Shown here: positions 1 through 64,000 of the stretch, one piece after another
How the letters are laid out: each line of letters begins with the position of its first letter
Numbering within the stretch: the first letter of the stretch is position 1
Assembly (NCBI RefSeq): GCF_041956535.1
Contig: NW_027192218.1
Location: forward strand, 15,728 to 79,727
Length of the DNA stretch: 64,000 nucleotides
Direction: 5' to 3'
DNA from: Calcarisporiella thermophila CBS 279.70
Taxonomy: Eukaryota > Fungi > Calcarisporiellomycota
Notes under the pieces: generated by a model
The model's input: the letters and a program-made list of their open reading frames with translations, nothing else
Told to the model about the DNA's origin: nothing
Databases searched by the model: none
Position numbers and translations under genes: made by a program

Positions 1-8
1 AACATCGT

Positions 9-312
9 GTCGTTCTTAGATGGCACAGTGGTTAGGAACCTCGGAGCTTAACTATTGTGTGCTGAGTTCGATTCCCAGTAACGGCACCAGAACTAGAGAT
101 GTGACCGGGACATACTTTTCCGAAATGCAATAAAATGTGTCAATGAAATTCTTCTATATATACTACTTCTTATTCTGTATCTTTCTCGGTACAAGCAATC
201 CCTCTCTAAGGCTGGCTAGGAGCATTACCTGGGTGATTTTAGCGTAGAAGCTACTCTACCTTTGTACCAGGATAAGATGCTTTCAAATAATGGCCCATTA
301 TTAAAAAAAAAA
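9..312 (+). mobile_element. Candidate tRNA-derived SINE-like element (Pol III A/B boxes, tRNA-like head ending in CCA, A-rich tail)
   Basis: A box TGGCACAGTGG (21-31), B box/T-loop GTTCGATTC (66-74), acceptor-like pairing GTCGTT/AACGGC then ACCA (86-89), and an A10 run at 303-312. No convincing anticodon arm. Confidence 0.5.
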
Positions 313-671
313 GAAAATACCCCTCCCACAATATGGGAAAATAAAAGGACTTCTATCTACATATCACTGTTTTATATAAACCATACCTATCAATTGGTTC
401 TAACAATCTATCTACTCTCCTCTCATTGTATTACTGTATACCTTCTTTCAGTTTAATATTGTTGTAGTTTGAGAGCCATAAGCTGGATAAATGACGATTT
501 TAACTTGTTTCGTTTTCAAATCCTGAATAAAAAGAAATCTCCTAACAAATCAATCCTAATTCCTTTTTAAGATGTTTAGATTATTCTAGAATTTGAGTTT
601 CGAGATTCATTTTCAGTCTCGGTCTCGTCTCTATCGATTCTCCCTCTTTAATTCCTGGAAACTCTACGATC

Positions 672-1451
672 ATGGGCAGGGTAAAGTATCATCAAATAAT
701 ACTATTGAGTTCGTACAGTGGATGGATGGATGGATGATATGATGAGGGCTGGTTGTGTGGATATTTGTATGATGGACTAAGTCGGGGATAGAAGGAATGA
801 TCTACCGATCAATTAGATCATCAAACTTATGGAAGCGATCGACTGACATCATCTACTATAATAGTTGCATGAATATCAAGTAGTGGGTCGCAAGCTGCCC
901 TCCAAGTCGGAGCCAGTTCCCAAGCTCTACCGCATGCGGTTGTTCGCCCCGAACGAAGTGGTTGCAAAGAGCCGCTTTTGGTACTTTTTGCGGCGATTGC
1001 GCAAAGTCAAAAAGGCAGCCGGCGAGATCGTGTCAGTGAATGAGGTTTATATCGTGAAATCTTACTAAATCAGGGGTGAAAGCTTTTAATATATTAATCA
1101 TTATGGGTATAGATCTTTGAAAAGAAGCCCGATACTGTGAAGAATTTTGGTGTCTGGCTGCGTTACGACTCCCGCTCCGGCACGCATAATATGTACAAGG
1201 AGTTCCGTGAATTGTCGCGCGTTGCTGCGGTTGAGTCATGCTACCAGGACATGGCTGCTCGCCACCGTGCACGCTTTAGCTCAATTCAAATCATCCGTGT
1301 TGCTGAAGTCAAAACTGCTGATGTGCGTCGTCCCTACATTAAGCAGTTGCTGGTTCCTAAGCTTCGCTTCCCACTTCCGCACCGTGTGCAGCTTCGCGAT
1401 AAAGTCAAATCTTCTCTCTTTATTGCCAAGCGCCCCTCCACTTTTTACTAA
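672..1451 (+). CDS. RPL20: 60S ribosomal protein eL20 (L18a/L20); exons 672-680, 865-1044, 1113-1451
   Basis: MGR|[12 protein letters not shown]...[23 protein letters not shown]...[23 protein letters not shown]...KRPSTFY; GT-AG introns restore the frame. Confidence 0.97.
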
Positions 1452-2433
1452 ATAAAAATAGCATTCAATTTCTTTTTCCTTTCAATATGAGGATGCTCTT
1501 ATTTAATTTTAATATCTAGTTTTACAAAGTATATGAATTGACACTTCCTCAAATAGCGAGGAAACCAGGGGAATTCGAATGGCATACTTTTCCTAATGCA
1601 TGATTGAACTGACAAGCATTTAACCTTGCTATTATGGTTGAATAAACATTTCGTTAAGCCAATAATAAATTTCCCCTGAGATTTATTGCACTGTTGGATT
1701 TTGTATTTATAGGGATTAGCTTTATATCCTAACGAGCATTGTATATTGAAGATAATTATACTATCTAATATTTATCGGAATGCATTTTACGATGGACCTA
1801 GGTCCAAAGTAAAGAAACCCGATGAGCCCTGTGACCAACTGTTACCATTGCAATATATGTCTGAACATGTATTGCCGTTATTGGTTTCTCGATATAATGC
1901 ACGTTTACCAATTTGGCCATTTTATTTCATTCAATCTACCTATTATCTCTATCCAGTTACGTGTAGGCTCAGAGGAGACTTAACTCTTAAACAACATGTG
2001 CAGGAAACTCGGGTAGAAAATAAAACATTATTTTATGTAAGCACTAGCACTTGATTGAGAACTGCTATCATTATCAGATACAGCAATAATAAAAAAATCT
2101 AACCATTAGACAGAAGCTATATCGATTATTTCAAGGAAGCTGTAAAGGAGATTGTCGAGATGAGATACAGGATATACAAGCATATCGTGATCATTATAGG
2201 GCAAGGCGAGACAGAGACAGCCGGCATACATAAGTGGCAAAACCTGGCTCCTGAATCAATTGCGCCCCTGTTAGCTGGAATGATTTGCTGGATCGTACGG
2301 TCACATGTCTTATGCTCAACACACCAATAGTTTTTAGTTATTTAAGATTTGGAGCATATACAATGTATTGTCACCTTTAATACCTCTTATTTGGAACCTT
2401 TTATTTACTCGATTATCCCAGTACATTCATTTG

Positions 2434-4390
2434 ATGGCCGTAATTACCGTAGAGCAACATTATAAACCAGAGCATCTGTCAGCAAAGCGAGACTTGTTTC
2501 GTGAATTGTGTCTTGCATGCAAAGAAGGTTTTGCTACTTCTGAGAATCTTTGTTAGACTTCTTTTTGCTGAACAACTTGTCTATATATCTTAACCAGGTG
2601 ATTTAGAGAAGGTTATGGTACTTATCCGTAATTTTTCTGTGTAAGTATACGTCCTTATTATTATTTTTGCTCTTACTTATTGTAAAAAACCATCACACTA
2701 TAGACCAGTTAATGGAACGGATGCATGGGATTGCAGCCCACTATTTTACGCATCCCTGTGCGGAAAATACGAAGTTGCATCATTCTTACTTGAGAACGGA
2801 GCAGTATGTGATAAAAATACATTCCAAGGGTGTGTATTTATTGCTTTTCTTTATATTTTCTAACTCTAAAGAATAAGTTTATGCTGTTAATATCATATAT
2901 AGGGAGCGTTGCATCTATGCGGCACTTAATGATGATATAAGGAAACTGCTATTATCATACAGAATATCTGGGGCAAATAGCCAGTGTCAGGTATATGTTT
3001 TTACTTTCCTCACATAAATAATTTACTCACCAATCTAGTCTCTAGCCGCTCTTAGGGTTCATGCATCTACTAATTGAGAATCCTTCAGATTTTTTCACTG
3101 ACATCACTTTTCAGATCCAAGACACAAGCAGCTGCACCTACTGTGAATATTCTGTGCATCGTTTTGTGCTCCGCGCCAGATCTTCTTATTTTGCCTATCA
3201 GTTGTCTAACAATTGGCGTGGAAAAAGCGTCGTTAAACTTACAAATGTATCTGCAGCATCTTTTGGGGCGATTATGCGTTTTATTTACACTGGGCAGCTT
3301 AAAATCTCTAATGATTCAGTTGAGGAAACAAAATACCTACTCAAGATGATTAAGCCTCGGTTAGGTGGTTGGCTAGAGGCGGAAGTTAGAACGAGTGTAT
3401 TGCGAGATCGTGAGGAGTTTGAAATGCTGAGAAATGATTTTGCAGAAAATATTCGAAAAATTATATCGGGAGTGGTCGAACAGCATATAAACAACATGAA
3501 TATAGAAAAGGATGCATACATTTCCATAGACGAGGCAATCCAAAAATTAGCAGATGATATTGAGGCCGATATATTGATAGAGCTAGATGACAAAGCGGTT
3601 TTTCCATGCCATAGATATTTTCTTGCTGGTAGATGGTATTTCGCGTCTGACTATTAAAAAATAGCTATCACTTTTATTAATTTTTGTGCTTATTAGCAAA
3701 TATTTCGACAGGATGCTTAATGGCCAATTTAAAGAGGCGATGATTGTGCGCTGCAACTCTGGAGAGACAACGACATTGCCAAAGTTACACATCCATGGAA
3801 TCGACTCGGAAACGTTTGCTCATCTGATTGAATTCATTTATACTGATCGCTGCGATCTCGAGGACAAAGGCAACAAAATAAAATTGAAGGTGCTTCAGGC
3901 GGCAGATATGCTCCTCTTGGATCAATTGAAATCCTTTGCGGCCATTTCAATTACAGATAATCCACCGCCGCCTCCACCTTACGATGAAGTTTACGATATG
4001 ATGGAAATGGTAAACCTCTAGATATTCGTTTTACTGCCTTCATTTGTTCAATAACAACGTGTAAAATAGGCTCTCGATCTTCAAGTTTGCCGTATCATAG
4101 AAATCTGCAATCGTTGGTTCGCCAATCATCTTGAGTACGCTGTCCAAGATGAGCGATTCCATGCCTTGGTCGTGGAGAGCGCATCGCGCGCAATTGGTAA
4201 AGAGCAGAAAAGAGGCTCGATCCCTTTAATTGACGGAATTAGATTCTGGCTAACAAAAAGATATGGGATCATTCACAAGAACTTGGCAGAGCCCGACGAA
4301 CTAGAAGGGGTTTTTCAATATGCACCGGAATATGAAAAAGATTTAAGAAGAATTAACCAGATGCTGGATGAGCTGCAATTAAGAGCTTAG
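2434..4390 (+). CDS. Ankyrin repeat and double BTB/POZ domain protein (ABTB1/Btb3/YIL001W family, Cullin-3 adaptor), multi-exon
   Basis: Ankyrin ACKEGDLEKV...DAWDCSPLFYASLCGKYEVASFLLENGA..GERCIYAALND; BTB1 TDITF..HRFVLRARSSYF..FIYTG; BTB2 ADILI..FPCHRYFL..FIYTD..AADMLLLDQLK. The first four exons were checked and splice in frame. Confidence 0.9.
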
Positions 4391-5808
4391 GATGGATTGT
4401 TGTAATATTTTTGTCTAATCTCTTGTAACGATATATTTCTCTGTGCAGCTATAGAAACTTAAGTTACATGTAATAATAATTTAACGTTTTGTGCAGTTCA
4501 CTTAGAACAGTAATTTAGTTAGGGTCAAATGGAGCTCTTCATCTTCAGCTGAGGTTAGAGTACGAAAATACATTCTTGATATGGAAATTGAGGAACACAA
4601 CCAGGATTATTGATCGCGGAGTTGTCTCATTTATTAAAATTATATACCGGAAAATATTTGCCGCCATTGCGTGGGAGTTTACAAATTACTTTGGATATCA
4701 TGCCTATTAAAGTATTGAGATTGGAGACTTTCATTAGCTCACTCATCTCAAATTGACGTTTGGGCACCTACGCAGATATGTCCAATGATAAGGATGGGAA
4801 AAAAATTTCTAGTGTACGCCAAGATATTATCCACAATAGATATACTACAAGAAAGGATATGATCATTAGAGATAAGATATACTCCTGCGTTGAAAATGGA
4901 TACGCCTGCTTCAAACATTAGTTAAATTCAGTCTTTTCTTTAAATAGTCTGTTTACATATTGTAAATCAAATGCTACTTCAATAGTTTATTGAAGTGGCA
5001 TTTGATTTTCAGATCTGAGTTAATAAATTAATATATTGAGGCAATTTAGAGTATTATACAAGCGCTTCTAAAATAGAACCAAGCCAGTCAATAAATTGTA
5101 TATTTAATATTTAATGAAATAAGCTTGCTACTGGTGATACAGGCACTTAGTAGTGATGTCTATAAAGCTTTGAGATTTAGTTTTGACTCAAAAGATTTAG
5201 TCAGAACTGAGCTCTTATGAACCCTATGCAATCATTCGATATGATAAACAATGTAATTACAAGATTCTAGAAGCACATGATTGTGGATTGCAAGTGGGTT
5301 TAACGGTAAATTTTTTATAAAAACATTCATACCGCATTTCTTTTTGTGCTTTGTATATTGATCATTGAATTAAATCAGAACAAATACTCTGTCCTTTTTG
5401 AGAACAGAAGAGGGGTCGAAAGTGAGGGTTAGGCGGAAGATTGCTAATGGTTTGTTAAAGAGAAAATAACAGGTGGTAAGGCTCCCGGACCCCACCCATA
5501 TATCTCCACTAAGCAAGAGAATCAGAAAGAAATTGCAACTAAAACCGTTTTATTTAAGATAACCTCATTATCGATCTTTTCAATGGTGGTTGGGGTGAAA
5601 TAAGTGCATTGATATAAACTAAGTTTTTTGACAAGCAAAAGTTAAAATAAAAGCTTTAATACGTATGGCAAAGGCGTTCTGAGAAATTGGGTTAAAATAT
5701 TTTCATGATACAAATTAATCTCATGTACTAGCATAAGGCCCTTTATACTACGTCAATATGCAAATCTATTTTCCACAGATTCCAATCTTCCTGTTGTCAT
5801 ACACAATT

Positions 5809-5816
5809 TGACGTCA
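5809..5816. promoter_or_regulatory. CRE/ATF palindrome TGACGTCA upstream of CDC55
   Basis: Perfect TGACGTCA about 190 bp before the ATG, with a related TACGTCA near 5749. Function is unproven. Confidence 0.3.
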
Positions 5817-6001
5817 TCAATGTGTCGCAGCAATCCAAGATCAAGAAAAACACGATGGGCGGAAAACGCTCGAATACAAGGCAGATACTCACACAGTTGA
5901 ACTCTTCTAACCCCTCCCTTTCAATTATATTTTCAAGTATCGCTCCTCTTCAGATTTCTCAGTTGACAATTATCTTGTAGAAAGCTTTTTTTTTACACGT
6001 T

Positions 6002-7949
6002 ATGACAATGATGGACACTGATGTTAACAACTGGAAATTCGCGCAATGTTTTGGCGACAAAGGTGAAATTGAGGATATAACCGAAGGTATTATTTCCCTA
6101 GTTCCTCTGTTCTGAATATGTAATCTATCTATTACCATGGCGGAGGGACAATTAATTCTAAAGAGTTCAGCCAGAGTATTTTGTTAAAAACATGAGATGT
6201 GCTCGGTTTTGTGATTATAGTTCAAAACGGGCCTGAGAGTTTTTTATTTTTAATTCGTACTCTTCCCCTTTACATTTGTCATGCATTGCTTTCCTCATGA
6301 CAACTTTTGCTTGTATAATTGTAATAACATCTGCTGTTTTGGACCCTTTTTATTATAGCCGATATCATTTCAACCGTGGAATTCGACCACACTGGTGACT
6401 ACCTTGCAACGGGTGATAGAGGCGGCCGTGTCGTACTCTTTGAGAGAAATGACAGCGTAATTAAACATCCCATTCATATTTCGAGTTTTCCATCTTAACT
6501 TTTTTTTTCTTACTCAATTCTAGAAACATGGCTGCGAGTATAAATTCTACACTGAATTTCAATCTCATGACGCCGAGTTCGACTATTTGAAAAGTTTGGA
6601 AATTGAAGAAAAGATAAATAAGATCAAGTGGTGCAAACGCAGTAATTCGGCGCATTTCTTGCTCTCCACTAATGGTATGCGTTTATCAGTCTTTATTTCT
6701 CTATTCTTCAACTCATTGTGCTCATGCTTCCAAAGATAAAACGATCAAGCTATGGAAGATTTTTGAGAAAAATGTCAAGGTAGTATCGGAAAGTAATTTG
6801 CTAGACGCGAATGGCATGACGCGACACAGCAACAGCATCCATTCTCTTCGTCTCCCCAAGCTTGCAATACACGACACGATTGTTGCTGCCGTGCCCCGCA
6901 AGATTTATCAAAATGCGCACGCCTATCATATCAACTCTATTTCAATTAACTCTGACGGCGAAACCTATCTATCCGCCGATGACCTCCGCATTAACTTATG
7001 GAACATGGACATCAGCGATCAAAGTTTCAGTAAGGGCCTCTCACCTCCATACTTAGCATTTGATTTTCATTCTAATGCTCTCTCTTTCTCTCGAAATAGA
7101 CATCGTTGATATTAAGCCCGTTAACATGGAAGAGCTTACAGAAGTAATTACTTCCTGCGAGAATCACCCCGGGCTTTGCAATGTGTTTGCCTACAGCAGT
7201 AGCAAGGGGACTATTAAACTAGGAGACATGCGAGAGTCTGCCCTTTGCGACCGGCACGCTAAACGTAACCGACATAACTTTCCATTCTCTCATATGATCT
7301 GCTCTCTTAGCCCTTTTTTTCTCCTGTATTTTAGTGTTTGAAGAGGAGGATGACCCTGCCAGCAGATCCTTCTTCTCCGAGATTATATCCTCCATATCCG
7401 ACATTAAATTCAGCTCAGATGGCCGATACATATTGTCACGCGACTACATGACTCTGAAAATATGGGACATCAATATGGAGAATAAGCCTGTTACCACCAT
7501 CAACATCCATGATCATCTTCGTCCGAAGTTATGCGATCTCTATGAAAACGATTGCATCTTTGATAAATTCGAGTGCATGTTCAACGGTGATGGAAGGTAG
7601 TTCTACCTTTACTAGTTGCCGTGGAAAGCCAAAATTCTTATCGCTGATTTGTTTATATAGCCAAGTCCTTACCGGCACGTACAGCAATTATCTTCACATA
7701 TATGATCGCGATGGCAGGACGGACGCCACCCTACACGCCGATAAGAGTGCATTCAAGTCCAAGCGCATGGGCCCTGGCAAGAACAAGTCTGCAGGACGGC
7801 AAAAGAACGGTGGTAGACCCGATCTAATCAACCCGGATTCTATTGATTATAACCGCAAAATACTGCACGCCTCCTGGCACCCGTTCGAGAACACCGTTGC
7901 CATCGCTGCAACGAATAATCTCTTCATATTCTCGACCCTTACTGCATAA
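6002..7949 (+). CDS. CDC55: Protein phosphatase 2A regulatory B55 subunit (WD40), multi-exon
   Basis: [44 protein letters not shown]; [26 protein letters not shown]; [30 protein letters not shown]; [25 protein letters not shown]. Confidence 0.97.
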
Positions 7950-8404
7950 CGGGATTTGGGTATGTTCGTTCTCTCTTTTTTCTTTCCTACTGTAGTTTGT
8001 ACATGCATGTTCGTTCCTCTTATATTTCCATATCACTTCTTGAGAAAACTAAGTTTTTTTTCTTCTTTTTCTTTTCCTGCTTTCTTCTTTTCTTTTTTCC
8101 TTTCTTTTCCTTTCTTTTACTTTTATTCTTTCTTTTGGAACTCTTTTTGATATTTCTCTCTGCTTGGCTCTTGTTCTGGCATTATTTCCTCTTTTCATAA
8201 TAATCTAATAAAATGTAAACATGTGAAATATTTTACAACTACAAAATGGTTTTGTGTTCAGAATACATTCGGTCGGAGCTCTTCTTAGATAAGGTATCCC
8301 CGAAGAAAATTATCGATTTTGTGACTATACTTTTTTTTTAGTGGTAAAAAACGCCGTGCTTCTAACCCCTCTCACTTCGTTAGTCATTGGACGTTTCTTC
8401 GAGT

Positions 8405-10097
8405 ATGCCACCGCCGACAAAGCCCAGACTCGAACTTCTCAAGCAACTCATCCCTCCTCTTAGTCCGAAATTTCATAAAGGACAGGCTGGTAAATTATAA
8501 AGACGAATTCCTGCTGGACTTCCCAAGAAAGTTATTGATTACTTGTGTACTCTTTCTCGCGTTCCTTTTACTAATTGCGTCCAACTCAGGCCGAATTGCC
8601 GTAGTCGGCGGATCGGAAGAGTATATGCGTTTTCCAATTTTGACTCCTGAGTTGATAAGTTTAACGTTCCCTTTAATTATTAATTTTTTTTTGGCTCTAC
8701 ATTAGTTATACGGGCGCGCCTTTCTACAGCGGTATGTCTGCGATGAGACTGGTGGGATCTTGCGTTTTTATCCTGTTGATGCATTTTTCTTTATTGATAA
8801 GCTTGTGTCCGTGCTTTTAGGGTGCCGATTTATGTCATATTTTTTGCGAACCTGGAGCCGCCACTCCAATTAAGGTGAGCACTATTTTATCGCCTCATGT
8901 ACTAGTAGGCCGCTTCTTGACACGCCACTTTTTTACCCAATTTTGACAGAGCTACTCTCCAGACCTAATTGTCCATCCCTACATGCGCAAAACAGAGTAT
9001 GTCATGCGAGTGTCCAATCTCTATTTTAAAATCTGCCTCTCATTTCTCAAAACTATCAAAGGAAAAATCCAGATATGACGAGTTCAGAAATAATTGAGCG
9101 CATCTCTTCTCAGTTCCATCGGTTGCATGTGATCGTTGTTGGACCCGGATTATCACGCGACGACAAGATGATTGAATGTGCAACGGAACTTATTACTAAG
9201 GCAAAAGAGAGCAGGATGCCAATAGTGATAGATGCTGTAAATATCCTTTGAAAATAGCGTTTGCTTTTACACTGCCTCATACTGACCTGGTACCCCTTTT
9301 TAATATTATAGGACGGTCTATTTTTGGTACAATCTAATCCGAACGTAATCAAGAACTATAGAAATGCGGTGCTGACTCCAAACCCCAACGAGCTCAAACG
9401 CCTATGCGAGACCATGGTAAGTAGGCGACTCTCCAATCTGACGTTTGGACCTGTTTCATTGGAATATTACCCAGGGTATCAGGTTCGATGCCGAGCATAA
9501 AGATACCATGGCCGAAAGGCTCGCACAGGCATTTGGTGGCGTGACCGTCTTACAAAAGGGTCCCACTGATCTCATTTCAAACGGGCAAAAAGGTAAAAAC
9601 GGGCTTCTATCTTTCACCGTCACCACTATTCACCACGCAGTTTCTCTCCTCCAGTTTTCCAAGTCGATGATGACGGAGGCCTGAAACGATGTGGGGGGCA
9701 GGGCGATATTCTGACGGGATTGATCGCGACTTTTTTGGCCTGGGGAGAGGCTTACAAGAATAAACTTTGGGAGTCGGTATTGGAAATCTTCCGTTTTACT
9801 AGCCACAGATATTAATATTTGTCCATAGCCATCCTAATGAGATTTCAAGTGAAGATATCCCAATGATGGCGAGCTACGCGAGCGCAAAGCTAATGCGTGA
9901 ATGCTCGCGTGCGGCTTTCCAAAAACACGAACGTGCCACACAGACTTCGGATATGCTCTCTGAGATTGGCTCAGCATTCCGAAGAATCTATGGTCAGTAA
10001 GACTGGACTTGATCTTGGTGGTTTAAAATTCGTTTTACCCTCATGACTCTAATCCGTTGTTGGGCTAGCAGGCTCCTCGGTGGATAACAAGCTTTGA
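8405..10097 (+). CDS. NNR2: ATP-dependent (S)-NAD(P)H-hydrate dehydratase (YjeF-C/CARKD/NAXD/NNR2), many short exons
   Basis: [32 protein letters not shown]; [12 protein letters not shown]; PIVIDADGL; [12 protein letters not shown]; [15 protein letters not shown]. The terminal exon is inferred (see findings). Confidence 0.93.
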
Positions 10098-12511
10098 ACT
10101 TGTTATTTGTAGAGATTGTCAAGTGTATCTAGGATTTTGATGTAAATGGTATAACACTCATGTGAATGACATAATAAAATGGTGGCAACCATGTACACCT
10201 TTTTGATTCGAATCAAAGGAGGGTGATCCAATTTAAGCTTTATCACTTTTATCCCCCTTGACACATTAAATCTCGCCCAATACTCATACCACAAGTACGA
10301 ACCTTTCCCTCGAAAGCATAGAGATAACACATATCTTAATAAAAAGCGATCTAGCTCTCATCCATCGTTTTCTTTTTGCCATTATGTTCCATCATTCGAA
10401 TTTATATGCAGGCTTAGGATACTCACTTCGTATGACGAGAAGAATTATGAAGCGAGTCATATCGAGTGCAAAATGTCCAATCAGAAGGTCGCCGGCGACT
10501 GAATCGAACATAGCGCATCTCTATAGTTTGAAGAAAAGCGATGAAATGAATCGAGATAAGAAGAGATTATCCGTCTTGCAATATGGGATCGGACAACTTG
10601 CATATATAGGTAAATAGATTTAAGTTATTACATGAATATATCTCCGTTTGGTAAAAGCAAAGTGCTTCACAGCTGAAGACTAATATGCTATGTCCACTTT
10701 CAGTGTTGGGTTCAGAAGTTTTCTGCTCGAAAGTCAATCGGCACCAAAGAACTGCCGAGGTTGGCTAACGAAGAATCCTCTGCAAAACGCCCATAGTAAA
10801 ATGGTCGAGATAAGCTGTTTAGTATTATAAGGCGAGAGAAATATCCACTTTTATGACTGCCTACCGTAGAAAATCCAGATGCGTGTTTACAGCGCCTTCG
10901 AGAATATAGAGAAGTAGTTTCCAAGTGGTTTGAAAGGAATGGCCAATATAAAACCGACCATATATCCAAGGAAGCTTATTTTTCAATTGTGGTAAATGTA
11001 TTGAGGATGCAAAGAGACCTGGTCGCCGTTCAAATGCAAAGCTATCTTGGAAAAAGCGACTTTCTATTCCCCTAAGGACTAACTCCAGATATCTACGAGT
11101 ATGTATCTCAATTCCGGATGCACTATGGTTTTGATGCCACTCATTTTTTCTTCGCCTAAGCAGAGCTCACCCTCCAGTAGAATAGCTGATAGAGAAATGA
11201 CTGTATATTCATTGTTTTATTTTTTTGAGTTTTCACGCATACAATCTTCGCTTTTTTTTCTATAGTTGATAACGCACGATAAAGGACGATCGGGAATATT
11301 CAATAAAGGGAAGAGCTCAAGAAGAAGCAAGGCACAGGGAGGTGAGTGGGATATGGCCATTCTTTGGATTTCCCTTGGTCTCCTAGTTTGTAAAATGGCG
11401 CAGTTATAATCATAAAACCATTTGCTTAAATAGAAATTGGTTTGATCTGCTCCGAAATCGATATTTCTGGTTCCACAGCTATATGTGCTGACAAAGAGAG
11501 AAAAATAGATCGCCAAATGCTCGGGGGCGTGGTAAAGGGACTCGAAAAAGGCTTATTATGCAAGCATCAGGCGAATTTCTAGATTGTGAGCAGGAATTTT
11601 CATGCGATGATGTCTATGCCATAATTCTCCTCCTGCAATGAAACAAGTATCGCGAAGGCTAGTTAAACGCGCTATCAAATTGGTGAGAGCAGTGATTTTG
11701 ACAAGCTTGCGAGGGTGAATAAAAAATGGTGGAAAGCCCCTTGACAAAGAGGGGTTGAATTTCGTATAAGAGCAAGTGTATTCTCGGCGAAACTATCTTC
11801 AGTATAGCCAACAAGATCATATGAGAGAATGGCCCATGCTCAATAGGTTTCACATTTTCTTTCTGTTTCGCACTTCCCCACAATTCCTCCGCATCAAACT
11901 GGAAAAAGATAGCTTGAACTGTGCGACCCAGGTCTTATTGTCCGTCTAAGAATCCAAATGGTGAATTTTGCCGAGAGGTCTGTGGGACTCAATTCAAAGA
12001 GTGCTAGTGGCATCGACCAACATGAGGTAGATTATAGCGCACCAAGCTACGAGGATGGGGATCTCAACAAAGCGCATTATTGTCACGAAAAAGACGGAGT
12101 TTAGTAGCGGTCAGTTAAATGAAATATGAAAACATCAATTAATAAAACACCGAGGATTTAGGTCGAAATTGGTTTGAAGTTCATCACAAAGACTCAAACC
12201 TGGAAAAATTACATTATGGTATAGCGTCATCCCGAGCCTCCATCGCTCTCTGAAGGGCGCTTAGACTTGCATCCTCTCACAAGGATTTTAGGCCAGATCC
12301 CCGGCGGAGCTTGGAGGAGAGGAGAAAACCGTCGCGTTGTGTCAAGGTGTCAGCGCGGGCTGCGAACCTAGTAGCAGATAGTCGGCGCCCGAACTTAGAC
12401 TGGACTCGCGCCTCTTCTTTGGGTCAGAGCCAGCCGTGTCAGCCGGCTGCAAGGCAGAGAGCACATCTTTGGATAAGATGGGGATGAAAGAGAAGGATGG
12501 GCAGTGTTGGT

Positions 12512-12539
12512 GGAGGAGGAGGAGGAGGAGGAGGGGGAG
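12512..12539. repeat. (GGA)n microsatellite
   Basis: About 7 GGA units followed by GGGGGAG, in intergenic DNA. Confidence 0.8.
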
Positions 12540-13143
12540 TAGTCAAAGATTCTAGACAAGCCCAGAGTGTTTGTCATCGTAATTTCCAGCCATTTGGTAG
12601 GCTGGAGAGCACAAGAAATGAAGCCAAGTTAGGGAGCGTTGGAAGGTGGTTAATTTGCGGAGGTTTTAGGGTTTACAATTCAAACTGAATTCGGGTTAAC
12701 CTCACACAATTACTTATTGCTTGGGGAAGGTTGAATTCGGCGAGGGCAGGATCCCCGTTTTGAATTTCCCTCCCTAGAGCGGCAACTATGCTCACTTCAT
12801 GCGATCACGGCCGCACACGCCTGTCATTTCCGGCCGAAGCCTAGGTTGCCCAGCCGCCGTAGCACCGGGCTCCTTAGCCCTCGCAACCCTCGCACCCGTC
12901 CTCATCCTCGGGCGGCCCCTACAGCCCTTCCCCCTCGTTTTGTCCCACCGCGGCCAGAATTACATGTGAGAGAAGTCCTTATCACATGTTTTCGCAGGTT
13001 AACCTTGTACTGGGTCGCTGAAACACTCACTTTGCTATTTATTATATCCCCGCCCTACCCCGCAACTTCCCCCCACAATCTTTTCTCTTCTGTTTCTTCC
13101 CCCAACTTTCTTGCAGTTTTTCCATTCTCAGTAGTGCTTTGTT

Positions 13144-15118
13144 ATGGCAACCACGCAGCAGGCTGCGACTATTGTTGAGGAGGAATACCATGTTCCGAAG
13201 ATCCCTCTTACAAGTAGGCGTCATAATGGCTCATTGGCCGCCGCGCAGAGACTAACCCCCCCACCTCTTCTTGTTTGTTTCAAGATTTTGTTCTGAGACC
13301 CATTGCGCAAGTTGTTATCAATCAGTCCGTGCTTGAATTTGACATTGTCGAAATTGCTGAACCCCGAGAGAATGAGTTCAAAGCTTCGATTCGCGGTCTC
13401 ATTTCCAATGCCGGGCCCTTTCCTGCCAAAATAACTTTCCAGAAGCCCATTACGTTGCTCTGGCGCAACCGAAAACTCGCGTCGATGCGTCTCCCACCCC
13501 TGAAAACCAGTGGGACCAACGGCGCTGCACTCGACATGGTGGTCGAAGGCAGAGTTCTGGATCATGCTGCCATGACCGACAGCTGTGCTTACATGATGAA
13601 CAATGAAAATTTCGAATGGGAAGTCTTGTGCGACCACCTCGACATCTCGGTGCTGGGAATCAACATTGTGGGTTTGAAGATGCGCAAGAAGCTCCCTCTC
13701 AAGGGAATGAACGCGTTCCGAGGAAGCGTTTCGGTTAACTCGTGGGACCTTCCTGCCGATGAACCCGACGGCATTACCCTTGTGTCCAACTTTGGAATCT
13801 TGAACCCCAGCGCCATTGGGATGACCGGGAACCATGTTGTATTCAATCTCTTTTACAAGGATACCGTCATCGGAAGGATCTGTGAGTGGCTGTTCTCGGT
13901 GTGCTCGCCCCCTCTCGATGGAATTTGCTTACTGACTCTACTTTCTATCCTCTAGATATGGATAACCAGCCTATCCGGCCTTTCACCCGTAATGTATTTG
14001 ATCTCAAGGGCGTGTTCCTTCCTCAGAAGACCAGCCAGGGGATCGCGATCTTGTCCGAGATGTTCTCGAACTATGTCAGCGGCATTCACAATCCGGTGTA
14101 TGCCGTCGGGGTTGAGGTGCACGGCCCAGATGGCCGCGTGGAATGGCTCTCCAACGCCATCCAGCAGCTTCGCTTCGACGTGGTGATTCCCTCTCCCAAG
14201 CGCTTGCAAGTGATCAGCGAGCTGACTCTGAAGGACTACGAGATCGTCTTCGAGCCGGGGACGGACGGCTACTCCCCCATCACGTCGAACAAGAACGCCG
14301 AAATTACTATGAAGCTGCCATTCAACTTTATGGTCAACGTGAAGCACGTGGAGGCCACTCTGGAGATCTGCGAAAATGGCAAGAAGTTGGCCGAGATGGC
14401 CCACATCTCCACCCCCGTCCAGTGCAACCCTGAGCCGGGGGGCGGATTCGTGCGGGTGGGCTACCCGAGGACCCCGATGGTCATGAATCCAGCGATGAAG
14501 GACTCGCTGCACCGCTTCATGGACAAGCTCACACTGGAGTCGGACGCGACGATTGAGCTGACGGGAATCATCAACGCCAACATCGAGTGTGCGGTAGGCA
14601 CGCTGGAGGTCCGTGGCAACCGGTTCGAAAACAAGGTGCGCGTCCAGGGAATGAACGGCCTCCGCACCAAGATGCCTGAGCAGGCGTCTCCCATCCAATG
14701 GAGCAACATCGGGAAGGGCAAGGTGGGTTTCAGTGTCATTGCAAGCTATTTCAATCCAGGGATCATCTCCGCACACGTCGGCGACGTTCATTTCGATTTG
14801 TACTATAATGATACCAAAGTTGGCAGTGCCAGTATCTCCAATCTAAGTATCGTACCCAGCAACTCAACGGTGCGCATCCGAGGCGCCATTGACGTTACAA
14901 ATCCTAACAAGAGCTTGGTGGATCTCGCGCTGGCGTGGTCCGCCCCAGATGGTGTGCTCGAGTTCACTGGTAGAGGTCATAGGGCCTCGACCGAGATAGA
15001 AAGTTTGAAGCATACTTTCTCCAAATTCTCGCTCCCTATCAAGATTTCTCGCACTTTTAATGGCAACACGACCCCGATTCCTCCAGAACTGGAGGCCATC
15101 ATGAAATTACTTCAATAG
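13144..15118 (+). CDS. DUF3712 / Tag1-like repeated LEA_2-type beta-sandwich protein, paralog 1; exons ~13144-13213, 13285-13881, 13956-15118
   Basis: GLISNAGPFPAKITF..LWRNRKLASMRLP; KKLPLKGMNAF..SWDLPADEPDGITL..ILNPSAIG; FNPGIISAHVGDVHFDLYY; collinear with the 59883-62434 gene. Confidence 0.8.
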
Positions 15119-15399
15119 TTGTGTAGTATTGTTTTTGCATTCCTTTCATGCTTTTCATTGTCTTTTCGACTATTTAATGCCTATCCTTTCTAAGCTTCTT
15201 CGTTAGTCTAAATATCTCTGAGGGGAGCGATTGGTGCTTTGCTAACTAACTTAACATTAACTTCACATTATATATTGATATATATTTTTTTGTACACAAA
15301 ATAAATTAATGATTGTAAACTTGATCTTGGCGATGGCATAAACTGGAAGGCAAAGCAGTATTGGAGAAATGCAATCCGATGACAAAAACAATCCCTCCC

Positions 15400-16864
15400 T
15401 CAATTTCTCTTCCGCTTTTTCTTGATTTCTCTCTTAGCCTTGGAGAAGTTGGATCGGGATTTCTTGCGCGGCCCGCTCGTGCCCACGAGATCATCGAAGA
15501 GCTCACCCACAGCCGACTTGGTTCGCTTCGTAGGGCGTGACTAAGAGTTGGATGAATCGGCGTTATATAAGCGTTGTATAAGCGAGCTCAGTAATCAAAC
15601 AACAAACAATAGAATCCACTAAAACACTCACCACTGTTCCTTCCACCTCTTCGTCGTCGATTTCTTCATCCTTAAATCTCCGCTGCTTGCGTCTCTCCAG
15701 CACATTCTTGCGATCTTTCTCCTCATCCTCGTTATGAACTCCTGCAATCGACGAGAAATCTTCCAGTTTCTAGAGAAATGCAACCGGGTTAATATATCGT
15801 AGGGTCAAAAGGGGGAAAGAACAAAAAATACCTCAAACTCATCCTCCAACCGTTGGATCCCAAGCTTCTTCTTGTCCTTTTTGCTCAATAATAATCTAGT
15901 GAAATTGGCCTCTTCATATTCCTCTCGTTCACGTAACCGCTCTTGCTGCTCGCGTGCCATCATGCCTTCATGCACTCCACCCGTGGCATCCACCTCCTCC
16001 GGCCGATCGTCGTATTCAGCCACCAAATCCCGCATGAGACGCGATTTGGATGCTCTTTGGCGAGCCCGAGCCTCCTCACGCTCACGTTTGGAAATGGGAG
16101 TGGAGTCATCGTAATGTAGTGGTGCAATTTTGGGTGCTCGGTATACAGCATCTTCAGCGTCAGCGGTATCTTCAAGGTTGGGTTCGTTGCTGGAGGATTG
16201 GAGGAGATTTTGAGGATTTGGTTTGAATTGCAAGGGATCAGACACCATCGCCACCGCGGTTGGCACGCTTTTACCGGTTTCAGTCGCACCCACCGTTGCT
16301 GCTCGGATTAGTTTATCGATCTGGTACTTGAGTTTCTGTTCAACGGGTTTGATTTTCTCTAGTACTACACGCAATTCGGCTAAGGAGTCAATAACGGGAT
16401 GATCTTCGATTTTTTTGCCATCAAGTTTGAGAAGTACAAGAAAGGCAAGATTGGTGATGTATTGGAGCAAGAGATCTAAAGGTGGGAGATGTAAGGAGGA
16501 ATGAGAAAAATTTGAAGTGAGGCACAAAGTCGGGAGAGTGCGAAACTTACTGTATTTTACTTCGAGTAAACTGATGCCTTTGGAGGTCTTAATCTCGCCG
16601 CTCTGAGCTCTTAATAAGGAAGACATTTCTGTTCAGGGGTCTTTTCATGGGCACCGGAATTCTTAAAGTATACTTACTTGTCAACAGTAGGTTTCAAGTG
16701 CTCTTGTAACTCTTTTACTTTTTTTGTTAGATCTCTTAAGAGGGTAGGAAATTTATCTAGACACGACAACATAGAAATCAGCCAGTTAACATCAAAACTT
16801 GAAGCGAAAGTGATAAAGGCACGCGATATCCGAGGACATTACCTGCATCTTGGGGCCCACTCAT
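15400..16864 (-). CDS. LCP5: U3 snoRNP protein Lcp5/neuroguidin (Sas10/Utp3/C1D domain), multi-exon
   Basis: TSKGISLLEVKY|..LLLQYITNLAFL..LAELRVVLEKIKPVEQKLKYQIDKLIRAA; KPNPQNL; VYRAPKIAPLHY; REEYEEANFTRL; basic C-terminus KKKRKRN*. Confidence 0.92.
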
Positions 16865-17060
16865 GATTGAATGAGTACGACTATTGAATGGGGTGATATT
16901 TGGATATACAATTATTTTATTAAGAATGGCCCACTATGTTTGTAAACAGTTGTGACTGCCTATTTTATGTTGAAGCTCCGACTCACGTGCCTTCTATCCT
17001 TTAGCCTCAACGGCAAGTAGTGATATAGGTTGGATAAATAGACACAAAAGCGCCAAGCCC
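16865..17060. promoter_or_regulatory. Short bidirectional promoter (LCP5 / ABC1 kinase) containing E-box TCACGTG
   Basis: Head-to-head ATGs 196 bp apart; TCACGTG at 16983-16989. Confidence 0.5.
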
Positions 17061-19431
17061 ATGTCACATCGCTTCCTTACATTCATATGCACACGGCGTT
17101 CCAATGTCGACCCAAACCTTTCTCTCCGCTCCGCCTCTCAACTCATCCGAGTAAATCACCATTCCTCGCGTCTTGCACCCCCCAGCTCCTACCCCTGCAT
17201 TCGGCCTAGATTCCATTCACGGTGGCCAAACCAAGAGTTCGAACTTGGTTCTTCGCGAAGCTATGTTACAAAACTGTCTAGGTTTAGGCGTCCCTCTAAG
17301 CCTCTGCCAATTACAACTCCCCATGCTAAACCTCTCCCTGTTTTTCGATCCCGCCGTCTCCTTAATGCACTCTATGGTGCTGTTGGGCTCACTACGGCGG
17401 CGCACATTGTAATGCTTTTGTGGAACCCCGACTATCGTGAAAAGAACTCAAGAGTATGGGTGGGAGCGCTGAGAACAGGCGTCACATTTTTGGTTGGGTA
17501 ACCTATGGTTCTTTAGTTCGATTACAGTCTTAAATACTAAATGCATATCAAGAGGACTATGCATAGCAGACTATAAGCTCCTCCACTGGCGATACGTGGG
17601 TTCTGGCTATAATACTGATGAGTACAAGGCTGCGAGGCGTGTAGTACATGCCCGAAGCGCGGAGAGACTGCTTTCCCTATGCAAACTTAACGGTGGTATG
17701 TAATTTCTCCATGGATCTAAGAGGCGAAAATGCTCTTGAGGTTAAAATGCTTCCAACTATTAGGAATATTTACCAAGGCGGGACAGCACATTGCCTCTCT
17801 AACATTTATCGTTCCACCGGAATATACGCAAACCCTATCAATTCTCCAGGATCGCGCACCCTACCGAAGCATGGAGGAAGTGGTGGAGGTGTTTAAGCGC
17901 GAATTCAACGCTTCTCCCTTTGAACTATTTGAAGAGTTTGATGAGACACCTCTTGCTGCTGCAAGTTTGGCACAAGTTCACCGTGGTAAGTTCGTCTTGA
18001 TCACAATTTGGTATAGAGGATGAGTAACCAAGCGGCTTTCCAATACGATAAGCTAAAACAAGAGATGGCAGAGTGTGCGCAGTAAAGGTCCAATACCCTG
18101 ACGTTCGCGAGTTGTTCCATACGGATATCTGGACCTTTCAAACCATCACCAAGGTGATAGAGTGGATGTTTCCGGAATTTCAGCTGGGCTGGATAGTCAA
18201 GGTAATTCGAATTAGTCCGTTCTAAATGATTCCAACTGCACTCTAATAGTTGGGCGCCTATCTAATAGGATTTCCGGGAGCAGCTGGAGGCGGAATTCGA
18301 TTTCACGAAGGAAGCTCATAACAGCGAGGGAACTCAACAGAGGTTCAGTCATCGACAAGATGTTCTCAAGATACCGTGCATATATTGGGATCTTACGACT
18401 GAGCAAAGTTTGTATTGTTGAAACCGCTAAACAACGAATCTGGGCTCTACCCTAACTCTCTCCTCTTGAACGACATCACTTTCACTAGTTTTGACCATGG
18501 AATTTGTCGACGGAGTCAAAGTCAATGACGTGGAAAGTCTTCGGAAAATGGGCGTGGATCCAAAGTGGGTTGCCTCGAGATTACTGGAGATATTCGCGGA
18601 GATGTAAGTGGGATTCATTCCTGACCTATCTGCATTCTCTCAATAGTGCTGCTATGAACACAGGATATTTGTTCATGGAGTGTTGCATGCCGATCCACAC
18701 GCAGGCAACGCCATGGTGACTCTCGATCCGAAGAGTAAAAAACCGCTGCTCGTCCTCTTAGATCATGGCTTTTATAAGTCATTGTCAAAAGATTTTCGCC
18801 TCAGCTATTGTCAGCTCTGGAGGGCCCTCCTCTTTAATGATCAAGAAGGACTCAAAGAAGCTGCGACCCGCCTTGGGGTGAGCCAATATGCCGAGGTATG
18901 CACATTGTAAATGGCAATCTATTTTTTGGGCCCATTTAAATTGTATTCATTTTTTACTCTGTTTTCAAGGTGTTTCCTCTCATCATGACAAACCGACTGC
19001 CGCCAGTGGTAGCGACCACGCCTTTAGGCGAAGAGATGTCAACTGAAGAAAAGAAGCAGGTCAGGAGTTCCTTTAAGCATCTCGCCATCTCAGATGTATT
19101 TGTGTTTCTCGAGAGTTTGCCACGAGACATGCTGCTAGTCTTCCGCAGCAATAGCATTGTACGCGGTATTCACAAGGAGTTGGGGGGATGGGTCGGGGAG
19201 CGCTTCTCGATCAATGCGAAATATGCAACCAAGGGACTTTGGTACTCGCGTGCAGAGGATGAAAGAGACGTCGGAATCTGGATCCGGCTGGTGCGTCGTC
19301 TCGGATACATAGGGGACAGGGTAATGACGGAGACTAGGATTTGGGCAGCAGAATTTTTGATAAGAATGTCGCGATGGTGGTCTGGCTGGAGTCGCGGCTT
19401 GGTCGCAGCGGCAGAAGGCGTTGCTATTTAG
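17061..19431 (+). CDS. Mitochondrial ABC1/UbiB atypical kinase (ADCK1/ADCK5/Mcp2 type), multi-exon
   Basis: Arg/Ser-rich presequence, then a TM segment; KAGQHIAS, LQDRAP, PLAAASLAQVHRA, AVKVQYP, LTMEFVDG, HADPHAGN, LLDHG. Confidence 0.92.
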
Positions 19432-20082
19432 AGAGAGTTTAAGGTGCAGGTATTAATATTTAGAAGAACAAAGAGATTTGGTTGACAGAAATCTTGGCAT
19501 TTGTAAATTGTTATTTATGATTGGGAATATTTATGGGAGCCCGCCCTCCTAGTTAGAGAAATAAATTAGATATGAGGATTTGCCTGTTTTTTGTTTTTTG
19601 TTAAATGGTTTTACAAGAGAATCCCTCGGGACAAGCTTTCTATTTTGAATACTAGCTGAAAGTGTAAATGGATAGATCACTCTGATGGGGTTGACCCGGT
19701 TCCAGGTACAAACCTATTTCGCGTCTTTTCTATATTTTATTTAGCGTTTATTCTATCCTAAGGTGGATAAAATGTCATTGAGAATTATTTCAATTTTCTT
19801 ATAGAGTTGTCCTTAGTGACCTCATTTGAACCCGTCCATTTCAAGCAGCAATTATTCTCAATGTGAACAGGAGACTATTCCAATTATGCATTATGTGGAT
19901 GTTACAATGGACCGTGCCTTTTATTATTTACTGTTGAGAAGGAGAATTATATAATATCTTTCAAAAGTATATTCAGCTGCAATTTTGCAGAGCTAGCCAT
20001 AAAATACTAATAGTTATATGAATGTATACAATGCTCAATGGACTATACTCCCATATTCTGCACAAAGGATCCGACCTCTCTT

Positions 20083-20544
20083 TTAAGAGATGGTGATACG
20101 GCGCGAGCCTGGAGCCTCACCCTTGGCAATGCGCACGGTCAGGACACCGTTTTCAAAGTTTGCCGTGGCTTTGTCGGTCTGAAGGTGAGGAGGCAACTGG
20201 ACACTTCGAGAGAAGTTACCGTAGCGGCGCTCCGTCACGTGGCGGTTCGCGTTCTCGTAGGTCTTATCCTCAGTGTGCTCTCCGCTGACCGTCAACACCT
20301 GGTCGCGCACATCGATATTCACCTTGTCTTTGGGAACTCCGGGCAGTTCCATTGTAACCACCATATCTTTCTCCGTCTCATGAACGTCCATGCGTGGGAC
20401 CCATCCGCGAGCGGAGATGGTGCCGCCGCTGGTCACGTCGCGCGAGCCGACCGTGTCACGCCAGAAATCGTTCATAATGCGGTTGATGGAGCGCTCGAAG
20501 TTGCGGAAGTCGTTGTCGAAGGGGGTAGTGGTAATTAGAGACAT
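20083..20544 (-). CDS. Small heat shock protein (Hsp20/alpha-crystallin), paralog 1, intronless
   Basis: PRMDVHET..ELPGV..LTVSGE..ERRYGNFSRSVQLP..ANFENGVLTV; C-terminal ITI (IXI) motif. Confidence 0.96.
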   Translation of the reverse strand: MSLITTTPFDNDFRNFERSINRIMNDFWRDTVGSRDVTSGGTISARGWVPRMDVHETEKDMVVTMELPGVPKDKVNIDVRDQVLTVSGEHTEDKTYENANRHVTERRYGNFSRSVQLPPHLQTDKATANFENGVLTVRIAKGEAPGSRRITIS

Positions 20545-20637
20545 TGTTTTAATTCAAGGAGACTTTTGTTAATGTTTTGAGTGGTAGAGAGAATAGAATG
20601 ATGGTCGAGGAGAAGAGAGGGACCGAGGAGCTCTCTC

Positions 20638-20751
20638 CTTTATATAAAATCTTCGAATGGGAAAATTTTTCGAGAGCCATCTAGTTAATTTTCACAAATT
20701 TGGAATTGGAAGAGCAGGGGCGTTCGCTTGTCATCTCGAATCTTCTACAAT
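20638..20751 (-). promoter_or_regulatory. TATA box and heat-shock-element-like array upstream of Hsp20 paralog 1
   Basis: TATATAAA on the minus strand at ~20639-20646; alternating cATCtcGAAtcTTCtaCAAt at 20732-20751 (2 perfect and 2 one-mismatch nGAAn units). Confidence 0.55.
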
Positions 20752-22379
20752 TTCAATCCCTTTCTATCCCTTTCTGTGCAATCTACGCCGAATTCAGATG
20801 GGGTTTTCATAATGGTAAAAGCGCAGCCAACTAAGCCCTCCAAGGCAGGCATTTCTCGGTCTGACTGCATTGCAAGGCGCACCCTAAAATAAATCATTCC
20901 CCGTAGCCTCGTTTAATAATTGATGCGAGACTGGAGCTGCATACTAGCTTCGCTCACCCCAACAAGACTCTCCCAGTGGCCCACTTATAAATAGCTCAAA
21001 AACTGCATCCGGTTGTGGCTAATGGGAGCGCCATCTGCGCACATGCTTCCACTCTAAATGCTCTATCCGAAATCTACATGCTTCATGCTGTATTAACGAA
21101 AAATTCCGAGGAAATGATCTCATTCTTTTGAAGAAGCTTAGGATATGGATTAGCTCAGTAGGCTAGCAGTCAGAGATTCAAGCCAAGGGGAAGGAGCCAT
21201 GCACTACGAAAACGGCTAGTTTAAGCCGTATATTGATGCGTAACTTCCCTCCCACAACTATCGGTTTCTTTGATGTTTCGAACTTAAAGTATGGGCAGCC
21301 ATGAATAAAAGTAAAAACAACAATATCCTGTATACAATGCAATGCCCTCGTAGGATTTTTGGTTGAGACTTTTTCTTCTCACTAAAGCCTGCATGATTCT
21401 CTCCATCTTGTTCAGTCCTGGAATATTCAAAGATGAAAATTCGTAAATGGCGTGAGCATGTTCCGCATTGCTACAAATTGACAACTAAAGTTTATTTCTG
21501 CCCCATTTCTAGACGCGTAAGATGATCAGAAAAGCGCGAAAATAAACAAAAAGAATATGAGCTATGGGTGGGAACTACTCACGAAGCCTTTAGAATTAGT
21601 CATTCGCAAGTTTTGCGTGTATAGCAGGACCCAGCTTATGGTCACCGTCATGCTGTATTTCGCTAATAACTATATCATTTTAATATCCAATGCGATCATT
21701 GAATATAGTCAAGATGGAGTTTAGAAATACGGGATTGTATTGAGAGTTTCCAGTTGTTGTAATGGAACTATGGAGAGTATATCAGGAAGACAGAAAACCA
21801 GAGAGACTATCACGAGGCTCTACTCCGACTTTCAGATAATATTTGCAGTGTATATAAGCAAGTACATTTAACTGTATCATTAATGACATATGGTCTGAGC
21901 TAATATAGGTAGCTTAACTATATTCCAGGAACTGCTGAAATAAAAATCAATGAACTCGATAATTAACATACGAATTTAGATGAATCTTGCTGCACTCTAT
22001 TCGGTGGAAGAATGGAGTCTCCCTATTGCAAATCACTACTTATCTCTATAATCATAAGACTACAAGGATACTAACGTATGGCCCAGAGTAGAGACAAAAG
22101 AAAGCATCCCAAAAAATCAGGCTTGCTAATAATATCTACGAAAACGCCTTATATTTGAAGCTTCGTATTAAACATTTAGTCCACGCAGGCACTGGGTCCT
22201 GCGAGACCCAATTTCATCATAATGGCTCTCAGGTTTCAGACTTCCATTCAGTGGGTAACTATCTTTGCTATCCCATTCGTCCAATCAAGTCCAAGTGACG
22301 CGAAGAAAAGTTCAAGCTCTTCGATCTCTTCATCTTCACTAGCGATTAGGACGACAATAAGCAAAAGGGCACCCAGACC

Positions 22380-24097
22380 ATGGAGTATGAAGATGTACTT
22401 CTCAATCAACCCATCGTAATCGATAATGTATGCGCATATCATCGACTCAAAACGCGTTCAGATGATATAATGTTCATTATTGTGTTTTTATTTATTTCTG
22501 TCATTGTGTTTAATAGGGATCTGGGGTTATCAAGGCAGGTTTTGCTGGAGACGAGCAACCCAAATGTTTCTTTCCGTCATTGTATGCATTCTCCTTTCAC
22601 TGCCGTTTCAGTTCGTGTTGACAATCAGCCTTATTAACTGCACCCCGTTTTTGTATAGTGTCGGGCGACCCAAGCATGTGCGCATCATGGCTGGTGCGGT
22701 TGAGGGCGATGTGTTCATTGGACGAAGGGCACAGGAACTTCGCGGGCTTTTAAAAGTAAAATACCCAATGGAGCATGGAATTGTAACGGACTGGGACGAC
22801 ATGGAGAGGATCTGGCAGTACATCTACGCTGAGGAACTCAAGACATTATCTGAAGAGGTAAAAGATGAATAATAGACTTGTTCTATCTGGCCATATAAAC
22901 ATTCTCCCACACCTTTTTTTTATACCGCAGCATCCGGTCCTCCTTACTGAAGCGCCACTTAATCCGAGACAAAACCGCGATCAAGCTGCACAGATATTCT
23001 TTGAGACATTCAATGTTCCTGCACTCTTCACTTCAGTTCAAGCTGTTCTTAGTTTGTGCGTGCGCCTTTGTTGAATACTTCCAAAATTTCTTGACGTCAA
23101 ATGGTTGTCTCTTCTTTGTTTAGATATGCTTCTGGGCGGACAACAGGTGTGGTGCTTGACTCTGGAGACGGAGTTACACATACGGTCCCTGTATACGAAG
23201 GATTTGCCATGCCACATGCTATTCGACGTGTGGATATTGCTGGAAGGTTAGAGCCGAGTTTTTGTTTTCCCCTCAGTGGAGCATGCTATTCATATTTTAT
23301 ACGTGATGTTTTCAATGTTCAGAGATGTGACAGAGCATCTACAGCTACTTCTTCGCAAAGCTGGTTATCACTTCCACACAACAGCAGAGAAAGAGGTGGT
23401 AAGAATAATCAAGGAGAAAACATGCTATATCGCATTAAATCCTGCCAAAGAGGAGAAGGAGACGGCAGGAAAGACGGACGATTTCATGCTGCCTGATGGA
23501 CATATCATTAAGGTACACCACCCCGAGTCAGCGTGTTTTGGGTTGAGTTTGCCTCACCTCTTCCTACTCTTAGCTCGGGCCTGAACGTTTCCGTGCACCG
23601 GAAATCCTCTTCAACCCTGAACTCGTCGGCCTGGAATATGCGGGTATTCACCAGGTGGTCACCGATTCCATCAGCCGTGCTGACCTCGATCTTCGAAAGT
23701 CTCTCTTCTCCAATGTGGTCCTCTCGGGTGGCTCAACTCTGTGCAAGGGTAAATTCCCGTTACTGTTCCCATTGCTTGCACCTGTGGTTTTTCACACCCA
23801 CCTTCCCTCGCTATTTTTAGGTTTCGGCGATAGGCTTCTCAACGAGGTGAAGAGACTAGCCCCACGAGACATCAAGATCAAAATCTATGCCCCCCCCGAA
23901 AGAAAATATAGCACCTTCATTGGGGGATCTATTTTGGCATCGCTTAGTACATTTAAGAAGGTAGTGTCTAGTTTGGTCGAAAGACGCTTGGCAGGAAGTT
24001 AAAGCATAAATAACCTGTTTCCTCTTTTGCATAGATGTGGGTATCCGCGGAAGAGTATCAGGAAGACCCCGATATCATTCACAAACGCCAGTTTTGA
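22380..24097 (+). CDS. ARP1: Actin-related protein 1 (centractin, dynactin filament), multi-exon
   Basis: [19 protein letters not shown]; [21 protein letters not shown]; [21 protein letters not shown]; [14 protein letters not shown]; [13 protein letters not shown]. Confidence 0.96.
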
Positions 24098-24641
24098 TTC
24101 CTCTTGTTCACTAAAGCCGTTCGATTCTCTTATTTCTTTGTTTTTTGATATTTTTTTTGTCATTATCTTCTTTTCCTTTCCATTTTTCTTTTTTCTATCT
24201 TTTTCCCGTGGATGGGAGACACAATCTACAAATAATTAATAAACATCAATTTGACAAACATAAACAATGACAGGAAGCCAATTTTAAATGCTTTTCGGAG
24301 AAGGATGATTGGAAGGAAAGTGACGGTTAAGACAGATGTTATTGAAAATGACCGATCCGAGGCTAGCATTTGCTGATTTAAAATAAAGCAACCTGCGCTC
24401 TTTGGAGAAGCCTTCTCCATCATCAGTTAAATCAATTTCCCTTTCCCTTCCTTTCCTTTCCTTTCTTTTTAATTAGCCCGCGTCTTCATCAAAAGTCTTG
24501 TTCATAGCCTGCTATTGGCGGTAAGTGATCTGCTGATTGTCTCATTCTCGTCGTGGATTCTTGGCATGCATCCCTCCATTCGATTCTAAAAGCTCATTCT
24601 TGATGGCATGCTTTTGTTTTTTTTTGTTATTCGCATTAGAC

Positions 24642-24965
24642 ATGGGATTGCAAAAAGGGACAAATTACTCCGAGACCAAGCTGCAGCGCTTGCTCGAATA
24701 CAATAGACGACTAGAGGAGCAGCTGAAGAGGGAGCGTGTTCCGGTCTCGGTTGCTAGTGACTCGTAAGTAGCCCACATTTCCCTCCTCCATTTCTTTCAA
24801 CTAGCCGTCCTTTCACCAAGCTAACCGAACTCTTCTCCTACGACTAACAGTCTGATACAATATGTGTCCACCACTCGAGATTATCTAGTGCCCTCCGTGT
24901 GGAACACTGCCGGAACAGCGGACCCTTTCAATTCGGCCAGGTCAAATCAATGCGCGATCTTGTGA
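24642..24965 (+). CDS. Heterotrimeric G protein gamma subunit (2 coding exons)
   Basis: SETKLQRLLEYNRRLEEQLKRERVPVSVASDS|LIQYVSTTRDYLVPSVW..DPF..QCAIL* (GGL domain plus CaaX). Confidence 0.92.
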
Positions 24966-26091
24966 AGCTCGAGCAGGCGTCGTATTTATTTGTTACTTCT
25001 GTATTTATTGGTTTCCCCCATATACGCTGCTGTGGAGAAGTGTCGCTCTACCACTGTTTTATCACTTATTTTCTAATATTTAATGCCGATATACATGCTT
25101 ATATATATTTATATATTATGAGATGATACATACATTGTGAACGAAGCGGTTATGGAGTATATATAAGGCCGTTTTCAATAAAGCGGAACATGCTTAAATT
25201 TGACTCAATATGCATCTGTTTGTCTGGACCCTTTATTTGACCCATCCTCTCAGAACGATTCTGGCTTGACACTGCAGATGTCAAATACGTCAAATTGACG
25301 GATAAAATAAATGTAACTCTCTACATTGCCAACGTTCCGCATAAGAGAAAGAACGTCGCACTCTATCATCGCTGATAGTATACGTATGATTGGATTCAAC
25401 TTTAGGCTTAACCTTAGTTAGCATGCCTATACGTTGAGCGACTTTGGTCGACTACCCATATAATAATGGAGAAAAAATGGACTAATAGCATGAATCTGGT
25501 TATAGAAGCTGGCCACATTGACGAAACAAACGATTAAGTCATTTTCCACGGAGCACTGCATAATGTCATGGCATTTGGCGTCAATCAAAGCCATACCCCT
25601 CCAATGGAAACATCATCATTTGATTTCCAGCAAAGGATAATGACAGGGAAAGCTGGTTTTCTATGGGGGTGTTAATGTAAGGGCACGTTTAGTATTGCTC
25701 GAAGTGCTCCAATACAAAATTAGATAAGATGAGCAGCCTCGGAACGCAATGGCTTTCTGGACTCAAATGCTATGCAATGGCTATGTGAATATCAGGTATG
25801 CATTATCGGAGGAGTGGGAGTGGAGCCCAGATGAATATACAACACTTATGTGGACGAAGATGGTGGAGTTGCTCGAGCCATGTATGCACAAGGTAGAGCG
25901 GAGGAGTAGAAGTGCCTACCGGAACCTCGAGTCCTGATATGGATGCGTGAATAGAATCTAAGTCACTCCAAATCGACCACTGTAGAGAGACTGGGACTTG
26001 GTGTGGCTTATATCGTCCCGAACAGAAAACAAAATTTACCATCGTCTATCGCGATCTTGCTCCATCCCAAAAGCCCAAACTAAATTCACCC

Positions 26092-26420
26092 ATGAAGCTA
26101 CGCCATCTAAAGGTCCGTCCACGCAAGCTCCAGGCAGCCGCCCCCTGTCTTCCAGAGATGAGCGCAATGCTTGACTGCTGGTCGAAGACAGGTGTGGATG
26201 CCCCCATGTGTGCCCACACGGCCAAGGCGCTCGCCAACTGCATGCAGAATCTGGTAAGTTGGATTTTGGATTTCACTTAGTATTAGAGGCAGAAGATGCT
26301 CGGGAGCTAGGCTGGCAACTAGGATATGTTCACTAATTTACCTTCATTCGATAGCCCAAACGGAGTAAGCAAGCTAACTCGATCAACTATCATTTGGCAA
26401 GGCTTGGAAAACTTCTGTAA
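26092..26420 (+). CDS. MRP10: Mitochondrial ribosomal protein mS37 (Mrp10/CHCHD1, twin Cx9C), 2 exons
   Basis: LKVRPRK..PCLPEMSAMLDCW..CAHTAKALANCM|PKRSKQANSINYHLARL. Confidence 0.88.
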
Positions 26421-26799
26421 TTCTCTCACCTCGCAGTATGTTTGTCCCGATGACCCTCATGCGCTAAAATTGGATCCTTAGACTCTTTCTCCTATCTCTT
26501 TCTTCCTCTTCTATTCTTTACACCCTTCTTTCGTTTTGTATACTTTACCACTGCATGTTTCTTTTTATTGTTTATTTCTAATAAACCGAAGGAAAAAAAA
26601 TTGTATATTTAGAACACGATGCTCTGTCTCGGGTGAACCAAGAATGGAGGAGGGTACAGGATGAGGAACCGGAGGAAAAACGAAAGGGATATGAGATCTG
26701 ATACAGTTGTTTTGTCAAGTCAAAAAATATATATTCATATAAATATACAAGACGAAGAACATAATATAAGCACTACAATAAATATAGTCGGGTTCCTAT

Positions 26800-29555
26800 T
26801 TATCTGATGAGCCACGACTTGCACAATTTTTCCAGCCATCCACAAAGGCCGGATTCGTTTTCTTTCTCGTCGGCCTCGGTGCTGCCGGATAGCACGACCT
26901 CAACCCGAGCAGAAATTTGGATCTCTTGCTCCTGAGCGAGCTCTTCGACCCACCACCCCAATATCCAGTGAGCGGTGTCGTCTGAAATTGGCTCCCACCG
27001 TCCGCTGGTCAACACGATTTCGGCCTCGGTGGGCGAGGGGAAGATGGCTTTGGGCAAGAAGATCTCGGTCGGATGGGTGGAAAGTTCTGGCGGCGAGAGC
27101 AGACGGAACCGAAACTGGACCACGCTGGAGGACCCCTTGGGGATTATCTCATAAGCGGTGGAGAGGGGAAGGCCAGCGACCTTGTGAGGATAGGGGCGAT
27201 GCAGGGGGGGAACATCGCGAAGATTTTCGCAGGTGGGCGGAGGAGAGTAAATCGTTTTTTGGCTAGCGGCGGGGTCTATCGGCAGTGCTTCTCCGTTGTC
27301 TACTTCCGTGTCGGTCAGGGTGGTAGAGCTTGAATGGCTCACGGAGAACCCGACCTCGCTTCCATCCCCATGCTCAAGCAGGGGGACCCCGCTGTCCGAG
27401 CCCGTGGTATTCATCCGAGTTTGAAGCGAAAACCGCAGCGGCCGTGTGACGTGCGCTTTCACCTCACTGTAGCTCTGGGACTGAAGTTTGTATTTTAGGG
27501 CGGGGGCCGCTTGGAAAATACTGGAAATAAAAAAGGAATGGTGAGAAAGGTGTGTGAAGTTCTTTTGAGCATGCATAGAGGGCTGTGGGAGAAGTAAATG
27601 GGTGTAGATGATTACCTTAGATCTTCTCCGTTCCAATTGTCACCGTAGACGGGGTCGTTGTCTGGACAGTAATTCCACAGGGTGAAGTTCATCAAAGCAG
27701 TATCGAGTGCATGCAAGTTCGCGTCCAGGGCCCTACTCTGGGGGCTGGCCGCGTTCCGGATGTCCCTGCCGTCCCGTATTCCACTTCCCTCCAAATCGAA
27801 AGGAATCCCCACCTCTCCGATCAACACCGGGAAATCCCCAAACTGCTCCTTGGACTCGGCACGAATCAGCTCCATCTGATCCACGAAGCATTGCCGAATC
27901 GCACGCTCTCCGAACCGGATCGCCCCGGCGAGCCCGAGCCATCCATATTTGCCGCGCTTATACCCAAGGTAGTCGACATTGAAAGTACGCCACTTCTTAC
28001 TGATGAGGGTAAGCCCATCGTACCAGTGAGGAGAGTGCACGAGACGCTCGAGAGGCGCCTCCCCCGACGGGTTGAGCGAAGTGGGAGGCTCATTGGGCAT
28101 CGCGTGGGCGAAGATGATGGCATTGGGATGCACTTTTCGCAGGGCCAACGCGTAGCGCCGCGCGTACGGTACCCAGCAGTCGCGAGCCCAGTCTATCGGT
28201 AACCCCGTGCTCGGGTTGGTATAGAAGTAATCCGGCCTCAACAGCGCTCCCGTTTCAGGATCCCACACACCATGCTGTGCCCATAGACACTCGCCTCGTC
28301 GCCACTTGCTGGACTTTTCCCACCAGGGGAAGACACGGTCGCTTCCTTCGAGGCGGGTCCAGTCTTTTTCCGGCACGTCCCAGGCCCGCGCCCCGGCAGG
28401 ATCGATCAGCTGCATGCCTGCGTGATACGGGCCAAATGTGCCCATCTCCCATTTTTCGACCTGAGTGGCTAGCCCATGGCCGAGTTGGAAACCCTGGAAA
28501 GGGGTCGGCATGATATCCTTTCGCAGCTCGACAAAAGGCATCTGCTGACTCAGATCCTTCAGCCCCACGTAGCCAGGCCACGGTTCATTCAAGGTATCGT
28601 ATCCAACCACCACTTCATCGGCCAAGCCTTCTTCGGCCACGATTCTCTTCGCCAGTGCAACCATGGCGTTGATGAAATGGGTCTGCAGATACTCTTGGAT
28701 ATTGACCCCGTCCACAATACATTTGGGGGCAAAGAAGCTGCCTGCAAAGAACAGCGTCATCATGGTAGCGGTTGCCAGTTTGCTGTAGTTGGTAGACCAA
28801 ACCATCTTCGGGAAATTGAGCGGGTCCGGATAGGTGTTATGTACGATGGCCGCGTTGGTGGCGACAAAGCTGTTAGGGTTGAGTCCCACAAGAGTCAGTG
28901 TCCAACCGGGGGCTCCGGATCCGCCGCAATGGCGGGACCACTGTTTTAAATTTGGAGGAGAGATCAGGGATATGCCTATGTGCATGCGATATGGCTATGG
29001 GAAACCTTACCACATCCTGGTGCGGATCTATAAATACTCGAAATCCATATTGCTTGCACTTTTTAAGAACTTGAATAACATACTCTATGTACTCGACATC
29101 ATAAATACCACTAGAGCAAGAGAAGAGAAATGGATATGAGCGAGAAGATAGGGGGAGAAAGTGCTCTGGCACATCAACCGAAATCCAACTTACGGGCCCT
29201 CATGCTCCAAAGCTTCCCAGGTGACCAAATATCTCAGAAAATTGAACCCGAGGTTCTTTAATCTCTGCAAATGGGTATCTGCATCCTCAAGGGAGAAAGG
29301 TCGTCCGACAAAATTGACGAATCGATCGTGATCTACCCAGAAGTCCTTGAGATCGTGGGAAGGGATTCCAACGGGCAGTTTTGTTCCCCCGGATAAATTG
29401 ATGCCCCGGAGAAACAATATGCGACCGCTCTCTTGCTCCTTGAAATAAGGCCCATCAATAAGGAGCATGCCGTTGGATTTCTTTAGGGGAGGTCGTAAAG
29501 AATCGGAAAAATCGGTTGCCTCAGCAGGGATTGAATGGTTAGCTGAATCGATCAT
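26800..29555 (-). CDS. Glycoside hydrolase family 5 (endoglycoceramidase-related glucosylceramidase / sterylglucosidase, EGCrP/Egh1-like), multi-exon
   Basis: LRGINLSGGTKLP; FVGRPF; VTWEALEHEGPGIYD; IDPHQDVWSR; TLNEP (acid/base); PHWYD; IGEVGIP (nucleophile); WNYCPDN..GDNWNGEDLSIF. Confidence 0.93.
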
Positions 29556-30180
29556 TCAACAGGCTCTATATTTCAGTGGGAAGAGAATTTCAGAGGACAG
29601 TTTAGAACTGAGGGAGAGGAGAGGCCCAGGAGGAATGGAGGACTAACAAAGAGAAGAGAAACGAGGAAAAAGCTAGTCTCAGTATATCATTCCTTTGGCC
29701 CAGGTGAACAACAATATTCCCGCAAAAAAAAGTTTATGGGGATAGGAGGGAAAGGAGAAAGGTTTTTGGATTTGGGAACTTTATGCCCCGCCCGTGGAGG
29801 AAGGTGCCCACTGGAAGAATTTGGGCTTAAGGGCGGGTGCCTCTCATGCAGCCTGCCCATTTGTGTGGTTGGGCAGAACTGGATGGCGAGAGGTTAAGCC
29901 ATATCAAGCTTGCAGCACCGCGATACCTTGCATATCCCGCCCAGAGGATCCTAGTCCAGATCCCGCGGCTCTAAATGGGCCGAGCAGCTCAGTAAGTGTC
30001 CTAGTGGAAACGGAACTCCCCGAGCACAGCCGCGTGGGCCAGCCCTTTCCACAACGATCGGCTCAGCTATTTTCTCCATTCTCCCACTGCACGGCCCTAG
30101 CTAAAGAGAAGCCTAAGCCACCTCTGAAATTGTATGTCGTTTAGAGGGTCGCACAGTCTTTTCCTAGAATCGCCTCCACT

Positions 30181-30857
30181 ATGTCAAGCAAGGATCCAAA
30201 GAGACCAAACGCTATAGTCGCCTACCACGTTCCTCGAGCCGAGCAGGATGAGATGGATCCTGATGTGCCTGGCACCATCTCCATGGCCCTTGGTAGCTGC
30301 CTTTCGATTTCTTTTCTACATTTATATGCATCATCTTTAACCAATTCCTCTCTTATTTTTGGAATTAAGGTCTATTCGCCATGCTTGTTAGGGTAATACA
30401 CACATCATACATGCGTCCTGCTTGGATGCTTATAGTTTATTGTCTTGATGCTTACCCTTGTTTCTCCCGATAGCAAAAACTCGCTGGTTGGGGATCTCTT
30501 TGTTTTGCGAGTAAGTTTGCAATACCACGTTAGTTTTTTATTGTAACCCAATGGGCTAACTATGCACTTGCGTATACAGTTATGTCTTATATGAATCAAC
30601 GAGGTAAATTCTTGTGTTCATCTACGTGCCAATGCTCTTTCCTCAGCTTCTTGTGCTTTAGTGACCGAATCGGATGAGAATAAAGGAGGTTGGGCCAGCT
30701 TGATGTAAGTATACCCTACCCCTGAACTCGGTAGCCCAATACTCAAAAATTATCTAGGTTCGCATCATCGGCGCTGCTTATCTGCTACACGCCTATGATC
30801 ATTAACTTGTACTTGGCGCGGACTCAAGCAACGCAGCAGGACAGCTTCGGCAATTAA
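30181..30857 (+). CDS. Asterix/PAT10 (WDR83OS, UPF0139) ER membrane chaperone subunit; ~6 exons including ~23-24 nt micro-exons
   Basis: Assembled MSSKDPKRPNAIVAY..GTISMALGLFAMLVRQKLAGWGSLCFAIMSYMNQR..SLMFASSALLICY matches the DPRRP + 3-TM Asterix pattern. Confidence 0.75.
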
Positions 30858-32030
30858 TTGCGGTTCATGTTACTTATTTAATTATGCTAATAAACTCGTT
30901 AGATTTGCAAGTATGTGGGAGGCTTCTCATTGGAAATGGGCTCCACAAGATACGAACGCCTCTATATCGGTAGCAATGCGACCCTCTAGGATTGACGCAA
31001 GCTATGGCTGCTTTAAAAGCAAATGCCATTTTAGCCATGAAGCACCCCCTTAACAATTAGGAAGACTTACCAGCTGATGCTTATTGAGATACATTTAAGT
31101 GCATGCAGGAAAGTATGCGGGACCTTATTAGGACGAGTAATGCGGAGACCATGCATTCTCCCCTGTCCAGCGTGCTGCTTTTTAAAGAGAGAAGCGGGCG
31201 CAGGATTGTGGGCGCAGAAAAAATCAGTGCCGTTAGGACTCTCGACTTATATGAGGAAGCAAGCCCTTCCTGTTGGGAGAAGCTCGGTGGAGCAGAGAAG
31301 GAGGCGGGTCGGGGGGCATTCTGTTTGGGCGAGAGACATATAGCAAGCATGCCCTGGCACTGCGCAACCACAACAAGAGCAATTAAACAAAACTGGTTCT
31401 GAGTCGAGTTGGGCCGCCTTGAACATTCCTGGAAACGAGACTTCTAGATTGAGGGCTCTGTCCAATCAGCGCCAAGAATCCCACGACGTGATTGGCGCGA
31501 AGCTCAAGCAAAAATAATTAGCGCACGGCAACTCAAGGCCAAATGCAATAATGGGGGGAGGCGGCTCGACACTCTCCAACGTGGCCTTCGCGTGTTCTGC
31601 AGGCATGCGCTCCTATGCGGAATCCGGCCGTATTCCCCAGTGGACTCCTCGGCAATGGATCCGCTGCGGCCGGTTTCTTTAATTTCGATTCTGGTGACGA
31701 AAAGGAATCGGTGTTCCTCCACATACTTCAACTCCTCCCGATTTTCTTGCTCCCCTCTTTTATTAATTCGGCCTCGTCCTTGTCAAAACCACAGGCGAGA
31801 TTGTCTTTTTGGCAAATAACGACAGCTTCCATCCTCCCCTCTATTGATGAATTGCTGATGACTCTTACATAAACCTGCATCCCCTTACCCATCCTTACAT
31901 TTCCGCATATTATTCCTCTGAAGATTTGTAGCTTACTTTCAATCTTTAATTGCTCATCCCCTATATCCCCTCTGACTCCCTAGTCCCGGCCCCACTAATT
32001 CCCCTCTCTAAGGCATTACCTCTTCCTCCC

Positions 32031-33518
32031 ATGTCACACGTGGTTAACCCTCCCACACCCGCCCATCAGCTGCATCTCTCTCAGGATCAGTCTTCCTCTC
32101 CTCTAATGGACTCTGCTCTTCGCTCCTCGCCATCTAGTGAGAAGGGGAGTACCAAAAGCTTGAACCAAAAGAGTGCAAAGGTCAAATCTTTCGACAATAT
32201 CAAGTACAAGTCGCAGGGGGGCAATGTCAAGGTCCAGAGTATCAAGCTAGGTGAGCTTGCCTTGGAAGATAGGTTTTACCAACACTTGTTAAATTTCATT
32301 CGCCTAAATCTAGATTGGTCGCATGTAAAGCCACGGATTGATTCACGTCGCACCGATGATGGCTCGGTGCAGACTTCTCCTGAAACATCTCCTCGCCAAT
32401 CGTCCCGTTCCCAATCCAAAGCCTCGACGCGTGCTGAGCGCCCTCCCGCGCCGTTTTCTCAGAAGCTGGACTGGTCGCATGTGAAGCCTAAGGTCGACGC
32501 CCGCTTGAGTGGCGACCTGCTTACCCAAAGGGCATCCAAGGCTTCGCCTGCAGCAGACGCAAATGAAATCGAGAAAAAGCTTGCAAAGAGAAGACATTCC
32601 AACATAGTGTCTCCAGCAAAGAAGCTGCCCGACTGGTCCCATGTGAAATCCAAAGTGGGCTCCATTCGTAGCGAGGGTGGGCTGCAGAAGAAGGACGAGC
32701 CGGAGGAGAGTGCCGAGAAGAAATCGTCCAAGAGGAACAGCTTGATACGAGCGAGAAGGCGCCACACCGTAATGATACCATCGATTGCCACCGGACAAAA
32801 GTTGGACTGGTCCCACATCAAGTCGAAGGTGGGCTCTATCCGTAGTGAGGAAGAAATGGCGGCAAGCGCCAAGTCGAGTGGCGACAGGAAGCCGTCCAAA
32901 CGCGCCTCGGCAGATAATCGCCGCCACACGTTCCAACCTTTGCCAGGGCAGAAGCTCGATTTCTCTCACGTCAAGTCAAGGATCGGCTCACTGCGAAGCG
33001 AAGAGGAGCGAAAGCGCGAGGAAGAAGTCGCCAAGAAAGCGGCGCGGCGACACACCATCGCCCCCTCGAATACGAAGCTCGACTTCTCCCATGTGAAGTC
33101 AAAAGTCGGGTCTCTTCCCCCCATGGCTCGGTCGCGCACCTCTAGCCTAACCTCGCGCTCCAGTGGCACCGCCGACTCTTCTTCTCGCGGTCGTCGCTCA
33201 ATGCCCCCGCCTCCCGCGCAAAAGCTGGACTGGTCGCACATCAAGTCCAAGGTGGGGTCACTGGACAACATCACCTATGTGTCACACGGAGGCACGAAGA
33301 AAATCCAAAACAACAAGCTACCTGACTTCTCCCATGTAAACTCAAAGGTGGAGTCGGGCAAGAGGGAGAGTAGTAGCATTGCGCCCCAGAGCCCGATATC
33401 CCCTCAGGCCACGCCCAGCAACATGGAGTCCGAGGTGGCGGAGCCCAAGCTTCCACCCCAAACGCCGAAGACGGAGGAAATTCCGGATGGAGAACATACT
33501 GAAGCGGCCCCCCTGTGA
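32031..33518 (+). CDS. Tau/MAP2/MAP4-like microtubule-binding repeat protein; probable 63-nt intron 32251-32313
   Basis: KLDWSHIKSKVGSLDNITYVSHGGTKKIQNNKL versus tau R4 [34 protein letters not shown]; 8 D[WF]SH[VI] units; basic, Ser/Pro-rich, apparently disordered. The start codon is uncertain (32031 or 32106). Confidence 0.82.
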   Translation: MSHVVNPPTPAHQLHLSQDQSSSPLMDSALRSSPSSEKGSTKSLNQKSAKVKSFDNIKYKSQGGNVKVQSIKLGELALEDRFYQHLLNFIRLNLDWSHVKPRIDSRRTDDGSVQTSPETSPRQSSRSQSKASTRAERPPAPFSQKLDWSHVKPKVDARLSGDLLTQRASKASPAADANEIEKKLAKRRHSNIVSPAKKLPDWSHVKSKVGSIRSEGGLQKKDEPEESAEKKSSKRNSLIRARRRHTVMIPSIATGQKLDWSHIKSKVGSIRSEEEMAASAKSSGDRKPSKRASADNRRHTFQPLPGQKLDFSHVKSRIGSLRSEEERKREEEVAKKAARRHTIAPSNTKLDFSHVKSKVGSLPPMARSRTSSLTSRSSGTADSSSRGRRSMPPPPAQKLDWSHIKSKVGSLDNITYVSHGGTKKIQNNKLPDFSHVNSKVESGKRESSSIAPQSPISPQATPSNMESEVAEPKLPPQTPKTEEIPDGEHTEAAPL

Positions 33519-34024
33519 GTGAAAAGGTGCCTCGTGTAATTTTTTGAGAAAGTTGCGGCTGGCTACGTTTTCTTTCCTTTTGTGTTATATCGTATCATGG
33601 AGCGAATGGGCTCCTTTCCTATATTCTATTTCTCTCTATTTTTCCCTCTTTTTTTTTGTTTGATTTATTTAGCTTGTGTAGGCCTTCTTCTTCTTAAGTG
33701 TTAGCCTTCCTATTGTTGATTAGTAGTTTTGATAGCTTTTATTTCCTGCTTACTATTTTTATTTTACCCTCTTTCCCCCCCCCCCCTTCCCCTCCCTGTG
33801 CGGAATACGTTGAAAGCCTATTTCTACTTTACTACTAAGTGTGGATCATTTCATATTTCTCTTGGATTTGATAATGAATAAAGACGACCTCCCTTCGTTT
33901 TAGTTGAAGAGGATGCTCTTGAGTGGGTGGTAGATTGAGGGGATTGGGTATCGATGGGACGAAATGGCTACCGCGCCAACAGGCTTTATTTTCTAACGAC
34001 AAAATAAGACAAAAGATCGACCGG

Positions 34025-35007
34025 TCAGGGACTTAACCGCCTCTCCAGTTCCCTAACAATCCCCTCCTCGGCAATGACCACCTCCCGCTTCAAAAGTTCA
34101 TAAACTCCCACCTCCTCTATACTCAACACCTCTACTCCCGGCAAGTTCCGTGCCGCCAGCTCCAACTCTTTTCTCTCCCCGCTATTCCCGATAATGAAGA
34201 GTATGGAGTCCCACTGATTGCGCTGGATGATGTGAGCCAGCTCCTGGGTCTTATGGGTGGGTAGTGCAAGAGAGTCCACCACGACCAGCTGGTTTTGAGC
34301 GTATTTAGTGGAGAGGGCAACCCGAAGGCCAAGATTGCGTACTCTCACGGGCAGCTCCGTTGTGTGATCGCGCGGTTTTGGTCCAAAGGGTATGCCACCT
34401 GTTCAGCTCCTTCACGTTAGCATCCCAGAAAAGAGAGACAAGCAAGGAAAAACAATCAAGACACTGGGCGCAGATCGCCACTGGTGCATATCTAGTATTT
34501 ACCTCCTCTAAATTGAGGCGCTCGAATAGATCCATGCCGCGCTCCTCCCGTGCCTTTTTGCGGTAAAATCTTTCTTGAACTTCCTCGCACATCCGCCCGG
34601 CCTTTGGTGGAGTGAGTGCCTTGGCGCAAGGCATCACGTTGCCATACCACTACGCGATGGAGAATATCGCGCCGTAGAGGCGCTCCGAATACCTTGCGAT
34701 CCAAGGAGATAATGGCGGTAGGTTCAGATGTTGGAAAAGTGCGGAGGAGAGCTTGGAGAGTGGAGGGAATGGGCGAAATAGCTATCAACCAAGATTCAAT
34801 ATGGAGGTGGGAGGTTAGCCAAATGGCCTCGATCTAGATTGCGAAGGCAGGATTCATACCTTTGGGTGCTTCCGAAGCAAAAGTGCGGGAAAGCGCCCTT
34901 CGGCATGGGTTCTATCGGCAATGATAAACATGTCAGGTTATGCCATCATTCATCACACGGGAGAATGTCTTATATACTTGTAGTATCTGTGTTGTTATTT
35001 TCCACAT
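34025..35007 (-). CDS. YML6: Mitochondrial ribosomal protein uL4m, multi-exon
   Basis: Presequence [10 protein letters not shown]|[14 protein letters not shown]; [51 protein letters not shown]; FGPKPRD; [11 protein letters not shown]. Confidence 0.93.
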
Positions 35008-35185
35008 CAATTTACTTAATCTCCTCCCTCTTTAATCTCGATCTCAACGAAAACCAACGAAATAATCCAATTCTTGGTTATAATGACTTTGTTTACGCAA
35101 ATCGGATCCCCTTACTTCTTCCAATCACTGGCGCAGCTCCTATTTCTCCACTTTTCTTCAGCCTAAGGCCAAACCCACAACCCTA

Positions 35186-35812
35186 ATGGAGGCCTCAACA
35201 AATCCGTCCAATGCCGGCATTATTTCTCGCAATGGTGAACGTGTTGTTCCAGCGTCGAGAAGACCCGATGGATCTCTTCGAAAGGAAATTCGCATTCGAC
35301 CTGGGTACGTCCCACAGGAGGACATTCGTCGGTACACCAATGAGCGTCTTGAGGCGGCTCGACGGATGCGATTGGCACAAGAGGCGGCTGCCAAGGAGGG
35401 ATTAGTCGCAGGAAGCAGCGGATACTCGCCGGCATTACCACCAGGATATGCACCGGTATCCTCCCAGGTAGAGCTTCCGATCCGAGAGAAAACGAAAAAT
35501 CAGAAGAAGCATGAAAGACGACGGAAGAAGAATGAAGAAAAGAGAGCAGCGGAACAAAGTGCAACCAAGGCACAAGAAGAAAGAGTTGAGGAGGAGATTC
35601 AAGAAAAGAAGGAGCCGGAACAAAGGAAGGCAGAGGAAGAGCCTGAAAAGGAGGACGTCAAACTTATGCGTTCTTTGCAAAAGAAACTTCAACAGATCGA
35701 GGTGTTACGAGAGCGAGAGGCGCAAGGAGAAAAGTTACAACCAGAGCAGCGAGAGAAAGTGGATCGCTTGCCAGAACTGGAGTCACAACTTCAAAAGCTC
35801 CAGATAAAATGA
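35186..35812 (+). CDS. PYM1: Partner of Y14 and Mago (PYM1/WIBG), exon-junction-complex disassembly factor
   Basis: VPASRRPDGSLRKEIRIRPGYVPQED; C-terminal LQKKLQQIEVL..LQPEQREKV; divergent from uL4m across 178 bp. Confidence 0.92.
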   Translation: MEASTNPSNAGIISRNGERVVPASRRPDGSLRKEIRIRPGYVPQEDIRRYTNERLEAARRMRLAQEAAAKEGLVAGSSGYSPALPPGYAPVSSQVELPIREKTKNQKKHERRRKKNEEKRAAEQSATKAQEERVEEEIQEKKEPEQRKAEEEPEKEDVKLMRSLQKKLQQIEVLREREAQGEKLQPEQREKVDRLPELESQLQKLQIK

Positions 35813-36580
35813 TCTTTTATTTTTGTTTTTGCAGGCGCCTTTACTGCTCTTTGTATATGCTGTTTGTTTATTTTTTTTTTCTTCCTTCTCTTTCCATGGA
35901 CTCTTTCACATAGTTCTCCTTTTTTTTCCTTTGTTTGCCTTTTCTCAGTGGAATTCCGCTTTCCTATTTTTACTAGGATCTATATGATAAACATCACTTC
36001 AATTTTCCCACTATTTGTGTTTGAAAACTTAAAGTATACGCGCCTAGTTGGCCTTGGGAAAGGAAAAATGAAAGAAAAATTCAACTACCAAACTCCTCAA
36101 AGCTTCTTTAGAGAGTGACACCAGTATATTCTTGAATAGGGAGAAAATTTAATTTTTCTATATCAAAATGCTCGTATTTGCTTCACAAATAGTTCATTGA
36201 TCATGGCTGCTATGTGCTTCATATCTCCACAAATTTTGTTAGATTAGGTTGGGGGCAGTTCTAGATAACAAAAGTTGATTCAATTACCAAGGAAGTTATG
36301 CACCTGACCTATCTGGCTTGCGTTTTTTTCAGAAATTAGCCTGATGCCATTTTATTATGGTGGCATTCGCTAGCCCTAACTAGCAATAATTAAATACTAA
36401 TCTCTTATCTGATATGGTCCATGTTCACCACTGTGTTTTATAAATCGGCAATTGACCTTATGAGCAAATAAGTTTGAATTGGTCGATAAAACTTCTCTTA
36501 TCTAGCATAGGAGGTAGATATGATTTTACTTATGAAGATTCCTTAGCAATCCTCTTCTTTTACACCTCATTAAAAAGAAG

Positions 36581-38187
36581 ATGAATATCACGGAGCCTAC
36601 AGAAAGGACGTGGAGAACTGTTGATGCTTCACTCTACAACTGGAAACTCTCTTCTTCGCTTGAAGATACTGGAGAGGGCATGGTAAAGGAATGTTCCATG
36701 GCCGAAGAGACAACTCCAGGCGGCAAATGCGAAACATCCGAAGTAGATGCATCGTCAAATCCCCAATCCTCTTCACCCTCTCAAATTTTCCTTGATGATT
36801 TCACTCCTCTCTCGGTTTTGGGACGCGGAGCCTATGCCAAGGTCTTATTAGTTCGCCACAATGCAACCTTTCAACTATACGCAATGAAGGTTTTAAGGAA
36901 AGCATGCGTGAAAGATATAGAACACGTACGTGCAGAGCGAAATATCCTAAAGCAGGTGCGCAGCCCATTCATAGTGAAACTGTGGGCAGCATTCCAAACC
37001 CCCGGTGCGGATGGTAATCTCTACTTGCTAATGGAGTATGCAAGCGGCGGTGAGCTATTGAAGTATATGGAACGAGGTCAGAGAGACTGATTGATATTAC
37101 GCGGATCGCCTTGATCTTCAATGGTGTGGCACTGACTGAGGTTGCTTCTGTTTATCTTATTTTTGCAGAGGGCAAGTTTAAGGAACCCGTCGCTGCCTTT
37201 TATACCGCAGAACTGACACTAGCAATCGATTATTTACATGCTCGTGGCGTTATTTATCGCGACCTAAAGCCCGAAAACTGTCTGCTTGATGCGGAAGGGC
37301 ATATCTTGCTTACCGATTTTGGGCTAAGTAAAATGTCCATACGCGGAGGAAGTGAAGAGCCGCGCGCAACCTCTCTTTGCGGCACGACCGAGTACATAGC
37401 TCCAGAGATGTTCCTTACCATAAACTATGGTTGCTCCGTGGATTGGTGGAGTTTAGGAATTCTTCTTTATGATATGCTAACAGGCTCCGTAAGTTGAGGG
37501 TCGTCCCCTGGAGTTAAGTTTGACGCACTAGTTTAACCCTTAACTTCACCTCGACTTAGCCACCGTTTGTCTCAAATGACTACAAGGGAACGGTCGAGGC
37601 TATACTTAATAATACACTTCATCTCCCAGATCATCTTTCGCCAGAAGCAAAGGATTTGCTAACAAAGGTGACATTGCAATAGTGGGTCCCCAAGTTTTTG
37701 GTTCTCCTCATCAGTTCCCATCCTTTAGATCCTAAATAAGAATCCAGACGAACGAATCGGCTGTTCATCAGATGGCACTGTTCCTATTCAATCGCACTCC
37801 TTTTTTCGCAATATCGACTGGAGTGCTCTTGAATCGCGTAGCGCTGTTCCGCCCATCCGCCCATGCATCACCCAACCTGAACTAGCGGAAAATTTCGACG
37901 CCCTCGCTCACATAGACACAACACATAGCTCCTCAACCTCTATCTCTTCACCAAGGTCCGGGCCTAGTGCTTGGAGGCGAAGCAGCGATTGGCTAAGTAA
38001 TCGCAGCGAATACGAGCATGGGCGAAGTGAATTGGATGCATCTAGCTGCGAGGCACGCGGAAGAAAGGATGACACAGGAGATAATATGGATTTGCGGGAA
38101 AAAAGAAGGTTGACATTAGGGATGATCGAAGGATTTAACTATGTGGCTAAGGAATGGCACCCCGAACACGAGAAGATCCCTATTTAA
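36581..38187 (+). CDS. AGC-family Ser/Thr kinase, p70S6K/Psk1/Ypk3-like, multi-exon
   Basis: [76 protein letters not shown]; tail IEGFNYVA. Confidence 0.9.
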
Positions 38188-38586
38188 TGTATCATATCGT
38201 CTCTTTCTATAGCTTGCTCAGCAGTAGCACTGTCATTTCTAGGATAGTTATTATTAAGCTCGGCATTTCTTCCGATTTTTTACACTTGGTTAGGTAATGG
38301 TCATTCATTAATTTCCGCTCCCAACCCTTGTCATATATTTTCTTTAATACCCCTCCCCCATTATTTTATTGCTTACCTGACTCAACCGATGTTTCAAAGC
38401 GTCCGAAATTTCACGATCTGTATATATTGAGTGGCTTGGTTTAATTTATTTTTTATTTCTCGCTCGTCATTTACAAAGATTCATTTTATACTCGCGTGAA
38501 TAAAAACACCGGGTGGTAAAATTACGCGATAACTTTACCAAACTCCTATTTCCGTTCCATACACAGCCTAGACACTATCCGATAGA

Positions 38587-39738
38587 ATGATAAACAATCC
38601 CTTTGAGCTTGATCCTGAATTAGTGCCGTTCATTTCCGACGATCCTCCGAACATCGATCTTTCATCGAGTCTTCTCTCGACCGCAGCTGCGGCGGCCATG
38701 CTTGCCTCCCCTATCTCCTCCAATTCAACATCGTCTGCTTCGCTACCCGCCCCATCGTCCATCGATCGGGCCAACAAACCTTCCGATTTCTCATCCCTCT
38801 CTGTGGCTGCGAATGGAGGAACCGATTCTGGCCATGAGGAGGGTGATGGGCCCGCTCTCGCTGCTGTGCAGGCTGCTTTCTCTGCTGCTGCAGTTCCTCT
38901 GACGTTCGGACAAGAACTGCTGCCCTCTCAGTTACAAGATCGTTTTCCCTCTCCGGATTCGCCGCGAGAAGATGGCGCCGTTAGTAGCATTGGGCGAAAT
39001 TTTTTCACCCAGAACAAGCCACTACAAGTAGAGGCGACGGTGAATGGGGTGGAGGAAGCCCTGAAAAATGCGCTCGATCAGGTGGAGCGAGGCAACATGA
39101 TATCTAGCTTTGAAATCCTTGCTGGATTAACCGAAACAGTAGCCTCAAAGTGCGAGGAGCTAGGTAGATAACCCATTCTGACTAATCCGACCCTCCTGAT
39201 AGAACATCTATCCTCACCATCCTGTTGTTTTTCACCCTTAGGCCTAGCGACCGATGATTGTCCCCCAAACTTTGACCGTGATGGATTTTGGAATGGCCTA
39301 AATAACACCTGGCTCTATGCCATTTCTCGATGTCACCTCTCCTGTAGCGATTCTGAACGACTCAGCCATGCGGAACTCAGTCAAATACGGGAGGCCGTGA
39401 TCCGTTGGGCGGATACTCTCGAAAAATATGGGCTTGTCGACTATGAGATGGGCTGGTGGGAGCAAGATATTCTGGAGGCACTTGATGCGCAAATGAGCGT
39501 GAGTGTCGCCGTCACACGGGCTGTATCTACCCTGTCAACTCTTCCAGCTCTACCTGCGATGGGCGAGCAGCAGGATTTGGCCGCGTCGTTAGCCGCATCT
39601 AGGGAAATTGAAGCGATGGCTGAAAATGGTGGTTGCGGAAATCCCGAAGGGATCACGGACGTATTGCCGAATGAGCTAGAAGAGATGACGTTTGGGGACG
39701 AGAGTACAACGGAGAGCGAGGTAGGGGGAGTTTTGTAG
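38587..39738 (+). CDS. Conserved fungal protein with an RfeF-like C-terminal helical domain (function poorly defined); intron 39164-39241
   Basis: EELGL..RDGFWNGLNNTWL..WADTLEKYGLVDYEMGWWEQDIL resembles the GLVDY[QE]MGxWEE motif of proteins annotated RfeF. Confidence 0.65.
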
Positions 39739-40083
39739 CAGGCCTCAACTCGTCTGCTTCTATTGTTTTCTCTTGTATAGTGAGCAAATATATATACATA
39801 TCTTTTCCCCATCTTTTGTTCGTTTTTCCCTTGTATTTTAATATTTAGTTTTTTTTTTAATATTCTATTACTTGTAAAATACACAGAAACTTTTTTCTTT
39901 TCTATTGGGCCCAATTTTTGAATGCCTTGTTTTCGATGCGTTGACCTCTCGAGATTAAATAGCAACTACGACAAGCCATTCCTTTCTAGGCCAAAATTTG
40001 TTCGGTGCACGAAAACAAATTATCTGAAAAATCTCGCTCCCCTTCACTTATAGACTGTAATAATAATCTGTTGACTTCAATCA

Positions 40084-43000
40084 ATGCCCATCGACGATGC
40101 AATTCCCAATTAACACACTTGAGCAGGTAGAAGGGGTAAATATAATCGAGCAAGCTATCTGTTTCTTCTTCTTCACATGTATATGCATCCTGCACCCATC
40201 TATTTCAGCTCATTTCGCAAATGTATGCGGCCAATGATCCCGCTCTGCAAAAGCAGGCAGAGGAATACCTAAAGCTCCTACAGAAAGAAGTATACGCGTG
40301 GGATCTGGCGCCTCAGCTACTCGGTTCACAGGTGAGCTGATGTACTTCCCAAGGGTGTATACGATTGAGAAATCAATTTCTGATTATGTTGTTTATTGGC
40401 GGTTTCAATTAGTCAGTCAACTCGCGCTTTTTTGGAGCCCACACGTTACAGATCAAAATAGCAAGAGATTGGTGAGCATTTTTCGAAAGATTTGACCTCT
40501 ATTGTATTTTGCACTTGGAGACCTTATCCGATTCTTTTTTCCCGTCGTCATTAAAGGGACACGCTGCCTGAAGAAAAGATTCCGTGGCTGCGAGAGCAAA
40601 TTTTAAGTTGGCTGTTGCAGTTAAGCGATGGACCAGCAGTGGTTACGACAAAACTATGCGTTGCTGTAACTTACCTGTATTCATGGAGTGATTAGTATAT
40701 TTGATACTCAACCATTCGTCTATAGATCGTCGCCTATGCACTCCATGCTGTTCCTCGGCACTGGTCCAACTTTATACACGATACATGCCAATGTCTTGAA
40801 CAGAGCGTGGTCACAAGAGGGCAAGCTACGCGGGAGCGCGTAGTTTGTGTGCTGCTGGAGTTTCTGACAGTGGTGCCTGAGGAGGTCGGCCGAGCAGATT
40901 TAGTGGGCGATCAGAAGTGAATATCACATTTCTATCCATAAGTTTAAAATGGGTGATAACTCTTTATTGTGGATTCTACAGAGTAAAGATTAATCAAGAG
41001 CTCTCTGATGCTATCCCGTTTATACTGTCAATGCTTCCCACCCTGCTGTCGGAACATCATGGAGCGAGCGACGAACTCATCAAAAATAAGGCGCTACGAT
41101 GTCTACAGAGTTGGATTCAATACGGGATCCCAATTTCGTAAGAGCTTTGATTGCAGCACCCAGATACTCCTAAAGTATTGACTGTTTTGTTGTGGTGTGT
41201 CAAATTAGCTCCTTGCATCCGATTCTTAAGCTGGTTCTTTCATTTCTTCCTATGGAGCCAACTCGTGATTCAGCCACCGATGTGCTCCTCGAATTTATGT
41301 CGCACCCCGCCAGCGCGACATTGCAAGACACAGTATGTCTAGAGTTGATTTCGTGTATGATGGGCGAATGGATGAAAGGAGAAATTTTGAAGAGGATTCA
41401 AGGTGAGTTCCCATCCACTCTGTGTTTTTGTCTGGCCACTCTTCATATACATTCTCTCCCACTATACTCTCCCTCTAGAGCAAGATGAGCAAGAAATACG
41501 AAATTTTTGTCGCTTACTGTCTACCTTTGGAGAGAATTACACCGAGTGGATCGCGCGACACTTTGTACAGCCAGATATACTGGCTTATTTAGAAATAATG
41601 ATCATGCTGACGGGTTTTCCGGGGTTTTATGGGGCTGAGCAGGAGATTAGCGAGATGCCGCTTAACTTTTGGTATCTTCTTCAGGAATCCATCTGTGAGT
41701 TCTGCCCCGACCAGACTGGTGGTGTTCGCGAAGCCTCACGAATGGTCTACCGTAAGCTGGTAGAGGTACTTCGGGAAAAAATAGTGTTCCCGCCCGACGA
41801 GGTGTGGAATGCTTGGACTCGCGATATCCGTGATCGCTTTAAAGTGTATAGGCGGGATGTGGGCGATACCCTAATTAACAGTTACTATATCCTGCGTGAG
41901 GAGATGTTGGCGGTATTGGTCGAATATGCAGGGCGTCAGTTAGCATCACCAAGCCCGGATGCACTAGTAAGTCGACCCGCTTTCAGTGTAATTAAAGGTA
42001 GTCATTGAGCTTGGACTTCATGAATCTCTTTCAATCAACGTAGCAACTTGAGGGCACGATTTTCTCCATCAAATGTATCTCCGAGGCTGTGCCTAATACG
42101 GAAAACGTGTATATCCCCCGTATATTTGGGGACGAGGTGTTTGGGCAGCTATTAACCATTAACTGTTTTAGAATGCGGTACACAACCCTCTCAATGATAG
42201 GTATATTCAGTCTCCACACTAGTGTTTTATTTGAGCGGCTTCACTCACGTTTTCTGTTGCTGTAAGGTTCCTATGCCGACTGGCTAAAAGAGCACCCTCA
42301 GTATTTGCTTCCTGCTCTGAATTATCTCATTCCAGCGCTGGGGGTTCCAGATCTTGCATTCGTCTCTGCCCTCGCATTCAAGTCGGTGTGTGACACCTGC
42401 CGGCACTCGCTGGTTGCCGGATTAGAAAGTTTGATCAACATGTACCTAGTAGTCGGCAAGCATATCCAAGTAATTAAACTAGTGACTACGAAGGAAGGGG
42501 TGCAGAATCTCTTGAACATGCTTTTTTTTTGTTATTTCATCAAACATAGCCCAGAGAGAAGCAGAGAGTTATTGAATCGGTAGCGAGTGTGGTGCAAGCA
42601 CTCCCACAGGATAAGTGGGTTGAGCCTTTGGAGGTTTGGAATCGAGCGTCACTGCATTTTATCTCTTCTCCTTTTGACAGTGCAACTCAAAACTACTCTG
42701 CAAACCCCCTAGGCTCTTCTCGGCGATGTGCTTCAAACCCTTCGTGAATCATGTCAGGTCCCGAAAGAGGCATCGACCCGTACTCTTGTCATCGACAATC
42801 TACACTGCCTTACCGCATGTTGCCGTGGCCTACAATCACCGGATGACGAATACCAAAGTTCGGTGGAGCGAATGGCTTGTTATTCAAAGTTTGCAGATAC
42901 AGACCCTACGGAGATGAATCCAAAGATAGCGGGAATGCAAAGAGCACTGGAGGAAATGGCCCATTCAATATCAATAGAATGGAGCGAAGATATGGAGGTG

Positions 43001-44336
43001 ATTCAGGTAAATAAAAGAAAAGACTTGGAGCAGTTTATTTTTGGATGAATTAATATAATACAATTATTTTGCAGGGCTTGTGTCAGTTCATCGACGCATC
43101 TTCTCGCACAATGTCCCATCTGCTAGCGTTACGGTTTGAAACTTTAGTCACGCTGCTCCCGTCGGGATTTCAGCGACATCAACATGCATGTTGGCTTGAT
43201 TCAGCGTCACAGCTAGTGGTTGTATACGGGGAGGGAAAGCGAGCGGATAGATTAGCAAGGCTAAGTGAATGTGTTGGGGCGTTAACAAGGGTGGTGCTTG
43301 ACCTGCTAAAAAGTAAAGCTGGTACGTGCTTCGGCTGTCGGGAAAAAGAAGAGACTACATCTTACTCTTTTGTTGATTTGGTGAATGAACGTATATTCTC
43401 CCATAGATATGGAACAGAATCCGGACGTCATTAGCGCATTCTTTAGTCTATATTCGAGGGTGAGTTTGGTAATTACATGGATTTAGAAAAGGCGTTGCTA
43501 ACGAGGGTCAATTTCCTAGATCATCACTCGTTTCCCCGGCATTTTCTATCAGCTGCCTGCAGATCTTGTCGGGTCGGTGGTGTTGGCGGCCGTGGCGGGC
43601 ATTGGCATTCAGGAGCGAATGGCACTGAGAAGTGCTTTAGGGTTCATGGTGATTACTTGTATCTGTGTTAGCCGGAAAAGAGCTTTCTTGTTGATCTATG
43701 AGTGTTAGACTGAGTTCATAGGACAGGATTACGAGGACCACATGCTCGGAAAAGCGGTGCATGGTATGATGATGGAAGTGGGTCATCAAATTATGCATGA
43801 AGTGTTGTCGGTGAGTTTCAAATTTTCCTGACGCTCTGGTATTATCCAGCTTGAACCACTTGGCCAACCGCTTGATTCGTAGGGGATTGGAGGACGTCTT
43901 CCGCGGGGGATGATAGCACAACTCGTCGATATCCTATACAAGATGATCGGACGATACCCGGAAGCATGCCGACAGTGGCTCAACACTCTGCTTTCGCAGG
44001 TATGCTGCTTTAAAGTCTAGATGGGAGTGAAATGCCCCCTTTTTTGCTTTCTTGATCTGTTAATCTTTTTTGCGAATATATCGGCGATGTCTCCAGGAGA
44101 ATTACCCCTCAGCCCATGTTGACCAGAATGCTAAGCAGGCATTCATTAAAGGCGTGATGAGGTATGCTGAAACTATAAAACTCGGGCGGCAAAATCTCGG
44201 CATTAAATTCTAATGTTTTTTGTTTTATTTTTTCATTTTCAGCACAAGGTCACCTAAACGATTTAAAGCTGCTGTGAACGAATTCTCCCTCAAGTGTAGG
44301 AGATTGGAGAACACGGCTTTTGGGCAGGCTTTCTGA
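40084..44336 (+). CDS. Importin-13-like karyopherin (importin-beta family), many exons
   Basis: QAEEYLKLLQKEVYAWDLAPQLL..RFFGAHTLQIKIARDW; LEFLTVVPEE; CLQSWIQY; PLNFWYLLQE; RFKVYRRDVGDTL; RFKAAVNEFSLKCRRLENTAFG. Confidence 0.85.
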
Positions 44337-44709
44337 TCCCAATTGAGCAGGGAGGGGGGGCAATCGCCTATTTTTATTTGGTTTGAATTTTCGAGCACCC
44401 GGCTTTGAACACAAGCTATCTTTTTGATGCAATTTCTTTGGCGGTGGAATTAAAACAGTAATATCTAGTGGTGTGGAACCGTTTAAGCTTTTTTGATAAT
44501 TTTAGTACGTGTGTGGGATAGGTTTTGGAACACTTGTTTTTAGCCATTTTGACTTTTCCCTGGAGGGTTTTCTTATGTGGAATTTCTGTTAACGTTAATT
44601 CTATTTATTCCTACCTTCCTCTAATTCACCCATCTCTACTCATTTCTCCCGCCACAACTACATCGTCATACTAGCTGAGCGTGGGACACATTACCAGATC
44701 GACACAAAT

Positions 44710-46592
44710 ATGGCCACCGATTATGCCCACATTGGAATTCTCTGTACCCAATGCGGGAACGATGTAGGACTTAATCCGGAACGGCATAAGTGTGCGGGGA
44801 GGCTACTTCCTCCTCTCCAAGCGGATATCAATCGATCCCTCTCGATGGCAGGTGGGAAAGAATGGCGAAGCCGGAAGGAGAGAAATGCACCCCCCGTGCC
44901 TCCCCTTCCACCCCTCCCGGCGATGCCACCCGAGGTGAAGAAGGAAACACGAAAGAGCGGGGAAGAATGGAAAGGAGAGAAATGGGGTGGCTCGATTTGG
45001 AAGTCGATCAAAGCGACCGCAGGAACTTTTGTTCAATCAAAGAATGACTGGCCTGGTACGTGTTTACAACTCGAACTAATCTCCAGAATTTCTGTCCATT
45101 GCGTGAAGGCATTCATATTACAACATGCTGACGAATTATGGTTATATATGTGATAGATTCCGACGAATCTGACTGGGAAGGCGAATCGCATGTGTCTCGT
45201 ATATTGCGGGAATACCATGAGTCTAAAAATGATAACCTCCCTGCTTGGCTTAGGGATCCCTCCGCTCCGTCCCCCGAAAACACTATTACAGGCTCTGCCA
45301 CAGCGGCACGCGAGAGTATGCGACAGGATGTTTCGGCGGAGAGAACGAGCTCTGCCTTTAAAGATATCTATGAGACTGCACCACCCCCAATACAACGGCC
45401 CCAAAGAAGCCCAAAGCCGTGGGCAATGCAGCCCGAAGCGATGCGAAATGAACGTGAGACAGGGTGGGATGAACGGAGGAGAACGCAAGAAAGGCGACTG
45501 GAGGAAATGAGTTTGGAGGAAAAACGGGCCAAGCAGAGAATGTCAGAGAAGAGAAGAATGTCGGAGGAGAGAAGAATCGCCCAAGCAAAACGTATTGAGG
45601 AGGCGAACAGGCTAGCTGAGGAGAGGAGGATCGAAGAGGAGAGGAGAATGGCAGAGGAGCGTAGAAGGGCAGAGGAGCGTAGAAGAGCAGAGGAGGAGCG
45701 TCATAGAATAGAGGAGCAAAAAAGACAGGCAGAGTTGGAAAGGAAAAGGATAGAGGAGGAGCAGAAGCGAGCGGCCGAAAAGAAGCGAGCAGAGGATGAA
45801 CAACGCAGGTTAGAAGAGCAAAAAAGGCGGGCGGAGGAGGAGAGGATACGGATGGAGGAGGAGCGGAGACTAGCAGCTGAAAAGAAGCGGGCAGAAGAAC
45901 GGCTGGCAGAGGAGAGACGACTAGAGGAAAAGAGGCGGTTGGAGGCTGAAGAGCGACAGAGGGAGGAGCGAAGAAGACAAGAAAAATCGGACCTAGGTCG
46001 GGCTCAATTCAATTCTCACCGCCATCCAATGTATATGCAAGAAGGCTCGAATCGAACATCTAACCCTGAATCATTCAAGTATCCTGAGCATGCATCTTAC
46101 TCCTCCTCGCGGTACGAGGGGTACATTGGTGGTGATACTGGAGATGGTCGTGGTCGTTCTCGCTCATGTGAACCCGTACCAGAACCTCGGCGTGTCCCTG
46201 ACCCACGATTATCTTCCCAAGGAGGCCACCGGCCTCCTCCGTCCTTTGCACAAGCACACGCTCTATATCCTCCTAAACAGATGGCTCCCCCTCCTCCACC
46301 CCCTCCTCCACCCCCTCCTCTTCACGATTCGCATCCTCCCGGCTATGGACGACGACCCGCACCTCCACCGCTCTCATCCATCCCAACCCCCAACTATCCC
46401 CCGAATCGTGCCTACCCTTCTCAGCCCTACGCGCCTCCCGCATCTCCTGGCTATCCGCGTCCTCAACAAAGACCGCCGCCCAGTTATCCGCAGTATCCTC
46501 CTGCACAACATCATCAGCCGCAGCTTTCACCGCGATACCCGCCCAAGAGCCAGTATTCTCCGCGAGGAAATGGGTATACAGGATATATATGA
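44710..46592 (+). CDS. Mso1-type Sec1-binding-domain protein with N-terminal CxxC..HxC motif, ER/K-rich helix and Pro/Tyr-rich tail; intron ~45056-45157
   Basis: CTQCGNDVGLNPERHKC; DSDESDWEGESHVSRILREYHESKNDNLPAWL (Mso1 Sec1-binding pattern); ~150 aa of EERRxxEE; polyproline. Confidence 0.65.
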
Positions 46593-47245
46593 TGAACAAT
46601 TGGACTTATATTTACCCGGTGGCTCTCCATTATTTTTGAACTTAATCTCACTACGCTATTTAATGCTAGTCCACTAGTATTTTTTATACTGAACCTTTAT
46701 TTATCTTTATACTTATATATTCTCTTTCTGCCCTCTTACACAAGCGACTTTTAATATTCCTTCTCACTGTATAGGACACATTATATAATGATTATTTATC
46801 GACCAACTCAATGATTTAGTAATTATAACCTGGCTATTATTATATTTCTTCATTTGTCTGTTTGGAATCAATGCCTCTCTCCTTTGTAAGCAAACTATCT
46901 CTAAATTAAAGTTTCTATAGCTGTCATTGAACAACTTTGTTTCCTTAATAATAATTTTGAAAAAAAAAATGAAGAGAAGAAACCAATATACTATTACTTC
47001 CGAAAGAGAAAAGGAAAAAAACAAACAAACGAAAATATGCCAAAACAAAATATATTGTAGAAGGGTTGGGTGACGGGTGAGCAAAAGAAGACATGCCGAT
47101 CAATAGAAAAGAATGTATAATATATAGCAACACAGAAAAGTAAATATAAAGGGGGAGGGGAAAGGAAATAAAAATGAAATCACTTAGGAGGTTTCTCGTT
47201 TGCTCTGATGCATAATGATGGGTGGGTGTGCCTGCTTTTCACTAT

Positions 47246-49021
47246 CTACATGTTGGAATAGCTGGTAATTGCAGCTGTGTTTTCGAGCCATTGCCCCTCC
47301 TCGTTGCTTGGAGTTCCCGCAATCGAACCAGGAAGCGAATATGGCATTGGATATTGCGGCATCGTAAAGTAGTTAGCGGGCGGAGGCATGGCAAGCATGG
47401 ATCGCGCCCCCATGAGGTCCTGTGCGAATTCGCCCCCATGGTTTTCCATTGGTGGCATTGGCGGCGCCATGGGTGCTACTGCGCCTACAGGAACGTTGGG
47501 CCGGTACTGCTCGAAGTTGGCCCCAAGACTCATGGATCGTCTCCTCAGGGTCTGAAGTGGATGGAAGCCCACCACGGAGTGCTGAGCCTGCTGCTGAAGT
47601 CTCCACTGTTGTTGCTGCAGCTGCTGTTGCTGTCGTTCCATTTGTCGCAGATGGGTGCGCTTGTGCACGGTAAGGCTGTCCGATCGCGTGAAGGACTTCC
47701 CGCACAGAGTGCACTCGTATGGCCGAATGTTCGAGTGCGAGCTGCGAATGTGACGCTTCCAGTGCTGCAAGCGCTTGAAGGGACGCTGACACCCTGGGAA
47801 GGGGCACACGAACGGGCGAGATTCATCCGGCTCTGACGAGGTTGGACGTGAATAGGGTCGAGTTTTTGTTGGCGTCCGGGTCGCCAGTTTTGAGGATGCA
47901 GCGGAATTCTCCTCAGCCGTAGAGGGCGGTTCGGAGACGGTGTGAGCTCGTCGGCGCCCGCCATTTCTTGCAAGGAAGAGGTGGGGTGTGCTCAGGGTGC
48001 TCGGAGGGGTTGACTGAGCGTGTTGTTGCGGTTGAGAAGGCGGAGGGGTAGATTCGTGCATCTGCATGGCGTCCACCATCGAGCATCCATCATCATCCCA
48101 CGATTGGGTGGGGTCCAGGGACCAAGCGCGTTGATGGGGTTGGGAGTGAGGCTGGTGGGAATGGGGATGGTGGAAGAAGGGCAATTTGGGATGTTCAATA
48201 CTTGCCATCTTGTCCCAACGCGCCCATACCCGCGATCCCAAGTCTGAGGCGACTGCCGGGGGTGTAACCTCGGCCAGTTCCTCAAGCGGCGACTCTAACA
48301 TCTTGAGCGCCTGGTCACCCTCCTCTTGAGCTCCGTCTCCTTCATCTCCCCGAGTGTCATTGTAATTGTCCAATGGAGCGACATCATTCGTCTGAGTCGC
48401 CGACATCATCGCCTCGTCTCCCAAAAGAGACGACCGCAGGTCTCGCAGCGACGCGCCATCAGGGCCCTCCGCGCTAATAGAAAGAGCAGGTTCGGCCATT
48501 GCTACCGTCAATGTTTGCTCGCCTCTCTGCTCTCGCTGCAATTCGCGCCCCAGGATGTCGACAAAGATCTGGTCATGAGGAACGGAGAACCAGAAGTACA
48601 CTTTCTGCTTTCTTGTTGAGAGCACGCAGCCGTTTTCATGGAGGAACTGGAGAAACTCGGATCCAGACTCTTCGAGGATAGCATCCGGGCCGATGCGGAG
48701 ATGACCCAGCGCAGCAAACACCTCGGACTCGAGCTGCTCTTCGTTGACCACCATGCGGCCGAGGGTTTCGAATCTAAAGTGCAAGGCGCGATAGATGTCT
48801 CTGCTGGTGATATGGAATAGGTTGTGCCATAGGACGCAAGCAATATGACCAGCGTCGCCGGCAGGGTGCCGCTTAATAGAGCTCTCTCCGGTTAGGGAGG
48901 TGGGTGCTGTTGCGAGGAAATAGCGCAGCTGCTCGCTCTGCTCCATGCGGGCTTCTTCTGAGGTGGTCGTAACGTAGCTGTTGGGTTTTGTAACCTTCTG
49001 CTTCTCGTTGGTCGTTGCCAT
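47246..49021 (-). CDS. STE12: STE12-like transcription factor (STE domain plus two C2H2 zinc fingers), no coding introns apparent
   Basis: LRYFLATAP..CVLWHNLFHIT..KQKVYFWFSVPHD; CPFPGCQRPFKRLQHWKRHIRSSH and RPYECTLCGKSFTRSDSLTVHKRTH; likely ATG of MATTNEKQ at 49021. Confidence 0.85.
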   Translation of the reverse strand: MATTNEKQKVTKPNSYVTTTSEEARMEQSEQLRYFLATAPTSLTGESSIKRHPAGDAGHIACVLWHNLFHITSRDIYRALHFRFETLGRMVVNEEQLESEVFAALGHLRIGPDAILEESGSEFLQFLHENGCVLSTRKQKVYFWFSVPHDQIFVDILGRELQREQRGEQTLTVAMAEPALSISAEGPDGASLRDLRSSLLGDEAMMSATQTNDVAPLDNYNDTRGDEGDGAQEEGDQALKMLESPLEELAEVTPPAVASDLGSRVWARWDKMASIEHPKLPFFHHPHSHQPHSQPHQRAWSLDPTQSWDDDGCSMVDAMQMHESTPPPSQPQQHAQSTPPSTLSTPHLFLARNGGRRRAHTVSEPPSTAEENSAASSKLATRTPTKTRPYSRPTSSEPDESRPFVCPFPGCQRPFKRLQHWKRHIRSSHSNIRPYECTLCGKSFTRSDSLTVHKRTHLRQMERQQQQLQQQQWRLQQQAQHSVVGFHPLQTLRRRSMSLGANFEQYRPNVPVGAVAPMAPPMPPMENHGGEFAQDLMGARSMLAMPPPANYFTMPQYPMPYSLPGSIAGTPSNEEGQWLENTAAITSYSNM

Positions 49022-50530
49022 ATTTATATATTTAACAATTGATACAGGAAGGGGGGGGGGGGAGTATGTGTTTGTGAGGAGAGAAATATACAAAAACTTG
49101 CGTTCACAGAGAAAGCAAACAGAATAAGAGGATGAAATGAGGGAGTTTGGCAAGGAAGATGCAAACTCAACTAGACGTTATAAGACTTGGATAAATACGG
49201 AGGCTCTTGAAAGAATAAATAATAAATAGGATAACTTATATCGTCTTTCCACACTTACATAAACAGGGCAGAGTATTTTTACAAGTGTGATATAGACAAG
49301 AGAAGGAAGGGGGGGGAGGGAGAAGGGGGGGGTGGAAAAGAGAAGGAGTGAAGGAGTGTCACTGGAAAGTATTGAATTCAAAAGCGGAAGAACAAAAAGA
49401 GAGGAAAAGAAAGGGGGAGCGGAAAGCGAGGGGGGCCAAGTTATAAGAAAATAGAAGCGATACGTGATCGAACCAAAAACCGGAGAGAGTTAAGTGTTGC
49501 GCAGATTACACAAAAATAAAGGAAAAAGAGAGGTTGCGGCTTATCCACGCCAGTTTATTTATTAAGTTCACAATATGAAACCGCTCTCTCTTTTCATGCT
49601 ACTCCTGTATAATTGCTTTTTTGTTCCCCGACCTTGATTAAATTTTGCGCGCACGCTTGGACCAAAGATATGGTGGGCCTCTCACCGTTTTGTTGTTTTC
49701 TACCGTGCAAGATGACACAAGGTTCGATTTGTGTTCATTAGGGCTGTCAAGTAATAGAGCAGGAGATTTTGCGCAATGAGTGTGGCCGTGGGCAAGAGCA
49801 GAACCGGTTGCTTGTTCCCACAAGCGCGGCCCGCGCCCATATCGGCGAGAGGGGGAGGGGAGGGGGCAGCCGGACGAGACGAGTCAATACCAGTTTATTT
49901 CCGGAACGCTGCTATCAATCAAAACATGATTCATCACAATTAGCATTGGCCCTCGAAATCCGCTGGCAGCCGAGGCCTGAGGTTCCGATTCCTTCTTCGG
50001 CTCAATTTTCAGTCGACGTGGTGACAGTAGAAGCTGAGGTGTCGCAAACCTCACCACGGCCCACTCGCCTTGCCTCCTCGCCCTGGTAACCAAAGACCAT
50101 TTTCCTTATTTCTGCTTGTTTGTGTCGTAGCAACGACTAAACTCACCCTCGAGGAGAATTATCCGATTACACAACCCGCATGGGCGTGGAGCTGTTGCGG
50201 GTGCGGAAACGGAATTACAAATATCCCCCCATTTCTCGCAATTTATTTTGCGTTACGGCTTGTAATCCACAGAAGACTGCGAATTTCAAATCGGGTCTCA
50301 CCCACTTTACTCTAATTGCTCAGAATGAAAAAACATCGCAAAAGGAAATTACATGTTTGGCGGGGAGAGATGGTCATCGAATCAACAAGGGAATTAGGTA
50401 CAATGAAAAAAAAAACAAAATCGTAAATAATTATAGTGCCATCGGCTTATAGTAGATGGTGAATAGAAGACAGAGGTAGAAGCCTCCCCCCTGCCCATCT
50501 CTGTCGGAGTTGGGCTCGCCCAGCCCCTTC

Positions 50531-52108
50531 TCATCCTTTGGATGATTCCCTCTGCTGATCCTTCTCTTCCCCACCTAATCCCAGCCGATCTTTCAACGCC
50601 ATAATCTCCTTTTGCAATGACTCAATCTTCGCGTCCTGTTCTCGTGCCCGCTTGTTTAGGCCGCTAATGTATTCGTACGCTAAACCAAATAAAACACAAA
50701 TAAACGGTTTCTAAGCGCTATTAAACCTTAACACTAATAAAAAAAATGGCCTACATTTTCTCAGTAACATCACTTTACTAGGGTTTTTTTCCTCAATATC
50801 CGGGAGCACGCTTCTTAAATCGTCAAAACAATGTTTTAACAGGTCTCTTCGTTTCTGCTCCGCTGCCTTGTGGGAAGAGCGACGCATTTCAATGCCAGAA
50901 TGCAATTCCGGCGAGTAGGAGAGTCCTATGAGCCTAGATTTCATCATGCCAAAATCAGGATAAAGAGCCGAGAGAAGGTTGCTCTGCAAACTACATACTT
51001 GCTGTCCCCATCACGTATTGTCTGGTAATTACTTTTGGTTGCTAATCTCGCTGCAACTTCTTGGGAGACGGCTAGAAATAACAAGCACTTGAGGTTATTT
51101 GCAAGCCAAAATAGCGGTATGTAATATGCCAAAGGACAAACTACCTCCAGGCAACAATGGCTTCAAGCTCGGGCTTATATATGGTTTGATGGCAGGGGAT
51201 GTGGGAACCGAACCACCACGGAAATGCATGGGGCCGACCGTGGGCGAAATAGGTTTCATGGCGGGCGAAGATCTTAATTCACTTTCGATCTCTGATGCCC
51301 CCTTAGCCTGGCTGGGAAGATTCATTAGTGAAGCCGGTGTAGCAGGTAGAGGGCGGGTTGCAGGTGGGGGCATGGAAGTTTCCAGCTGGCTACTGGTGCT
51401 GGAGGACGACGTCACGGCAGAAGGGAGAGAGAGGGAATTTGGCACAGAATTTCGCTTCCTCGCTGTGGTTCGGCCTCCCTTGGCGATTGTCTGGCGTACT
51501 TTGACATACGGCTGCGGATCATTGGTACGCTTTTTTGATTTAGGCCGCAGTGTGCTTGATTGGGAGCTATTATCTGTGGACTGCTCCTGAGGAAGTAGAG
51601 CGGGCGATGTAAGCGGGGAAAATATCTCATTGGGGGTTATTGTGTCTTGGTTAGAGAGGGAATAGGTTTGTGAAGGAGTTAGAAACGGAGAGGGCGTAGG
51701 CGAGATAAGTGGTGTCAAGATAAGCTAATTAAAAAACTAAAGGTTATTTAAAAAATTCCATAAATGGCATGCCAATAAACAAGGTACATCATCTTCCAGA
51801 TTGTCATCCAGCAACATATTGCTCGCCTCCATGGTGAGGGGTGACAGGAACATATCCTGCGAAACATTTGAAAAGTACCCACTCTCTATGGGTGTGGACA
51901 AGGAATTCTGTTGGGTCTGCTGCTGGTGCTGCTGTCTCAAGTGTTTTTCCTCCAACTGATGCAGCAGGTTGTCATGTGCACTGGGTTGGCTATGCCCTTG
52001 CTGCTGATTATTTGTCTGCTCCAACGTCAGATCGTCTAATTCTGCCATGAAATCCAGATTGTTCATGTCCAGATCGGAGTTGAATTGCTCATAATTGAAA
52101 GACTTCAT
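50531..52108 (-). CDS. Pho4/NUC-1-like bHLH(-ZIP) transcription factor, ~4 exons
   Basis: FSPLTSPAL; PATPASLM; ISPSLKPLLP; LATKSNYQTIRDG; RRSSHKAAEQKRRDLLKHCFDDLRSVLP..SKVMLLRKSYEYI, followed by a coiled coil. Confidence 0.82.
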
Positions 52109-52593
52109 CTTGAATGCTCCAAGGATGGAAAAACACGGGGAGAAAGAGGGGACGGGGTTTGGATGGGAGTGTATAGATGGGCGCGAGATTGACAGCGATG
52201 TCAGAGCTTTGACTTATCCGGCCAGATCCAAAAATATCGATATTCAGATAAAAACCTCCATCTATTCCATATTCCCCCAACGCTGTCAAGCAGTCGGGCC
52301 TCTAAAGAGATGCTGCGCCTCCAACTGATATACCGGCCACGGACTTCGTCCGAAATTAAAAAGCCGCCCTCACAATGGAAATGGAAGAAGTGTGGAAAGG
52401 AATAGAGTCTTATGATAAAACTCCTCAGTAGTATTACACCAGTCCTGCGGCACCCTCTTCGTTTCCCTTTGGTGGGCTGTGTTTCAACTTTTGGTCTATA
52501 TCTGATGAGTTGGTATTTCCACTTTGGAATTCATTAGTATATATAGGTGAATCTCTGCTAATTAGGCGTCGTGGCTCTAGGTAGACGGGCCCG

Positions 52594-52657
52594 ACGGATA
52601 GACAGAAAGCTAGATAGACAGATAGACGGACAGAAAGGCAGGTAGAGGAAGGTAGAG
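52594..52657. repeat. Degenerate (GAYA)n purine-rich tetranucleotide repeat
   Basis: GGATAGACAGAAAGCTAGATAGACAGATAGACGGACAGAAAGGCAGGTAG... Confidence 0.6.
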
Positions 52658-52672
52658 TATACAATACTTTGT

Positions 52673-53188
52673 ATGGAGCCGCGACACCGTAAGGCGAAGC
52701 GAAGAGAACGAAGCCCAAGCCCCGATAAAGCCAGTGTAATAAGCGAGAGTAGCTCTGACGTGCAAAGTAAAAGGCGGCGGCTGTTCGACTCTGAACCCGT
52801 CCTCTGGTCGCTAGATGACGACCTTGGTGATCTAGAAAATTTACTCGACGACGTCGACGATTTATTTGCTACGCTCCCTTCCGAGTGCATAGGGGAAGGG
52901 CCTGCCCGCGTCAGCACCTTTCAGCCTCTCTTGTCCGACAACACTTTGACATGGGAGGAGGCCTGGAAAGAAGACAGTGGGCTAGATTTCAACATTGATC
53001 GGGCGGGCACTTGGTCCCCCGAGTCGAGGCTATATGCGCTCTCGTCGCCATTTCCACTCACAGATCCAGGCACCCCTTTTCAAACCTCTCTGGGGCTTAT
53101 AGAAGAGGCTGAAGGAGCACAGGACGAGAAGGAAGACAGAGCCAACATGACCCTTCCTATTGAGGACGAAAGCAAGCCCGATGGCTAG
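52673..53188 (+). CDS. Hypothetical 171-aa protein (basic NLS-like N-terminus, acidic remainder)
   Basis: Intact ATG ORF with coding-like GC content, followed by an AT-rich 3' flank; no recognised family. Confidence 0.5.
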   Translation: MEPRHRKAKRRERSPSPDKASVISESSSDVQSKRRRLFDSEPVLWSLDDDLGDLENLLDDVDDLFATLPSECIGEGPARVSTFQPLLSDNTLTWEEAWKEDSGLDFNIDRAGTWSPESRLYALSSPFPLTDPGTPFQTSLGLIEEAEGAQDEKEDRANMTLPIEDESKPDG

Positions 53189-53702
53189 ATTCCGACGCAA
53201 ATCTTTTCCTCTGATGCAAATTTGCCAGGGACTACTGGGGCGCTCCTTTATTAATTTAAATCATACAAGGCGAATGTCTGACAGGAGTATCTGTTATCAC
53301 AATGGCTAACAGCATCCCAATATAGCTCTTTACGTTTTTTTTTAAGAATTTCGTTCTTTTTTCTAATATTCTGGATTTCCTTTATTTTTTTTGTACATAT
53401 CTCTATGGTGTCCTGCTATAATATATACATACCATGACAACAAGTCAAGTTTTAGTCTTATGTTTTTTTTTTTCAGTCTTGAACGTCAAAGCTAAAGGTG
53501 CAGAGAAGATCAGAAACTGTAACAGAGCTAACCAATGAGAATTTTGTTGACAATTTCTCTAGTTTCAATAAATTGTAAACAAATTTGACTTTGCTTCTTT
53601 AGCTGTCTTGCTCCTTTATTTTCTGCATTTACCCTTGTTGGCTCCCCCCTCTCGCCTTTTATACTCTTTTTTCCAAAAAATCAACCCATAAAATACTCAA
53701 TC

Positions 53703-55625
53703 ATGTCTGAGGAATACAACGGAGCTATTGGTATCGATCTCGGCACTACCTACTCGTGCGTTGCTGTCTGGCAAAACGAGCACGTTGAGATCATTCCTAA
53801 TGAACAGGTAAACAATAGCCTCTATTAGCCCAGCGGCTCAGCCATACTAACAAACACTGCTCTCTCTTTCAACTAGGGTAACCGCACTACTCCCTCCTAC
53901 GTCGCATTTGCCGACAACGACCGTCTCATTGGTGATGCTGCTAAGAACCAGGCCGCTATGAACCCCACCAACACCGTCTTTGACGCCAAGCGTCTCGTCG
54001 GTCGTCGCTTTGACGAGCCTGAGGTCAAGTCCGACATGAAGCACTGGCCCTTCACCGTCATTGAGAAGGAGGGCAATCCCTTGATCCAGGTCAGCTATCA
54101 GGGAGAGAACAAGACGTTCACGCCCCAGGAAATTTCCGCCATGGTCCTCACAAAAATGAAGGAGATTGCTGAGGCTAAGCTTGGCCAGAAGGTCAAGAAG
54201 GCCGTCATCACGGTCCCCGCCTACTTCAACGATGCCCAGCGTAATGCCACCAAGGACGCCGGTCTCATTTCTGGCCTCGAGGTGCTCCGCATCATCAACG
54301 AGCCCACTGCCGCTGCCATCGCGTACGGCCTCGACAAGAAGGGCGACAAGGAGGAGAAGAACGTGCTCATCTTCGATTTGGGAGGTGGTACCTTCGATGT
54401 GTCTCTTCTCACCATCGCCGGTCAGGTGTTCGCCGTCAAGGCCACCGCTGGTGACACCCATCTTGGTGGTGAGGACTTCGACAACAACCTGCTCGAGCAC
54501 TTCAAGAACGAGTTCAAGCGCAAGCACAAGAAGGACATCTCCGGAGATGCCCGTGCCCTTCGCCGCCTCCGCAGCGCATGCGAGCGTGCTAAGCGCACCC
54601 TCTCCTCCCTCACCCAGACCACCGTTGAGGTCGACTCTCTCTTCGAGGGTGTTGACTTCCAGGCCAACATCACCCGTGCCAAGTTCGAGGAGATCAACAA
54701 CACCGTCTTCATGAGCACCCTCGAGCCCGTCAAGCAGGTCCTCAAGGACGCCAAGATGGAGAAGTCCGCCATCCACGAGATTGTCCTCGTTGGTGGCTCC
54801 ACCCGTATCCCCAAGATTCAGTCGCTCCTGCAGGAGTTCTTCGACGGCAAGGAGCTCAACAAGTCCATCAACCCCGATGAGGCCGTCGCCTACGGTGCCG
54901 CCGTGCAGGCTGCCGTCCTCACCAACAAGGCCGACTCCGAGAAGACCCAGGACCTGCTCCTGCTCGACGTTGTGCCGCTCTCCCTTGGTGTTGAGATGCA
55001 GGGTGGTGTGATGGCCGTGGTTGTGCCCCGCAACACCCCCATCCCTTGCCAGCGCCAAAAGGTGTTCACCACCACCGAGGACAACCAGACTGTGGTCGAG
55101 TTCCCCATCTACAGCGGTGAGCGCCCCATGACCCGCGACAACCAAATGCTGGGTACCTTCAGTCTTGAGGGTGTGCCCCCCATGCCCCGCGGTCAGCCCG
55201 AGCTCATCTGTACCTTTGATCTCGACGCCAACGGTATCCTCAAGGTAACCGCCCAGGACAAGACCACTGGCCGCAAGGCTAATGTCACCATCGCCAACGC
55301 TGCTGGTCACCTCTCTGCCGCCGACATCGACCGCATGGTCCGTGAGGCCGAGCAGTTCGCCGAGCAAGACAAGAAGAGCGAGGAGCGCGTTGAGGCCAAG
55401 CAGGAGCTCGAGCACTACCTCTACCAGATCGAGTCGACTGTCTCAGAGCCCAACGTCTCGCTCAAGCTCAAGCGTGGTGACAAGGAGGCCATTGAGTCTG
55501 CCCTCTCAGAGGCCATGGAATTCTTGGACATCAAGGCTGATGAGGCTTCCAAGGACGACATCAAGGCAGTACAAAAGAAACTCCAGCGCACCGTCACCCG
55601 TGCCTTTGCCACCCTCTCCCGATAA
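53703..55625 (+). CDS. SSB1: Ribosome-associated Hsp70 Ssb; intron 53808-53876
   Basis: [14 protein letters not shown]; NEQ|[11 protein letters not shown]; [21 protein letters not shown]; C-terminus [13 protein letters not shown] with no EEVD; strong C-ending codon bias. Confidence 0.95.
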
Positions 55626-55694
55626 ACACCCGCCCCTCCTCCCCCTTCTTCTCCTATGTTTCGCTTCATTATTTCTACTATAGAGTTCTTTTAT

Positions 55695-55714
55695 TATATA
55701 TATATATATATATA
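55695..55714. repeat. (TA)10 microsatellite in the SSB 3' region
   Basis: Read directly from the sequence. Confidence 0.9.
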
Positions 55715-56121
55715 ATTTCATCATTGACTAAAAGCAAAATCCGATCCAATATTAGAGTTAATTATGGTACAATGTAAGGTTTATGATGATGAATATATGG
55801 AATATATCTCTCTTTTAAGATCACTAATACAAAATGGAAAAAAGATAATTAGCGGTTTCACTTGATTCGAAACCTCGGGAGTCGTCATAGACCTGTGGAG
55901 GGCGGAGTGGGAAACAGGATCATTTAAGGTCGACTGAGTGTCGATTTGGGCCCAACGGAGGTTGGTTTTGTGAGAGGAGCGGAAGGCTCGCCTCGTCGCC
56001 TCGTTTTATTTATCCTATCCCACACCTCCACCCCCGCTCCCTATTTGTATTTCGAACCCTTTCGCCGATCCTTCCCTTCGGGCCTTCTCTCTAGCCTTTC
56101 TCCGGGACTACGCTTCCGATC

Positions 56122-57928
56122 ATGGTTCATAAGGATCTGCTAATAAGGACGCCTTCAGGTCGATTATTCGCAAAGGTAGATGCATTCCCTCGCTCTTGCT
56201 CTGCTGCCGCTTTCCGCCGCCAATGTTACCGCTCATGGACTGTTTATTGATGGATGGCCTCCCTTTCTGCTTATTTTGCTATAGAACGTTTTCGAGCTCT
56301 TCTCTGCGCTTCTCGTCTCGATCCCCATCGAGACCAACCGCCGCAACTTTCGGTCCTATCACAACACCTTTACCGGCGAAAATGCAGTAACGAACCTCCT
56401 GGATCTCAAGATTACGGAGACGAGCTGTTCGCCGGATCCAACCGATCCAACTCGCCTTGTTTCCACGACAACTGCCAGATCGCTAGGCTTCACCAAAGAC
56501 CACGCTAAGCTGCTCTGCCAGCGCTTTATGGACGCAACTCTGATCTCGAATGCAACCGATAAACTAGCCACGCAGTTCAAGGAGAAGGGATTGTACAAGG
56601 TCACGCAAAAGGGCCTATACTTGCTCGAGAGACACATCAATAAAAACAACGTTGCCGCCGCTCATCTCCAAGCCCTCTTTGGCCAAGCCCCGCCGATCAA
56701 AGTGCTTGTGCTCGACCGCGATGCGGAATACGACCTCGTCTTATTCGGCCGGCGTCAGCTCTGCAATATCTTCCGGAAATTTGCTGGCTCGTCCCCCAAC
56801 AACGTGTCGGGGGAGAGTGAACGAGACGACGCGTCGGTTTCTTCATCCGAAGCGGACCGCAACCGTGGGGTTCAGGTCAAGGATCATCAGTTCTTCTTCA
56901 AAGTGTACCCAAACACATTCCACGGGCAGGGCGCCATCGATTGGCTTTGCGACTTCACCACGACAGTATCGCGTGAAGAGGGAACAGAGATTGCAAACGA
57001 GTTCATGCGCATGGGATTGATTGAAGAGGTCATCGATATGAATGAAGTGCCCGGGGTCGGGTATGGCGAGATCTTTTACACCAAGTCGATCCTCTACCGG
57101 CTGACTGAGCTCGGGGAGCGGCTGGCAGGCTGGCGCGGTAAACCACAAGGGTTGGACGAGGAGGGCGACGATGATGGTCTGAGTATGAGCTCGAGCTCAC
57201 GCTCGCACAAGCGCTCCAAGTCAAAGTCCGGCTCCAAGTCCAGCCGTAGCACCCGCAGCAACCACATGGAGGAAACGGATCTAGCCGATCTTCGTGAGGC
57301 TTTGCCAACGCGCAAAGACTCCTTCCGTGGCGACCACCTCGAGCTCCGAACCCTGATGAACGGCATGCGGATTCGTCCCGACGATCCCAAGGAGTCGAGC
57401 TTTGTCCGCCTCCAGCAAATCTTGTGTGACGAGCGCCTGCTCGCCTTGTTCCGCGAATTTCTCATGACCAACTTTTGCGAAGAGAACCTGGCGTTCTGGC
57501 TCGATTGCGAGAAATTCAAGACCAAATTCAAATGGCAGGCGAACGGCACGGACATTTCTGCGTCAAACGAGGAGCACGAGCACCCCTCGCCGGAACTTGT
57601 TTCGGCTGCATTCCAGATCTACAACACATACCTTGCCCCTGCATCCCCATCCGAACTCAACATTGACCATAGCCTACGACAAGAGATAACCCGCCTCATG
57701 ACCGATATCCTCTCGGTGGCTGCCGGTGAGGGTTCTAACTCAAAGTCCTCAAATGACTCAGCCGTGGCGATGCCTGAGGAAACAAGCGTGAGCCCCGAGG
57801 CGCTGCAGACGATCTTCCAGATCTATGAGAAAGTCCAGGGCCACATCTACCGGCTGATGTCCACAGACTCGGTCCCAAAGTTCATGAAGACGAAAAAATA
57901 TCAACATGCAATTTTGGCACAAGAATAG
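56122..57928 (+). CDS. Regulator of G-protein signalling, Sst2/FlbA type (DEP-DEP-RGS); intron 56176-56284
   Basis: RTPSGRLFAK|NVFELFSALL..YHNTFTGENAVTNL; LCQRFMDATLI; YPNTFHGQGAIDWLCDFTT; LFREFLMTNFCEENLAFW; IYNTYLAPASPSELNIDH; LMSTDSVPKF. Confidence 0.93.
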
Positions 57929-58744
57929 GGGGCACATTCGCTTAGACCGACTTTATATTCACAATAGATTAATGATTTCTTTTCTCCACTTTCTCCCGAT
58001 ATTTATTCAGTTTTATTGTTCACCCCTCTATTTCTTTTATTTATATAGAGTTTATTTTCCTACTCTCTTGTGCGTATTAAGTTCAATGAGAATCTTTGAA
58101 ATGTGTTATGTACATTCTTTGATGTTACTGTTTTCAATTTTTTTATTCTTTTACTAACCCTACACTAATTACCCGCGACTATTCCCTCACTTTTCCATTT
58201 ATGTTAAATTATGTCCACTATCCTAAGCTAATAAATTGGAAAGAACCAGCGTAACTTGAGCTGCCCTTATAGTGAGAGAGGTGGAGGGAAGAGAGGCCAC
58301 CAGTAGACTCGCCAATGTCGAGCGTTTGTTTGTCGGCTCTTCAATCACGCTTCAATATGAAAACTCACTAAAGTTACTATAGGAAAGGGGGGGTTAGGCC
58401 CGGGACACTAAAATCATCTCGGTCTGATTGCGCGCGCTTTGGACGTGCAGCATTAATTTGCACCAATTCAATTCAACAGCAATGGTTTAAATGAAACGGA
58501 TGCCTCAAACAAAAGATCCATATATGATAGAAGGAATGAGAAGGGATGAGAAGCCTACCGGGAAAAATGAAGTGACTTGCATTGACCTCAGATATCTTAT
58601 TAAAGAAATCGAATTTCTCAAAGCTCGGGTTGAAGACGCCAACTTGATATAAAAAGTCCCACCTGCATTCTCACGAGTTTCATCCCTGGTCGTATTCTTG
58701 GAAAACTCTACTGAAAAAGCAAGTAGAAAGTTATCTTCATCACC

Positions 58745-59170
58745 ATGTCTCTTATGTCCTTTGGCCCTTTCGATTCCGATGTTCGGCGCGCAGGCGACTA
58801 CTGGCGCAACTTGCGCGAATCCGCAGGTGAAACCATGACGAGTCGCGAGTTAACACCGCGTATGGATGTCAACGAGACGGATCGAGAGGTGTGTGTGAGT
58901 GTTGAATTGCCGGGAGTGCGCAAAGAAGACTTGAAGCTCGACTTGCAAGACCGGGTGATGACAGTGAGCGGAGAGCATTCAGAGAACAAGGAATATGAGA
59001 AGGCGAACCACCATGTCTCCGAGCGAAGATATGGTCGTTTCCATCGGAGCGTGGTCTTACCTCCACATTTGAAAACGGATGGCGCAACCGCAAAATATGA
59101 GAACGGAGTGCTTACGGTTCGTGTTCCGAAGGGGGACGACCCTGGCACCCGTCGCATCCCAATTGCTTGA
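58745..59170 (+). CDS. Small heat shock protein (Hsp20), paralog 2, intronless
   Basis: PRMDVNET..ELPGVRKED..ERRYGRFHRSVVLPPHL..YENGVLTV..RRIPIA; TATAAAA at 58648-58654. Confidence 0.96.
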   Translation: MSLMSFGPFDSDVRRAGDYWRNLRESAGETMTSRELTPRMDVNETDREVCVSVELPGVRKEDLKLDLQDRVMTVSGEHSENKEYEKANHHVSERRYGRFHRSVVLPPHLKTDGATAKYENGVLTVRVPKGDDPGTRRIPIA

Positions 59171-59882
59171 ACGCGGAATCTGAGAACTTAGAATTTCCGT
59201 CCACTCGTTGTGATACAAAAAAATACTTGAATTCTTTCTCTCTCGTTTGCTTTGAATAGTGCAAACATCTTACTCTCCTTCAACCTCTGTATATGTTCAC
59301 CGTGTATTCTATGAGATTTAGTTTTGAGTCACCTAGTACATAACTATGTACCACGCACCAAACTTTTGTGTAAATGTATGTGAAAATAAGTTTTGTATGA
59401 TATTACATAAAAGGTTAAATCAACCTTAATGATGAGGGTATTTTGCCCTGTTTTGTATCTAGGTCTAAATCTATTCTCCCATGTTCCAGCGGTCCTCGAA
59501 CTGATCTATCGTTAATTCCAACCCGAAAACTGTTAAGCACGCTTCCCTTGCCTATCACCTAACTCAAGGCTCTGTGACCAATCGATTTACTAACTTTCGC
59601 GAAAAAACAAGGATTTCTAACTAGGATTCGACTGAAATAGAAAAGAACAATATATTATACTTTAGATACTTGTTTTGTTCATCCAAGTCATGTCCATTAC
59701 ATTAAAATAGCTTCTCCAAATATATAGGCAACAAATAAGTTAAAATAAATAAACAGACGCTACAAGATAAGGTATCCAAAAGAAAGACAGAGATCACATC
59801 CTGATATGTATGAGAGGAAGAGGAGGAAAAGGTGGAGGCGGAAGATATTTAGAATGCGGGTAGAGCTAATGGAGATTTTCTC

Positions 59883-62434
59883 TTAGTTCTCCGGAGCTGG
59901 TTTGGGGGTATCTTTCTCCTCGGATTTCTCTTTTCCGGGCTTCTTCTCAGCAGACGGATTCTCCGTGGGTTTGGGGTTTTTATCTTGAGGAGCGCTGGAC
60001 TTGGTGGGCTTGTCATCTCCCGGTTTTTGCGAAGGTTTGCTAGAGGGGATTATTGTAGGGTCTGGCTTTTGGGAGGGCTCAGGTGGGTTGGATGGCTTGC
60101 CGGTGACGGTAGGGACGGCTGTTCCGGTGCTAGCGGGTACACTTGAAACGGATGGCACGGCACTTGGCTCCTCAGGCTGGGCCAGCAAATTCATGTTCTC
60201 TGCAGCTGCGCCATTCCATAGGGCTACCACGGAGAGGGTGAACTTCAGCTTGGAGCAAGCGAGCTTGAGCGACTCGATATCCGTCGAGTCCTGGGTACCA
60301 GTACCGAGCAGGATCTGAGGATTCCTGGGGTCCTTGATGAGAGCTCGTTGCAGAGCAATGGAAGCATTTTTTGCTTCAGGATCAAGGTTTGGATCAGTGA
60401 TGGTGACTGTGGAGACAACGTTGTCTCCAGGGTTGAGCACCACGTTCTGGAGGACACTGTTAGCGAAGTGGACGTCTCGGTTGTTGTATTTGTAGTGGGT
60501 GGCGAACTTGATATTACCCAGGCCGACCGTGACAGGAGCAGGGTTGAAGATCTTATAGTCAACGTTAAATCCGAGCCCAGTGGGCGTGTTGAAGATCTTG
60601 ACCTTAGAAGCCTGCTGGGGTGGTTTGCTTGCGAGACCCTGCATACCGGGTAGAGAAGTGGACACATCGACGGGCACGTCCTGTAGAGTGACCTGACCAA
60701 CAGCTGTGTTGGCCACGGTGTTAACGGTTCCAGCAAGATTGAAGTCCTTCTTGGCCCCGTTGGTCAATTCTGACACGAACTGATTGAAGGCTTCGTGGGC
60801 AGCGCCATCAACGGGAAGAGGGATCGGTCCGAAGCTAGTCTTGATAAGTCCACCATTGGGCTGAGGGGTGGTGGTCGCGGGGCCCTTAACACCCGCCACA
60901 ACAGCAATCTTTTTGCCACCATCCTGAATCGCAAGGTTAAGTCCAACCTCCTTTATATCCAGCGGGAAACCGAAGGGACTCTTGAACACCGCCTGTGTAT
61001 CTTTTGATCCTGTTTGCGGGTTATAGGCGGTGTCCTTGGTGAACGTAAAGGACATGTCATTGAAGTTGATGGATTGGATAAGTTTGAGATCAGCAGGTGG
61101 CTTCAAAGCAATGTCAAGCTTGAGGCTCGGGAGAGCATTGGAAAGCCAATCAACGCGGCCTTGAACATCGGATGCCTCGTTTCCAACCAGCGAAAGAGGG
61201 ACGTCTTTGCCCTTGATAAAGAGATTGACCATTTCGGAGAAGGCTGCAAGACCCTCGGCAGAGGTCTGAGGTACAAGACGGCCCTTGAGGCTAAGAGAAT
61301 TGTCCTTCAGAGGGGCAATCCCTTGTTTATCAGCAGCTATCGGATTTTTGTTTATAATTAATAGATTATTATTTTATAGCCATTGAGCTTAGAGAGGAAC
61401 TTATATCCGGCATATTACTTACCCAAGTTGCCGAGCACAATGCCTTTGTAAACAACGTTAAAGCCGAGATGACCGACAGTGAGACCAACTTGACTTGGGT
61501 TTTTTACGACACCACTGCCCTCAGAGGTGATACCGCCCGCTGGGTCATTGCCAGGTAAGTTGAACGATGTTAGCTGCACTCCCTTCAAGCCGCTCATTCC
61601 CTTGAGCGACACGGTCTTGCGAAGCTGTACGCCACCAATGGTAATCCCGAGGGCGGTGACTTGGATTTGGGAGCAGTAGAGGTCCCATGTGAAGTTGTCA
61701 CCGGTCAAAAGAGCGACAGAAAATTCTTGCAAGAGCGCTGGGTTAACGACCTCGACGTTGGTGTTGAGGTCTAGCGGGGTGGGCTTAAGCCAGAGAGTTT
61801 TAATACTGGGCATGCGGAGCTTGGCAAATGCCTTGCCTTTCCAGTAGATGTAGGTGGGAGCGACGAACGAGATCGTGGCGGGAACGGGTCCAGTATGGCT
61901 AAGCTCTCCCTTAATACGCGAGGTGAAGGCGTTGTTTGCGGGAGCAGTGATCTCTACCGTATTGAACGAGAGCTATATATATACAAAATTTGCGACATTT
62001 TACCTCGCTCCAGTAGACCAACAGCTACAGAACTACACTACCTTAGACTCATTAATGATGGCTTGAATAATGGGACCAACAAGAAGATCTAGGATCGGTA
62101 GAGTGGCCGCGGCTTTGAAGGAGTCGGTGTCTTTTCCCTTTACTACATCTATAGATGCGATAAACCGTAAGAATTTCCTTCCAGTGATTTGTCCGAAGAA
62201 GTTTCCCTACTTGTTGCTTGCTGAGAAATCTCCTCGAAAGAGGGGAGATTTTCTGTATTCAAGAGGGTATTAGTGCCTACTTGGCAATTTAATAGGGGAA
62301 CCCATTGAGTCTTTTTTACCAGGCGGAGGGCTATCATTGACTTCCCCATCTGGAACAGGAGCAGCATAGACCACTTGGCCAAATAATGCAAAAGGCACCA
62401 GGATCGCTAGGAAAAATAAAGCTACGCGCTTCAT
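59883..62434 (-). CDS. DUF3712 / Tag1-like protein, paralog 2, with signal peptide and Pro/Ser/Thr/Lys-rich tail; ~4 exons
   Basis: MKRVALFFLAILVPFALFGQVVYAAPV; GELSHTGPVPATISF..YWKGKAFAKLRMP; KTVSLKGMSGL..FNLPGNDPAGGI..KNPS; FNPAPVTVGLGNIKF. Confidence 0.82.
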
Positions 62435-63399
62435 AATGAATCGATTAAACGAGAGGAAAAGGGTTGACTATTATCTTAAAAGGAAAGAATAGAATGAAGG
62501 GAAGCAAGAATAAAAGAAGTAAAAAAAAAAAGAAAAAGTTAAAAGAAAGGGGATCGTAAAAAAAATATTGGTAAATTTATTTCGGGCGTAACCGTCCTTA
62601 TATTGCAACGAAAAAACAAGATTTTGGAAGCAGAGAAGAAAGCAAAAAGAATTTTGACAGAGCCAAGGTTGTCGTATTACAAACTGCTTAGTTGAGTATA
62701 CCGCGGGGTAATTGAAGTTTTATCAGACATATGACTAAGAGTTCTGTATAAATAAGCCGCTCCTTTTCTTATATGTAAACCGCACGTAAGTTCATCTTAT
62801 AGAAATCTTAGGAAGCCACAGAATTAAGATTCATTCATCAATCAACATAATCACAAGGAAATAAAGGCTAACTCGGCACTTGGTAACGGCAACGTATTCT
62901 TCCTGATGCAGGGCGTAAAGAAGAACACGAGCAAAGAGATATGCTTTAGAGCTCAAACCAAGATGTTAACTTAGTACCTCTTGCGTTTAACAGCTTGCCC
63001 TTGTTCATCTTTCCAAACCCATTAGGTAGATTGTGCAAGAATGCGGGGTAGGAAAAGGGAGTCAACGTTGCAACCCAGAACTATTAGAGACACAAAGTTA
63101 ATTGGTTTTTTTCCCAGACCATTAGAGTTTGAGATATATCATACTTAATTGCAACCTCATCTGTAGACGGTAGCGATTTTACAATCATAAATTTTGCATG
63201 CAGAGTGTGAAATTCACATGTTTAATTTTTGACCCGAGCGCGGCATAATTGAGAGACGTATCTTTGTTCAAGAGCTGGGCAGCTTCGTAAAACGAGTAAA
63301 GAGTAGTAAATCAAGTTCTGTTTCTCAAATTATACCATGCGGTGTGAAAGAATAAGCGGTATGCCCTGGTGGAGAGTACAAGATAATATGCCCCTTCCT

Positions 63400-64000
63400 T
63401 TAAAGAATACTGTGTTCGTAAAACTAACAGAAAAAGTAAGGCGATTTAATCCCAACTTTTTAGCACTAAGCCACATCTCATCCCAAAGAAATTACCAAAG
63501 ATCGACAGTTCAACCTTATCAGCACGAGCTGTGAAGAGGGTTGGGGTGGACTCTAAAGTAGCATAGCCTTATATTTCCTAAGATAACAGAAATTATTCTG
63601 AAGCAAAATTAGCTTATCGTGGGCCAAAAATTGCCTATTTTTACGACATGGGTCAGTATTCTGATTAATAATAGCATCATGATAGGGCGAACTATTTTTG
63701 CAAAAGACCTTTGTGCACTTAGTTTCGTTGGTTCTAGAAAGCCGGAAGAGATGTATGCAGCTTGAGCGTTAGAAACCGCTTTTGAGTGGAGGCAAACTTG
63801 GCAACACACTAGTCATCAATTGCAACCTCCGTATTGGTGTCAATACACGGATTCTATTGCACGTGATCGATAGCTTGTCCATTAGACGACTGCACTTATG
63901 GCAACGGGAAATAGCAATCCCTAAATATTTCAGAGGGGCTGTGTGGTGTAAATATTTTAAATGTTTGTGGCAAATATTCAAAGCCCTAGGTCTTTAAGTA
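63400..64000 (-). mobile_element. Decayed non-LTR (L1/Tx1-like) retrotransposon fragment, C-terminal RT/thumb region
   Basis: PLKYLGIAIS..LMDKLS..LTPIRRLQLMTSVLPSLP matches the LINE pattern PxKYLGxPL..LIDK..LSxxGRLxLIxSVLxSLP; continues with frameshifts and stops. Confidence 0.55.

Follow-up and report, generated by a model that had tools for sequence, protein, structure and literature searches.

The question raised by the locus at 32031–33518 (+) of the thermophilic fungus Calcarisporiella thermophila CBS 279.70 is whether an early-diverging fungus encodes a true relative of tau and MAP2, and what a protein whose repeats are mostly cut down to their first half might do on a microtubule. Repeats of the tau/MAP2/MAP4 type are commonly regarded as an invention of animals, and studies of tau itself are almost confined to neurons. 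All coordinates given here refer to the window, i.e. the whole 64,000-nt stretch of DNA that was analysed (contig NW_027192218.1 of GCF_041956535.1, positions 15,728–79,727, forward strand).

The open reading frame reported at this place in a first-pass annotation could be confirmed as a two-exon gene. The gene model rests on a splice prediction together with identity to a database protein: the unspliced frame of 495 aa loses 21 aa with a putative intron at 32251..32313 (+; 63 nt, GT..AG, phase 1, in frame and stop-free), and the 474-aa product obtained by joining both exons in silico is letter-for-letter the NCBI "uncharacterized protein" of C. thermophila (P0001). Exon 1 (32031..32250, +) covers aa 1–73 and the first base of codon 74, and thereby the Ser/Pro-rich N-terminus and the first repeat unit (U0), and exon 2 (32314..33518, +, including the stop codon) covers aa 74–474. 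The intron splits the first KLDWSH unit, and the N-terminal tau-like unit quoted in the annotation can only be obtained after its removal. Such a unit is present, but it consists of the second half of a repeat (U0) followed by a degenerate unit (U1). Antisense open reading frames over the gene (e.g. 32343–32969, minus strand) are without family match and were set aside as by-products of composition.

The profile of the tau/MAP tubulin-binding repeat, PF00418, matches the protein in nine stretches with a whole-protein score of 153 bits, where Pfam's gathering threshold is 27 (E 1.7e-45), every unit matches on its own in a unit-by-unit scan, and a Pfam scan of the protein returned no domain other than PF00418. 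With phmmer, human tau is matched at E 7e-12, the best match being to R2x4 (6cvn), a construct bound to microtubules, and where the last two units (U7 and U8) align with human tau R4/R', about 20 of the 34 aligned positions are identical by hand count, in agreement with the likeness claimed earlier for the C-terminal unit. As such, the proposed tau/MAP2-like identity is borne out and, judged by its sequence, this protein of an early-diverging fungus truly belongs to those with tau/MAP2 repeats (PF00418). The gene is the sole PF00418 gene of the 28-Mb genome, all matches of a genome-wide profile scan lying inside it.

Membership in the family does not imply the layout of the animal proteins. 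At least one complete repeat of 31–32 residues, with KxGS anchor, DNIxH motif and Gly turn, is present, namely U7, with HGG and not PGGG as its turn. Only U0–U1 and U7–U8 are contiguous and hence no row of three to five contiguous repeats forms a single microtubule-binding domain, but such a row is an architectural trait of animal proteins and not a Pfam criterion. A C-terminal pseudo-repeat follows the last repeat, U8 being aligned with tau R', though it is degenerate. The protein falls outside the vertebrate MAPT, MAP2 and MAP4 orthogroups and has no subfamily-specific N-terminal domain (e.g. the MAP2 projection or RII-binding domain); since these subfamilies arose in early vertebrates (PMC4815063), none of the three is its ortholog.

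The protein further resembles the family in being disordered and basic. It is rich in Ser, Lys, Pro and Arg, with a net charge of +36, and is predicted to be largely disordered, with a pLDDT of 0.38 in its Atlas model and a mean pLDDT of 51 in an AF2 model. The only predicted helix lies in an E/K/R-rich linker (33000..33050, +; aa 303–319; pLDDT about 81–85). Structural neighbours in the Atlas (TM 0.20 or lower) are meaningless for a disordered model and were disregarded. In common with human tau (R2–R4 and R'; PDB 6cvn and 6cvj on microtubules) the protein thus has, besides repeats of the same 31-residue family, the KxGS anchors, a disordered chain of basic charge and Ser/Pro/Arg-rich segments on its flanks. 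Human tau, however, has three to four contiguous full repeats, whereas here one full repeat is accompanied by seven units with the first half only, the units lie 41–58 residues apart via charged linkers, the turn reads HGG or QGG instead of PGGG, and the long acidic projection domain is absent.

The half-repeat architecture with a full C-terminal repeat had been recognised correctly, but the number of KL(P)D[WF]SH[VI] units is eight and not seven (starting at aa 72, 124, 177, 236, 287, 328, 377 and 408, i.e. at distances of 52, 54, 58, 51, 41, 49 and 32 residues). Of the nine profile stretches, one is a second-half unit, seven are first-half ("anchor") units and one is a full repeat, and the first-half units cover only HMM positions 1, 5 or 6 to 17, 19 or 20, at 19–29 bits. 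U0 (32169..32243, +; aa 47–71, scanned as aa 40–71; HMM 15–31, 17.8 bits) is the second half of a repeat with KVKS, FDNIKY and GGN, and was aligned with tau R3. It is followed by two degenerate R'-type units, in which Pro replaces the first Ser and Asp the Gly of the anchor: U1 (32244..32351, +, spanning the intron; aa 72–86; VKPRIDS; HMM 1–19, 23.8 bits) is a first-half unit, and U2 (32463..32507, +; aa 124–138; HMM 5–17, 19.2 bits) has an 11-residue stretch that is identical in the N-terminal unit of an Actinomortierella ortholog.

The centre of the protein is taken up by four modules, each with a basophilic-kinase site of the type RRH[S/T] in the linker 10–14 residues ahead of the anchor. 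U3 (32589..32663, +; aa 166–190; HMM 5–20, 23.9 bits) combines RRHS, a short hydrophobic/Pro segment and a canonical anchor core; U4 (32757..32837, +; aa 222–248; HMM 6–19, 25.3 bits) and U6 (33045..33113, +; aa 318–340; HMM 5–20, 28.9 bits) combine RRHT with a canonical anchor core; and U5 (32919..32990, +; aa 276–299; 27.0 bits), likewise with RRHT, has KSRIGS in its anchor core. The sole complete 31-aa repeat, U7 (33222..33314, +; aa 377–407; HMM 5–30, 45.8 bits, or 44.6 bits in the genome scan), consists of anchor, LDNITY, HGG and KKI, and aligns to tau R2 and R4. U8 (33315..33359, +; aa 408–422; HMM 1–19, 20.9 bits), at the position of tau R', shows Asn in place of Lys and Glu in place of Gly in its anchor and precedes an acidic, Pro-rich C-terminal tail (33360..33515, +; aa 423–474). 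The canonical 13-residue anchor of U3–U7 can be written as KLD[WF]SH[VI]KS[KR][VI]GS, with KxGS in four anchors and RIGS in a fifth. The DNIxHxPGGG part of the tau repeat is kept only in U0 and U7, and its place is taken elsewhere by charged linkers of 28–45 residues.

What could be the use of a repeat reduced in this way? In tau, the anchor segment binds alpha-tubulin at helix H12 and in a hydrophobic pocket of the inter-dimer interface. More precisely, tau V256–S262 contacts alpha-tubulin at E434, at E420/E423/D424 and in the pocket of Y262/I265/V435, with K281, L282 and L284 also lying against the tubulin surface (Kellogg et al., 2018, preprint, 10.1101/267153). The half repeats retain precisely the 12-residue segment of tau with the best resolution on microtubules. 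U3–U7 keep every tau residue placed by cryo-EM on alpha-tubulin at the inter-dimer site, with conservative swaps (I for V, R for K, W/F for L). The other side of the contact is equally preserved, the segments LVPYPRIHF and FSEAREDLAALEKDYEEV being unchanged in all three alpha-tubulin genes of the genome. A complex prediction of alpha-tubulin (last exon of L007, 423 aa) with U4 (P0001 aa 228–262) gave an ipSAE of 0.00 in both runs and counts neither way.

From our point of view, the reduced units could alternatively be decaying relics, so that only the complete repeat U7 (with U0/U8) would still bind tubulin and the protein would be a weak one-site binder. The half repeats indeed score 19–29 bits against 45.8 for U7 and are without the half of the repeat that faces beta-tubulin; in five of the seven first-half units, the residues with which tau contacts beta-tubulin (the Asn turn, Lys and His/Tyr) are missing, and because of this each anchor alone may bind weakly. 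Relics would, however, not be expected to look as the anchors do: any two cores of U3–U7 differ by 5–8 synonymous codons and yet are identical in 9–13 of 13 positions in the protein, whereas the linkers cannot be aligned at all. Since the differences are mostly synonymous, the anchor cores are, by this codon comparison, old copies under purifying selection. Together with the retention of the very segment that is best resolved in tau, this makes decay a quite improbable explanation.

A second alternative would be that the anchors were co-opted for recruitment of soluble tubulin, for condensates, for actin or as a phospho-dependent adaptor on RRH[S/T], with lattice binding no longer the main role. 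The spacing of 41–58 residues, which departs from the lattice-matched period of 31 residues, and the repeated kinase sites in the charged linkers would suit such a function. All residues of the alpha-tubulin contact are, on the other hand, kept on both partners, and the protein yielded no domain or motif family besides PF00418, and we regard co-option as unlikely. The most reasonable reading, as already suggested in the first-pass annotation, is that the protein binds the microtubule lattice, which we infer from homology with the animal proteins and from the conservation of anchor residues and alpha-tubulin partners alike. The further idea that half-repeats cross-link protofilaments is speculation.

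Taken together, we would give a probability of roughly 0.7 to the view that a single PF00418 protein docks with its anchors along protofilaments, is tuned by phosphorylation and owes its layout to the amplification of a module. The disordered, basic chain would most likely run along the outer ridge of the protofilaments, docking through up to five canonical 13-residue anchors and three degenerate ones, with charged linkers of 28–45 residues, a length that would allow them to span the 8 nm to the next anchor site or to extend to a neighbouring protofilament. This layout probably arose when a module (RR.S, HIIPTQK-like segment, anchor) present once in relatives was multiplied four-fold in tandem. 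Affinity would probably be tuned by phosphorylation, as in tau, because RRH[S/T] sites occur in four linkers and KxGS/RIGS in five anchors; the genome contains four loci for KA1-domain (MARK/Kin1-type) kinases, which are possible candidate kinases for the protein.

One could go further and regard the anchor-only units as a distinct, selected mode of reading the lattice, in which five to eight 13-residue anchors, strung on the long charged linkers with their kinase sites, could staple non-adjacent inter-dimer sites, or else neighbouring protofilaments or microtubules, under the control of two kinases, perhaps as an adaptation that stabilises microtubules at high growth temperature. We consider this idea doubtful at present. 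If true, the protein would be a natural "minimal tau", its functional unit being the anchor and not the full repeat of 31 residues, and with its relatives in chytrids and Mucoromycota it would provide a non-animal system for the biology of tau-type proteins. In any case, a protein that multiplies only the alpha-tubulin anchor bears on the question which part of the tau repeat suffices for lattice binding.

With respect to the distribution of the family, PF00418 homologs are found in NCBI and UniProt for Glomeromycotina, Mortierellomycotina, Mucorales, Umbelopsis, Bifiguratus and four chytrids, many of them auto-named "Microtubule-associated protein". The occurrence in a fungus is hence not new, PF00418 proteins being already catalogued across Mucoromycota and Chytridiomycota, and a Rhizopus delemar homolog of "distinct" architecture is mentioned in passing by Suendermann et al. 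(2016; PMC4815063). Apart from this mention, full-text literature searches turned up no work on the function of any tau-like protein from a fungus, and the family appears to have been catalogued in early fungi without prior study. Among 1.84 billion representatives, the closest relative reaches E 4e-23 with phmmer, and in an exhaustive phmmer search no close kin with the same layout was found below E 1e-30 except the protein itself. BLASTP against the Actinomortierella protein (P0032) is colinear across aa 49–419 (E 2e-12), and the motif RR.S.HIIPT occurs once in each of 27 proteins, the named ones of which belong to Mortierellaceae, Umbelopsis and Bifiguratus. On these alignments, the Calcarisporiella gene is orthologous to the "Microtubule-associated protein" group of these three, itself uncharacterised.

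The tau-like sequence might be suspected to be an animal contaminant, to have been acquired recently by horizontal transfer or to be a short motif that arose by chance or convergence, as the family is best known from animals and some animal proteins score as high against the query as fungal ones do. Yet the 392-kb contig carries ordinary fungal genes around the locus, with housekeeping genes on both sides, the intron is short and of fungal type, colinear orthologs exist throughout Mucoromycota and homologs in chytrids, fungus-specific motifs are shared, and an E-value of 1.7e-45 rules out chance. These possibilities are effectively refuted and were rejected. The R' unit of the Mortierellaceae orthologs stays near-tau, and named hits comprise animals and early fungi only, with none outside opisthokonts, although the searches are of limited reach on this point. 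The pattern argues for an origin of the tau repeat, including R', in the ancestor of fungi and animals at most, but not for the pre-opisthokont origin suggested before; no named Dikarya match was among the hits and the family was therefore apparently lost there later.

This opens a fungal branch of the classical microtubule-associated proteins to study, with Mucor, Mortierella and Spizellomyces as tractable, possibly simple models. For now this is a modest gain: Pfam makes the family assignment obvious, public annotation already contains it, and all functional statements are inferences.

It remains to ask which part of the architecture is new. In Mortierellaceae, Umbelopsis and Bifiguratus (e.g. 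P0032, P0030, P0011, P0005, P0022), the plan is an N-terminal repeat, then an R'-type unit, long linkers of low complexity, a central module of basophilic site, HIIPTQK-like segment and anchor, and a C-terminal full repeat with R', and the Calcarisporiella protein is colinear with it. The general plan is hence not novel as had been claimed, but the multiplied central module is particular to C. thermophila: it occurs once in the relatives, usually with a recognisable second half, and aligns there with U5 (Mortierellaceae and Bifiguratus), whereas C. thermophila has it in four copies that have lost the second half and, unlike these relatives, two R'-type N-terminal units. As far as these alignments go, the four-fold amplification of a central module whose repeat is reduced to the anchor is what is new in this gene, the fungal PF00418 family being known. 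Proteins of Glomeromycotina and Mucorales (e.g. Gigaspora P0002, Helicostylum P0012, the Rhizopus delemar homolog) have PF00418 repeats with the same anchor and DNIxH motifs, but in the classical tandem layout of six to eight contiguous full repeats with a period of 30–34 residues. The tau-like proteins of invertebrates (tunicate, mollusc, starfish, nemertean, insects), non-vertebrate outgroup members that score against the query similarly to distant fungal proteins, also have tandem full repeats and are without the RR.S.HIIPTQK module. Among 243 proteins compared, the Calcarisporiella protein is the most extreme natural dissection of the tau repeat.

By every sequence criterion, the gene at window 32031-33518 (+) is a member of PF00418, the Pfam family of tau and MAP tubulin-binding repeats. 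In a profile search, its 474-aa product P0001 matched the family in nine stretches with 153 bits (E 1.7e-45), well above the cut-off of 27 bits, and in phmmer searches of PDB sequences tau was the only protein matched, with 6cvn, an R2x4 construct whose structure was determined on microtubules, on top (E 7e-12) and tau R4-R', R' being the pseudo-repeat after the last repeat, as the alignment partner of U7-U8. A profile scan of the 28.2-Mb assembly confined the PF00418 matches of the whole genome to this gene. When the nine pieces, numbered U0 to U8 from the N- to the C-terminus, were run one by one against PF00418, U7 (aa 377-407, HMM 5-30, 45.8 bits) was the sole complete repeat and U0 (within aa 40-71, HMM 15-31, 17.8 bits) represented a second half only. 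The others were U1 (aa 72-86, HMM 1-19, 23.8 bits), U2 (aa 124-138, HMM 5-17, 19.2 bits), U3 (core aa 177-190, HMM 5-20, 23.9 bits), U4 (core aa 236-248, HMM 6-19, 25.3 bits), U5 (core aa 287-299, HMM 6-20, 27.0 bits), U6 (core aa 328-340, HMM 5-20, 28.9 bits) and U8 (aa 408-422, HMM 1-19, 20.9 bits). U1, U2 and U8 have degenerate anchor positions. From U1 to U8, the eight units follow each other at distances of 52, 54, 58, 51, 41, 49 and 32 residues. Based on the profile, phmmer and unit-by-unit results, the repeats had been described correctly in the first-pass annotation, except that unit count (eight instead of seven KL(P)D[WF]SH[VI] units), degeneracy and spacing had to be corrected. Whereas animal tau/MAP proteins possess a contiguous multi-repeat domain, P0001 has none; membership in the vertebrate MAPT, MAP2 or MAP4 orthogroups is impossible for it.

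The tau segment that is best ordered on microtubules is VKSKIGSTENLK, two Ser of which bond alpha-tubulin Glu434, while its Lys lies opposite alpha-tubulin Glu420/Glu423/Asp424 and its Ile is held in the Tyr262/Ile265/Val435 pocket at the inter-dimer interface (Kellogg et al., 2018, preprint, 10.1101/267153). Upstream of this anchor, tau Lys281, Leu282 and Leu284 lie against the tubulin surface; downstream follow an Asn turn, a Lys reaching the alpha tail and His299, which is inserted into beta-tubulin, and the PGGG motif cannot be made out in the maps (10.1101/267153). Since U3-U7 keep the upstream-plus-anchor contact set whole, with conservative swaps (I for V, R for K, W/F for L), and only U0 and U7 still have the part with Asn, Lys and the aromatic residue, the half repeat is exactly tau's inter-dimer anchor; a charged linker of 28-45 residues has taken the place of the stretch that faces beta-tubulin. 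The genome encodes three alpha-tubulins, each with a long last exon (about 423 aa) in which the LVPYPRIHF and H12 segments are kept, including every acidic and hydrophobic residue named. Alongside these, at least five beta-type tubulin loci are found (L006-L013 for both types), so that tubulin genes are rather numerous for a fungal genome of 28 Mb.

One could regard the half repeats as relics, but the cores argue against this. Pairs of U3-U7 cores share 9-13 of 13 residues despite 5-8 synonymous codon differences (U4 and U7 are identical at 13/13 with five synonymous changes), and the linkers separating them are unalignable, which together means that the anchor cores are old duplications under purifying selection. 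Overall, P0001 is disordered (pLDDT 0.38 in the Atlas model; mean pLDDT 51 in AF2 with 14 homologs) and has a net charge of +36. Its sole confident secondary structure in AF2 is a predicted E/K/R-rich helix of 17 residues in the U5-U6 linker (aa 303-319, window 33000-33050, pLDDT about 81-85).

Glomeromycotina and Mucorales proteins contain 6-8 contiguous full repeats, whereas those of Mortierellaceae, Umbelopsis and Bifiguratus follow a dispersed plan. The latter begins with one or more repeats and an R'-type unit, continues through a long Ser/Thr/Pro linker to one central module, which comprises a basophilic RR.S site, a HIIPTQK segment plus an anchor and is, in Mortierellaceae, already degenerate in its second half, and ends with a second linker, a full repeat and an R' nearly equal to the tau sequence. 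P0001 is colinear with this plan over aa 49-419 (BLASTP, E 2e-12), in a MAFFT alignment the central module is matched by U5 and the C-terminal block by U7-U8, and U2 shares an identical 11-residue stretch with the N-terminal R'-type unit of an Actinomortierella protein. The RR.S.HIIPT motif occurs once each in 27 of the proteins compared, the named ones being from Mortierellaceae, Umbelopsis and Bifiguratus. Calcarisporiella has four loosened module copies before U3-U6 (RRH[S/T], a short hydrophobic/Pro segment, anchor), and their RRH[S/T] sites (aa 166, 222, 276 and 318; window 32589-33056), each preceding an anchor core by 10-14 residues, are counterparts of the single RR.S.HIIPTQK motif in the orthologs from these three groups. 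The architecture is best explained if the family's central module was amplified four-fold in tandem and lost its second half, and an N-terminal R'-type unit was duplicated as well. In a crude motif count across 243 proteins, P0001 had the most anchor-only units (8, compared to at most five in any other). An additional RRS lies upstream of U7.

An exhaustive phmmer search with P0001 over 1.84 billion representatives gave 103 matches, only P0001 itself falling below E 1e-30 (second-best 4e-23). The named matches, pooled over several searches, belong to Mucoromycota in the broad sense, namely Glomeromycotina (Gigaspora, Cetraspora, Racocetra, Paraglomus, Funneliformis, Rhizophagus, Acaulospora, Geosiphon), many Mortierellaceae, Mucorales (Syncephalastrum, Helicostylum, Pilobolus, Mycotypha, Benjaminiella), Umbelopsis and Bifiguratus; to four chytrids (Spizellomyces, Powellomyces, Geranomyces, Irineochytrium); and to many animals. 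Neither Dikarya nor non-opisthokonts occur among the named matches within the best 120 of 653 profile matches, many of which are nameless. As chytrids, Mucoromycota and animals all have the repeat and R', the distribution supports the view that both had arisen by the time of the opisthokont ancestor, and the pre-opisthokont origin postulated earlier is too strong. The same holds for the novelty claim: public databases already contain automatically named fungal members, and a Rhizopus delemar homolog was drawn as architecturally "distinct" (Suendermann et al., 2016, PMC4815063). The gene itself is solid and was correctly recognized. A full-text literature search found no study of any fungal PF00418 member; the fungal family is neglected and merits experiment. 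Some relatives are peculiar: Irineochytrium annulatum P0204 (663 aa) has a different, odd layout of about nine degenerate repeats without the KxGS anchor (PRVDAR..HKAGGG type) and C-terminal ankyrin repeats, Umbelopsis nana P0205 is labelled 'cell surface agglutination protein Map4', where two names have probably been confused, and Acaulospora morrowiae P0141, fused to a mechanosensitive-channel domain, is probably a merged gene model.

We infer a mechanism of docking, looping and phospho-regulation, in which P0001 would act as a disordered multivalent MAP, its anchors docking on successive alpha-tubulin inter-dimer sites along the protofilament crest and its linkers looping out from the lattice. 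Since a tau repeat needs about 27 extended residues to span about 80 Å (10.1101/267153), spacings of 41-58 residues would be enough to bridge successive sites of one protofilament with some slack left over, or to get across to an adjacent protofilament. Regulation by phosphorylation is suggested by the KxGS serines of the anchors and by the RRH[S/T] sites of the linkers, and the genome has four loci for KA1-domain kinases (MARK/Kin1 type).

Calcarisporiella thermophila belongs to Calcarisporiellomycota, an early-diverging fungal lineage (NCBI taxonomy), and the window corresponds to C28:15728-79727. The gene reads as a 495-codon open frame from its first ATG, and inspection revealed a 63-nt, stop-free GT..AG intron of phase 1 (32251-32313), excision of which fuses ..IKL to DWSH... 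A word-index protein search returned P0001 (NCBI/UniRef), identical in every letter to the two joined exons by script comparison. If retained, the in-frame intron would add 21 residues within U1 and leave the frame intact. Antisense ORFs over the gene gave zero family matches, and no ORF of at least 130 aa lies in the approximately 3 kb 5' of it (29000-31950). The adjoining genes are ordinary fungal ones: upstream a GH5 glycosidase gene with a GH5 C-terminal domain (26800-28985, -), downstream an intron-split ribosomal protein L4/L1-family gene (34025-34788, -) and a Mago-binding (PYM-like) protein gene (35186-35812, +), and, in addition, a protein kinase gene.
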